41,214 nucleotides of DNA, taken from assembly GCA_016235455.1 (NCBI GenBank), contig JACRKZ010000133.1, positions 1-41,214 on the forward strand, in the 5' to 3' direction. This document shows positions 1 to 41,214 of this stretch, in pieces; the first letter of the stretch is position 1, and every line of letters begins with the position of its first letter. A model generated the notes under the pieces. It was not told where the DNA came from. It saw nothing but the letters and a program-made list of their open reading frames with translations, and did not search any database. The position numbers were made by a program, and so were the translations under genes. The DNA is from Armatimonadota bacterium (lineage in GTDB: Bacteria; Armatimonadota; UBA10988).

Positions 1-216
1 CAGATCTACCGCCGTGTGCTGGTCAACCACTACTGCAACGCCTGGAGCCTGCTCCCCTGGCAACTGCGCGAGGGCGAAACCGTGGCCAACGCCGACCGGC
101 GCTGCATTGTGCCGGTGACGGGCGTGGACCCGTATGCCTGGAAGGGTGTGGAGAAGCCGCTGCGGAATGTGTGGCTGCGGGGGTGTCAGGCGGCCGCCGA
201 GCGGGCTACAAGATGA
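1..216 (+). CDS. C-terminal end of a phytanoyl-CoA dioxygenase (PhyH)-family protein, 5' truncated by the window edge
   Basis: Frame 1 is open from base 1 to TGA 214-216. YRRVLVNHYCNAWSLLPW...VTGVDPYAWKG resembles the C-terminus of bacterial PhyH-family 2OG-Fe(II) oxygenases. Confidence 0.65.
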   Translation, partial: QIYRRVLVNHYCNAWSLLPWQLREGETVANADRRCIVPVTGVDPYAWKGVEKPLRNVWLRGCQAAAERATR

Positions 217-624
217 AGGCCCGCCAGCGCGGCACCGGGCCAGCCACACGGCGGCGATTGATAGGTACCCGGTGATCTGCCACCACCAGTCATTGGCATC
301 ATAGTGTCGACGGCGCACTGCCGAACTGAGCGCGACGGCCACGCAGGGCACCAGGCCCACGACCAGTAGCCAGCCCAACGGCCAATGGAGTCTGAACACC
401 AGCCACCACCACACGCCATAGAGCGAGCCGTAGACTGCACCCAGGGGCACGACCACCAGTACCGACACCATGCGCCACACGGCCAGCCCTTCGTCCGGCC
501 GCGCCCCACACGCGGTGCGCAGTAGCAGCGCGGCATTGAAGGCGAGCGGCCCGAGCACGGCACCCAGGAGCATCAGGCTGATAGGCAGCGGCCATGCGAC
601 CAGGCTGTGGATGGCGTTTCCCAC
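186..624 (-). pseudogene. Small multi-pass membrane protein with a +1 frameshift near 240
   Basis: GTG at 624 follows AAGGT and a TATACT box. The frame reads VGNAIHSLVAWPLPISLMLLGAVLGPLAFNAALLL...GVWWWLVFRLHWPLGWLLVVGLVPCVAVAL...WWWQITGYLSIAAVWL. Removing one base at 240/241 continues PGAALAGLHLVARSAAA to TGA at 186-188. Not in the ORF track because the unshifted frame has no stop inside the window. Confidence 0.55.
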
Positions 625-766
625 GGCAGTACCTTAGCTGCAGTATAGGCGAAGGGATCGCGGCGTGCGCGTGCGTCATCGCTGAGGCAACGTCGGTGTC
701 CCCGCTGCGCTTGTCGGCAACGCGGTGCCGGCGCACGACATGGCCAGCCCGGGGCGACGGATGATG

Positions 767-795
767 CACCCACACCCGACCGGCACGTGTGGGTG
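767..795. repeat. 9-bp inverted repeat (CACCCACAC/GTGTGGGTG), possible terminator hairpin downstream of the 852-4028 gene
   Basis: Perfect complement visible in the sequence; no U-tract. Confidence 0.35.
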
Positions 796-851
796 ACTGT
801 GAGGCAAGGCCGCCGACGCGACCAGGCTCAGCACCCGCCGCGCCCGCCCAT

Positions 852-3800
852 TCACTCTCCCGCCACCACCTTCCACACCCCCCAATGGCTCGGCGCCAGC
901 CGCGCCTCGCTGGGGATATCGCTGACCAGCGCCGTATCCAGGTTGTTCCAGTAGTCGCGCGCCAGCGTCTGCACGCCGTTGCCGCGCAGGATGCCGATGT
1001 CGCCCAGGCACTGCTCGCCGGCCCGACCGCTCAGCCCCAGCAGCGCCAGCGGCACCGACACCTCGATGTCGCCGCCACGCTGCGCCAACTGAACCTGGTC
1101 GGTGACCACGCGCACATCGTCGAAGCTCACGCGGCCGATGGGCGATTCGTAGAGCTGCGGCCGAGCGCCCGCCAGGCCCGGCGCCACCTGGCGGTAGAGC
1201 ACGGCCAGCGGCTTGCCATGGGCCAGCGTCAGCAGCAGGCGCACATCGCCGGCGACCGGGTCGTTGCGCACGCCGCGGCGGTCGGCCGGGCCGACCAGCA
1301 GGTCCACCGCGCCGCCGCGCTTGAAGGCGAACGGCGGGTCGGAGGCGTCGTTGGCCAGGGCGTCGGCGCGGCCCGTGCGCCAGGCCGCATACAGGCGGTC
1401 GCCGGCGACGGCCAGTGCGCCCGAGCCCGAGGAGCCGATGGTTGCCCAAGTGGCCTTGGACCAGTCGGCCAGGCCGCCATCGACGGTCGGCGCGGTCGCG
1501 CGCAGGGGCACGTTCAGCTCGCCGCGGCCCTGCTTGCGGCCGGGCTGCACCCAGCGTTCGGGCAGCTTGGCCTGAGCATCGGCCGAGAGCGCCACCGTGC
1601 CGAACGCGCGGCGCTTGACCGTGTCGAAACCGTCGATGCGGAAGATCGAGCTGTGCTCCTTGCCAGCCACCATGTACACGTTGCCGTCGGCGGTGCGGGT
1701 GATGGTCGGGTGGAAATGCTCGTCCTCGAAGCTGTAGCCCGAGACGTCCAGGCCGCGCTTGGCCTGGGCGAAGGGGAACAACTCGCCGCGGGACATGTGC
1801 GCGCCCAGCGTGCCTAGATAGAGGCCGTCGCCGGTGAGCAGGTACATGTTGCCGCGCTCGCCGTTGTAGCACAGCACATCACGCGCCTCGCCCCGGCCGG
1901 GCGTGAACGGCGGGCCGAGCAGCCGCGTCGGCTCCACCACATGGCCGGGATACTGGGGTGGCATGAAAGTCGAATCGAGCGACGGATAGCTCCACACCCA
2001 GCGCCCGCCACGATAGGCGCGGAAGCCCTGCACCCAGGTGCCGTCGGCCAGCATGACGCCGCCGTGGCCGTCCTCGGCCCAGTGCTGGTCGTCGTCGGGC
2101 GGCACCAGGAAGGTGGCTTTGCTCAAGTCATACAGCGGCGTGCCGTCGGCGCGGATGGCCGGCGCGGGCAGCCGCAGGCTCCACGAACCATACTGCTCCA
2201 AGCCCGGCCCCGGCCGCCAGTCGCGGAAGCCAAACAGCGGCGCTTTGCTGCCGTCCGCCTTGGTCAGCGTCTCGGCAAAACGGCGCACCTGGAACTCGTC
2301 CTGGGTCACCTTGCCGTCGGCGTTGAGGTCCGTCCAGCAGAGGAACGGCTCGTAGATGCCGCCGGCCTTCTGCAGGTCGCCGATAAACGGCGCGGTGCGG
2401 ATCGACTCCCAGTGACGCATGGAGCCGACATGGCAGACCGGCCGAGCCGTGTGGGTGGCGTCGTCGTAGAGGTAGACCGCGTGGGTGTCGTTGCCGCGCA
2501 AGCCGCCCTGATAGCCGCCCAGCAGATAGAGCCGGCCACCGACGTGCATGGGCAACTCGGGCACCGTCTCGCCATACGTGTGGTTGGGCATCGGATCGTG
2601 CGTGGGTGGCAGGTCGATGTTGCGGATCGGGATGGCCACCAGCCTGGCCGTGCCCGTCTGCCAGTCCAGCCTGAACTCCAGCAGCCCGCCAAACTCGGCA
2701 TAGAAGAAGCGCGTCTTGTCGACCGCGTCGATGGTGCCGCCGCCACCGTAGTGCGGCGGGCCGTAGCGCGCGGACTTGAAGCGGCCGCTGCCCGCATCCC
2801 ACAGGCTGATGCGCTTGGGCAGCCAATCGGCCTCGGCGATCCAGAGCTGACCCTGGTCGTCGATGGCCAGGCCGCACGGCCGGTGCATGCGCTGCTCATC
2901 ATAGACGCCGCGCTGGAACCCGCCCGGCTTGCCAATGACGCGTTTGGGCTGACCGTCGAGGCCGAAGACCTTGACCTGATGACTGCGACCCCAGTCGGCC
3001 ACGAACAGCTCGTTGCCGGCCAGGTTGGTCTGGAGGGTGCGCGGGTCGTCCAGGCCCCGGATCAGTTCGGTGGCGTCGGCCAAGGTCGGCGCGGCGTCGC
3101 CTTCGCGATGCACTGCGTAGCGCTTGACCGTACCCTCGGTGCTGACGAGCAACCGGCCCTGCCCGTCGAGCAGCACGCCCTTGGGCGACGGCACCGGCGC
3201 GGTGCCCAGCGCGCGGCCGCGCTTGACGTCGATGAACAGCACCGCGTTATCCAGCGGCAGCGAGACCGCCGCCAGCCCGTCGCGCACGGACAGCGCCAGG
3301 CCCAGCTCGCGCGGCTCCTTGGGCATCTTGGTCGTCGGCTTGAACTTGGCGATGTCGGGGCCGCCGTCCTTGGTCAGCCCGCGCAACACCACATCCGACT
3401 GCTCGCCCCAGCACATGAGCACGTAGGCGTAGTACCGCGGGTCGCGGTCGGCGCCGAAGTCGGTGGCGGCGGCCTCGCCGCCGTCCCAGCCCCACATGGC
3501 GCGACGCTGGTAGGTCGTGCCGTCGGTGCCCACCCAGACCGTGGTGCGGCCGGCTTCGGCCACCAGCGCGGTGAGCAGCACCTGCGGCTTGCCCCCGCCG
3601 TAGGGCGAGCCCGACGGGATGAAGGTGGCGCCCAGCGGCGACGAGTGGTCGGCCAGCCAGCCGCCGAGGCCGTCCTTGGTCTGCCAGGGCGGGTTGCCGC
3701 CGCTGTACGGCGTGCACTCGTAGATCGTCTTGAGCCCGTCATGCACCAGGCCGCGCGCGGTGTAGGTGCCCGGCGGCACGCGGTGCCGCGTGAGCGTGCC

Positions 3801-4028
3801 GTCCGTGGCGTAGACGCCGTCATCGTAGCCGTCCCAGCTCAGCCGCTGCCGACCGGCGGGCAGGCGCGTCTCGCTGATCAGGTTGCGCACGCGCCGGCCA
3901 CTCGCATCGTCGATGGCGACGGTCACCGTCTGCGGCCTGGCCAGATCGACCCAGATCGGATAGTCGGCGGTCTGCGCACCGGCAATGGCGCAGGCGGACA
4001 GCGAGAGGACAAGCAACAACGACCTCAT
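852..4028 (-). CDS. Large secreted protein: FlgD-like Ig domain, NHL/beta-propeller repeats, C-terminal CBM9-like sugar-binding domain
   Basis: Signal peptide MRSLLLVLSLSACAIAGA. VTVAIDDASGRRVRNL...LSWDG...PPGTY is FlgD_ig-like. LFVADWGRSHQVKVF and GLAIDDQGQLWIAE are NHL-like. APTVDGGLADW...DRLYAAW...IEVSVPLALLG is CBM9/DOMON-like. GAGG RBS. Confidence 0.75.
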   Translation of the reverse strand: MRSLLLVLSLSACAIAGAQTADYPIWVDLARPQTVTVAIDDASGRRVRNLISETRLPAGRQRLSWDGYDDGVYATDGTLTRHRVPPGTYTARGLVHDGLKTIYECTPYSGGNPPWQTKDGLGGWLADHSSPLGATFIPSGSPYGGGKPQVLLTALVAEAGRTTVWVGTDGTTYQRRAMWGWDGGEAAATDFGADRDPRYYAYVLMCWGEQSDVVLRGLTKDGGPDIAKFKPTTKMPKEPRELGLALSVRDGLAAVSLPLDNAVLFIDVKRGRALGTAPVPSPKGVLLDGQGRLLVSTEGTVKRYAVHREGDAAPTLADATELIRGLDDPRTLQTNLAGNELFVADWGRSHQVKVFGLDGQPKRVIGKPGGFQRGVYDEQRMHRPCGLAIDDQGQLWIAEADWLPKRISLWDAGSGRFKSARYGPPHYGGGGTIDAVDKTRFFYAEFGGLLEFRLDWQTGTARLVAIPIRNIDLPPTHDPMPNHTYGETVPELPMHVGGRLYLLGGYQGGLRGNDTHAVYLYDDATHTARPVCHVGSMRHWESIRTAPFIGDLQKAGGIYEPFLCWTDLNADGKVTQDEFQVRRFAETLTKADGSKAPLFGFRDWRPGPGLEQYGSWSLRLPAPAIRADGTPLYDLSKATFLVPPDDDQHWAEDGHGGVMLADGTWVQGFRAYRGGRWVWSYPSLDSTFMPPQYPGHVVEPTRLLGPPFTPGRGEARDVLCYNGERGNMYLLTGDGLYLGTLGAHMSRGELFPFAQAKRGLDVSGYSFEDEHFHPTITRTADGNVYMVAGKEHSSIFRIDGFDTVKRRAFGTVALSADAQAKLPERWVQPGRKQGRGELNVPLRATAPTVDGGLADWSKATWATIGSSGSGALAVAGDRLYAAWRTGRADALANDASDPPFAFKRGGAVDLLVGPADRRGVRNDPVAGDVRLLLTLAHGKPLAVLYRQVAPGLAGARPQLYESPIGRVSFDDVRVVTDQVQLAQRGGDIEVSVPLALLGLSGRAGEQCLGDIGILRGNGVQTLARDYWNNLDTALVSDIPSEARLAPSHWGVWKVVAGE

Positions 4029-4066
4029 GACGTGACCTCGCAGGCACAGGATGGCTGGCGCGAAGT

Positions 4067-4453
4067 CTACCAGATCACGGTCAGGCCAGGCACATCACGG
4101 AGCTTGGTGTCGGCGGTGATCAGCGGCAGACCGGCGGCCAGGGCGGTGCCGGCAACCATGCGGTCGAAGGGGTCGGTGGAGACGGCGCGGGGGATGTTGC
4201 CGGCGTGAAGCGCGGCTGCGACACCGAAGTCCAGCGGCGCCAGCGCGCCGCCTGGGCTGAGGAGTCGCGCCCTGACCCGAGCGATTTCGTCGGGGTTGAG
4301 CCGCCCCACTTGCTCGAGGTAGGCCAACTCCAGCAACGCCACGGTCGGCACGCCGAGCGGCTCATCACAGATGCACTCGGCGGCTCGCCGTGATAGCCGG
4401 TCGGGCTCTCCGAGCAGCTACAGCACCGCGCAGGTATCCAAGACCGCGGTCAC
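4067..4453 (-). pseudogene. vapC: VapC/PIN-domain toxin with an in-frame TAG at codon 12
   Basis: GTG 4453 overlaps the antitoxin stop (GTGA). Reads MTAVLDTCAVL*LLGEPDRLSRRA...LLELAYL...DPFDRMVAGTA...LITADTKL...VIW (128 codons). TAG at 4418-4420 sits where VapC LDTxxxxW usually has Trp. Confidence 0.85.
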
Positions 4454-4710
4454 AGCCAGTCCTCACGGGCCGCCCACTTGGCCTCGACCTCGGCAGTCAT
4501 CTCATCACGACAAGCCCGGAAGTCCTCCATGGTTAGCGAGCGGGTCAGCGGGGCGCAACTGCCCATCAACTCGCGCGGCGTCGGCGGACGCTCGTCTTCC
4601 GGCATCACGGACGCCAGCTCCGCCATGGCCTTCACGACCACCGCCAGGGCCGCCAACTGGGGCGGCGTCAGCTTCGCCAGCCCCTCGATGATCTCCGCCG
4701 TTGCTGACAT
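4450..4710 (-). CDS. Putative antitoxin (DUF2281-like) of the upstream-coupled VapC module
   Basis: 86 aa with an acidic C-terminus (ELMGSC...LTMEDFRACRDEM). Lies directly upstream of and translationally coupled to the PIN gene. Confidence 0.7.
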   Translation of the reverse strand: MSATAEIIEGLAKLTPPQLAALAVVVKAMAELASVMPEDERPPTPRELMGSCAPLTRSLTMEDFRACRDEMTAEVEAKWAAREDWL

Positions 4711-4743
4711 GATCGGACCTCAGCAACCATTACAGCCCGCTGC

Positions 4744-4774
4744 CCGCGCCGCGATCAGGCCGACCGCGGCGCGG
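4744..4774 (-). terminator. GC-rich hairpin after the discoidin gene
   Basis: CCGCGCCGCG...CGCGGCGCGG 10-bp stem, 17 nt past the stop at 4792. Confidence 0.4.
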
Positions 4775-4791
4775 CATGACAGGCGCGCGGA

Positions 4792-5730
4792 CTACTGGCC
4801 GTAGACCTTGACTTCCCAGATGCTCGGCCAGGAGCCATCCGGCGCACCGGTCACGGTGACCCGCACGTGCCCGATGCCCTTGGCGTCGAGCGTGACCTTC
4901 TGCGACTGCCGTTCGGACTTGGTCGCGGTCTGGTCAGAGAGCATCTGCCAGGTCTGGCCGTCGGCCGAGCCTTCGACCTTCCACAGGTAGTTCTTCCCCG
5001 CCTGCTCCCAGACCACCGACAGCCCCGTCAGGTCGTGCGGCTTGCCCAGGTCAACCTGCCACCAGGCCGGCACGGTGCCGCCGTTGGCGCACCACCGCGT
5101 GCCCATGTCGCCGTCGACGGCATGACCCGACGGGTGGCCGTCCTGGTCGCTGGACGACGAGGTCGGCCGGCCGGCGGCCAGGTCGGGCCGAGCCTCGCCC
5201 CACCACGACTTCAGTTCGTCGGCGCTCAGCTTCTTGGTGTCGTCGGCGCTGTAGACAGCGGCTTCGCAGATGCTCGGCCAGGTGTCCGGCTCGGTGCCCG
5301 TGACCGTGATCAGCACGTAGCGCACGCCCTTGCCGGCGACCAGCAGTCGGTGTAGCGCCACGGTCTCGCCGTTCTGGCGCTGATCGCTGAGCATCGTCCA
5401 GTTGCGCTTGTCGACCGAGCCCTCGACCTTGTAGCCGTAGGCGGCGCCGTCCTTGGCCCAGCGGATGGTCACGCCGCCCACGTCCCTGGCCTCGCCCAGA
5501 TCGATCTGGAGCTGCTGGGGCAGCGCGCCGCTATCGGCCGACCAGCGCGTGTCGTCCTTGCCGTCCACGGCGCTCTTGGCTGGGTTCTCGTCCTCGCTGC
5601 TGGTCACTGACACCGGCTTGCCCAGTGCCAGATTGGTCATGCCGGCCTGGCCAAACGCGCTCTGCGCGCTACACCATACCAGCCCCGCCGCCATCAACAA
5701 ACGAGCCAGCCGGCCCGTGCTTGCTTTCAT
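4792..5730 (-). CDS. Secreted protein with two discoidin / F5-8 type C (CBM32-like) domains
   Basis: Start MKASTGRL at ATG 5730 (GGAG upstream), signal peptide ending AFG. Two repeats: NLALGKPV...AVDGKDDTRW...LQIDLG and DLAAGRPT...AVDGDMGTRW...WQVDLG...IWEVKVY. Confidence 0.88.
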   Translation of the reverse strand: MKASTGRLARLLMAAGLVWCSAQSAFGQAGMTNLALGKPVSVTSSEDENPAKSAVDGKDDTRWSADSGALPQQLQIDLGEARDVGGVTIRWAKDGAAYGYKVEGSVDKRNWTMLSDQRQNGETVALHRLLVAGKGVRYVLITVTGTEPDTWPSICEAAVYSADDTKKLSADELKSWWGEARPDLAAGRPTSSSSDQDGHPSGHAVDGDMGTRWCANGGTVPAWWQVDLGKPHDLTGLSVVWEQAGKNYLWKVEGSADGQTWQMLSDQTATKSERQSQKVTLDAKGIGHVRVTVTGAPDGSWPSIWEVKVYGQ

Positions 5731-5808
5731 CGTCCTGCACTCCATCCGCGGTCGCCCTGGGGCACAGCAGCCCTCGGCCGTGTCCCAGGCCGATCCGCGC
5801 GCCAACAA

Positions 5809-6813
5809 CTAGACGCTGACCACCTGTCCGCTCTTGATGCTCTCGACCTCGGCCTCGACCAGCTTGACCGAGTAGGCCGCGCTCTCGGCAATGGCCAACT
5901 CGGGCTGGACGCCCTTCTCGATGCAGTCGACCAGGTAGCGCAGTTCGTACTCATAGCCGGCGCCCGCGGGCACCTCGATCGGCGTGCTCTCACCATTCTG
6001 CTTGAGCACAAGCTGCGGCTCGGCGCCGATATCGAAGACGACCGAAGCGCTCTCGAAGTTGACCTCGAACTGCATCTTGAAGCCATAGCCGGCGGACATG
6101 GACCAGCCGCCCTCGGCCACCACCAGCGGGATGTCGGGGTAGACGAAATGCGTGGTGACATGGTCGATGGCGCCGGTGTCCTTGGTGTAGCCGCGACTGA
6201 ACACGCCCGTGGGCCGGCCGAAGCAGTACTGCACGAAGTCCACGTCGTGGATGTGCAAATCGAGGATGCCGCCGCCCGACTGTGCGCCGTCGGCGAACCA
6301 GCGGCCGGGGTTCTGCGCCACACGCCGGAACAGCGCCGAGTAGACCCGGCCGTAGGTGCCTTCGGCCACGCGGTCGCGCAGCCACGACCAGGCCGGCCAG
6401 AACCGCATGCACAACGCGCACATCAGCACGCCGGGGCTCTGGGCCGCAGCCGCCACCATCTCGTCAGCCTGCGCGCCGGTCCGGGCGAACGGCTTCTCGA
6501 CGATGACATGCTTACCCGCGGCCAAGGCGGCCAGCACGAACGGGTGATGCAGCGGCGTCGGCAGGCAGATGTCGACCAGCTCGACCTCGGGGTCGGCGAT
6601 CAGCTTCATACCCTCGTCGTACTGCTTCCAGCCCGAGAAATCGTGGCCGCCCTCGGCCTGGCCCTTGATGTTGCCCTTCTGGACAAACGCTCCGCTGCGG
6701 CGCTCCTCCAGCAGGTCGGCCACGGCGATGACCTTCGCGTCCGCCACCTTGCCATAGGCGTCCAGATGCGTCGTGCCCATGCCGCCGACGCCGATCACAC
6801 CAACCTTCACCAT
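5809..6813 (-). CDS. Gfo/Idh/MocA family NAD(P)-dependent oxidoreductase
   Basis: True start MVKVGVIGVGGMG at 6813 with AAAGGAG RBS. Motifs DICLPTPLH, GKHVIVEKP, GGGILDLHIHDVD. Confidence 0.93.
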   Translation of the reverse strand: MVKVGVIGVGGMGTTHLDAYGKVADAKVIAVADLLEERRSGAFVQKGNIKGQAEGGHDFSGWKQYDEGMKLIADPEVELVDICLPTPLHHPFVLAALAAGKHVIVEKPFARTGAQADEMVAAAAQSPGVLMCALCMRFWPAWSWLRDRVAEGTYGRVYSALFRRVAQNPGRWFADGAQSGGGILDLHIHDVDFVQYCFGRPTGVFSRGYTKDTGAIDHVTTHFVYPDIPLVVAEGGWSMSAGYGFKMQFEVNFESASVVFDIGAEPQLVLKQNGESTPIEVPAGAGYEYELRYLVDCIEKGVQPELAIAESAAYSVKLVEAEVESIKSGQVVSV

Positions 6814-6832
6814 GTCGTATCCGCTCCTTTGG

Positions 6833-7675
6833 CTACATCGCCAGAATCGTGTCCATCGCCCGGCTCGTGCGTTCCAGCAGCGTGGCGTCGGGCGGCCCCA
6901 TTTCGGCGACGAGCGTGCCCTCGTAGCCGATTGACCGCAGCGCGGCCATGGTTGCGGCGAACGGCACGTCGCCGGCCAACAGATCGCAGAACCCGCCCAG
7001 GTTGCCCACGGCCAGCTGGAAGTCCTTGACATGCACGCGTCGCAGCCGCGGTCCCAGCAGTTCAATCCAGTGCGGCGGCCACTGCTGATGGTTGAGCACG
7101 TTGCCCACATCGAAATACGCGCCGACCCTCGGGTTGCCGATGCCGTCGAGGAACTCGACGAACTCGACGGGTGAGTAGAACAGCCCGTTCCAGACGTTCT
7201 CCACGGCCAGATCAACGCCGACCGCCGCGGCCACGTCGCCCAGCTCGGCCACCGCCTCGCGCGCCCAGGTCAGGGCGTGGTCGTAGCGCACCGGCGGGTA
7301 ACTCGGATCCCACGGGATGACCACCGCGCCGGGCACGAAGAGCATCGCCTGAGCACCCACCCAGGCGGCGCGTTGCAGCGCGGCCGCGTGCAGATCGATG
7401 GACCGGCGCCGCACCGCCGGGTCGGGATGCGTGGGGCAGACAGCCCAGCTCATGCCGCTGGCCACGGACTCCAGCAGCAGGCCGCGGTTGACGGCCATCT
7501 GCGCGTAGGCGCGACAGGTGGCCTCGTCGGTCTCCGGCGTCAACACCCCGCTCTGAGCCACGGCCAACTCGATGCCGTCGAACCCGGCGGCCTTAGCCTG
7601 GTCCATGGCGTCGGCCACGGGGCAGGCGCCGGCACCGCCGCCCTCCACACTCCAGTAGCTGATGCACTTGGTCAT
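6833..7675 (-). CDS. Sugar phosphate isomerase/epimerase (AP endonuclease family 2 TIM barrel, hexulose-6-phosphate isomerase-like)
   Basis: Start MTKCISYW at 7675 (GGAG RBS). Motifs AGFDGIEL, LAVENVWN, YFDVGN, VHVKDF, GYEGTLVAE. Confidence 0.9.
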   Translation of the reverse strand: MTKCISYWSVEGGGAGACPVADAMDQAKAAGFDGIELAVAQSGVLTPETDEATCRAYAQMAVNRGLLLESVASGMSWAVCPTHPDPAVRRRSIDLHAAALQRAAWVGAQAMLFVPGAVVIPWDPSYPPVRYDHALTWAREAVAELGDVAAAVGVDLAVENVWNGLFYSPVEFVEFLDGIGNPRVGAYFDVGNVLNHQQWPPHWIELLGPRLRRVHVKDFQLAVGNLGGFCDLLAGDVPFAATMAALRSIGYEGTLVAEMGPPDATLLERTSRAMDTILAM

Positions 7676-8121
7676 AGACACGTCTCCCCGGCGCCTTCGC
7701 GCCCGCGGCCCCGCAGCCACGGTGCGCCCTGCTTCGCCGCGTCGCCGCCAGCTCCTGCGGCCAATCACGGCGGCGATTCGCGCATCTACACCCATCGCCC
7801 GGGCCATCTCAGGCCGCGGCCACACACTGGCGCGGCAGCTCCGTGTCAGAGTGAGTGCAGGCACCCGACAAGCGCAACGCCGCCGACGGGCCGACCCCCG
7901 CAGATCATGACCATGGCCCACTTCAGGGATGGAAGACGAGAGCGCTCGTTCTGGTCTGCTGAGCTACACCAGGCATCTGAGACCCACCAGCTCGACAGCC
8001 GAGCGCCGGAGCGCCGCCCACTCTAGCGGCTTCTCACCTCCTCCGGCAACTCGTCCGGTACGACACCATTCGACGGTGCATCGGCGCCCGCGCGCCCGCG
8101 CCGTCCATAGAGGAACTTCTC

Positions 8122-8808
8122 ATGTTACGAACCAAGCCGGAATTGTCGCGTTGGCTGAGCCCGCTGGCCGTGGCGGCTCTCCTCGTCGCGTCGGCAACGC
8201 CGGTGCGCGCCACCGAGACGCTGCAAGTAGTCACCAAGGACGCCTCGGCCGGCACCGTCGCCGCAGCCGTCCAGAACAACAGCGCCGACCGCATCGAGGC
8301 CGCCGACACCAAGGCGGCGCGCGAAGCCAACGACTTCAGCGACGCGACCATCCGTCTCAACGGCGTGGAGGTCATGCGCTTGAAGGCCTGGGCCGGTGGC
8401 CATTCGCCGATGCAGCGTGCCCGCATCGTTCAGGAGCGCTTGAACCGCGCCTCGTCGGGGCTCAACTACGCCTCGCTGAACGCCGGCACGCAGACCTTCG
8501 TCGCAGACAAGAGCCAGGTCTTCATCACGCAGACCGGCGCTGAGTCCGTGATCTTCCTGCGTGGCGTGCAGTTGGTCACCGTGACCCGCGCCGACGCCGC
8601 CGCCAACGGCAGCAACACGACTATCGGCCTGGCCCGGACTTGGGCGGAGAACGTGCGCGATGGCGCCGACGCCAGCCACCTGCGGGGTGCCCGGAACCGC
8701 GCCGACGAGTCACGGGCCACGCCCCGGACCTCGGATCCCGCCCCCGTGGCGACCGCTACGGCCTTCACCGCCGAGAGCGACATGAGCACCAAGAGCGCCG
8801 CTCGTTAG
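8122..8808 (+). CDS. Secreted hypothetical protein
   Basis: AGAGGA RBS, signal peptide, GC-rich codon usage. Compact domain ATIRLNGVEVMRL...SPMQRARIVQERL...LVTVTRADAAAN...LARTWAENVR with low-complexity tails. Confidence 0.8.
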   Translation: MLRTKPELSRWLSPLAVAALLVASATPVRATETLQVVTKDASAGTVAAAVQNNSADRIEAADTKAAREANDFSDATIRLNGVEVMRLKAWAGGHSPMQRARIVQERLNRASSGLNYASLNAGTQTFVADKSQVFITQTGAESVIFLRGVQLVTVTRADAAANGSNTTIGLARTWAENVRDGADASHLRGARNRADESRATPRTSDPAPVATATAFTAESDMSTKSAAR

Positions 8809-8815
8809 CCTCTGG

Positions 8816-8882
8816 CCGCGGGCGGCCGGTGACGGACTTCGTTGGTTGGCGACAACCGCGCGTCCGTCACCGGCCGTCGCGG
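8816..8882. terminator. Long hairpin between convergent genes, probable bidirectional terminator
   Basis: 15-bp perfect stem CGGCCGGTGACGGAC (8823-8837) / GTCCGTCACCGGCCG (8862-8876) enclosing GGTTG-GCGA-CAACC. Confidence 0.6.
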
Positions 8883-8900
8883 TTTGGGCGCGGGCGGCGC

Positions 8901-11900
8901 CTACCGGCAGATGTCCGCGTAGACCTGCCTGGCCTTGGCCGTCGGGTCGTCGATCTCGAACGGCGGGCCGGCGGGCTTGGCCACGAGCCGCAACCAGACC
9001 GGCTCGCCCGCGTGGGTGACCTGCAGCTGGGAGCCGCCTGCCGGCGCGGTCCAGCGCTCGGCACGCGCCGGCAGTTGCCGCAGCGCATGCCGGTTGGCGT
9101 CCAGTACCGTGGCGCTATCACCGCCGTCGTAGCCCAGGTACTCGCCGCAGCGCACCTCGCCGGTCACGCGCAGCCGACCGTCGCCCAGAGCCAGCACCGG
9201 ATCGACCAGGGAGCGCTCGTGCTCGCGCAGGGCGGTCGGCGCCTCGACCGCGCAGGTGGCCTCGGTGCCCGGCTTGACGCCGATCAGGCCGAGCGAGACG
9301 CGGCGGATGCGGCTGTAGTCGAAGCCGAGCTTGATGGTGTGCCAGCCGTTGCGCCAGCCGAAGCGGTCGTAGTACTCGCAGCCGGGCTCGCCGCTGGGGA
9401 TCTCCACCCAGCGCCGGCCGACGAAGTCGATGGGCACCACGTACCGGCGCAGCATGTCCCACTTGCCGTCCTGCAGCTCGACGAACAGGTGCTCGCCACC
9501 GCCATCGCCGGTCACCCACAGGCCCACGCCGCGATGCGTCAGCAGGTTGAGCGGCTGCGCCGGCAACCAGTCTGCCTGCGCCGGCCCGGCGCTGTGCCGG
9601 GTGCTCAGGATCAGCACCCGATGGTCGGGCGCCGCGTTGGTGGTCGCGGCCGGCACCGGCGTGTTCGGCCCGGCTGGCGCGCCGGTGCCGCCGGTGCCCA
9701 TCAGCGCCAGGTAGTCGGCCAGCGACACCTCGCGGGCCTGCGTCGCGGCGCCCGGCTGGCCGCCCACGATGGCCGAGCCATCGACCGTGCGCAGGCTCAG
9801 CTTGGGGTCGACCCGCAGTTGGGCCAGATCGGCGGGCAGCAGCGACTGGTTGTCCGCGCCAGAGCGGTCCAGGCGCGGCAGCACGCGCAGTTCGAAGCGC
9901 AACGGTTGCGGGGCATAGGGGTTGTCCACCTGGGCCGTGCCGCCATCGGCGCGGAGCCAGCGGACCTGCGAGCGCAGCGGCGTGACCCGCCAGCGCGGGC
10001 CGTCGGTGCTCAGCCGGAAGCTCGTGTCGTAGTCGCGCAGCAGCGCACGCTGCTCGGCGCTGAAGGCATGGGCCAGGCGCGCATCCTCCCAGGCCCGCAC
10101 CAGGTCGAGGATGCGCTGGGTCTGACCGTGGCCGCGGAAGAACTCCATGGCCGTCTCGAAGAAGAAGCAGGCATCGTAGCCGGCAGCCTTGGACAGCAGC
10201 CACTCCCACTCGTCGGGTGAGGAGGCCAGTTGCGCCGGGCCGTCGAGCCGGAAGGTGAAGGCGCCCAGCGCGCCGGGCAGGAAGCTGTCGTTGGCCACGC
10301 GGCAGTTGTTGGCCAGATAGCCCTCGAAGTAGCCGCGCGGCAGCGTGTGCATCCCTTCGCCCACGTTCTGGTACGACGAGATGTGCCACTCGTACTGCGG
10401 CACGCCGCTGCTCGATTCGCAGGCCACCTGGTGGTCGAAGCCCTGGTAGGCGCGGGTCATGAAGCGGTTCATGGCCCAGCGACCGGGGTAGTCGCTCATC
10501 TCCAGCGCATCGAAGCTGATGCGCGCCAGCCGCGCCTCGTTGACCAGCCTGGCCAAGGCGTCGGCGGTCTCCTCGAACAGCGGCGTGTCCACATCGGGCG
10601 TGAAGCACGAGCCGTAGCTGACCAGCAGGCCCTTGACCGGCGCGGCGGCGTCATGCGCGGCGGCCGCGCTGCCATTGGCGCCGCGCCGGCAGTCGACCAG
10701 TCGCCAGGTGGGCGTGTCGGTAGCCTCGAACCGCCCGACCTGCACCACCTCGTCGCCGATCTGCAGCCACTGGCCGTTCCAGGTGCGGTTGTAGACCGGC
10801 GGCCGCGTGCCGTGGATCTGGTCGGGGTCGATGACCGGCACCTGCACGCCGGGATCCGGCCGGAACGACAGCGTCGTGTCCTGCGCACCGACGGCCTGCG
10901 CCAACCGGCCGCTGCCCCAGCCGGCCAACTGCGGATGCGGCTTGGGGCTACCATAGACCGGATCGCGCATGAACAGCCCGGCGCTGCCGGTGTGGATGCC
11001 CAGCAGAATGCCCTGCGCGCGCAGCCGGTCGGAGAAGGCCCGCAGGTCGGCCACCCCGCCGGGCCACATATCGCGCTTGACCTGATAGAGGCCCGGCCCC
11101 TGCCACAGGTACTGCGGCAGGTAGAACAGGCGCATGTTGGCCTGCTTGAGGTAACCCAACGCCTCCTCGGTCTCGCGTGGGTCGTTCGGGCGGAAGACGA
11201 ACCACATCTGCGACAGGCGCGAGACACCGTTCTCGACTTTGGCCCACTGGCCGTGGTGCATGGGATGCGGCAGGCCCTCGGCCACCTCCAGCGCGCCGAT
11301 GGCAGCCAGTGTGTCGGGCGCGGGGCAGACGAACAGCGCGAACCCGCCCAGCGGATCGGCCTTCGACCGCCGCCAGAGATAGGGCCACGACGCGCTCAGC
11401 CGCGAGCCCCGGCCGTCGCCATCGACCGCGGCCCAGGTCATCCAGTCGAGCCCCATCACGCCGGCCGACACGTCGCTGCCACGCACCGTGCCGATAGGCC
11501 CCGCGCAGATGCCGCTGACCGCGGTGCGCAATTCGAACGCCAGTCGCACGGTCTCCTCGGCGGGGAATCCCTTGAGCTCGACGATGCGCAGCGCCAGATG
11601 GCGCTGGCTGGGCCGAACGGCCAGCGTCACCACGCGGGCGCCGTCCTCGCTGGCCACCAGCAGCCGGTCACCGGCCGCCGACACGCGCGGCAGTCGCACG
11701 GGCTGATCGGCCGGCGTGCCCCGGCGGTTCATCGGCTGCACGGTGAAGCCCGCGCCGAGCCGCGCGGTGTCGGCCAGTTCGCGGCCCTGCCAGCGCAGCG
11801 AGGCCGGCCGGCCGTCGGCGTCGAAGGCCAGTTCGAAGGTCGGTGTCGCCAGGCGCACGGGCTCGGCGGAGACGGCCAGGGCGGTGAGCAGGAGCAGTGG

Positions 11901-11927
11901 CAGCATGGGTGGCCTCGGTGGTGGCAT
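8901..11927 (-). CDS. Large secreted glycoside-hydrolase-like protein (unclassified TIM barrel plus CBM11-like segment); start may be ATG 11906
   Basis: Signal peptide MLPLLLLTALAVSA. WPGGVADLRAFSDRLRAQGILLGIH and RISFDALE resemble clan-D/GH101-type barrels. GVGLWVTGDGGG...YVVPIDFVGRRWVEIP resembles CBM11/CIA30. Confidence 0.65.
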   Translation of the reverse strand: MPPPRPPMLPLLLLTALAVSAEPVRLATPTFELAFDADGRPASLRWQGRELADTARLGAGFTVQPMNRRGTPADQPVRLPRVSAAGDRLLVASEDGARVVTLAVRPSQRHLALRIVELKGFPAEETVRLAFELRTAVSGICAGPIGTVRGSDVSAGVMGLDWMTWAAVDGDGRGSRLSASWPYLWRRSKADPLGGFALFVCPAPDTLAAIGALEVAEGLPHPMHHGQWAKVENGVSRLSQMWFVFRPNDPRETEEALGYLKQANMRLFYLPQYLWQGPGLYQVKRDMWPGGVADLRAFSDRLRAQGILLGIHTGSAGLFMRDPVYGSPKPHPQLAGWGSGRLAQAVGAQDTTLSFRPDPGVQVPVIDPDQIHGTRPPVYNRTWNGQWLQIGDEVVQVGRFEATDTPTWRLVDCRRGANGSAAAAHDAAAPVKGLLVSYGSCFTPDVDTPLFEETADALARLVNEARLARISFDALEMSDYPGRWAMNRFMTRAYQGFDHQVACESSSGVPQYEWHISSYQNVGEGMHTLPRGYFEGYLANNCRVANDSFLPGALGAFTFRLDGPAQLASSPDEWEWLLSKAAGYDACFFFETAMEFFRGHGQTQRILDLVRAWEDARLAHAFSAEQRALLRDYDTSFRLSTDGPRWRVTPLRSQVRWLRADGGTAQVDNPYAPQPLRFELRVLPRLDRSGADNQSLLPADLAQLRVDPKLSLRTVDGSAIVGGQPGAATQAREVSLADYLALMGTGGTGAPAGPNTPVPAATTNAAPDHRVLILSTRHSAGPAQADWLPAQPLNLLTHRGVGLWVTGDGGGEHLFVELQDGKWDMLRRYVVPIDFVGRRWVEIPSGEPGCEYYDRFGWRNGWHTIKLGFDYSRIRRVSLGLIGVKPGTEATCAVEAPTALREHERSLVDPVLALGDGRLRVTGEVRCGEYLGYDGGDSATVLDANRHALRQLPARAERWTAPAGGSQLQVTHAGEPVWLRLVAKPAGPPFEIDDPTAKARQVYADICR

Positions 11928-12294
11928 TCGACGAGGCGAGTGGGTTACCTGCGGGGCCTACTCCCAGCCCTCGCCGATCGGTGGCGGCGCACGGCGATGC
12001 CGGCGCCGGTCCGCGCTGCACCAACGCTCATCATCGCCCAGAAGCGCGACCGTGGTTGGGCGAGGCGTCGTTCCGCGCTGTCCGGCCTCGACGCACATGG
12101 CCCTTCCATGGGCCGGTCAGCGCAGCTCGTGCCGGTACGCCAATCTCCAGACTGGCATCAGCCGGAGGCGGAGCCGCAGGTCGACATCGCGGCCGACTGC
12201 CGGCAAACGGTGGTCCAGCCGGCCACTGCCAATCCGGACGCGTCACCGTAGCCGACGGTTCCGTTGGTGCAACGGCGCCACACTCGGTGCCGCG

Positions 12295-12313
12295 CGGGAG
12301 CGCGGCGCTCCCG
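12295..12313. repeat. Short palindrome CGGGAGCG-CGG-CGCTCCCG downstream of the GH2 gene
   Basis: 8-bp perfect stem, 23 nt past the GH2 stop; terminator- or REP-like. Confidence 0.35.
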
Positions 12314-12336
12314 GCGCAAGCCGTGCGCTCAGCCGC

Positions 12337-15300
12337 CTATTCCATCCCCACCCGCTTCCGCACCTCCGCCCAGTCCGCCGGCAGCGGCGCCAACTCGCCT
12401 TGTGCGTGCGCCATAGCATCGCTGATCAGGTTGCGCAGCAGCCGCTCGGCCGCGGGATGGCGGCCCAGGTGCTCCCTGATGCGCAGCGTGTTGACCACGA
12501 ACCGGCCGGCGCCGAGGCGATGCACCACCAGCGACAGGCCCGACTGGTAGTCCTGCGAGGCCTTGATGGCGCCCGCGACGGCCTCGGCCGGCGGCTCCTG
12601 GCCACAGAGCAGCAGGTCGGGGATAAGCTCGCGCCAGTAGCCGTAGTCCATCAGCCCGCCCGCGGGCAGGCCGTCGAGCAGCGGGTGTGACCTGGTCCAC
12701 TCGTCACGTAGATACAGCCAGCCGTAGACATCCACCAGCGCGCCCTTCTGGGCCAGGGGCAGCCAGCGCAGCGTCTGGTCGCCCTCGGCCAGCGCGGAGG
12801 CGTCGAGGTAGACCACGCTGCTGCCGCGCGCGATGCGTTCGGCCAGGCCACGGTAGACCGCGCCGGCATCGCCCTGAGGCCGGCCGAAGACGACGATGGC
12901 CTCGCGACCCTCCGGTGGCTTGGCCGCGTCGAAGGCGTGGCTGCGGATGCCGCGCTCGGCCAGCCAGCGGCCGAGCGAGCCGTCGTCGCCCACCAGCGCC
13001 ACGTCACCCGCCACGGCCGGCATGGTGGCCGGGTCAGTGACGTCGAACTCGGCCACGCCACCTGCCGCCGCCGCGCCGCGCTCGAAGGTCGCGGTGAAGC
13101 GGTAGCGCCCGGCCGGGCCGTCGATCTTGACCTGCTCGTCGAAGCACGGGATGGCCAGCGGCGGATCGATACCGTCCCGTGGGGCCGGTATCGCTATGGT
13201 GATCTCCCGGTCCATCACCGGCCGGCCATCGGGGCCGACCACTTGCAGCCGCACCGGGTAGTCGCCGGGCGCCAGGGCATCCTCGTTGGCCAGCACGGCT
13301 TCGAGCCGCAGGCTGCCGCCGCGGTAGGCATGGCCCGGCTCGGCGAACAGGCACCAGCGCAGCGGATACCAGGCGTCGAACAGCGCATCGACGGTGCCCG
13401 GCTTGAGCTCGCGGAACAGCGTGGTCAGGCCTTCGCCGCACCACACATGGTCGATGGCGCCGGTCAGGCTATGGCCGACGATGTGGGCGTTGGAGCGGAT
13501 GGCGTTGAGCCCCAGCGTGCGCTGCCCGGCCATCTTGCGCAGGCTGACGGCGAAGAAGTCCTCGGGCCGCGGGAAGATCTCGTCCAGATGCCAGGCGCGG
13601 TAGTCGGTCAGGAACTGGTCGAGCTTGGCGCGGAGGAACTGCGCGTCCTCGCCCTCGGTGGCGCCGATCTGCTCGAAGTGCCGCACCGCGCGCCACAGGT
13701 CCACCGCGCTGCCGATGCCGTACTCGGAAAGGAAGACCGGCTGGTCACCGGCCGCCAGCCCGCGCAGTTGGTCGATGACCGCCGCCGAGTGCGGCACGCG
13801 CGGGTAGACGTGACGGTCGCTGACGATGTCCTGCCAGGCGGTTTGGCCGGGGTTGCACGCGCTGCCGATGATGCCGGCCGACGCGCCTCCGCCATACGGC
13901 TCGAAGGTGGCCACGTCGGGCCTGGCGCCGGGCTTGAGCTGGCCGTAGGTCCAGGGGCCGTTGGGGTTGGTCGCGGTGTCGAACTCGGCCGTGGCATCGT
14001 AGGTCTTGCCGCCGGCATAGGCGAAGGTGGCGGCCAGGCCTGTCGTGTCGCCACCGTAGCCGCCGATGCCAAACCCGACGACCAGGTCGACGCGATCGCC
14101 GGCGGCAAGCGTCAGGTCGGCCGCGTGGCGCGCCTCGTTGCCGCCGCCGTCGACGTTGACGCCGCCATCCCAGACCGCGCGGCCGTTGTGCAGCACATGC
14201 ACATCGGTCGTGGCGCGCTGGGCCAGGCCAGTGAAGACCGCTTCGAGCTTGACCGTGCCGGCCGTCGGTGCGACAAAGCGCACCACGCTGTATTCACCCA
14301 GCGGGCCAGGATGTGCGGCCAGATGCCCGGCGGGCCAGGTGATGGCCAGCGCGCGGATGACGTCGCGGGTGATGTTGCGGCCGACCCACGGCTCAGTGGG
14401 GCTCTCCCTGGGCCAGATCTTCAGGCCGGAGACCTGGGCGATGGCGCTCATGCCGACGTTGTCGTAGCGGCCGCTGTTGAGGAAGACCATGCGCGTGTCG
14501 TCGAGCCGATGGACCAGCGGCAGCATGGCCACCGCCTGGCGGAAGGCCGGCGCGTCGGTGGCTTCGTTGAGCAGACCCCAGATGACCACGCTGGGGTGCT
14601 GGCGGTCGCGCACGATGAGTTCGCTTTGGGCGGCGTCGAAGCGCCGGGCCATGTCCGGGCTCGGGTTCAGCGGCGCCGACGCGTGCGACTCCTGGTAGAC
14701 CATCAGCCCGATCTCGTCGCAGTAGTCGAGCTGCTCGGGCGTGGCGGCGCCCCAGATGAAGCGCACCATGTTGAAGCCCATGGCCTTGAGGTTGAGCAGG
14801 TCACGCCGCGTCAGGTCCGGGTCGCGCGGCAGTTGCAGGCCCACGGGGTAGTGGTTGCAGGTGTGCGTCGAGCGCAGGTAGACGCGCTTGCCATTGAGCC
14901 GGAAGTAACCACGCTCAAGGCGGAAGTCGCGGAAGCCAAAGCGCGTCGACCGCTCATCGGCCGCGCCGCCCGAGGTCAGCCTGGCCGTGGCGCGATATAG
15001 CGTGGGGTCATTGATCTGCCACAGCCGCGGCTGGTTCAGAGTCAGATCGACCGTCACCTTATTACCACCGGGCCGCAGCGTGGTCTCGACGCGGCCGGTG
15101 ACGAGCGTCTGGCCACTGGCGGCCGGCGCCAGAGCCAGCTCCAGCGTGGCCGCCGCCGGTTGAGCGCCGGTGTGCTGCACGGTCATCTCGGCGTGGACCC
15201 GGCCCACGCCGTCGACGACCTTCGGCACCAGGTGCACATCGTCAATGCGCGCGGCAGGCGCGGTGCGCAGCGACACAGGCGCCGCCAGCCCGCCGGAGTT

Positions 15301-15804
15301 GAAGGCCGCGCCGGCGTTGAACGGGATGACCTTGCAGCGCCGCGCGGTCTCCAGCAGCTTCATGCCGTCGATGCCTTCGTTGGTCGGGTTGATCACCCGT
15401 ACCGCGAGCCGATTGGCGGCGCCGGGCCGTATGGCGGCGGTGGCATCGAGTTCGAACGGCGTCTCGCCGCCCTCGTGGCTGCCGACGCGCTGGCCGTTGA
15501 CCCACACCTCGGCGAAGTAGTCGACCGCCTCGAAGCGCAGCAGATGGCGCCCGTCGGCCCAGGGCAGCGCGGCGGGTGTGAACTCGCGGTAGTACCAGAC
15601 GGCGCCGTGGTAGCCGGGGTAGACCTCCTGGATGATGCCCGGCACCGGCGCGGGCTTGGCGTCGGGCCGCGGCGCTTCGAACCACTTCTGCTCGCGGCCC
15701 TCATTGCGTGGGTCGAGCGCGAGTTGCCAGGTGCCGTCGAGCGACATGACCGTGTCGGCGCCGATGGCGGCAGTGGCCAGGGCGAAGGTGAGCAGGAACA
15801 TCAT
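12337..15804 (-). CDS. Glycoside hydrolase family 2 (secreted) with an inserted beta-sandwich domain
   Basis: Start MMFLLTFAL at 15804 (GGGGAG RBS). Motifs SLDGTW, GAVWYYREF, LRFEAVDYFAEVWVNG..HEGGETPF, FGFRDF, LKAMGFNMVR, DRQHPSVVIWGLLNE (acid/base) and FLSEYG (nucleophile). Confidence 0.92.
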   Translation of the reverse strand: MMFLLTFALATAAIGADTVMSLDGTWQLALDPRNEGREQKWFEAPRPDAKPAPVPGIIQEVYPGYHGAVWYYREFTPAALPWADGRHLLRFEAVDYFAEVWVNGQRVGSHEGGETPFELDATAAIRPGAANRLAVRVINPTNEGIDGMKLLETARRCKVIPFNAGAAFNSGGLAAPVSLRTAPAARIDDVHLVPKVVDGVGRVHAEMTVQHTGAQPAAATLELALAPAASGQTLVTGRVETTLRPGGNKVTVDLTLNQPRLWQINDPTLYRATARLTSGGAADERSTRFGFRDFRLERGYFRLNGKRVYLRSTHTCNHYPVGLQLPRDPDLTRRDLLNLKAMGFNMVRFIWGAATPEQLDYCDEIGLMVYQESHASAPLNPSPDMARRFDAAQSELIVRDRQHPSVVIWGLLNEATDAPAFRQAVAMLPLVHRLDDTRMVFLNSGRYDNVGMSAIAQVSGLKIWPRESPTEPWVGRNITRDVIRALAITWPAGHLAAHPGPLGEYSVVRFVAPTAGTVKLEAVFTGLAQRATTDVHVLHNGRAVWDGGVNVDGGGNEARHAADLTLAAGDRVDLVVGFGIGGYGGDTTGLAATFAYAGGKTYDATAEFDTATNPNGPWTYGQLKPGARPDVATFEPYGGGASAGIIGSACNPGQTAWQDIVSDRHVYPRVPHSAAVIDQLRGLAAGDQPVFLSEYGIGSAVDLWRAVRHFEQIGATEGEDAQFLRAKLDQFLTDYRAWHLDEIFPRPEDFFAVSLRKMAGQRTLGLNAIRSNAHIVGHSLTGAIDHVWCGEGLTTLFRELKPGTVDALFDAWYPLRWCLFAEPGHAYRGGSLRLEAVLANEDALAPGDYPVRLQVVGPDGRPVMDREITIAIPAPRDGIDPPLAIPCFDEQVKIDGPAGRYRFTATFERGAAAAGGVAEFDVTDPATMPAVAGDVALVGDDGSLGRWLAERGIRSHAFDAAKPPEGREAIVVFGRPQGDAGAVYRGLAERIARGSSVVYLDASALAEGDQTLRWLPLAQKGALVDVYGWLYLRDEWTRSHPLLDGLPAGGLMDYGYWRELIPDLLLCGQEPPAEAVAGAIKASQDYQSGLSLVVHRLGAGRFVVNTLRIREHLGRHPAAERLLRNLISDAMAHAQGELAPLPADWAEVRKRVGME

Positions 15805-15911
15805 GCGGTCTCCCCGTGGTACGGCGGCGTGTTCGCAGGCGGACTCGGGCCTCCTCCGCGCAGGTAGGGCAATCCGCGCGGCGAACTGGCTGACGACTGG
15901 ACCAACACACC

Positions 15912-18077
15912 ATGACAGGGGCAAACACACTCATGGCCTCGCTACTCCTCGCCGGGATGGCCGCCGCCGCGCCGCCGCCCGTCATCGGCGCCTGGTTCTG
16001 GACCGACCCCCTGCTCGACGGCGAGGCCTACCGCCCGTTCCTCGATGCCGCCGCCGCGCACTCGCCGTATTCACTGCTGACCACCAGCCTGCGCACCGGG
16101 CGCGGCGAGATCACCGACGTGGCCTTCCACGACCAGATCGGCCGGGCCGTGCGCTATGCCGCGGAGCGCCGGCTCAAGGTAGCCTTCGACCTCGACGTAC
16201 GCTTGGCGCGGCGCGCCTTCCAGGCCCGCTACCCCGACGAGATGCAGGAGGAACTGGTCCTGAAGACCGTGCCGCTGCCGGCCGAGGGCACCGTGTCGGT
16301 GGTCATCGAGGGCCAGGACCTGTCCGACCACATGACCGGCGGCACCATCCCCTATCGCGTGCTGGCGACGCGCCTGGAGCGGGTCTACGCCTACCGGCGC
16401 GGCGCCGACGGCATCGATCCGGCCACGGTGCGAGAGATCACCGCGCCGGCCCAGGTCGACGCCCCACGCCGCCTGACCGTGACGCTGCCCGCGGGCGCCG
16501 GTCAGGAGGCCTGTGTCATCGCGACGCACACCTACCTAACGCCCGACGTCTTCGCGCCACACCTCCTGGCCTTCCAGCGCGAGATCGTGCGGCAGTACGC
16601 CGACGTGCCGCTGTCCGGCGTCATGAAGGACGAATGGGGCCATCCGCCGGACCACTCGGGTAACCCGGCGCACGATCGCTACTGGTTCTCCAAGCCGCAC
16701 GCCGCGGCCTATGCCCAGCGACTGCCGGGCGGGGACCTGGTGCGCGACAGCCTGCTGATGTACGTCGGCGAGGTGGGCCGCTCCGCCGAACGGTCCGCCG
16801 CCGTCGATGCCTATCGCGCGCTCTGCCTGGAGCGCAACGCGGCCATCGAGGAGGACTACTACGCGGCCGGCAAAGCCACCTTCGGCCCAGACTGCTTCGT
16901 GGGCACGCACGCCACATGGGTGCCCTACCCCGGCGCGCAGGAGATGCGCAAGCAGGGGCTCGACTGGTGGCATGCGCGGCGCGACATCGGCCAGAGCGAC
17001 GAGACCACGCCGTATGCCTGCCGCACCTCGTTGGCCAAGCGCTGGGGCTACCCCATCTGGTTCAACCAGTACTACTCGCCCCGGCCCGAAGCCTACCAGC
17101 ACGAGCTGTGGGCCAACGCCCTGGCCGGTGGCCGAGTTAACTTCCATCCGCTCTATCCACGCGACGATCTCGGTCTGGACCAGGCGCATCTGGCCCTGCT
17201 CCGGCTGCCGCTGATGCGCGGGCTCAGCCGGCTGCGCCTGCTGGACCACATCACCGCCGCGCCGCTGGACTGCCCGGTGGCGGTCGTCTTCGGCCATGGG
17301 AGCGCGATGAACTGGACCTCGCCGAGCTACAACGACGTCGGGCTCGATATCGTGTCTGGCCTGGCGCGCGCCGGCTGGCCGGCCGACCTCGTGCCGTCGA
17401 GCATGGTCGCGGCCAAGGCGCTGCGGCTGGACGGCGAGGGCTATGTCTGCCTCGGGCCACAGCGCTACCGCGCGGTGGTGCTGCACCAGCCCGACCCGGG
17501 CGACCAGGCGGCTCTGGGCTTCTTCGCCCAAGCGGCCGCTGGGCCAACGGCGGTGTTCGTGGTAGGCGACCAGCGCATTCCGCGCGCTGGGGCCTGCGCG
17601 GACGGCGCGGCCTGCGTCGACGCGGTCAAGGCCAAACTCGCCCAAGCTGGGGTACCCACCGTGACTGGCTGGTCGGTGGAGGTGCCGGCCTGGGGCCACG
17701 TGGGCACGCAGGCCGCGCCGCCGGCCGACGGGCATAGCCGCCTCACCGACGGCACCTGGCTGCGCATCGCCGGGGCCAAGGATGCCGCAGGCGACCCGAT
17801 CCAGGAGACGATCCAACTCGGCGGCAAGACCATCGAGGTCGACGCCGAAGGGCTGTTCGCCATCCGCCTGGACGGCGATGCCGTGGCGGCGGTGGCGGCC
17901 GGCGGGCTGAAACGCCTGGTCGTCGGCGATCTGAAGGTCGAGCTGCCACAGCGCGCCGATGTGGCCTGGAACGCGCTGAGCGGGCTGCTGATCGGCTGGG
18001 ATGGCGACGTGCCGCCGGAACTCGCTCGGCTGGCGCCCATGTGGGCACGACTGGCCGAGCCGCCGCGGCTGCCGTGA
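15912..18077 (+). CDS. Secreted hypothetical protein, probable glycoside-hydrolase-like barrel; start may be ATG 15933
   Basis: Signal peptide MASLLLAGMAAAA. Aromatic-rich with acidic motifs GVMKDEWG and DIGQSDE. PVAVVFGH C-terminal segment resembles GH42-type trimerisation domains. Divergent from the GH2. Confidence 0.65.
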   Translation: MTGANTLMASLLLAGMAAAAPPPVIGAWFWTDPLLDGEAYRPFLDAAAAHSPYSLLTTSLRTGRGEITDVAFHDQIGRAVRYAAERRLKVAFDLDVRLARRAFQARYPDEMQEELVLKTVPLPAEGTVSVVIEGQDLSDHMTGGTIPYRVLATRLERVYAYRRGADGIDPATVREITAPAQVDAPRRLTVTLPAGAGQEACVIATHTYLTPDVFAPHLLAFQREIVRQYADVPLSGVMKDEWGHPPDHSGNPAHDRYWFSKPHAAAYAQRLPGGDLVRDSLLMYVGEVGRSAERSAAVDAYRALCLERNAAIEEDYYAAGKATFGPDCFVGTHATWVPYPGAQEMRKQGLDWWHARRDIGQSDETTPYACRTSLAKRWGYPIWFNQYYSPRPEAYQHELWANALAGGRVNFHPLYPRDDLGLDQAHLALLRLPLMRGLSRLRLLDHITAAPLDCPVAVVFGHGSAMNWTSPSYNDVGLDIVSGLARAGWPADLVPSSMVAAKALRLDGEGYVCLGPQRYRAVVLHQPDPGDQAALGFFAQAAAGPTAVFVVGDQRIPRAGACADGAACVDAVKAKLAQAGVPTVTGWSVEVPAWGHVGTQAAPPADGHSRLTDGTWLRIAGAKDAAGDPIQETIQLGGKTIEVDAEGLFAIRLDGDAVAAVAAGGLKRLVVGDLKVELPQRADVAWNALSGLLIGWDGDVPPELARLAPMWARLAEPPRLP

Positions 18078-18115
18078 GGCCCACGTGGCGCCTTCATGCT
18101 GAACTGCCCTGAAGG

Positions 18116-18180
18116 TCCACAGATGACGCAGACAACACAGATAGGCAGACTGGCCATCTGTGCAATCTGTGGATCTCTGG
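18116..18180. repeat. Inverted array of ~9-bp units (CACAGAT-type) between convergent genes
   Basis: CCACAGATG-ACGCAGACA-ACACAGATA...ATCTGTGCA-ATCTGTGGA-TCTCTGG; AT-richer than the flanks. Confidence 0.75.
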
Positions 18181-18200
18181 CCGATCACGAAACTACGGTA

Positions 18201-20042
18201 TCACTGCCCCTGCGCCGCCTTGACCGAGCGCACCACATACTCGTTGGGGTCGTCGGCCAGCTTGGCGATGGCCGCGCCCGCGCCGGGCGCGCGGGCGCCC
18301 ATGGCGGCCAGCTCCTGCACGGCGCGTAGCCGCACCCACGGGTTACGGTCGCCCAGCGCCTCGGTCAGCGTTCGCTCTGCCGGCGCGTCCTGCTTCTCAC
18401 GCGCCAGGCCCCAGGCCGCCACCACGCGCACAATGGCCGCCGGATCGGCGGTCAGCCGCTCCAGTTCGGCGCGCTGCCCGCCGAACCAGGCCAGCCCGGT
18501 CGCCGCCCAGTAGCGCACGCCGATGTCGGGGTCCTTGGCCGCGTCCAACAGCTTGGGCAGCGCGGCGCGGCCGCGACCAACCAGGTCGGCGGCGGCCAGC
18601 AGGCGGTCGACCAGCTTGTCGCCGCCGGGCGAGTGCAGAATGGACCAGCGCCCACCGGCCGCCGGCTCGCGCGCCGCCAGCTCAGACTCGTGCAACAGCC
18701 CGATATCGCGACACTCGCGTTGCCAGGCGAGCACCTGCCCGCGCAGCCGCGCCAGCACCGCCGCGTGCTCTGGCCGATCGGCCAGGTTGCGCAGTTCGAA
18801 CGGGTCGGCTTCGGTGTCGTACAGCTCCTCGAGCGGCTTGCTGTCGGCCAGGAACTGCGCCGATTCGGGCTTCAGCCGGCCGGCGGCGAACTCGCGCCGC
18901 CACTCGGCCAGGGTCGGCGTCTGCTCACCGTAGGCGTTGGGCAGGTAGCGATTGAGGTACGGCGCGTAGTTGCGCACGTAGCGCCAGCGGCGGTCGCGGG
19001 CGCTGCGGATCATCTCCGGCTGCTCGTCCATGCGGTCGCGCGCGGAGAAGACGACCTGGCGCGGCGGGGTGAGCTTGGGCCCCAGGAAGGCGCGCCCCTG
19101 GAAGTGCGCCGGGATGGGCACGCCGGCCAGATTCAGCACCGTCGGGCCGAGGTCCATGAGCATCAGGAGCTGGTCGTCGACACTGCCCGGCTGGCCCTGC
19201 CCGTCGACGCGGTAGCGCTGGGGCACCCGCGCCAGCAGCGGCACACGCGTGCCGCTATCGATGACCCAGCGCTTGCACCGCGGCATGCCGTCGCCATGGT
19301 CGCCCCAGAAGAAGACGATGGTGTTGTCGGCCAAGCCGGCCTCGTCGAGTTCGCGGAGCAGGGCTCCGACCTGCTGGTCCATGACCGTCTGGCACTCGCG
19401 CAGATGGGCCAGGTCGAGGCGCACCTCGGGCGTGTCGGGCAGGTACGGCGGCACGCTCTGCTGGGCCGGGTCCTGCCGCTGTTCGGGCGTCAGGTCGCCC
19501 GCCGCCTGCTGATATGGCCGGCCGCGCTTGCGGAACTGGCTCTCGTGGGTGATCTCCAGGTTGAACACGGCGAAGAAGGGCTGGCCGGGTGCGCGGTTCT
19601 TCCAGTGGGCGCGCTGGTTGCACTGGTCCCAGGCCTCCTTGGGCACAGGGAAGTTGTAGTCTGTCTTGGCGCGGTTGGTGCAGTAGTAACCGGCCTGCCG
19701 CAGGTACTCGGGGAAGCAGTGGACGAACTCGGGCAGGCTCACCTGGCTGCGCATATGGCTGGTGCCCAGGCAGGTGGGATACATGCTGGTGATGATCGAC
19801 GAGCGGCTCGGCGCACAGACGCCGTACGTGCTGAAGGCCCGGTCATAGCGCACCGATTGGGCCGCCAGCGCCTCAAGGTTGGGCGTCTTGGCCAGCGGGT
19901 CGCCGTAGCAGCGCAGGTGGGGGCTCATGTCCTCACACGAGATCCACACGATGTTGGGCCGGTTGCCCTGAGTCCGTGCGGCTCGCAGGGCCAGCGCCGC
20001 GGCGCCCATCGCGCCCACCGCCTGTCGTCGGGTCATGGCCAT
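18201..20042 (-). CDS. Sulfatase (S1, formylglycine-dependent) with Tat-like signal and C-terminal HEAT repeats
   Basis: TRRQAV twin-arginine leader, PNIVWISCED, CAPSRSSIITS (CxPxR), GDHG, EELYDTEADPFE, and HEAT-like DPDIGVRYWAA/DRNPWVRLRAV. Start 20042 after AGGAG. Confidence 0.93.
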   Translation of the reverse strand: MAMTRRQAVGAMGAAALALRAARTQGNRPNIVWISCEDMSPHLRCYGDPLAKTPNLEALAAQSVRYDRAFSTYGVCAPSRSSIITSMYPTCLGTSHMRSQVSLPEFVHCFPEYLRQAGYYCTNRAKTDYNFPVPKEAWDQCNQRAHWKNRAPGQPFFAVFNLEITHESQFRKRGRPYQQAAGDLTPEQRQDPAQQSVPPYLPDTPEVRLDLAHLRECQTVMDQQVGALLRELDEAGLADNTIVFFWGDHGDGMPRCKRWVIDSGTRVPLLARVPQRYRVDGQGQPGSVDDQLLMLMDLGPTVLNLAGVPIPAHFQGRAFLGPKLTPPRQVVFSARDRMDEQPEMIRSARDRRWRYVRNYAPYLNRYLPNAYGEQTPTLAEWRREFAAGRLKPESAQFLADSKPLEELYDTEADPFELRNLADRPEHAAVLARLRGQVLAWQRECRDIGLLHESELAAREPAAGGRWSILHSPGGDKLVDRLLAAADLVGRGRAALPKLLDAAKDPDIGVRYWAATGLAWFGGQRAELERLTADPAAIVRVVAAWGLAREKQDAPAERTLTEALGDRNPWVRLRAVQELAAMGARAPGAGAAIAKLADDPNEYVVRSVKAAQGQ

Positions 20043-20458
20043 GGTCGGCTCTCCTGCGCCTCGGGCAGACCCCAAATGCGCGGCGTGGTCAGCTCCAGCG
20101 AGTTGCCCGCCGGATCACGAAAGTAGAGCGAGTTGCCGCTAGGCCGCTCGATGATCTGCTCGATGGCCACCCCGTGGCGGGTCAGATGCTCGCGCCACGC
20201 AGCCAGGTCGGCGTTGGCCACGGCCAGCGCCAGATGGCCCGGCCCGAGCGCGCCGTGCCGCGGTACGTCGCTGGTGCCGTCGGCCGCGCAGCGCCTGGGG
20301 TTGAACAGCAGCACCATGCTCGCCCCGCAGCGGAAGAAGGCGTGCCGACCCACCTCGGCCGCTACCAGTTCCAGGCCTAACACGTCGCCGTAGAAGGCCG
20401 CCGCCGTATCGAGGTCGTCGACATACAGGCAGCTCTCGATGACACCGTCCGGCCGCAT
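20033..20458 (-). CDS. VOC/glyoxalase family protein
   Basis: ESCLYVDDLDTAAAFYGDVLGL, HGALGPGHLALAV, SLYFRDPAGNSLEL. Confidence 0.92.
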   Translation of the reverse strand: MRPDGVIESCLYVDDLDTAAAFYGDVLGLELVAAEVGRHAFFRCGASMVLLFNPRRCAADGTSDVPRHGALGPGHLALAVANADLAAWREHLTRHGVAIEQIIERPSGNSLYFRDPAGNSLELTTPRIWGLPEAQESRPWP

Positions 20459-20461
20459 CGG

Positions 20462-21529
20462 CTAGTCCTCTCGCTCGCTCAGGCTGAGCCCGCGCTCCAG
20501 CTCGGCCGAGCTGGCGCCGGTCTCGCGCGCCAGTGAGATGGCCGCCGCCGACACGCCGCCGCCGCTGGGCAGGCGCAGCCCACGTCGGCGCGCCTCCAGC
20601 ACCGACTGCACGGTGCGGATGAGCGCCGCCGCGCCGCGCCACGTGGGCTCGATGGTCACCGTCTCCTCGCCCACTTCCAGCCGCCAGGCGCCGTCGCGCA
20701 GCGTCATGGCCTGCAGGTCGTCCCAGCCGTAGTGCTGCCAGCCCAGGCCGTGCCGCAAGCTGAGGCCCTCGCCGTCGGCCACGATCACCCGGCCGCCGCG
20801 CAGGCTGCGGTAGACCTTCAGGCCCAGCCCGCCGGAGAACACGCCAAAGAAGATGCTTGCGTGCGCCGTGATGAACAGGAGACTGCCCAGCTTGGCCAGC
20901 CCGGGCGTTTTGGCAAAGCCGATGAAGAAGGCCGAGTAGAAGGCGGCCAACGCCAACGTCACCGCCACCCACACCGGCAGCAGCAGCAGCCCGGTGCGCC
21001 GCTCGGACGACGCAGCGCCCACGCGCAGCACCTGCCCTGCGGCCAGGCCCAGCCAGCCGCGAACCTCGTCGGGGCTAAGCAGGTCGCCCTCGGGCTCGGC
21101 CGTCTCGTCGGGGTTCAGGCCGGCCTGGATCTTCTGTGCCAGCCGTCGCCAGCCCGACACCTCGGTCGACCACCGCACCTCGCCGCTGTCCGTGACCAGA
21201 CAGGCGCCCTGGTCGCCCAGCTTCACCTCGCGCATCGACGCCCAAGGCCAACAGCGCGGCGGCTGGCCCAGGCGCACCTCCGTCAGGCCGGCGTCGTCCA
21301 GCCGGTAGCCCCGCAGTTGGCCCCTCAGCGGCTTGATCAGCCCGGACACGCCGCCAACCACGGCCAGCGCGCCGATGGCGCCAAAGAGCAGCCCGATGCC
21401 CTTCGCCATGAACACCGCGGAGCCGAAACCGATGCCCCACAGAATGACGAAGACAAGCGCCGGCCAGCCGCTGGGCAGCTTGAGCCGGCAGCCGTAGAAC
21501 TCGTCGCGCGGGGAGGTGTCGAGGCCCAT
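20462..21529 (-). CDS. Membrane protein with two TM-hairpin plus PH-like repeats
   Basis: Likely start MGLDTSPR at 21529. Two repeats of hydrophobic hairpin plus YRLDDAGL...WPWASMREV / IVADGEGL...YGWDDLQAM. Confidence 0.7.
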   Translation of the reverse strand: MGLDTSPRDEFYGCRLKLPSGWPALVFVILWGIGFGSAVFMAKGIGLLFGAIGALAVVGGVSGLIKPLRGQLRGYRLDDAGLTEVRLGQPPRCWPWASMREVKLGDQGACLVTDSGEVRWSTEVSGWRRLAQKIQAGLNPDETAEPEGDLLSPDEVRGWLGLAAGQVLRVGAASSERRTGLLLLPVWVAVTLALAAFYSAFFIGFAKTPGLAKLGSLLFITAHASIFFGVFSGGLGLKVYRSLRGGRVIVADGEGLSLRHGLGWQHYGWDDLQAMTLRDGAWRLEVGEETVTIEPTWRGAAALIRTVQSVLEARRRGLRLPSGGGVSAAAISLARETGASSAELERGLSLSERED

Positions 21530-21584
21530 GTAGGCAATGGTGGCACAGAACCGGCCCGGCCGGCAAGGCTCCACGAGTCACACC

Positions 21585-22670
21585 ATGCCCGTAACCATCA
21601 ACACCGACTTCCCCACCGGCTGCCTGGGCACTGTCGAGTCGCACGCGCCCGGCCGGCTCGTGGTGCGGCTCTATCGTGAGACAGCCGCCGATGGCCTGCA
21701 CACCCAGGCCACTTGGTTCCATGCCCGCTTCGACGGACTCGACCAGCCGTGCGAGCTGGTGCTCTGCGGTCTGCGGGACATCTACGAAGGCCAGCCCGGC
21801 CACAGCATCAATGAGCGCGACAAGCCGGTCATCAGTCGCGACGGCCGTACCTGGCAGCGCCTGCCCCAGGCCACGTTCGACCGCGAGCGGGCCGAGCTGA
21901 CCGTGCCGCTGCCGGCCTGCGACGGACCGTTGTGGCTGGCCAACCTCGAGCCCTATGGGCCGGCCGAGTTGGCGCAACTCGCGGCGTTGGTACCCGCGAG
22001 CCAGCAAGCAGTCGCCGGGCTGACCGCTCAGGGCCGGCCGCTGCCGATGTGGACGTTCGGCCGCCCGGACGCCGCGAGATGCGTCTGGATCCTGGCCCGT
22101 CAGCACGCCTGGGAGTCGCATACGTCGTGGTGCGCGGAGGGCCTGGTCCGGCAACTGCTGGCCGAGCCGCCGGCAGGGCTGTGCGTCGTGGTGCTGCCGA
22201 TGGTCGATCCTGACGGCGTGGTGCGCGGCGGCACGCGCTGCAATGTGCACGGCTACGACGTGAACCGCTGGTGGGACAGCACCGACCCGGCCAACCCGGA
22301 GCACTGCCGGTTGCGGCCGGAGATCGCCGCGGTCAAGCGGGCCATGGCCGACTGGCTGGCCGCGGGCCGGCACATCGACCTGTGCCTGAACCTGCACGAC
22401 ACGCAAAGCGATGTGATGGGTGTGCCGAGGCCGCTGCTCGACCAGAAGCTGATCGTCGAGTTGCATCGGCAGATGCAGGCGGCCGGCTACACCGGGCCGC
22501 TGCAGGCCGACCACACGCCGGGCACGGTGCAGCACGGGTTGTACACGGAGAGCGGGCTGGTGGGCGCCCTGATCGAGCTCGGCACAGCCGACCTGCCGGG
22601 CTGGGACCACCTGCCCACGGCGGCGGACCGCATGGCGCTGGGCGCGGCCATGGCGCGAGCCTTGGCCTAG
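21585..22670 (+). CDS. M14 zinc carboxypeptidase (cytosolic CCP/Nna1-like)
   Basis: Start MPVTINTDFPTG. WFHARF N-domain, ARQHAWE (HxxE), PMVDPDGV, DVNR, LNLH. Confidence 0.88.
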   Translation: MPVTINTDFPTGCLGTVESHAPGRLVVRLYRETAADGLHTQATWFHARFDGLDQPCELVLCGLRDIYEGQPGHSINERDKPVISRDGRTWQRLPQATFDRERAELTVPLPACDGPLWLANLEPYGPAELAQLAALVPASQQAVAGLTAQGRPLPMWTFGRPDAARCVWILARQHAWESHTSWCAEGLVRQLLAEPPAGLCVVVLPMVDPDGVVRGGTRCNVHGYDVNRWWDSTDPANPEHCRLRPEIAAVKRAMADWLAAGRHIDLCLNLHDTQSDVMGVPRPLLDQKLIVELHRQMQAAGYTGPLQADHTPGTVQHGLYTESGLVGALIELGTADLPGWDHLPTAADRMALGAAMARALA

Positions 22671-22671
22671 A

Positions 22672-22920
22672 CTACTCGTCGGCGCGGTGCACTTCGTACC
22701 AGTGCCGCAGCTCGGCGGCGCGCGCGGCGGGCAGCTTGGGCGCCAGCACATCGTCGATGGCTCCCTGCAAGGCCAGCAGGCAGCGCACGTTGTCGAGATC
22801 GGGGAACTGCACGCGCAGCCGCAGGAAGGCCTCGCGCGCGCCGACCTCCTCCAACCGCTCGATGCTGTCGATGCCCACGGCCAGAAGCTGGGTGCCCAGC
22901 TCAAACCCGATGTTGGCCAA
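22672..22920 (-). CDS. TfoX/Sxy C-terminal-domain family protein, apparently 5'-truncated
   Basis: LANIGFELGTQLLAVGIDSIERLEEVGAREAFLRL...LLALQGAI...AELRHWY matches the TfoX_C helix-hairpin-helix pattern. Similarity begins at TTG 22920; no RBS. Confidence 0.75.
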   Translation of the reverse strand: MANIGFELGTQLLAVGIDSIERLEEVGAREAFLRLRVQFPDLDNVRCLLALQGAIDDVLAPKLPAARAAELRHWYEVHRADE

Positions 22921-24184
22921 GTGGCAGGACTGGACCACCGTGGCGCTGCGCAACGGGCTGGTCACCGCGCAGATCGTGCCCACGCTGGGCGGACGCGTCA
23001 TGGCCTTCGAGTTCGACGGCCGCAACCTGCTCTATGCCAACCCCAAGCTGCTCGGCCAGGCGCCGCCCGCCGCCGGGGCCGAGGCGCCCAACTTCGGCGG
23101 CATGACCGCGCTGGCGGCCGACGTGAGCTCGACCAAGCTGGCACTGGGCACCTACGCCGCCACCATCGACCGCGAACGCGGCCAGGAAGCCGTGGTCAAG
23201 CTGGCCAGCGAACGTGACGAGGCCGCCGGGCTGACGCTGACGCGCGACCTGACCCTCGCCCGCGGCGGCACCGTGCTGCGCCTGACGCACAACCTGACCA
23301 ACGTCGGCACCGCGTCGCGAAGCACCTACCTGGCCGACACCTCGCAGCATCCCGGCAGCCTGCAGGATGGCGAGACACACAACGCCCTGCTCCAGCTCAT
23401 CCTGCCCCTGGCCGCCAAGAGCCCGTTGGCCAACGGCTACAAGGTCGTCTCCGGCGAGGCCGGCGAGCAGCTCGCCGCGGCCGACGGTCGGCTGATGCTC
23501 AAGTACGGCGGGGCCGAGCTGCTGGTCGGGGCCGACGACGACGACGGCTGGGTGGCCTGGTTTGATCAGCAGCACAAGACCGTGCTGGCCAAGTTCACCA
23601 CGCCGACCACGGGCACCCGCTATGCCGACGACCAGAGCGCCACGCTCTACGCCGCGCCGGCCAAGAAGGAGTCGTATGTCGCGGCCACACTGCGCTCACC
23701 GCTGACAGAGATCGCGGCCGGCGGCAAGCTCGGCTTGGAGGTCTGCTACGCGGCCACGCACTGTCCCGGCCCGGTGGTCAGCGTCACGCCCGCAGGTGTC
23801 GTGTGCGTACCGCTCAGTGGCGAACGCGGCGAGCAGACCGTCACGCTCGGCGGCGTGTTCGGCGTGTTCTACACCGGTTTTGCGCAGGTGGTCTTCCTGA
23901 ACAAGGACGGCGCCGAGCTGGCCCGCACCTCGCCCGTGGCGGTCAACCCGCTGACCGAGTACCGCCTCAACCAGCCCGCGGCCCTGCCCGACGGCGCCAC
24001 GCAGGCGTCCCTGGTGCTGCTCACCGCCGACCGCGTGCAGATCGGCGAACTCGACCGCTGCCTGGTCAGCGAGCTTAAGATCAAGAAGCCCGAGGATGTG
24101 GCTGTCGGCGACAAGAAGCCCGCCTCCACCGCGACCAACGCGCCGACCGCCTCCACCGCGCCGGCCGAGCCGAGCAAGCCGTGA
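22910..24184 (+). CDS. DUF4380/galactose-mutarotase-like beta-sandwich protein, possibly lacking its 5' end
   Basis: W..VALRNGLVTAQIVPTLGGRVMAFEFDGRNLLYAN, LTLTRDLTL...LTHNLTN, Pro/Ala-rich tail. Only the part from ATG 22910 of the 22271 ORF looks coding. Confidence 0.7.
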   Translation: MLAKWQDWTTVALRNGLVTAQIVPTLGGRVMAFEFDGRNLLYANPKLLGQAPPAAGAEAPNFGGMTALAADVSSTKLALGTYAATIDRERGQEAVVKLASERDEAAGLTLTRDLTLARGGTVLRLTHNLTNVGTASRSTYLADTSQHPGSLQDGETHNALLQLILPLAAKSPLANGYKVVSGEAGEQLAAADGRLMLKYGGAELLVGADDDDGWVAWFDQQHKTVLAKFTTPTTGTRYADDQSATLYAAPAKKESYVAATLRSPLTEIAAGGKLGLEVCYAATHCPGPVVSVTPAGVVCVPLSGERGEQTVTLGGVFGVFYTGFAQVVFLNKDGAELARTSPVAVNPLTEYRLNQPAALPDGATQASLVLLTADRVQIGELDRCLVSELKIKKPEDVAVGDKKPASTATNAPTASTAPAEPSKP

Positions 24185-25746
24185 AACGATGGATTGTGAC
24201 GCTGGGCCTGCTGGCCTGCCTACCCGCTGGCGCGGCCCTGCTCTGGCAGGTGCCCGAGGAACAGCCGCTGCCGCCGTTGACCGCGATGCGCTGGCAGCCC
24301 GACCTGTTCGTCGGCGCCGGTCTGCGGACCATGGACGAGGCCGCCGAGAAGCTGTGCACCCAGGTGGGGGCCACGCCGGGCGACGATCCGCTGTGGATCC
24401 GCTTGGACGCCTTCGACCTGTGCTCGGTGGGCGATTGCGAGTCCTGCCAGCCGCCGCCCGAGGACCCGCACCGCGTGGTGGCCGATGCGCCGCCGGGCGA
24501 GTTGCAGCCAGGCCACCTGCGCTTTGCTGCCCTGGCCAACCAGGCCCTCGCCGCCACGCGCGCGCGGCCCTATCTGGTGGTGCCCGCCGGCCAGTTGCCG
24601 CCGCTCGACTACCGCTGCGACACGTTGCTCGTGCTGCTGGCCTCACCGCCGCTGACCGCCCTGCGCGACCCCGCCGTGTACGACACGCGCCGGGCGCAGC
24701 GCGACGCCTGGCGTCGGACCGGCGCTGAGGTGCGCCACCTGATCACCGACGGCATGGGCGATCCGGCCGGGCTGCCGCTGTGCGCCGACCTGCTGCGCGA
24801 GCAGGCTGCTGAGCTGAAGCCGAGCCTGCTGTTGGCGCGTGACCGGGCGCACGCCACCGTGCTCGGGCCGGCCGCCTTGGCCCAGCGCATCCGCGCCGTG
24901 GCCGTGGATGGCGCCACGACGCCCGTCGGCGACCGTCTGCGCGCCGACGACCCCGACACCGCGCGGCTGCTCGATGTCTACAGCGCGCTCGACGGCGGCG
25001 GCGGCGAGTTGGGCCGACTGACGCTCGACTGCCTGGCCGCCGGGGCCGCCTGGGACGACGCGCGCGCCGGCGGGCGCGCGGTGCCCACGGGCCTGACCGA
25101 GCTGCTGGCGCGGCGCGCGAAGCTGACAGCTCCGCCGAGCAGTGGGCCGTTGTCCGCGGCCTGGTCGGCGTTCGTGGCCAAGGCTGAGCCACTGCCGCAT
25201 GTGACTCTGCCCAAGCTGGGTGAGGTGACCATCGATGGCGAGCGCATCGCTGGCGAATGGGATCGCGCGCTGCACCTGAACCTGACCCGCGACGACTCGG
25301 GCCAGACCAGCGCCCGGCCGGGCGAGGTGTGGCTGGGCCTCAGTGGCGACCGCCTGGTGGTCGCGGCGGTGGGCACCGAACCGGTGCCGGCCGAGGCCAC
25401 GTTGCGCGACCGCCTGGTGGTCACGCTGAGCCGGGGTGAGGCCGTGGTGCGGCTGGCCGGTGATGTCGGCGGCAAGGTGTCGGCCGAGCGCCTGGCGCGG
25501 CGCGGTGCGCCGTTGTCCTCCGCGGAGGCCGACGGGGCCAGGTGCGTCGGCCTGTTCGACGGGCCGGGCTGGTCGCTGGAGATGAGCATCCCGCTGGCGG
25601 CCATCGGGCTCGACCTGGGTGCGGGCTTTGGGCTCAACGTGGCGACCGAGCATCTGCGTGGTCGCGAGCACTGGCGCACGCTCTGGCTGCCCACCTGTGG
25701 CGGCGCCTGGCAACCAGAACGCAATGCACGCGCGACCCTCGGCTGA
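24181..25746 (+). CDS. Secreted hypothetical protein with Cys cluster and C-terminal CBM9-like domain
   Basis: GTGA overlap with the upstream gene, signal peptide, DLCSVGDCESC, VTIDGERIAGEW...GWSLEMSIPLAAIG. Confidence 0.7.
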   Translation: MKRWIVTLGLLACLPAGAALLWQVPEEQPLPPLTAMRWQPDLFVGAGLRTMDEAAEKLCTQVGATPGDDPLWIRLDAFDLCSVGDCESCQPPPEDPHRVVADAPPGELQPGHLRFAALANQALAATRARPYLVVPAGQLPPLDYRCDTLLVLLASPPLTALRDPAVYDTRRAQRDAWRRTGAEVRHLITDGMGDPAGLPLCADLLREQAAELKPSLLLARDRAHATVLGPAALAQRIRAVAVDGATTPVGDRLRADDPDTARLLDVYSALDGGGGELGRLTLDCLAAGAAWDDARAGGRAVPTGLTELLARRAKLTAPPSSGPLSAAWSAFVAKAEPLPHVTLPKLGEVTIDGERIAGEWDRALHLNLTRDDSGQTSARPGEVWLGLSGDRLVVAAVGTEPVPAEATLRDRLVVTLSRGEAVVRLAGDVGGKVSAERLARRGAPLSSAEADGARCVGLFDGPGWSLEMSIPLAAIGLDLGAGFGLNVATEHLRGREHWRTLWLPTCGGAWQPERNARATLG

Positions 25747-25782
25747 GCCATACTGAGAGGCTGACGTACCGGAGGACCCACC

Positions 25783-26592
25783 GTGCGCATCATGTTCTCA
25801 CGTGCCTGCCCCCTGACCCTTGGCGCGCTGCTCATCGCATCTTGGCCGCTGACTGCCGGCGGCAACGGCAACCCGGGCGTGGGCAACGGGCCCAAACCCG
25901 ACAAGGGCAACCCATCCGCCGCCTGGGGACAGCGGTATGAAGGTGTCGTCAAAGCAATCAGCGCGGACTCCATCACGCTCGGCGGCGTGAACGCCAAAGC
26001 CACTCGACCGCTGCCCCGCGGCGGCGACCGCGGCGCGAGCGAACGGGACACCACGCTCGGCCTGAGCACGGCCACTCGCTACGGCAACCTGACCCTAGGC
26101 GCGCGCACTGACTTGGCGGTCGGCCGCGCCGTGGCCCTGGCGCTGGTCAAACAGGACAACCTCATCGCGGCGCGCGGCGTCGTTGTCTACACCGGCGCGC
26201 CCGCCGACGGCGCCAGCCTCTGCGAGGCAGCGACGACGCCGTTGTTGGCGGCCGTCAGCGGCGCCAGTGCCGGCGAGCGCGCGGCGCGCATCGATCTGGG
26301 TGGCGGCAATCCGAGCGAAGGCGGCGGCAAGCCCGAGGGCACCCGCGTCAAGGGGCTGGTCGGCACCATCGACTCGCTCGACGGTGACCAATTGGTGCTC
26401 AACGTGGGCGGCAACAAGCTCGCCGTGAGCATCGCCGACGCCGGCCTGGGCAAGGTTGAGCCGCGCGGCCACGACCAGATCGTGGTCGGCCGGCGGGTCC
26501 TGGCGCTGTGTCGCGCGACCGACGGCGGCGCCAAGGACAGCGATGCCGCGGGCAAAACGGTGGCGGCGCTGCTGCAACTACCGGCTGGGTAG
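25783..26592 (+). CDS. Secreted protein with two DUF5666-like beta repeats
   Basis: GGAGG RBS and signal peptide. YEGVVKAISADSITL...TDLAVGRAV and LVGTIDSLDGDQLVL...IVVGRRV repeats. Confidence 0.7.
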   Translation: MRIMFSRACPLTLGALLIASWPLTAGGNGNPGVGNGPKPDKGNPSAAWGQRYEGVVKAISADSITLGGVNAKATRPLPRGGDRGASERDTTLGLSTATRYGNLTLGARTDLAVGRAVALALVKQDNLIAARGVVVYTGAPADGASLCEAATTPLLAAVSGASAGERAARIDLGGGNPSEGGGKPEGTRVKGLVGTIDSLDGDQLVLNVGGNKLAVSIADAGLGKVEPRGHDQIVVGRRVLALCRATDGGAKDSDAAGKTVAALLQLPAG

Positions 26593-26680
26593 CTTCGATC
26601 GCGCTTGGCTGCGCGGCATCCCCTTGCCATCGCCCGGCTGTCACACTAGCCTTGGTTGCGTGGTACTCGGATACGAGGAG

Positions 26681-28768
26681 ATGCTGGTGACCAAGCGCAT
26701 CGTCATGCTGGCGCTCATCGCCGCTTGCCTGGGCTCGGCGAGCGGCCAGGAGGTCGGCGCCATCCGGCAGGCCGTGGTCGACAAGCCGGAGCTGCTGGCC
26801 GGTGCCATCGCCGTCACGGACGGGCGGCGGGCCAACGACGTGGTCTGGCTGCGGCTGACCCAGGCGCAAGTGCCCGAGCCCTCGGCGCAGGCGCTGCGGG
26901 CGTGGGTGAACAACGGCGGCACGCTGTGGACCGAAACCGACGCCGCCGCCGTCTTTGGACTGCGCGTCTTGCGGCCCACGATGCGCGAGCTGTACGGCCA
27001 TGGCCGGCGCGCCTGCGCGCCGATGGCCTCGCCCCTGGTGGCCGGGGTCAACGATATCTGGTACCGCCTGGAGCCCACGGCGGCGTTCCTGGGGCCGGAT
27101 CCACGGCTGCTGGCACTGCTCCGCGTGGCCGACCCCACCGAGCCGCCCACCGTGGCCAAGCTGGTCTCGGCCGAGCTCTCGTACGGCAGCGGCCGGGTCA
27201 TCCACCGGCCGTCCGAGATCCACCAGACGCGCGCCGACGGCAAGACCTTCGAGGCCAACCTGCGGCTCGGCTCGACGCCCAGCCTGGACGAGGTGGTCAT
27301 CCCGGTGGAGACCCTGACCGCCACCCAGAAGCGCTGCGCCGAGACCGTCGCTCTGGTGGCCAAGCCCGAGCAGGCCGCCGACCTCAAGAATCGACTGCTC
27401 AGCGTGTTCCTCGCCTACCGCCTGTGGTGGGCCGAGCATCTGACCAACTCAGGCAAGTTCGATGACGCCTTGGCGCAGTTGCGAGCGGTGGCCGCCGATC
27501 TGCCTCAGGATCCCGACGTCTACCTCGCCGTGGCGCACTGGAACGAGCGGCAGAACCGGCAGGAAGCCGCGGACCAGGCCCGCGGCCAGGCCACCGCGGC
27601 CTACGCCGCCGCCAAACGCGCCATGCCCAGCGCCGACACCAAGCGGCTGCGCGTGCCCTGGTCCAGCTTCGTGCTGAGCGTGAACGCCGCCGGCGCCGCC
27701 TGGGACAAGCCCACCCGTGAGAACGTGGCGCTGGTGGCCGCGCGCACGAACCACCTGGTGGCGCTGGACAACTACCGACGTGGCGAACTGGCCACCGCCG
27801 AACGGCTCTGGCAGGAAGCCTTCCGCTCCCGGCCCGACCAGTCGCTGACGCCGTTCTACCTGGGCCTGACCTACCGCACCTGGGCCGATGACCCGCGAGC
27901 CTCGGGCCGCGAGCGGGTCGCCTGGTACAACACCGCCGCCGGCTGGTTCGATGCCACGTGCCTGCTGCCGCCGACCACCGAACTGGACGCCCCGGCGCTG
28001 GGCCAGGCCCGCAATCTGGCCGAGACATCGCGCAACGGCGCGGTGCAGAGCGCCAAGGAGCCGCCCGACGTGCTGGCGCGCGGCGGCTTCATCTACCGCT
28101 ACGACGCCGCCGACCCGCGCTTCCGCACCAGCCCGCTGCTGGCCAGTCTGCAAGCGTCGTTCGACTCTGCCTACCAGGGCGTGGCCCAGTATGGCGTGTG
28201 GCTCGACCCCACCGAGGTGCTGCTGCCCACCGACGACTTCGCGCTGCGCACCATGCTGCCGAGCACCGGCGTCACGCGCCAGATCTATCCCACCTCGGCC
28301 ACCGCGGGCCGACGCATCTACCTGGCCGGCACGCCGCTGACCCTCGACCGGCAGTGCCGTCACGAGTTCGTGCGAGTGGTCTGCAATGCGCTGACGGAAG
28401 GCGGTTTCCCGCCGCCGGTGTGGTTCGAGGTGGGCCTGGCCAGCAGCGCCGAGAACGACGACTACCGCTCGCGGCTGGCCGGCATCAACATCCGCGGGGG
28501 CCGCGTCATGAGCATCGAGCAGCTCAACGATGCGCAGAACCTGCGCAGCCGCGACGCGCTCGACCACTGCCTGGGCCAGTCGGAGTTGATGGTCAAGGCA
28601 CTCCTCGTACGCTTCGGACCGCAGACCGTGGTACCGTTCCTGATGAGCATGGGCTGGGGCGCTTCGCCCGAGGTGGCCTTCGTCAACTGGACCGGCCTGG
28701 GCCAGGCGCAGTTCCTCACGGCGTGGGTGAACGGCCAGTTCGGCGCGCCGGGCAATGGGCCGCGTTGA
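26681..28768 (+). CDS. Secreted TPR-containing protein with C-terminal peptidase MA-like domain (degenerate zinc motif); start ATG 26681 or GTG 26687
   Basis: GAGGAG RBS, signal peptide, ALRAWVNNGGTL (GATase-like), TPR-like helices, then RHEFVRVV...PPVWFEVGLA...QSELMVKALLVRFG. Confidence 0.75.
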   Translation: MLVTKRIVMLALIAACLGSASGQEVGAIRQAVVDKPELLAGAIAVTDGRRANDVVWLRLTQAQVPEPSAQALRAWVNNGGTLWTETDAAAVFGLRVLRPTMRELYGHGRRACAPMASPLVAGVNDIWYRLEPTAAFLGPDPRLLALLRVADPTEPPTVAKLVSAELSYGSGRVIHRPSEIHQTRADGKTFEANLRLGSTPSLDEVVIPVETLTATQKRCAETVALVAKPEQAADLKNRLLSVFLAYRLWWAEHLTNSGKFDDALAQLRAVAADLPQDPDVYLAVAHWNERQNRQEAADQARGQATAAYAAAKRAMPSADTKRLRVPWSSFVLSVNAAGAAWDKPTRENVALVAARTNHLVALDNYRRGELATAERLWQEAFRSRPDQSLTPFYLGLTYRTWADDPRASGRERVAWYNTAAGWFDATCLLPPTTELDAPALGQARNLAETSRNGAVQSAKEPPDVLARGGFIYRYDAADPRFRTSPLLASLQASFDSAYQGVAQYGVWLDPTEVLLPTDDFALRTMLPSTGVTRQIYPTSATAGRRIYLAGTPLTLDRQCRHEFVRVVCNALTEGGFPPPVWFEVGLASSAENDDYRSRLAGINIRGGRVMSIEQLNDAQNLRSRDALDHCLGQSELMVKALLVRFGPQTVVPFLMSMGWGASPEVAFVNWTGLGQAQFLTAWVNGQFGAPGNGPR

Positions 28769-28837
28769 CAGCCCGCGCCGGCGTCACTAGAATCGGCGGC
28801 AAACGCGCTTTGGGAACGGTGTAACTGGATGGCGGCA

Positions 28838-29620
28838 ATGAGCGACGATATTCGGCCCCTGATGGACGACTGGCCCTATGACCCGCACGAGGAGATGATG
28901 GTCCGGCGGATCGTGGCCAACGACGGTCAGCCGCGCCTGCAGATCCGGGTCGAGCTGGGCATCCTCGAATTGCACATCACCGGCCGGCCCGACGGCCGGC
29001 AGCCGCACGGCTTCCCCACGCTGCTGGACTATCACCTCGACCGCGCCCGGCGCGAACTCAAGGAGCCCGACGGCGAGCGCTTCGAGCTGACCCATCCCGA
29101 ATGCCGCGAGCTGCAACGCGAGGCCATGCAGTTCTACCATCGTCGGGTGAGTTGGATGCGGCTGGGCGAGTTTGCCTTGGCCGTGGCCGATGCTGAGCAC
29201 AACCTGGCGGTCATGGATATGCTGCGCGAGCGGGCCGCCGACCGCGAGGACTGGCTCGAATCCGAGCAGTACCGCGCCTTCGTGCTGAGCCACCTGACCC
29301 GCGCCAAGGCGCTCGATCTGCTCAATCAGAGCCATCGCGAGGCCGCCATCGATGCTCTGGATGAAGGCATCGAGACCATCGAAGCCATCTTCAGGCAGGA
29401 CTACGAACGGCCCGAGCTGGTCGACCACAACACCGACTTGCAGGGCTTGCGCGAGCTGCGGCGCTCGCTCATCGAGCGGCCGAACGCGCCGGTGGGCATT
29501 CGCCGCGAGAGCGACCGCGAACGGCTCATGCGCGAACTGGCCACGGCGGTCGAGCACGAGGATTACGAACGCGCCGCCGAGCTACGCGACGCACTGTCGC
29601 AACTCAAGACGCAGGCCTGA
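28838..29620 (+). CDS. UvrB/UvrC-motif-containing protein
   Basis: LQIRVELGILELHITGRPDG.RPHG, ELQREAMQFYHRR, and C-terminal LATAVEHEDYERAAELRD (UVR motif). Start at MSDD 28838, or 28829. Confidence 0.85.
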   Translation: MSDDIRPLMDDWPYDPHEEMMVRRIVANDGQPRLQIRVELGILELHITGRPDGRQPHGFPTLLDYHLDRARRELKEPDGERFELTHPECRELQREAMQFYHRRVSWMRLGEFALAVADAEHNLAVMDMLRERAADREDWLESEQYRAFVLSHLTRAKALDLLNQSHREAAIDALDEGIETIEAIFRQDYERPELVDHNTDLQGLRELRRSLIERPNAPVGIRRESDRERLMRELATAVEHEDYERAAELRDALSQLKTQA

Positions 29621-29650
29621 GCCCCAACCGGCTTGGCCCGCGGTCTCCGT

Positions 29651-31371
29651 CTATCGCGGCGGTGGTCGGCCGATCAGCGAGCCGCTCTGCAGGGCCATCT
29701 GCGACAGCCCGCTCTCCAGCACGTACGGCGACGGCTCCGGTCCGCCGCTGATCCCGCGTAGTTGCCAGACGCCAGCCTCGTAGCGCACTTCGCTACCGGC
29801 CCACGGCTGCACCTCGAAGCGTAGCCGCGACGGCCGGAAGGCGCTATCGATGGGCAGACTGCCCGTGTCGTAGACCAGCCGGCCTTCGGCGTTGAGCAGC
29901 TGGCCGCGTACACCGTGGCGCGGGTCGTAGCCCAAGACCAGCCTGAACCGTCGCCCTGGCCCGAGCGCCGGCGGGAAGGTTTCGCGCACCGTATCGTCGT
30001 CCGTCCCGCGGTACTCCAACACCAGCCGCGGCTGGTTGGCCGGCACGTCGCCGTCGTTGTCGCCGTGCGACCAGCGCAGGCCCAAACTGCCCTCGCCGTC
30101 GAGGTGCACGCCGCACTGGCCGTAGAAGTAGGCGCGGCCCAGGTCCAGCGTGAAGGCCATCTGCCACGGGCCCTCGAGCACGCGTCCGAGCGGAAGCGTG
30201 CCGCCATTCACCTGGCCCTTGGCGCCGGCCTGGCCCTCGGCGGCGCGTGTCACCGTCAGCGCTGCTGGGTCGGGCAACGGCTCGGCTCCACGACAATGTC
30301 CGCGCCGGCCACGGTCACCTTGGCGTCGGGCGCCACGGTCGGCACCATCTGCAGCTGCGCGCCGATGCGCACCCTTACATCGCGCGCCGGCAGGCAGCCG
30401 ATGTTGTGCATGACCACGCCGGTCGCCGAACGCGTCACGCGCAGCGCCGGGCCGAGGAAGTAGTCGTAGACGGCGCGGTCGACGGCGCCCATCATGCGCG
30501 GCGTGGTGGTGTGGAAGAAGGCCACGCCTGGCATCTCGGGCCGCGACCAGCGCAGATAAGCGATCTGCCGGCGCACCTCCAGGTGCGTGGTGGCCCAGTC
30601 GCGCAGGCCCAGCACGGCCACCGCCTTGTCGGGGCAGACCGCCGCCGCCGAGCCCACGCGGTCGTCGAACACGCCGTAGCCACGCCAGTCGCCCACGTAG
30701 GTCTCGGCCAGGACCAGGTCGGATACCTTCAGCCCGGCAATCATTGCCTCGCCCTTGGCCGCCAGGCAGTAAGGCGCCAGGAACAGATCGGGCCTCGCCG
30801 CGCGCGCGCCGAGCAGCGCCTGGCCCATGACCTGGTCCTTGGGGTCACCGGCGCCGAATTCGTCGATCATCACGCCCGGCGTACCGGCCAGCTCGGTGGT
30901 CCAATGCTGCACCCAACTCGCCGCCTCGGTCCAGGTGGGATGCGCCAAACCGTATTTCCAGGCCAACGGCCACACCCCGCGCGCCAGCCAGTCCTCGGCC
31001 CGCTCGCCACGGCCCAGCAGCTTGCTGGTCACCCACTTCTGGGTCGGCGGGCAACTCCAGTAGTTGAAATGCAGCCGGCGCGGCGTGACGAACAGCGTTC
31101 GGGATGGCGAACGCTGTTCACCGACACGGGCGGTGAGGGTCACCTGGCCCAGCCGGGTCGGCGTCCAGTCGAGCGTCTGCCCGGCGGCCACGACGCCCAG
31201 ATCGCGCGTGCCCGTCTCGTCGCCGAGGGCGATGGTGGCCGGCTGATCGGCGTCCGTGCCGAGGTGGACGGCCTGGCCGAGCACCGGCAGCGCGTCGGAG
31301 ACGCGCAGCGTTGGGGCGGCTTGGGCGAGGGCGACGCCGAAGAGCAGAACTACCGGTGACAGGTGGCGCAT
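29651..31371 (-). pseudogene. Secreted hypothetical (GH-like) protein split by a frameshift at ~30280 into ORFs 30256-31371 and 29651-30277
   Basis: Signal peptide MRHLSPVVLLFGVALAQA and GVMIDEFG motif. At the junction the minus strand reads GTG GAGCC GAGCC GTTG; deleting one GAGCC gives ...DIVVEPLPDPAAL in one frame. The second ORF has no RBS or signal peptide. Confidence 0.65.
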
Positions 31372-31449
31372 GGCGCGGAGTTCGCCGCGCGGACCCATCG
31401 CTCCTTCCCGGTGTCGCTCGCGGCGGTGCTACACTGCTCACAGAGAGCG

Positions 31450-31687
31450 ACGACGAAGCAGGTCTACAACGTCGCCTTCGAGCCCGGGCGAGAGCGGCTG
31501 GATTCTGGCGCGCGTGCCAGAGATCGCCGGCGCGGTCAGCCAAGGCCGCACCACGGCCAAGGCGCGCTAGATGATCGCCGACGCCGTGCAACTGCTGCTC
31601 GAGGTGCGCCTGGAAGATGCTCGGGCGGGCACCGGCTCTACCGCCCCACCTCCAGCCGTCGCACCACCAACTCACCCCCGAAGTTGA
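31450..31687 (+). pseudogene. hicB: HicB-family antitoxin remnant (ACG in place of start, +1 frameshift, internal TAG)
   Basis: (T)TKQVYNVAFEPG / ESGWILARVPEIAGAVSQGRTTAKAR*MIADAVQLLLE. TAG at 31568-31570, extra base near 31489, TG-N-TACACT box at ~31427-31435. No hicA nearby. Confidence 0.8.
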
Positions 31688-33872
31688 TCAGCCGCAGGTC
31701 CGAGCCGCTGTTCTGCCGATGGTCAAGCTTAGGGTTGGGCAGCGTCACCTTCAGTGTTCGCCACTGGCCCGACCCACCCAGCGTGACACCTTCGGCGAAC
31801 GTGTACGGGCCCGTCTCGGAGTCGTACTCGATCGCGAACCGCCCGGTCAGGTCGAGATACTCGATCGTCAGCGTCAGCGGCTGGCCCGGCCGGCGCTCGT
31901 AGCGGTCGTTCACCGCGTAGTAGACGTACTTGATCTGCCCCGCGTCGAGCTTTTGCCGAGCCACGCGCGAGCCCTCGCGGTCGACCAGCTCCCACGGCCC
32001 GTCGGCGGCGCCGCGCAGCGTGAGTCCGCCGTTGGTGCGGTCGGCCTGCCAGGTCACGCTCGGCGCCGGCCAGGCCGGCAGCCGGTGCTCGCCCTGGCGC
32101 TGGGCATAGCGCTTGGCCAGCAGCATGAACGTGTAGGGGTCGACCACGCGCACGTTGGACTCGGGGCGCGCCTTGCCAAGCGCGTCGATGAACTCGCGAT
32201 GCCAGCCGGGGTGGTGCAGGATGGTGCGGTAGGTGATGAAGTCCCAGCCCTCGGCCTTCAGCGTCGATGCCTGCTGCCCGGCGGCCTCCTGCGGCGAGCC
32301 GCCCAAGTCGCTGCGCATGCGCACATACGGCATATCGCCGTGCACGCCGACACTACCGATCTTCTGCGCCACGATGCCCTCGGGCGCGAACTGGGCATAG
32401 GCGTCCAGCCCGGCATCGCTCATGCCGCGCGCGAAGCCGTCGATGACGAAGCCGACAATGCCCAGGTCCCAGCGTCTGGCGTAGGGCTGGTTGTGCGCCA
32501 CCCAGGCGGCGAGGCCCGAGGGCAGCCCGCTGTGCGGTCGCGGCGGCTCCAGCGCGCCGGGATTGAGGTAGCCCGCGCCGGAGTCGCCGGTGATGAACCA
32601 GTCGTTCGGCGTGGCCGATATCCGCGCATAGTGCAGCGCCGGGGCCATGCGGGCCTGGAGGTTCGGGTTCAGCGCCCAGCCCAAGGGCACGCTGCCGCGC
32701 GTCGGGTCGTCCCAGCGCTCGGGGAACATCTGGTACAGCCAGGCCGCCGCATCGTAGTCGCCCACGTAGAACATGATGTAGCTGCCTTGGGTTACCAACC
32801 CGTTGGCATCGAGCAGGCCCCGCGCCTTCAACTCGGCCTCCGTCGGCCGCGCCGTCTGCGGGTAGCGCTCGCGCAGCGGGAAGTGCTGATGGAACGAGCC
32901 GTTGACCAGCCCGCAAGGCCCCAGGGCATCAGCATCCATGTAGGCGTTGTAGGCACTGAGGATCTCGGCGTAGCGCCACTCGGTGGCCACGGGCTCATGC
33001 TTGCCGCCGGCTTCGGCGAAGTTGGTGTACTTGAAGGCCCACGGCACGAACCCGCCGACATGCACCATCTTGCCGCCGTTGCGACCGTAGGCCGAGCGCA
33101 GCAGTTCGTTGAGCGTCCGGTAGTCGCTGCCGACCGCCTGCGCGCGGTCGTCGACGGGCGTCTCGTCGTCCCACGGCAGCAGGTCGAAGAAGAGCGCGCG
33201 GTGGGCGATGAAGTAGTCGTGGTTGGTCAGCGTGCAATTCTGGTGGCCCACATCGCGCCGGGCGGTGAGCCATGCCTGGTCGATGTAGTAGGCCATGACG
33301 GTCGGGTCGCAGCGGCCCGTGTCCAGATACTGCTCGCGCGCCCAGCGGTAGGCCTCGGTCTTGGTGTGCGCCACGCCGCGCAGGTCGCGCACCACCTTCA
33401 GCCGGCCCGAGCCGACCAGGCGCGCATACAGGCTGCCGGCTGACGCATCGAAGCGGATGGGCAGCAGATCCTCGCAGCCGGCCACGGTCGAGGCCAGATT
33501 GGAGCTGGCGGCGAGGTCGGGGTCATAGACGACGACGCCCCGGTACGTCGCGGCATAGCGCGTCAGCAGCGCGTCGAGCGAGGTCTCCTCAACCATGGGC
33601 CGCGCGGCCAGCCACTCGCCGGGCGCGCGCATCTTGGCCAGCCAGTAGTCGTCCCAGCGCGCGATGAAGCGCACGTAGAGGCGGGCAGAGTCACGGTTGA
33701 CCAGCCCTTGCAAGCCCGAAAGGAGGTGCAACTCGTCCCACAGGCGGCGGCGCTGATCGGGCTGGCCCAAATCGAGTTGGGTCAACGGGGTCGCGTCGTA
33801 GCGCACGACCGGTTCGTCGGGCGCGCTAGCAGCCATCATCAGCAGCAGTGGCAAGGCCAGGGGCAGCGGCAT
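31638..33872 (-). CDS. GxGYxYP-motif putative glycoside hydrolase (secreted)
   Basis: Start MPLPLAL at 33872. LQGLVNR..RLYV, YIMFYVGDYD, RGSVPLGWALNP, DSGAGYLNP. C-terminal beta domain (LTIEYLD..G.FAIEYDS). Confidence 0.85.
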   Translation of the reverse strand: MPLPLALPLLLMMAASAPDEPVVRYDATPLTQLDLGQPDQRRRLWDELHLLSGLQGLVNRDSARLYVRFIARWDDYWLAKMRAPGEWLAARPMVEETSLDALLTRYAATYRGVVVYDPDLAASSNLASTVAGCEDLLPIRFDASAGSLYARLVGSGRLKVVRDLRGVAHTKTEAYRWAREQYLDTGRCDPTVMAYYIDQAWLTARRDVGHQNCTLTNHDYFIAHRALFFDLLPWDDETPVDDRAQAVGSDYRTLNELLRSAYGRNGGKMVHVGGFVPWAFKYTNFAEAGGKHEPVATEWRYAEILSAYNAYMDADALGPCGLVNGSFHQHFPLRERYPQTARPTEAELKARGLLDANGLVTQGSYIMFYVGDYDAAAWLYQMFPERWDDPTRGSVPLGWALNPNLQARMAPALHYARISATPNDWFITGDSGAGYLNPGALEPPRPHSGLPSGLAAWVAHNQPYARRWDLGIVGFVIDGFARGMSDAGLDAYAQFAPEGIVAQKIGSVGVHGDMPYVRMRSDLGGSPQEAAGQQASTLKAEGWDFITYRTILHHPGWHREFIDALGKARPESNVRVVDPYTFMLLAKRYAQRQGEHRLPAWPAPSVTWQADRTNGGLTLRGAADGPWELVDREGSRVARQKLDAGQIKYVYYAVNDRYERRPGQPLTLTIEYLDLTGRFAIEYDSETGPYTFAEGVTLGGSGQWRTLKVTLPNPKLDHRQNSGSDLRLINFGGELVVRRLEVGR

Positions 33873-33987
33873 GTCGAGCTCCGAGCGCACAATTGCCCGT
33901 GGATGGCGCCACGCCTTCTTGGCCAGTTGACCGTAACAGCGAGCGCTCTCCGCGTCACCACGACAGAAGGCGACGGCGAGGACTGAA

Positions 33988-34335
33988 CTGAGACGCTGGC
34001 TTGGTGGCGTGGGACGCGCGAGTGCGTGGCTGTGCTTGGCCGCGATGGCGATCGCGGGCAGCGCGCTGGGCTGCCCCTGCGATAACGACCGTCAGGAGCT
34101 CTGCGCACCGGGCAGTTGCGGCCCGTCACCGGACTGTGCCTGCTGCGATCCGCTGCTCGTCCGCCACCATTCACACCAGCCGGTGGTCTGCACGGCCGCC
34201 GTCATCGTCGATACCGCGGTCGCCGCGCCGCCCGACCTGCCCCGACCCAGGCCCGAGCCACTCGCGGCCGCGGCCTGCCTGCCCCTGGTCCACCTGCCCG
34301 CCCGACGAGGGCCCCCGGTGCCTGCCGCTGACTGA
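33988..34335 (+). CDS. Exported Cys/His-rich leader peptide with C-terminal RRGPP arrest-type motif (DUF2946/CutF/CruR-like); start CTG 33988 or GTG 34009
   Basis: (MRRWLGG)[21 protein letters not shown] signal/TM, then CPC...C...C...DCACC...HHSH, a Pro-rich linker, and [16 protein letters not shown] lies 5 nt before CTG 33988. Stop is 55 nt before the next gene. Confidence 0.75.
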
Positions 34336-34386
34336 CCACCCCGACCGCCCGACATGGGCGGTCGCGTTGCCAGCACGAAAGGCACC
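34317..34386 (+). promoter_or_regulatory. Putative RBS-sequestering mRNA structure linking the leader ORF to the pilin-like gene
   Basis: GGTGCCT (34317-23) pairs with AGGCACC (34380-86, within the AAAGG RBS). GCTG (34327-30) pairs with CAGC (34371-74). Inner 9-bp hairpin CGACCGCCC-GACAT-GGGCGGTCG (34342-64). Confidence 0.6.
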
Positions 34387-34390
34387 ATCA

Positions 34391-35038
34391 ATGTCCCATC
34401 AGCAGCGCGGGCGCCGCTCGTCCGCTTTCACGCTCATTGAGCTGTTGGTCGTCATCGCCATCATCGCGATCCTGGCGGCCATCCTGTTCCCCGTCTTCGC
34501 CAAGGCGCGTGAAAAGGCACGCTCCACCAGTTGCCAGTCGAATCTGAGGCAGATCACACTGGCCACGGCACAATACACGCAGGACTACGACGAGAAGGCG
34601 CTGTGCTTCGACCGCGCCTCAGGCTACTCGTGGTTCAGCCCACTGCAGCCGTACATCAAGAGCGCGCAGGTGTTCGTCTGTCCCTCGCTGGGCAGTCGGC
34701 CGGCGAACATCACGGTGCGCACCGATTACGTCGTGAACGGCCTGTTCTGCTGCTTCGCCATGTCGGTCGCGGACTTCAAGACGCCGACAGAGCAGATCCT
34801 GTTCGCGGAGCGGGCCCGGGCCGCCAACGAGGAGGAGTACCACGCGTACTACCTGGGCACCGGCGCGCCCATTGTGGAGTACCAGAATCTGGACCCGGCA
34901 CGCCACCAGGACGGCGCGAACTACGCCTTCGTGGATGGTCACGTCAAGTGGCTGAAGTGGGGCTCGACGCTGGCTCCCAGCAACAACCCCAACATCGGGC
35001 CGACGCTACACAATCGCGAAAACTACCCGGCCCCCTGA
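34391..35038 (+). CDS. Prepilin-type N-terminal cleavage/methylation protein with DUF1559 and H-X9-DG domain
   Basis: [55 protein letters not shown]...YTQDYDE...VFVCPS...[17 protein letters not shown]. Confidence 0.95.
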
Positions 35039-35049
35039 CCAACCGCTGC

Positions 35050-35079
35050 GGAGGGCGTCGACCGCGGTCGGCGCCCTCC
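35050..35079. terminator. Hairpin between the convergent pilin-like and carbonic anhydrase genes
   Basis: GGAGGGCGTCGACC-GC-GGTCGGCGCCCTCC, near-perfect palindrome. Confidence 0.6.
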
Positions 35080-35088
35080 AGGCCGGTC

Positions 35089-35787
35089 CTACTCCATCCA
35101 GTCGACGCGGCCGCTCTTGAGGTCGTAGATGCCGCCGGCCAGGCGCACATTTGCGCCGCCGATGGCCTTGAACAGCACGGGCCGGCTGGCCGCCAACTGC
35201 GCCATCACGTTGCTCACGTTGCACTGCACGGCGTTGGCCAGCGGGTCTCCCTGCAGAGCGCGGCTGCGCACCACGGCCGGCGTGATGGCGTCGATCAGCG
35301 AGCCCACGTAGCCCTCGGGCCGCGCGCGCTTAGCCAGCGACTCGATGGTGGCCTTGACCGCGCCGCACTCGCTGTGGCCGAGCACCGCGATGGTCGGCAC
35401 GTGCAGGTGCTCCACGGCGTACTCGACCGAACCGACGCTGGCCGCGTCGAGCACCTCGCCTGCGCTCCGCACCACGAACAGTTCACCGAGGCCGGCATCG
35501 AAAATGAGCTCGGGCGGCACCCGCGAATCGGAGCACGCCACGACCACGGCATAGGGGTGCTGCCCCTCGAGCAGGTGCTCACGCCGGCTGGCCGACTGGC
35601 CGGGATGCTGCGGATGGTCGGCCACGAAGCGGGCGTTGCCTTGCTTGAGCCGGACCAGGCCGTCGCGCACATCCGTGTCGGGCTCGGAACCGACCTTGAC
35701 CAGCGAGACCGCGACGAACAACGCGGCCAGCCCCACCACCAGCACCAGGGCCAGTGTCTTGACCTGGTCTCGTTCCCTCTGCATCAT
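35089..35787 (-). CDS. Beta-class carbonic anhydrase with N-terminal membrane anchor
   Basis: LKQGNARF, GQHPYAVVVACSDSRVPPELIFDAGLGELFVVRSAG, VLGHSECGAV. Hydrophobic LALVLVVGLAALFVAVSLV. GGAGG RBS 9 nt before ATG 35787. Confidence 0.93.
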   Translation of the reverse strand: MMQRERDQVKTLALVLVVGLAALFVAVSLVKVGSEPDTDVRDGLVRLKQGNARFVADHPQHPGQSASRREHLLEGQHPYAVVVACSDSRVPPELIFDAGLGELFVVRSAGEVLDAASVGSVEYAVEHLHVPTIAVLGHSECGAVKATIESLAKRARPEGYVGSLIDAITPAVVRSRALQGDPLANAVQCNVSNVMAQLAASRPVLFKAIGGANVRLAGGIYDLKSGRVDWME

Positions 35788-35858
35788 GGCGTTCATCCTC
35801 CCAGCACCGTCCATTGTCGCACGGATCGCGCTATCATCAACCGCCGGAGGCCAGGGCG

Positions 35859-36500
35859 ATGACCACCGCACAAGCGGTCGACCAGCAACTGGCGCTACGC
35901 GCCGCGGTGCGCACCGAGCCGCTCGACATAGCTAAGGTGCGACTGGTGGCTGGTGCTGACATCTCCTATCGTCGCTGGGACGAGGATCTGCGCGTGGCCA
36001 TCACCGTGGTCAGCCTGCCTGATCTGGCGCTGGCGGAAGTGGTGACGCTCACCACGCGCTCACCGTTCCCGTATGTGCCGGGCCTGCTGAGCTTCCGCGA
36101 GCTGCCGCCGCTGCTGGCGGCGTGGCAGCAGTTGCGAGTGCGACCCGATGCCCTGCTCTGCGACGGCCATGGCCGCGCCCATCCGCGGCGCTTCGGGCTG
36201 GCCTGCCACGCCGGCCTGACGCTCGACCTGCCGTCCGTGGGCTGCGCCAAGTCGGTACTGGTTGGCCGGGCCGAGCCGCCGGGCGACTGGCGCGGCGCCA
36301 CTAGCGAGTTGCGGCTCGATGGCGAGGTCATCGGCCGGGCGCTGCGCACGCGAGCCGGCGTCAAGCCCGTCTACGTGTCCGTGGGCCACCGCGTGACACT
36401 CGACGACGCGGTCGCCCTGGTGCTGGCCTGCCAGCGGAAGTACCGGCTGCCCGAGCCCACACGGCTGGCCCACCAGCAGGCGCAGCCGCCGCGCGCCTAG
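35859..36500 (+). CDS. nfi: Endonuclease V (deoxyinosine 3' endonuclease)
   Basis: VAGADISY, FPYVPGLLSFRE, CDGHGRAHPRRFGLACH, VGCAKS, PVYVSVGH, YRLPEPTRLAH. GGAGG RBS; TATCAT box at 35832. Confidence 0.96.
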   Translation: MTTAQAVDQQLALRAAVRTEPLDIAKVRLVAGADISYRRWDEDLRVAITVVSLPDLALAEVVTLTTRSPFPYVPGLLSFRELPPLLAAWQQLRVRPDALLCDGHGRAHPRRFGLACHAGLTLDLPSVGCAKSVLVGRAEPPGDWRGATSELRLDGEVIGRALRTRAGVKPVYVSVGHRVTLDDAVALVLACQRKYRLPEPTRLAHQQAQPPRA

Positions 36501-37703
36501 ATCGCGGCGCCGGACTCGCGCTTGGCGCGCTCAAAGCAGTCGGGGCAGATGCCATGGCTGAAATGTGCGTCGGTGTGCTGGGAGATGTACTGCTCCAACT
36601 GGTCCCACGACTCGCGCTCATTGCGAATCTTCTTGCAGTACATGCAGATGGAGACGATCCCCTCGAGCCGCTTGACCCGGTCCAGGCTGGCCTGCAGCAC
36701 GGCCTTCTGCTCCTCGAGCGCGGCCTGCTGGCGCTTCTGCTCGCCGATATCGGTGAGCGAGAAGACCGCATAGGCTTGCGCCCGCTCGGGGTAGATGCTG
36801 GTGCCCTGCAGCCACACCATGACGGTCTGGCCGTCCTTGCCGGTGAACGGCACCTCGCCGCGGTACACCCCGCGGTCGCGAATGCCTTCGTAGAACAACC
36901 GGCCATAGTGCTCGAACTCGGCGTCGGTGGCGTACAGGCAGCGCGTGCCGCGGTTGGTCAGTTGGCCCGGCGGCCAACCCAGCATCGCCTCCATGGCCGG
37001 ATTGCAGCGCACGATGACCCGGTCGCGCAAGATGCACAGGCCCGAGGGCAGAGTCTCGAGCACGGCGGTCTCCTCGCCCAGGACCTCCTGCAATTGCTGC
37101 TCGGTGGCGCCCTGCGCCAGCAGCAGCACGCCAAAACCGTTGGTCAGCATCAGCAGATAGAGCGAGCCATACAGCAGCAGATGGATCGGATGGTCGGCGA
37201 ACAGGTTCGTCTCGGGCGGCGCGGTCAGCGCCCATCCGGCCCGGGCCAGCAGCACCCCGACGACCACCAACTGGCTCACACCGAGCAGCAACCGCAGCAC
37301 TCGCGGCTCGCGCCTGGCGCGCACCATGGCCCACCCGCCTTGGGCCGGAAACAGGGCCAGCATCAGCGAAGCCAGCAGCACGCGGTGGGCCGGGGTCAGC
37401 AGCGCCAGCAGCAACGACGCGCCCAGGATCAACAAGGCCGATGCCGCTCGCCAGCGCGCCGTGGGTGGCCGGCCGACCAACGTCAGCATCGTCGCGCATT
37501 CGTAGGCCGCTCCCAGGTACAGCAGCAGGTTGCCACCCGACACACCGATGAGCGTGGGCAACACGTCGCGCAGGCAGATGAGTATGATGCCCGCGCCCTG
37601 CAAGAGCCGAGCAGCGACGAAATACGGAAGACGTCGCTCCCGCTGCTCACGCCACTGGTAGGCGGCCAGCGCCAAGCCAAAGACGACGTAGCCCGCCGCC
37701 AGA
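36497..37703 (-). CDS. Multi-TM membrane sensor with PAS domain and C-terminal CxxC...CxxC module; start codon unclear
   Basis: About 6 hydrophobic helices from LAAGYVVFGLAL. PAS (LETLPSGLCIL..RVIVRCNPAMEAMLGW...YRGEVPFTGKDG...DIGEQK). Ends LEGIVSICMYCKKIR...WDQLEQYI...FSHGICPDC. The ORF upstream of ~37700 is the antisense shadow of the M20 gene. Confidence 0.8.
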
Positions 37704-37867
37704 GCATCCTCGTGGCAGACCCGTAGTAACCACGCTTGACCGCTGGCGCCGCGCGACGGATTCGTGGTCGGGCGCCGGCGCCCCCTGCAATCGGCCGGCT
37801 GGTGTCGTACACTACCGTGCGGGGTCGCGCTCGCGAACGATTGGCGTACGCTCCTTGGAGGCTCGTT

Positions 37868-39064
37868 GTGAACCAGGATGCATCGGACCTGCTGGCGGCG
37901 ATGAGAGCCCACTGCACCGCCCACAACGAGGCTCACGACGACGACCACATCACCCTCAGCGAGATCCCCGCGCCAGCCTATGACGAGGGCCGACGGGGCG
38001 ATCACCTGGCCCTGCGCTTCGCGCAACTCGGGCTCGAAGCCATCGAGCGCACGCCCGTGGGCAACCTGCTGGCGCGCGTCGGCGCGGCCCACGATGGGCC
38101 TCGCATCGTGGTCTCGGCCCACCTCGATACGGTCTTTGCCCCCGACACCAAGCTCACCGTCCGACGCGACGGGCAGTTGCTCCATGGGCCGGGCATCGGC
38201 GACGACGCCTCGGGGTTGGCCCTGATGCTGGCGCTCGCCCAAGCCTGGCTGGCCGTCGGCGTCGAGGTGCCGGGTGAACTGTGGCTGGTGGCCACTGTCG
38301 GCGAGGAGAGCGTGGGCAACCTGCGCGGCGCGCGTGAACTGGCCGAGCAGGGCATCGCCGGTCGGCCGATCGACGCCTTCATCACGCTCGACAGCGCCGT
38401 GCCGGGCCAGATCATCCGCCACGGCACGCACTCGCGCAACCACCTCATCACGCTCAGCGGGCCGGGCGGCCATGCCTGGGGCGAGTATGGCGTCGTCAAC
38501 CCCAACCTGGTGATGGCCCAGATCGTCGCCAAGGTGGCCGGCTACCGGCCGCCGCGCATGCCGCGCACCACGCTCAATTGCGGCCTCCTGCACGGTGGCT
38601 TCGCGCCGAACGCTATCCCCGAACGCACCGAGGGGCATCTCAACCTGCGCAGCGAGTGCGGTGCGGAGATGGCCCGGCTCGATGCCTTCGCTCGTGCCGC
38701 CGTGGCCGAGGCCGTCCGCGAGGCCAACGACCGGCGCACCCACGGCCCCGAGTTGCGGGCGGACGTGCAGATCACCGCCCGGCATGGCGGGCAGACCCCC
38801 CCCGAGTCGCCGCTGGTGCAGGCCGCCGTGGCGGCGGCGCGGCGGCAGGGCTGGGCCATCTCGCATCCCTACAGCTCAACCGACGCCAACGCCTTCATGC
38901 CCGCCGGCATTCCGGCGGTTTGCCTCTACCGCGGTGACGGCGGCGGCGAACACACGCTGGAGGAGTGGTACAACAAGAGCACGCGCCCTGTCGCGGTCGA
39001 GGCGCTGGCCGAGACCATTCTGGGGTGGTTCGAGCGGCTCACTCAGGACGACGCCACCAGGTGA
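37868..39064 (+). CDS. M20/M25/M40 family metallopeptidase
   Basis: GTG 37868 after GGAGG. SAHLDTVF, GPGIGDDASG, ATVGEES.GNLRG, GPGGHAW, SSTDAN, EHTLEEWY. Confidence 0.92.
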   Translation: MNQDASDLLAAMRAHCTAHNEAHDDDHITLSEIPAPAYDEGRRGDHLALRFAQLGLEAIERTPVGNLLARVGAAHDGPRIVVSAHLDTVFAPDTKLTVRRDGQLLHGPGIGDDASGLALMLALAQAWLAVGVEVPGELWLVATVGEESVGNLRGARELAEQGIAGRPIDAFITLDSAVPGQIIRHGTHSRNHLITLSGPGGHAWGEYGVVNPNLVMAQIVAKVAGYRPPRMPRTTLNCGLLHGGFAPNAIPERTEGHLNLRSECGAEMARLDAFARAAVAEAVREANDRRTHGPELRADVQITARHGGQTPPESPLVQAAVAAARRQGWAISHPYSSTDANAFMPAGIPAVCLYRGDGGGEHTLEEWYNKSTRPVAVEALAETILGWFERLTQDDATR

Positions 39065-39890
39065 TGAAGTGGCGTGCCAGGCCCGACCGTTCACGGAACA
39101 GCTTGTGCGACCGCCAGATCAGGAAGCCCAGTGGGCCAGGCACGAAACCGACCTCGTCGACCGGCTCCAGACCAACACGCGCCATGAACCCGGCCAGATG
39201 GGTCCGAGCCATGGTGAGCATGTGCTGGTGGGGCCACGTGGTGACCTCAAAGGCCGTCCGCCGGCGCGCCCGCCAGTTGTTGCCGTCGGGCACTTCCACC
39301 ATCAGCAGCCCGCCCGGCCGCATCACACGCTTCATCTCGGCCAGCGCGCGATAGACCTCGATATCGTGCTCCAGCACGTGGCGCGCATGCACCAGGTCGA
39401 TGCTCTGGTCCTCGAACGGCATCGCTGTCATGCTGCCGAGGCGAATGTCCAGGCCGTTCTGCTTGGCCAGGTCCACCATCGGCTGCGCCAGGTCCACGCC
39501 GTGCGTGCGCCAGCCAACTTGGTTGCCCGCCTCCAGCATGTAGCCGTAGCTGGGGCCGATGTCGAGGAAATCACCCCGCTCCGGATGCATGGCGCTGAGC
39601 ACGCGCCAACGATGGCCGGCCGTGCGTCGCTTGCGCGGCAGGTAGCGGCCGTAGAGGTTGTAGTGATAGTCGAGATCGTAGTCGACCTCGGGCAGATCCG
39701 CGGGATCGCACGGATTGGCGTTCACCCACAACGCACAGTCCTCGCACCGATGCCATTGGCAATCGGCGCGTTCTCCCTGGAAGGTCTGCCTCCGCGGGCT
39801 GCCACACCATGGGCAGCGGTCCGCGGCGAACGCTAGCAGGCAAGCATCAAGATCGGGTGCGCCTGGCGGCACGGTGAGGCCACGGGTCAT
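39039..39890 (-). CDS. Class I SAM-dependent methyltransferase with N-terminal zinc-ribbon
   Basis: CPWC...CEDC, FLDIGPSYG, HGVDL, DLVHARHVLEH, MRPGGLLMVEVPD. GGAGA RBS before ATG 39890. Confidence 0.88.
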   Translation of the reverse strand: MTRGLTVPPGAPDLDACLLAFAADRCPWCGSPRRQTFQGERADCQWHRCEDCALWVNANPCDPADLPEVDYDLDYHYNLYGRYLPRKRRTAGHRWRVLSAMHPERGDFLDIGPSYGYMLEAGNQVGWRTHGVDLAQPMVDLAKQNGLDIRLGSMTAMPFEDQSIDLVHARHVLEHDIEVYRALAEMKRVMRPGGLLMVEVPDGNNWRARRRTAFEVTTWPHQHMLTMARTHLAGFMARVGLEPVDEVGFVPGPLGFLIWRSHKLFRERSGLARHFITWWRRPE

Positions 39891-39969
39891 ACGAGCAGTC
39901 TCTCCGGACAGCCTCAACCAGTCGGCGGCCCGAGCTTCGCCACCCAGGCCACCGACTGGTCGAAGGCTC

Positions 39970-40995
39970 TTACTTCATCAGCAGTTTCTGCGCCTCGGGC
40001 GAGTCGATGTTCTCTTTGGTCAAGATGAACACGCCGGTATCGACGCGCTTCTCGACCTTGCCGCCCTTGATGGCCGCCAGCGCCTGCTTGACGCCTTCGG
40101 CACCCATCTTGAATGGGTCCTGCAGCACCAGCGCCGAGACCACGCCCGCCTTGAGCTGCTCAACCTCCGCCGGTGAGCCGTCGAAGCCGACGATAATGAC
40201 CTTGCCGGCCTTGCCCGCGCTCTTGACCGCGTTGGCCGCGCCCACGACGCCCGGCTCATTGGCCGCGAAGATGCCCTTGAGGTTCGGCGACTTGGTGAGC
40301 ATGTCGTCGGTCACCTTGGCCGCGGTCTCGATCTTGGAATCGCTGAACAGCGTGGAGACCAGCTTGACCTTGCCGCCGGTCGCTTCCACGGCCTGCTTGA
40401 AGCCTTTCTCGCGGTCCTCGGAGCTGGCGGCGCCCTTGACGAAGGGGATGCAGCCGACGTCGCCGCTGCCGCCCATGAGCGCGATCAGCTTCTCGCCGCC
40501 CGTCTTGGCGCCGGCCACGTTGTCCGTGGCCACCAGGCTGCGGATCTTGTCGTAGTCCACGCCACTGTCGATGGTGATGACCGGCACACCGGCCGCTTCG
40601 GCCTTCTCGATGGTCGGCACGAGCGCCTTCGCATCACACGCGGCCATGACGATGGCGCTGACCTTGTTGGTGACGAAGTCCTCGATGATGGCCTTCTGGC
40701 CCGCAACGTCAGTCTCCTTGTCCGGGCCCTTCCAGATGACCGTCGCGCCGGCTTCCTTGGCGGCGGATTCGGCGCCGGCCTTGACCGTCGTCCAGAACTG
40801 ATGGGTCACCGCCTTGGGCACCACGGCGATCTTGATGTCGCCTGTGGCGGGCTTGGCCTCGGCGCCCTTCTGAGCGTCGCCCTTGGGCGCGACCGGCGGC
40901 GCCGCGTCTGGCGCCGGCTTGGGCGCGCAAGCAGCGATGAGCAACAGCGGCAGCGGCAGCAGGTATTTGGCGCTGCGAAGGCACTGGCGTAGCAT
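39970..40995 (-). CDS. Sugar ABC transporter substrate-binding lipoprotein (RbsB/Peripla_BP_4 family)
   Basis: Lipobox IAAC, IAVVPKAVTHQFW, GVPVITIDSG, VATDNVAGA, GIFAANE, IVGFDGS, LVLQDPFKMG. AGGAG RBS. Confidence 0.93.
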   Translation of the reverse strand: MLRQCLRSAKYLLPLPLLLIAACAPKPAPDAAPPVAPKGDAQKGAEAKPATGDIKIAVVPKAVTHQFWTTVKAGAESAAKEAGATVIWKGPDKETDVAGQKAIIEDFVTNKVSAIVMAACDAKALVPTIEKAEAAGVPVITIDSGVDYDKIRSLVATDNVAGAKTGGEKLIALMGGSGDVGCIPFVKGAASSEDREKGFKQAVEATGGKVKLVSTLFSDSKIETAAKVTDDMLTKSPNLKGIFAANEPGVVGAANAVKSAGKAGKVIIVGFDGSPAEVEQLKAGVVSALVLQDPFKMGAEGVKQALAAIKGGKVEKRVDTGVFILTKENIDSPEAQKLLMK

Positions 40996-41119
40996 CACGG
41001 GCTCCTCTCTTGCTGGCGGCAGCAGAGCTGCTCGCGACCAGCGCGGCTAGCCTACCACAACGCATGAGGCGATGCGGGTGCATGTCAGTATTCGGGAGTG
41101 AAGGCGGCAACCAAGAGGC

Positions 41120-41167
41120 GGGGAGGCGATCCTAGTGGTTACCACCGCCAAAAGGAGCCGCCTCCCC
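41120..41167 (+). promoter_or_regulatory. 5'-UTR hairpin that sequesters the RBS of the last gene
   Basis: GGGGAGGCG (41120-28) pairs with CGCCTCCCC (41159-67). TCCT (41130-33) pairs with AGGA (41153-56) of the AAGGAG RBS. Confidence 0.45.
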
Positions 41168-41214
41168 ATGACCGATCGTACCACTGTCGCGCGTGAAGTG
41201 CTCAGCAAGCTGAC
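41168..41214 (+). CDS. Start of an unidentified protein (MTDRTTVAREVLSKL...), truncated by the window edge
   Basis: ATG 41168 after AAGGAG; open to the end of the window. Confidence 0.55.
   Translation, partial: MTDRTTVAREVLSKL

Follow-up and report, generated by a model that had tools for sequence, protein, structure and literature searches.

A candidate regulatory leader ORF of the CruR/CutF kind upstream of a DUF1559/H-X9-DG pilin-like gene in Armatimonadota

The leader ORF, the pilin gene and the spacer between them

We analyzed a 41,214-nt stretch of DNA from an Armatimonadota bacterium (hereafter the window), in which a short leader ORF precedes a prepilin-type gene (Table 1). The ORF list, the translation and the profile matches confirmed the description in the initial annotation, namely an ORF with a hydrophobic N-terminus, 10 Cys, HHSH and RGPP, located 55 nt 5' of a DUF1559/H-X9-DG gene. 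The ORF start had been placed at 33988, where the in-frame codon is CTG, an unusual start, which leaves the true start of the leader uncertain. GTG 34009 is the listed start, TTG 34036 and ATG 34045 are in-frame alternatives, and the start codon is without a clear Shine-Dalgarno sequence.

Table 1. Features of the leader-pilin locus in window coordinates
Feature	Position	Strand	Basis
Leader ORF, 108 codons + TGA	34009..34335	+	ORF list; GTG start assumed; frame open from 33937
Hydrophobic uncharged N-terminal segment, about residues 4-21, then Cys	34018..34071	+	Read from translation; candidate signal peptide or membrane anchor
Cys cluster CPC ... CACC, residues 22-46	34072..34146	+	Translation; absent from other leaders
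HHSH, residues 53-56	34165..34176	+	Translation; as HxxH 43 residues before Arg of RGPP
RGPP codons, residues 100-103, candidate stall site	34306..34317	+	Followed by five codons, then TGA
9-bp G+C-rich hairpin with 5-nt loop, within the 55-nt spacer	34342..34364	+	Folding prediction
Weak Shine-Dalgarno-like GAAAGG 5' of pilin ATG	34377..34382	+	Sequence reading
Prepilin-type DUF1559/H-X9-DG protein, 215 aa	34391..35038	+	Pfam/NCBIfam matches; member of leader-linked clade
H-X9-DG C-terminal motif, residues 170-189	34898..34957	+	TIGR04294, NCBIfam, E 7.6e-08

In the leader translation, Arg precedes the hydrophobic stretch, the Cys residues stand at positions 9, 22, 24, 32, 37, 43, 45, 46, 61 and 90 (CACC being residues 43-46), and a Pro-rich stretch and 4 His in 108 residues are also present. 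The coding signal was assessed by G+C content at the three codon positions. In this 70% G+C window, the leader gave values of 0.77/0.64/0.83, which is the expected order (third position highest, second lowest) and a better pattern than in the four alternative frames tested. Its third-position value was lower than the 0.88-0.91 of the adjoining genes, and its codon-position signal was weaker than theirs. Two sequencing runs of another study contained one natural variant in the leader, 34050 G>C, which was read as synonymous; among the listed runs that contain this locus, none is recorded as RNA. The leader had a protein-language-model "recognition" value of 2463, which falls among the values of real proteins, and its closest clusters comprised small unnamed or transmembrane proteins. 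The protein atlas also returned DUF6769 and DUF6660 at 0.94-0.95 with few shared features, and these are leads only.

Across the whole genome, R[AG]PP was found within the last 14 residues of 151 of 57,295 stop-to-stop ORFs of at least 60 aa (0.26%). Only four of these 151 had a prepilin motif within 330 nt downstream, namely the window ORF, a near-identical pair on contigs C41 and C70, and an ORF on contig C159. The C159 ORF (69 aa) was rejected as a leader, being Arg-rich and without a hydrophobic segment, and was read as a chance occurrence. The window leader is the candidate first gene of a predicted operon, since the gene 5' of it is divergent, with its end at 33890, and the gene after the pilin is convergent. 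A sigma-70 promoter scan detected no site, which is uninformative for this phylum.

The pilin matched PF07596 (DUF1559, E 1.3e-11), PF07963 (N_methyl, E 2.4e-08) and the H-X9-DG family, each above the curated cut-off. Its AlphaFold2 model (pLDDT 89.9) comprised a long N-terminal helix and a beta domain, and a fold search with this model returned only weak type IV pilin matches, the best at E 0.11. A pilin start at 34001 (345-aa ORF, frame open) was rejected, because the extension was without a coding GC pattern and homologs begin near the prepilin motif. At least 105 DUF1559 paralogs are encoded in this genome. In contigs from sequencing runs, other pilins cross-mapped heavily onto 34427-34525.

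The spacer had a minimum free energy of -23.4 kcal/mol, compared with -16.0 kcal/mol for 200 dinucleotide shuffles (z -2.6); only 3 of 15 loci had spacers that folded better than shuffles at z<-2. The spacer hairpin was rejected as an intrinsic terminator, as it is without a T-run. When the footprint of a ribosome at RGPP was forced open, the pilin start region at the window locus was predicted to be unpaired with a probability of 0.67 instead of 0.49, compared with 0.47-0.50 for control footprints 30 or 45 nt upstream. The family mean changed from 0.39 to 0.44 (controls: 0.40-0.42). A stalled ribosome as the general unmasker of the pilin start was rejected, because this folding effect was predicted for only a few loci. 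No Rfam family was present at the locus, where the sole row was a chance snoRNA match (E 0.37).

Recurrence of the leader-pilin pair across Armatimonadota

The proposal that the ORF is a leader carried its own refutation test, conservation upstream of orthologous pilins, and it survived this test. In a tree of 191 DUF1559 proteins, the window pilin fell within a clade of 18 members (SH-like support 96) as the sister of the pilin on contig C41, its closest paralog (62% identity). An upstream ORF with a membrane segment, His, CxxC and R[AG]PP 1-5 residues before the stop accompanied 14 of the 18 clade pilins, and the other 4 were without a leader. Conversely, 14 of the 15 leader-linked pilins in the tree were inside this clade, and none of 500 label shuffles clustered the leader label as strongly as observed. 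Leader and pilin clade are co-inherited. Clade-conserved pilin residues, among them two further His (His151 and His207), Arg141, Asp112 and Trp190 (window positions), were rare among the other 173 proteins. Two Cys, at window positions 48 and 97, are almost invariant among DUF1559 proteins.

The C41 paralog and the best pilin matches in three other genera of the host's family (53-56% identity) each had a leader-type ORF upstream that combines a membrane segment and CxxC with an R[AG]PP located 2-4 residues from the stop. Among the 11 pilin relatives of other species that ranked best, 9 had a leader upstream as well, which added nine leaders. None of the 69 lower-ranked pilin-relative loci had an ORF with leader features, and the same-genus genome (80% complete) and genome G002 (93% complete) both yielded no leader. 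The flanking genes varied among loci, indicating that the conserved unit is the two-gene leader-pilin module. Among 98 metagenome prepilin motifs, 81 of them with at least 450 nt upstream, no leader was detected; the pilin-alignment scan used generic patterns and returned generic DUF1559 loci. The top metagenome locus (L134) had no leader in its 332 nt upstream.

All leaders carry an N-terminal membrane segment. In the 13 aligned leaders, R[AG]PP is invariant and followed by a C-terminal tail of 1-5 residues, and CxxC is present in 11 of the 13, located 41-44 residues from R[AG]PP in 11 of those 11. The spacers to the pilin span 48-127 nt, with one of 199 nt. Mean column identity of the alignment was 27%, and the sequence outside R[AG]PP changes fast. 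An invariant R[AG]PP with a fast-evolving remainder fits a cis-acting leader, not a folded protein. The pN/pS ratio was 0.17-0.54 in all 42 pairs tested, demonstrating purifying selection on the relatives of the window leader.

A profile of the 13 leaders matched 58 of 401 Armatimonadota genomes, and the genomes with leaders spanned 43-71% G+C. A prepilin motif lay downstream of 28 of the 57 testable matches. The remaining matches preceded a TonB-receptor-like gene (CarboxypepD_reg + Plug), ExbB, a PEP-CTERM protein or unnamed proteins, which supports the parallel that the initial annotation had drawn with TonB receptors. A 57-leader profile was also used, for which 42 further leader ORFs were kept, each required to have R[AG]PP within its last 14 residues.

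DUF2946 (PF11162; gathering score 23.7 bits) is the Pfam family that most leaders match, although with sub-threshold scores: five of the 13 match at E<=1, the best of them at E 0.0094. Bona fide members that exceed the cut-off occurred in 7 of the 201 Armatimonadota genomes searched. When the leader alignments were compared, profile against profile, with the ORFs of the phylum that Pfam scores as DUF2946, the probability was 87-88%, which we do not count as proof of homology because only 18-23 columns (the membrane segment or the CxxC stretch) were aligned.

The window copy departs from this family. The HMM search against DUF2946 that the initial annotation had proposed gave no support for this copy: no Pfam or NCBIfam match was obtained, and no DUF2946 match even at E<=10. 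Against the 13-leader profile it scored -3.0 bits (hhalign probability 18%), and against the 57-leader profile 7.9 bits (E 9.1, about 75th of the 57,798 ORFs of its own genome). A word-based protein search returned no homologs, and an exhaustive search of 1.84 billion proteins returned one match (E 1.9e-4), to a 491-aa protein in 7 stretches. Nothing convincing was found in 40 relatives and nothing in metagenome contigs. A canonical leader hidden by a frameshift was rejected, since a profile search of all three forward frames found none. From CACC to Arg100 of RGPP the distance is 53 residues, outside the 41-44 of the family. The HxxH at residues 53-56 stands 43 residues from Arg100, in the register of the relatives' CxxC, an agreement that was noticed post hoc and has a rough chance estimate of about 0.08. 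The tail (5 residues) and the spacer (55 nt) are inside the family ranges. The window leader is atypical within the family, with a His cluster, not CxxC, at the family register.

Comparison with known leaders and alternative explanations

We consider the ORF at 34009-34335 to be a cis-acting regulatory leader of the CruR/CutF kind, a divergent copy of the leader family that is co-inherited with one DUF1559/H-X9-DG clade in Armatimonadota, with a probability of roughly 0.55. The arrangement is that of CruR/CutF-type leaders, as the initial annotation had stated. CruR (Bp2923 of Bordetella pertussis, DUF2946) is a copper-responsive upstream ORF of a TonB-dependent transporter operon, whose translation is arrested by RAPP, with the metal motif about 45 residues before RAPP (within one or two) and a spacer of 162 nt (PMC9426467). 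Like CruR, the Armatimonadota leaders are encoded by a small first gene and carry a candidate export signal at the N-terminus, a metal-type motif set back by a constant number of residues (41-44 versus 45 in CruR) and R-A/G-P-P near the stop, and some of the same family precede TonB-receptor-like and ExbB genes. They differ from CruR in that the gene downstream of the window leader encodes a type IV pilin-like DUF1559 protein after 55 instead of 162 nt, the Pfam model is unmatched by the window copy and below threshold in its relatives, and the window copy has HHSH in place of CxxC in register together with an extra Cys cluster.

CutF, from the cutFOG operon of Rhodobacter capsulatus, senses through its exported nascent chain, has a Cys/His motif, a Pro-rich stall site at the C-terminus and a stem-loop in a short spacer, and acts in cis, as we propose for the window leader (PMC9973294; bioRxiv 10.1101/2025.02.05.636593). 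Compared with CutF, the window locus has R[AG]PP as its motif, a hairpin 5' of the Shine-Dalgarno-like site, and an unmasking by the ribosome that is predicted for few loci only. CutF-like clusters with His-only motifs are described, adjoining HupE/UreJ genes, and the legend of Fig. 7B names "PILIN" among the signal classes scored for CutF-like proteins and their downstream proteins (PMC9973294). RAPP and RGPP are named together among RAPP-like arrest sequences (PMC12992588).

ApdA/ApdP and SecM are RAPP-class arrest peptides that sit 5' of Sec/YidC machinery genes and monitor export; SecM, MifM, VemP and the ApdA/ApdP class sense the pulling force of Sec/YidC-dependent export. Common to ApdA/ApdP, SecM and the leaders here are the R-A/G-P-P core, an N-terminal membrane or secretion signal (a candidate one in the window copy), and arrest at the peptidyl-transferase centre and control of a downstream gene, both predicted in our case. 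Unlike ApdA/ApdP and SecM, the Armatimonadota leaders have a conserved CxxC/His motif at fixed spacing, and the gene downstream of the window leader encodes a prepilin-type DUF1559 protein, not a Sec/YidC component.

We infer translation of the window copy, stalling, a ligand, and the sign and route of regulation. The peptide would be synthesized with its N-terminal segment directed to export or the membrane, and peptide-bond formation would slow when the ribosome reaches RGPP. At this stall, residues about 42-48 positions back would be just out of the exit tunnel, which would place CxxC there in the relatives and HHSH in the window copy. Metal binding, oxidation or pulling on these emerged residues may determine how long the ribosome dwells, and the dwell time may in turn set expression of the pilin 55 nt downstream, through the mRNA fold at the pilin start or by shielding the transcript from termination.

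The first alternative is a real arrest leader that senses envelope redox state (disulfide formation) or Sec/YidC-dependent export force instead of metal, matching pilin synthesis to the capacity for export or oxidative folding. The membrane segment of all leaders, the 10 Cys of the window leader and the two nearly invariant Cys of DUF1559 proteins are consistent with this explanation. So are the known association of RAPP-type arrest peptides with protein localisation machinery (bioRxiv 10.1101/2025.02.05.636593; PMC10987492) and the proposal of the CutF authors that disulfide formation in the exported part aids stall release (bioRxiv 10.1101/2025.02.05.636593). However, the fixed CxxC distance of 41-44 residues and the conserved His that follows the membrane segment resemble those of the copper-responsive CruR family, leaders of the same family stand before TonB-receptor-like and ExbB genes, typically partners in metal uptake rather than export machinery, and the gene downstream of the window leader encodes an export substrate, not a Sec/YidC component. 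We regard a redox or export sensor as unlikely.

A decayed relic left after duplication of the module, with the sensing motif lost, or a chance frame in a 70% G+C 5' region would leave the pilin without leader control. In favor of this reading, no similarity between the window copy and the family could be detected, the CxxC of the window copy is off the family register, the adjoining genes carry a stronger codon-position GC signal than it does, and a leader is missing from 4 of the 18 clade pilins. Moreover, the pilin frame, which overlaps the leader, is open back to 34001, so long ORFs arise easily here. Against decay or chance, the 108 codons are intact, RGPP lies at the right distance from the stop, the N-terminus is hydrophobic, the spacer has a family-typical length, and such a motif ends only 0.26% of the genome's ORFs. 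The synonymous reading of the only environmental variant points the same way, although very weakly, as a single site. We regard a relic or a chance frame as quite improbable.

Least probable of all is a small secreted or lipid-anchored Cys-rich protein that acts itself, e.g. as a metal or redox partner of the pilin, with no regulatory role for RGPP: the hydrophobic segment ends in Ala-Leu-Gly-Cys, which would presumably fit a lipoprotein signal by the PROSITE lipobox rule, and the 10 Cys and 4 His in 108 residues and the "recognition" value and nearest clusters of the leader favor such a protein, but all 13 aligned leaders carry R[AG]PP at a distance of 1-5 residues from their stop, no relative of the window leader sequence was found in the searched databases, and CutF itself is reported to be undetectable in vivo (PMC9973294).

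Meaning for the DUF1559/H-X9-DG family

Armatimonadota and the Planctomycetota/Verrucomicrobiota group carry dozens to hundreds of copies of DUF1559/H-X9-DG proteins, for which no experimentally supported function was found in the literature searched. The window pilin resembles the family members of Planctomycetota, Verrucomicrobiota and Armatimonadota in its N-terminal methylation motif, DUF1559 region and H-X9-DG C-terminus, and differs from the others in belonging to a leader-carrying clade with its own conserved residues. The pairing of such a leader with an H-X9-DG pilin was claimed as new by the initial annotation. Consistent with this claim, we found no description of it in searches of the literature on DUF1559, H-X9-DG and RAPP arrest peptides, and term searches of the main text of PMC9973294 returned no discussion of pilin or DUF1559 partners.

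The recurring leader-pilin pairs suggest that one branch of a pilin-like family is switched by a metal-sensing nascent peptide. More tentatively, and with odds clearly against it, this DUF1559/H-X9-DG clade could be a metal-responsive envelope component, e.g. a metal-binding pseudopilus subunit for uptake or detoxification, set by a sensor of the CruR/CutF kind, and the pilin may itself capture metal. The genome would then hold two modules, a Cys-type (C41/C70) and a His-type (window), for two ligands, e.g. Cu versus Ni/Co/Zn.

A co-inherited leader of the copper-sensing type would be the first regulatory clue for one DUF1559/H-X9-DG clade. If true, pilin-like proteins would join transporters, oxidases and chaperones among the known targets of CruR/CutF-type sensors, and the sensors themselves would range into a little-studied phylum. 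How the motif determines ligand specificity would then have a natural test in the window copy, which carries His at the register where its relatives have CxxC.

The leader–pilin pair in the window

The window (70% G+C; contig C91 of a 6.5-Mb source genome in 185 contigs) carries a candidate leader ORF directly ahead of a DUF1559/H-X9-DG pilin gene. The translated leader contains an uncharged hydrophobic stretch at its N-terminus, ten Cys residues (CPC and CACC among them), HHSH at residues 53–56 and a Pro-rich stretch. The ORF, its motifs and the gene order stood as described in the initial annotation, while the start placed at 33988, an in-frame CTG, did not. Since both flanking genes lie on the opposite strand, leader and pilin form an isolated pair, and neither the GxGYxYP gene nor the carbonic anhydrase gene recurred beside leader–pilin pairs at the other loci examined.

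Features of the leader–pilin locus and its neighbours
Feature	Position	Strand	Remarks
Leader ORF	34009-34335	+	108 codons, GTG start, frame open from 33937
RGPP of the leader	34306-34317	+	residues 100-103, TGA five codons on
9-bp hairpin	34342-34364	+	in the 55-nt leader–pilin spacer; z -2.6 vs shuffles
Pilin gene	34391-35038	+	215 aa; prepilin N-methylation motif, DUF1559, H-X9-DG C-terminus
GxGYxYP-family putative glycoside hydrolase	31638-33890	-	upstream neighbour, divergent from leader
Beta-class carbonic anhydrase	35089-35871	-	downstream neighbour, convergent with pilin

The G+C content of the leader by codon position (0.77/0.64/0.83) followed a coding pattern, which beat the four alternative frames and was weaker than that of the neighbouring genes. 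The proposed stall motif, R[AG]PP, lay within the last 14 residues of 151 of the 57,295 genome ORFs of at least 60 aa, and a prepilin motif followed within 330 nt in only 4 of these 151: the window leader, near-identical copies at the ends of two other contigs of the genome (C41 and C70), and one other ORF, whose position we read as chance. The C41 and C70 ends (57418-58202 and 38891-39675, respectively) share a 787-bp overlap of 95% identity in reverse orientation, and each carries a canonical leader and a pilin start. They represent either a recent duplication or a single locus whose strain variants interrupted the assembly. Differences between these two leaders were confined to the Pro-rich part, with no change in the membrane segment, in CxxC or in the RGPP tail. 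In DNA contigs of another study, the window leader showed one change, read as synonymous.

The pilin frame is also open for 390 nt 5' of its ATG, giving a 345-aa ORF (34001-35038) that runs across the leader in a different frame; this is a high-G+C artefact, and a gene caller choosing it could mask the leader. At 34427-34525, contigs of four metagenome runs stacked to a summed depth of hundreds to thousands with many variant letters. This segment encodes the N-terminal helix, which hardly varies between DUF1559 genes; many paralogs and other organisms cross-map here.

Co-inheritance of leader and pilin

At least 105 DUF1559 paralogs are present in the genome. The closest to the window pilin was the C41 copy (62% identity). 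In four other genera of the host's family, the window pilin's top matches were 53–56% identical to it. Upstream of the C41 pilin and three of these four matches we found an ORF of 109–128 aa that contains CxxC besides a membrane segment and has R[AG]PP 2–4 residues before the stop; the match in genome G002 had no such ORF upstream. A scan with the pilin alignment, using one genome per species, returned 80 loci. The leader ORF was present at 9 of the 11 best-ranked loci and at none of the 69 lower-ranked loci, where the few other pattern matches lacked both the hydrophobic segment and CxxC. In a FastTree phylogeny of 191 DUF1559 proteins, 14 of 15 leader-linked pilins fell inside one 18-row clade (SH-like support 96), a clustering matched by 0 of 500 label shuffles. 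The check for conservation upstream of orthologous pilins, proposed in the initial annotation, thus came out in favour of the leader. The leaderless members of the clade were two genes at locus L054, that at L058 and the G002 gene. Residues conserved specifically in the clade include two further His (151 and 207 in the window pilin), rare in the other 173 proteins. Flanking genes varied between loci, indicating that the conserved unit is a two-gene leader–pilin module. At locus L038 (G004:C42), the leader-linked pilin has directly 3' of it, on its own strand, an ORF of 615 aa (2386-4233) that matched nothing in Pfam; at most other loci the following gene is convergent.

The leader family and the place of the window copy

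In an alignment of 13 pilin-linked leaders from Armatimonadota, the columns without variation were a His that follows the membrane segment, the first Cys, a single Pro and R-x-P-P. CxxC occurred in 11 of the 13, 41–44 residues from R[AG]PP in every case, and the tail after PP was 1–5 residues long. Host genomes ranged from 43% to 71% G+C. The pN/pS ratio was 0.17–0.54 in all 42 pairs tested, indicating that the family leaders are translated and under selection. The Pfam DUF2946 model scored the 13 leaders below threshold (5/13 at E ≤ 1, best 0.0094), and profile–profile comparison with same-phylum ORFs scoring in Pfam as DUF2946 aligned short stretches only.

A profile of the 13 leaders matched 58 of 401 Armatimonadota genomes and 34 of 207 genera. 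Among 60 matches, a prepilin motif lay within 420 nt downstream in 28 and was absent in 29 (the others: two at contig ends, one spurious); since pilin-linked leaders were used to train the profile, this proportion of about one half is an overestimate. Non-pilin partners included a TonB-receptor-like protein (CarboxypepD_reg + Plug), ExbB, a PEP-CTERM protein and unnamed coiled-coil proteins. By our reading of translations, ORFs of the phylum above the Pfam DUF2946 cut-off likewise adjoin downstream receptor-like genes. One such ORF in genome G040 (locus L047; G040:C1, about 4019692-4020018, minus strand; 25.2 bits) sits 5' of a prepilin gene of the DUF1559 type that does not belong to the leader-linked clade. 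Eight codons ahead of RAPP, its frame is interrupted by a TAG; counting this stop as a residue, CxxC and RAPP are still 43 apart. The ORF may have become a pseudogene recently, may be read through, or may only look broken because of a sequencing error. At locus L049 (G141:C119, 1411-2124), two tandem DUF2946-like leader ORFs, each with CxxC and near-terminal RAPP, precede the next gene.

By sequence, the window leader stands apart. The search against DUF2946 proposed in the initial annotation gave nothing for it, and the leader had no Pfam match even at E ≤ 10. Neither NCBIfam, a word-based protein search nor metagenome contigs yielded a match, and 40 relatives gave no convincing one; an exhaustive search of 1.84 billion representatives returned one marginal match, a 491-aa protein that aligned in seven stretches. 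The 13-leader profile scored it at -3 bits and a 57-leader profile at 7.9 bits (E 9.1, about rank 75 of 57,798 ORFs). Nevertheless, it adjoins a clade pilin, the sister of the C41 pilin in the tree, and its hydrophobic N-terminus and RGPP with a 5-residue tail are in line with the family, as is its 55-nt spacer (family 48–127 nt, one of 199). The distance from CACC to the Arg of RGPP is 53 residues, outside the family's 41–44, while HHSH, taken as HxxH, lies 43 residues before it, in the CxxC register; this was noticed post hoc, with a rough chance estimate of 1 in 12. The register is of interest because CutF-like clusters with His-only motifs are reported to adjoin Ni/Co-related genes (PMC9973294). 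The window leader is possibly a decayed relic. We read it instead as a copy that probably diverged fast after duplication of the module, exchanging a Cys-type for a His-type motif.

Possible control of the pilin

The features that define DUF2946 are an export signal, CxxC and a RAPP motif placed three residues from the C-terminus (PMC9426467), and the Armatimonadota leaders, with an export signal or membrane segment, CxxC and R[AG]PP near the end, therefore have the architecture of CruR. Translation of CruR is arrested by RAPP, and copper sensed via CxxC alters the arrest and, through it, Rho-dependent termination (PMC9426467). Stalled CutF melts a stem-loop masking the ribosome-binding site of the next gene (PMC9973294; bioRxiv 10.1101/2025.02.05.636593), and RGPP is named alongside RAPP among RAPP-like arrest sequences (PMC12992588). 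In folding tests, a ribosome footprint at RGPP was forced open and the predicted accessibility of the pilin start region was read. Accessibility rose from 0.49 to 0.67 in the window, from 0.32 to 0.53 at C41 and from 0.37 to 0.47 at C70; over 15 loci no general gain was found (mean 0.39 to 0.44, compared to 0.40–0.42 with upstream footprints). Most spacers contained a hairpin, but just 3 of the 15 folded better than shuffled sequences at z < -2. These results fit either a CutF-like translational or a CruR-like transcriptional route, and either sign of response. The 199-nt spacer of locus L012 (G005:C45) forms a long, very stable hairpin (MFE -125.5 vs -91.4 kcal/mol for shuffles, z -7.0) and looks like an inserted palindromic element.

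Leaders of the CruR/CutF type are already known. A literature search found no account of one paired with a DUF1559/H-X9-DG pilin-like gene, and the main text of the CruR/CutF-related papers examined describes neither the Armatimonadota spread nor the co-inheritance with one pilin clade. The text of PMC9973294 does not mention DUF1559, prepilin or Armatimonadota; the legend of its Fig. 7B lists 'PILIN' among the signal classes scored, so single leader–pilin cases may already stand in its supplementary tables. The leader–pilin finding is well supported at the family level and moderately supported for the window's own copy, and by analogy with the known leaders, the pilin may be controlled by a CutF-like translational or a CruR-like transcriptional route.
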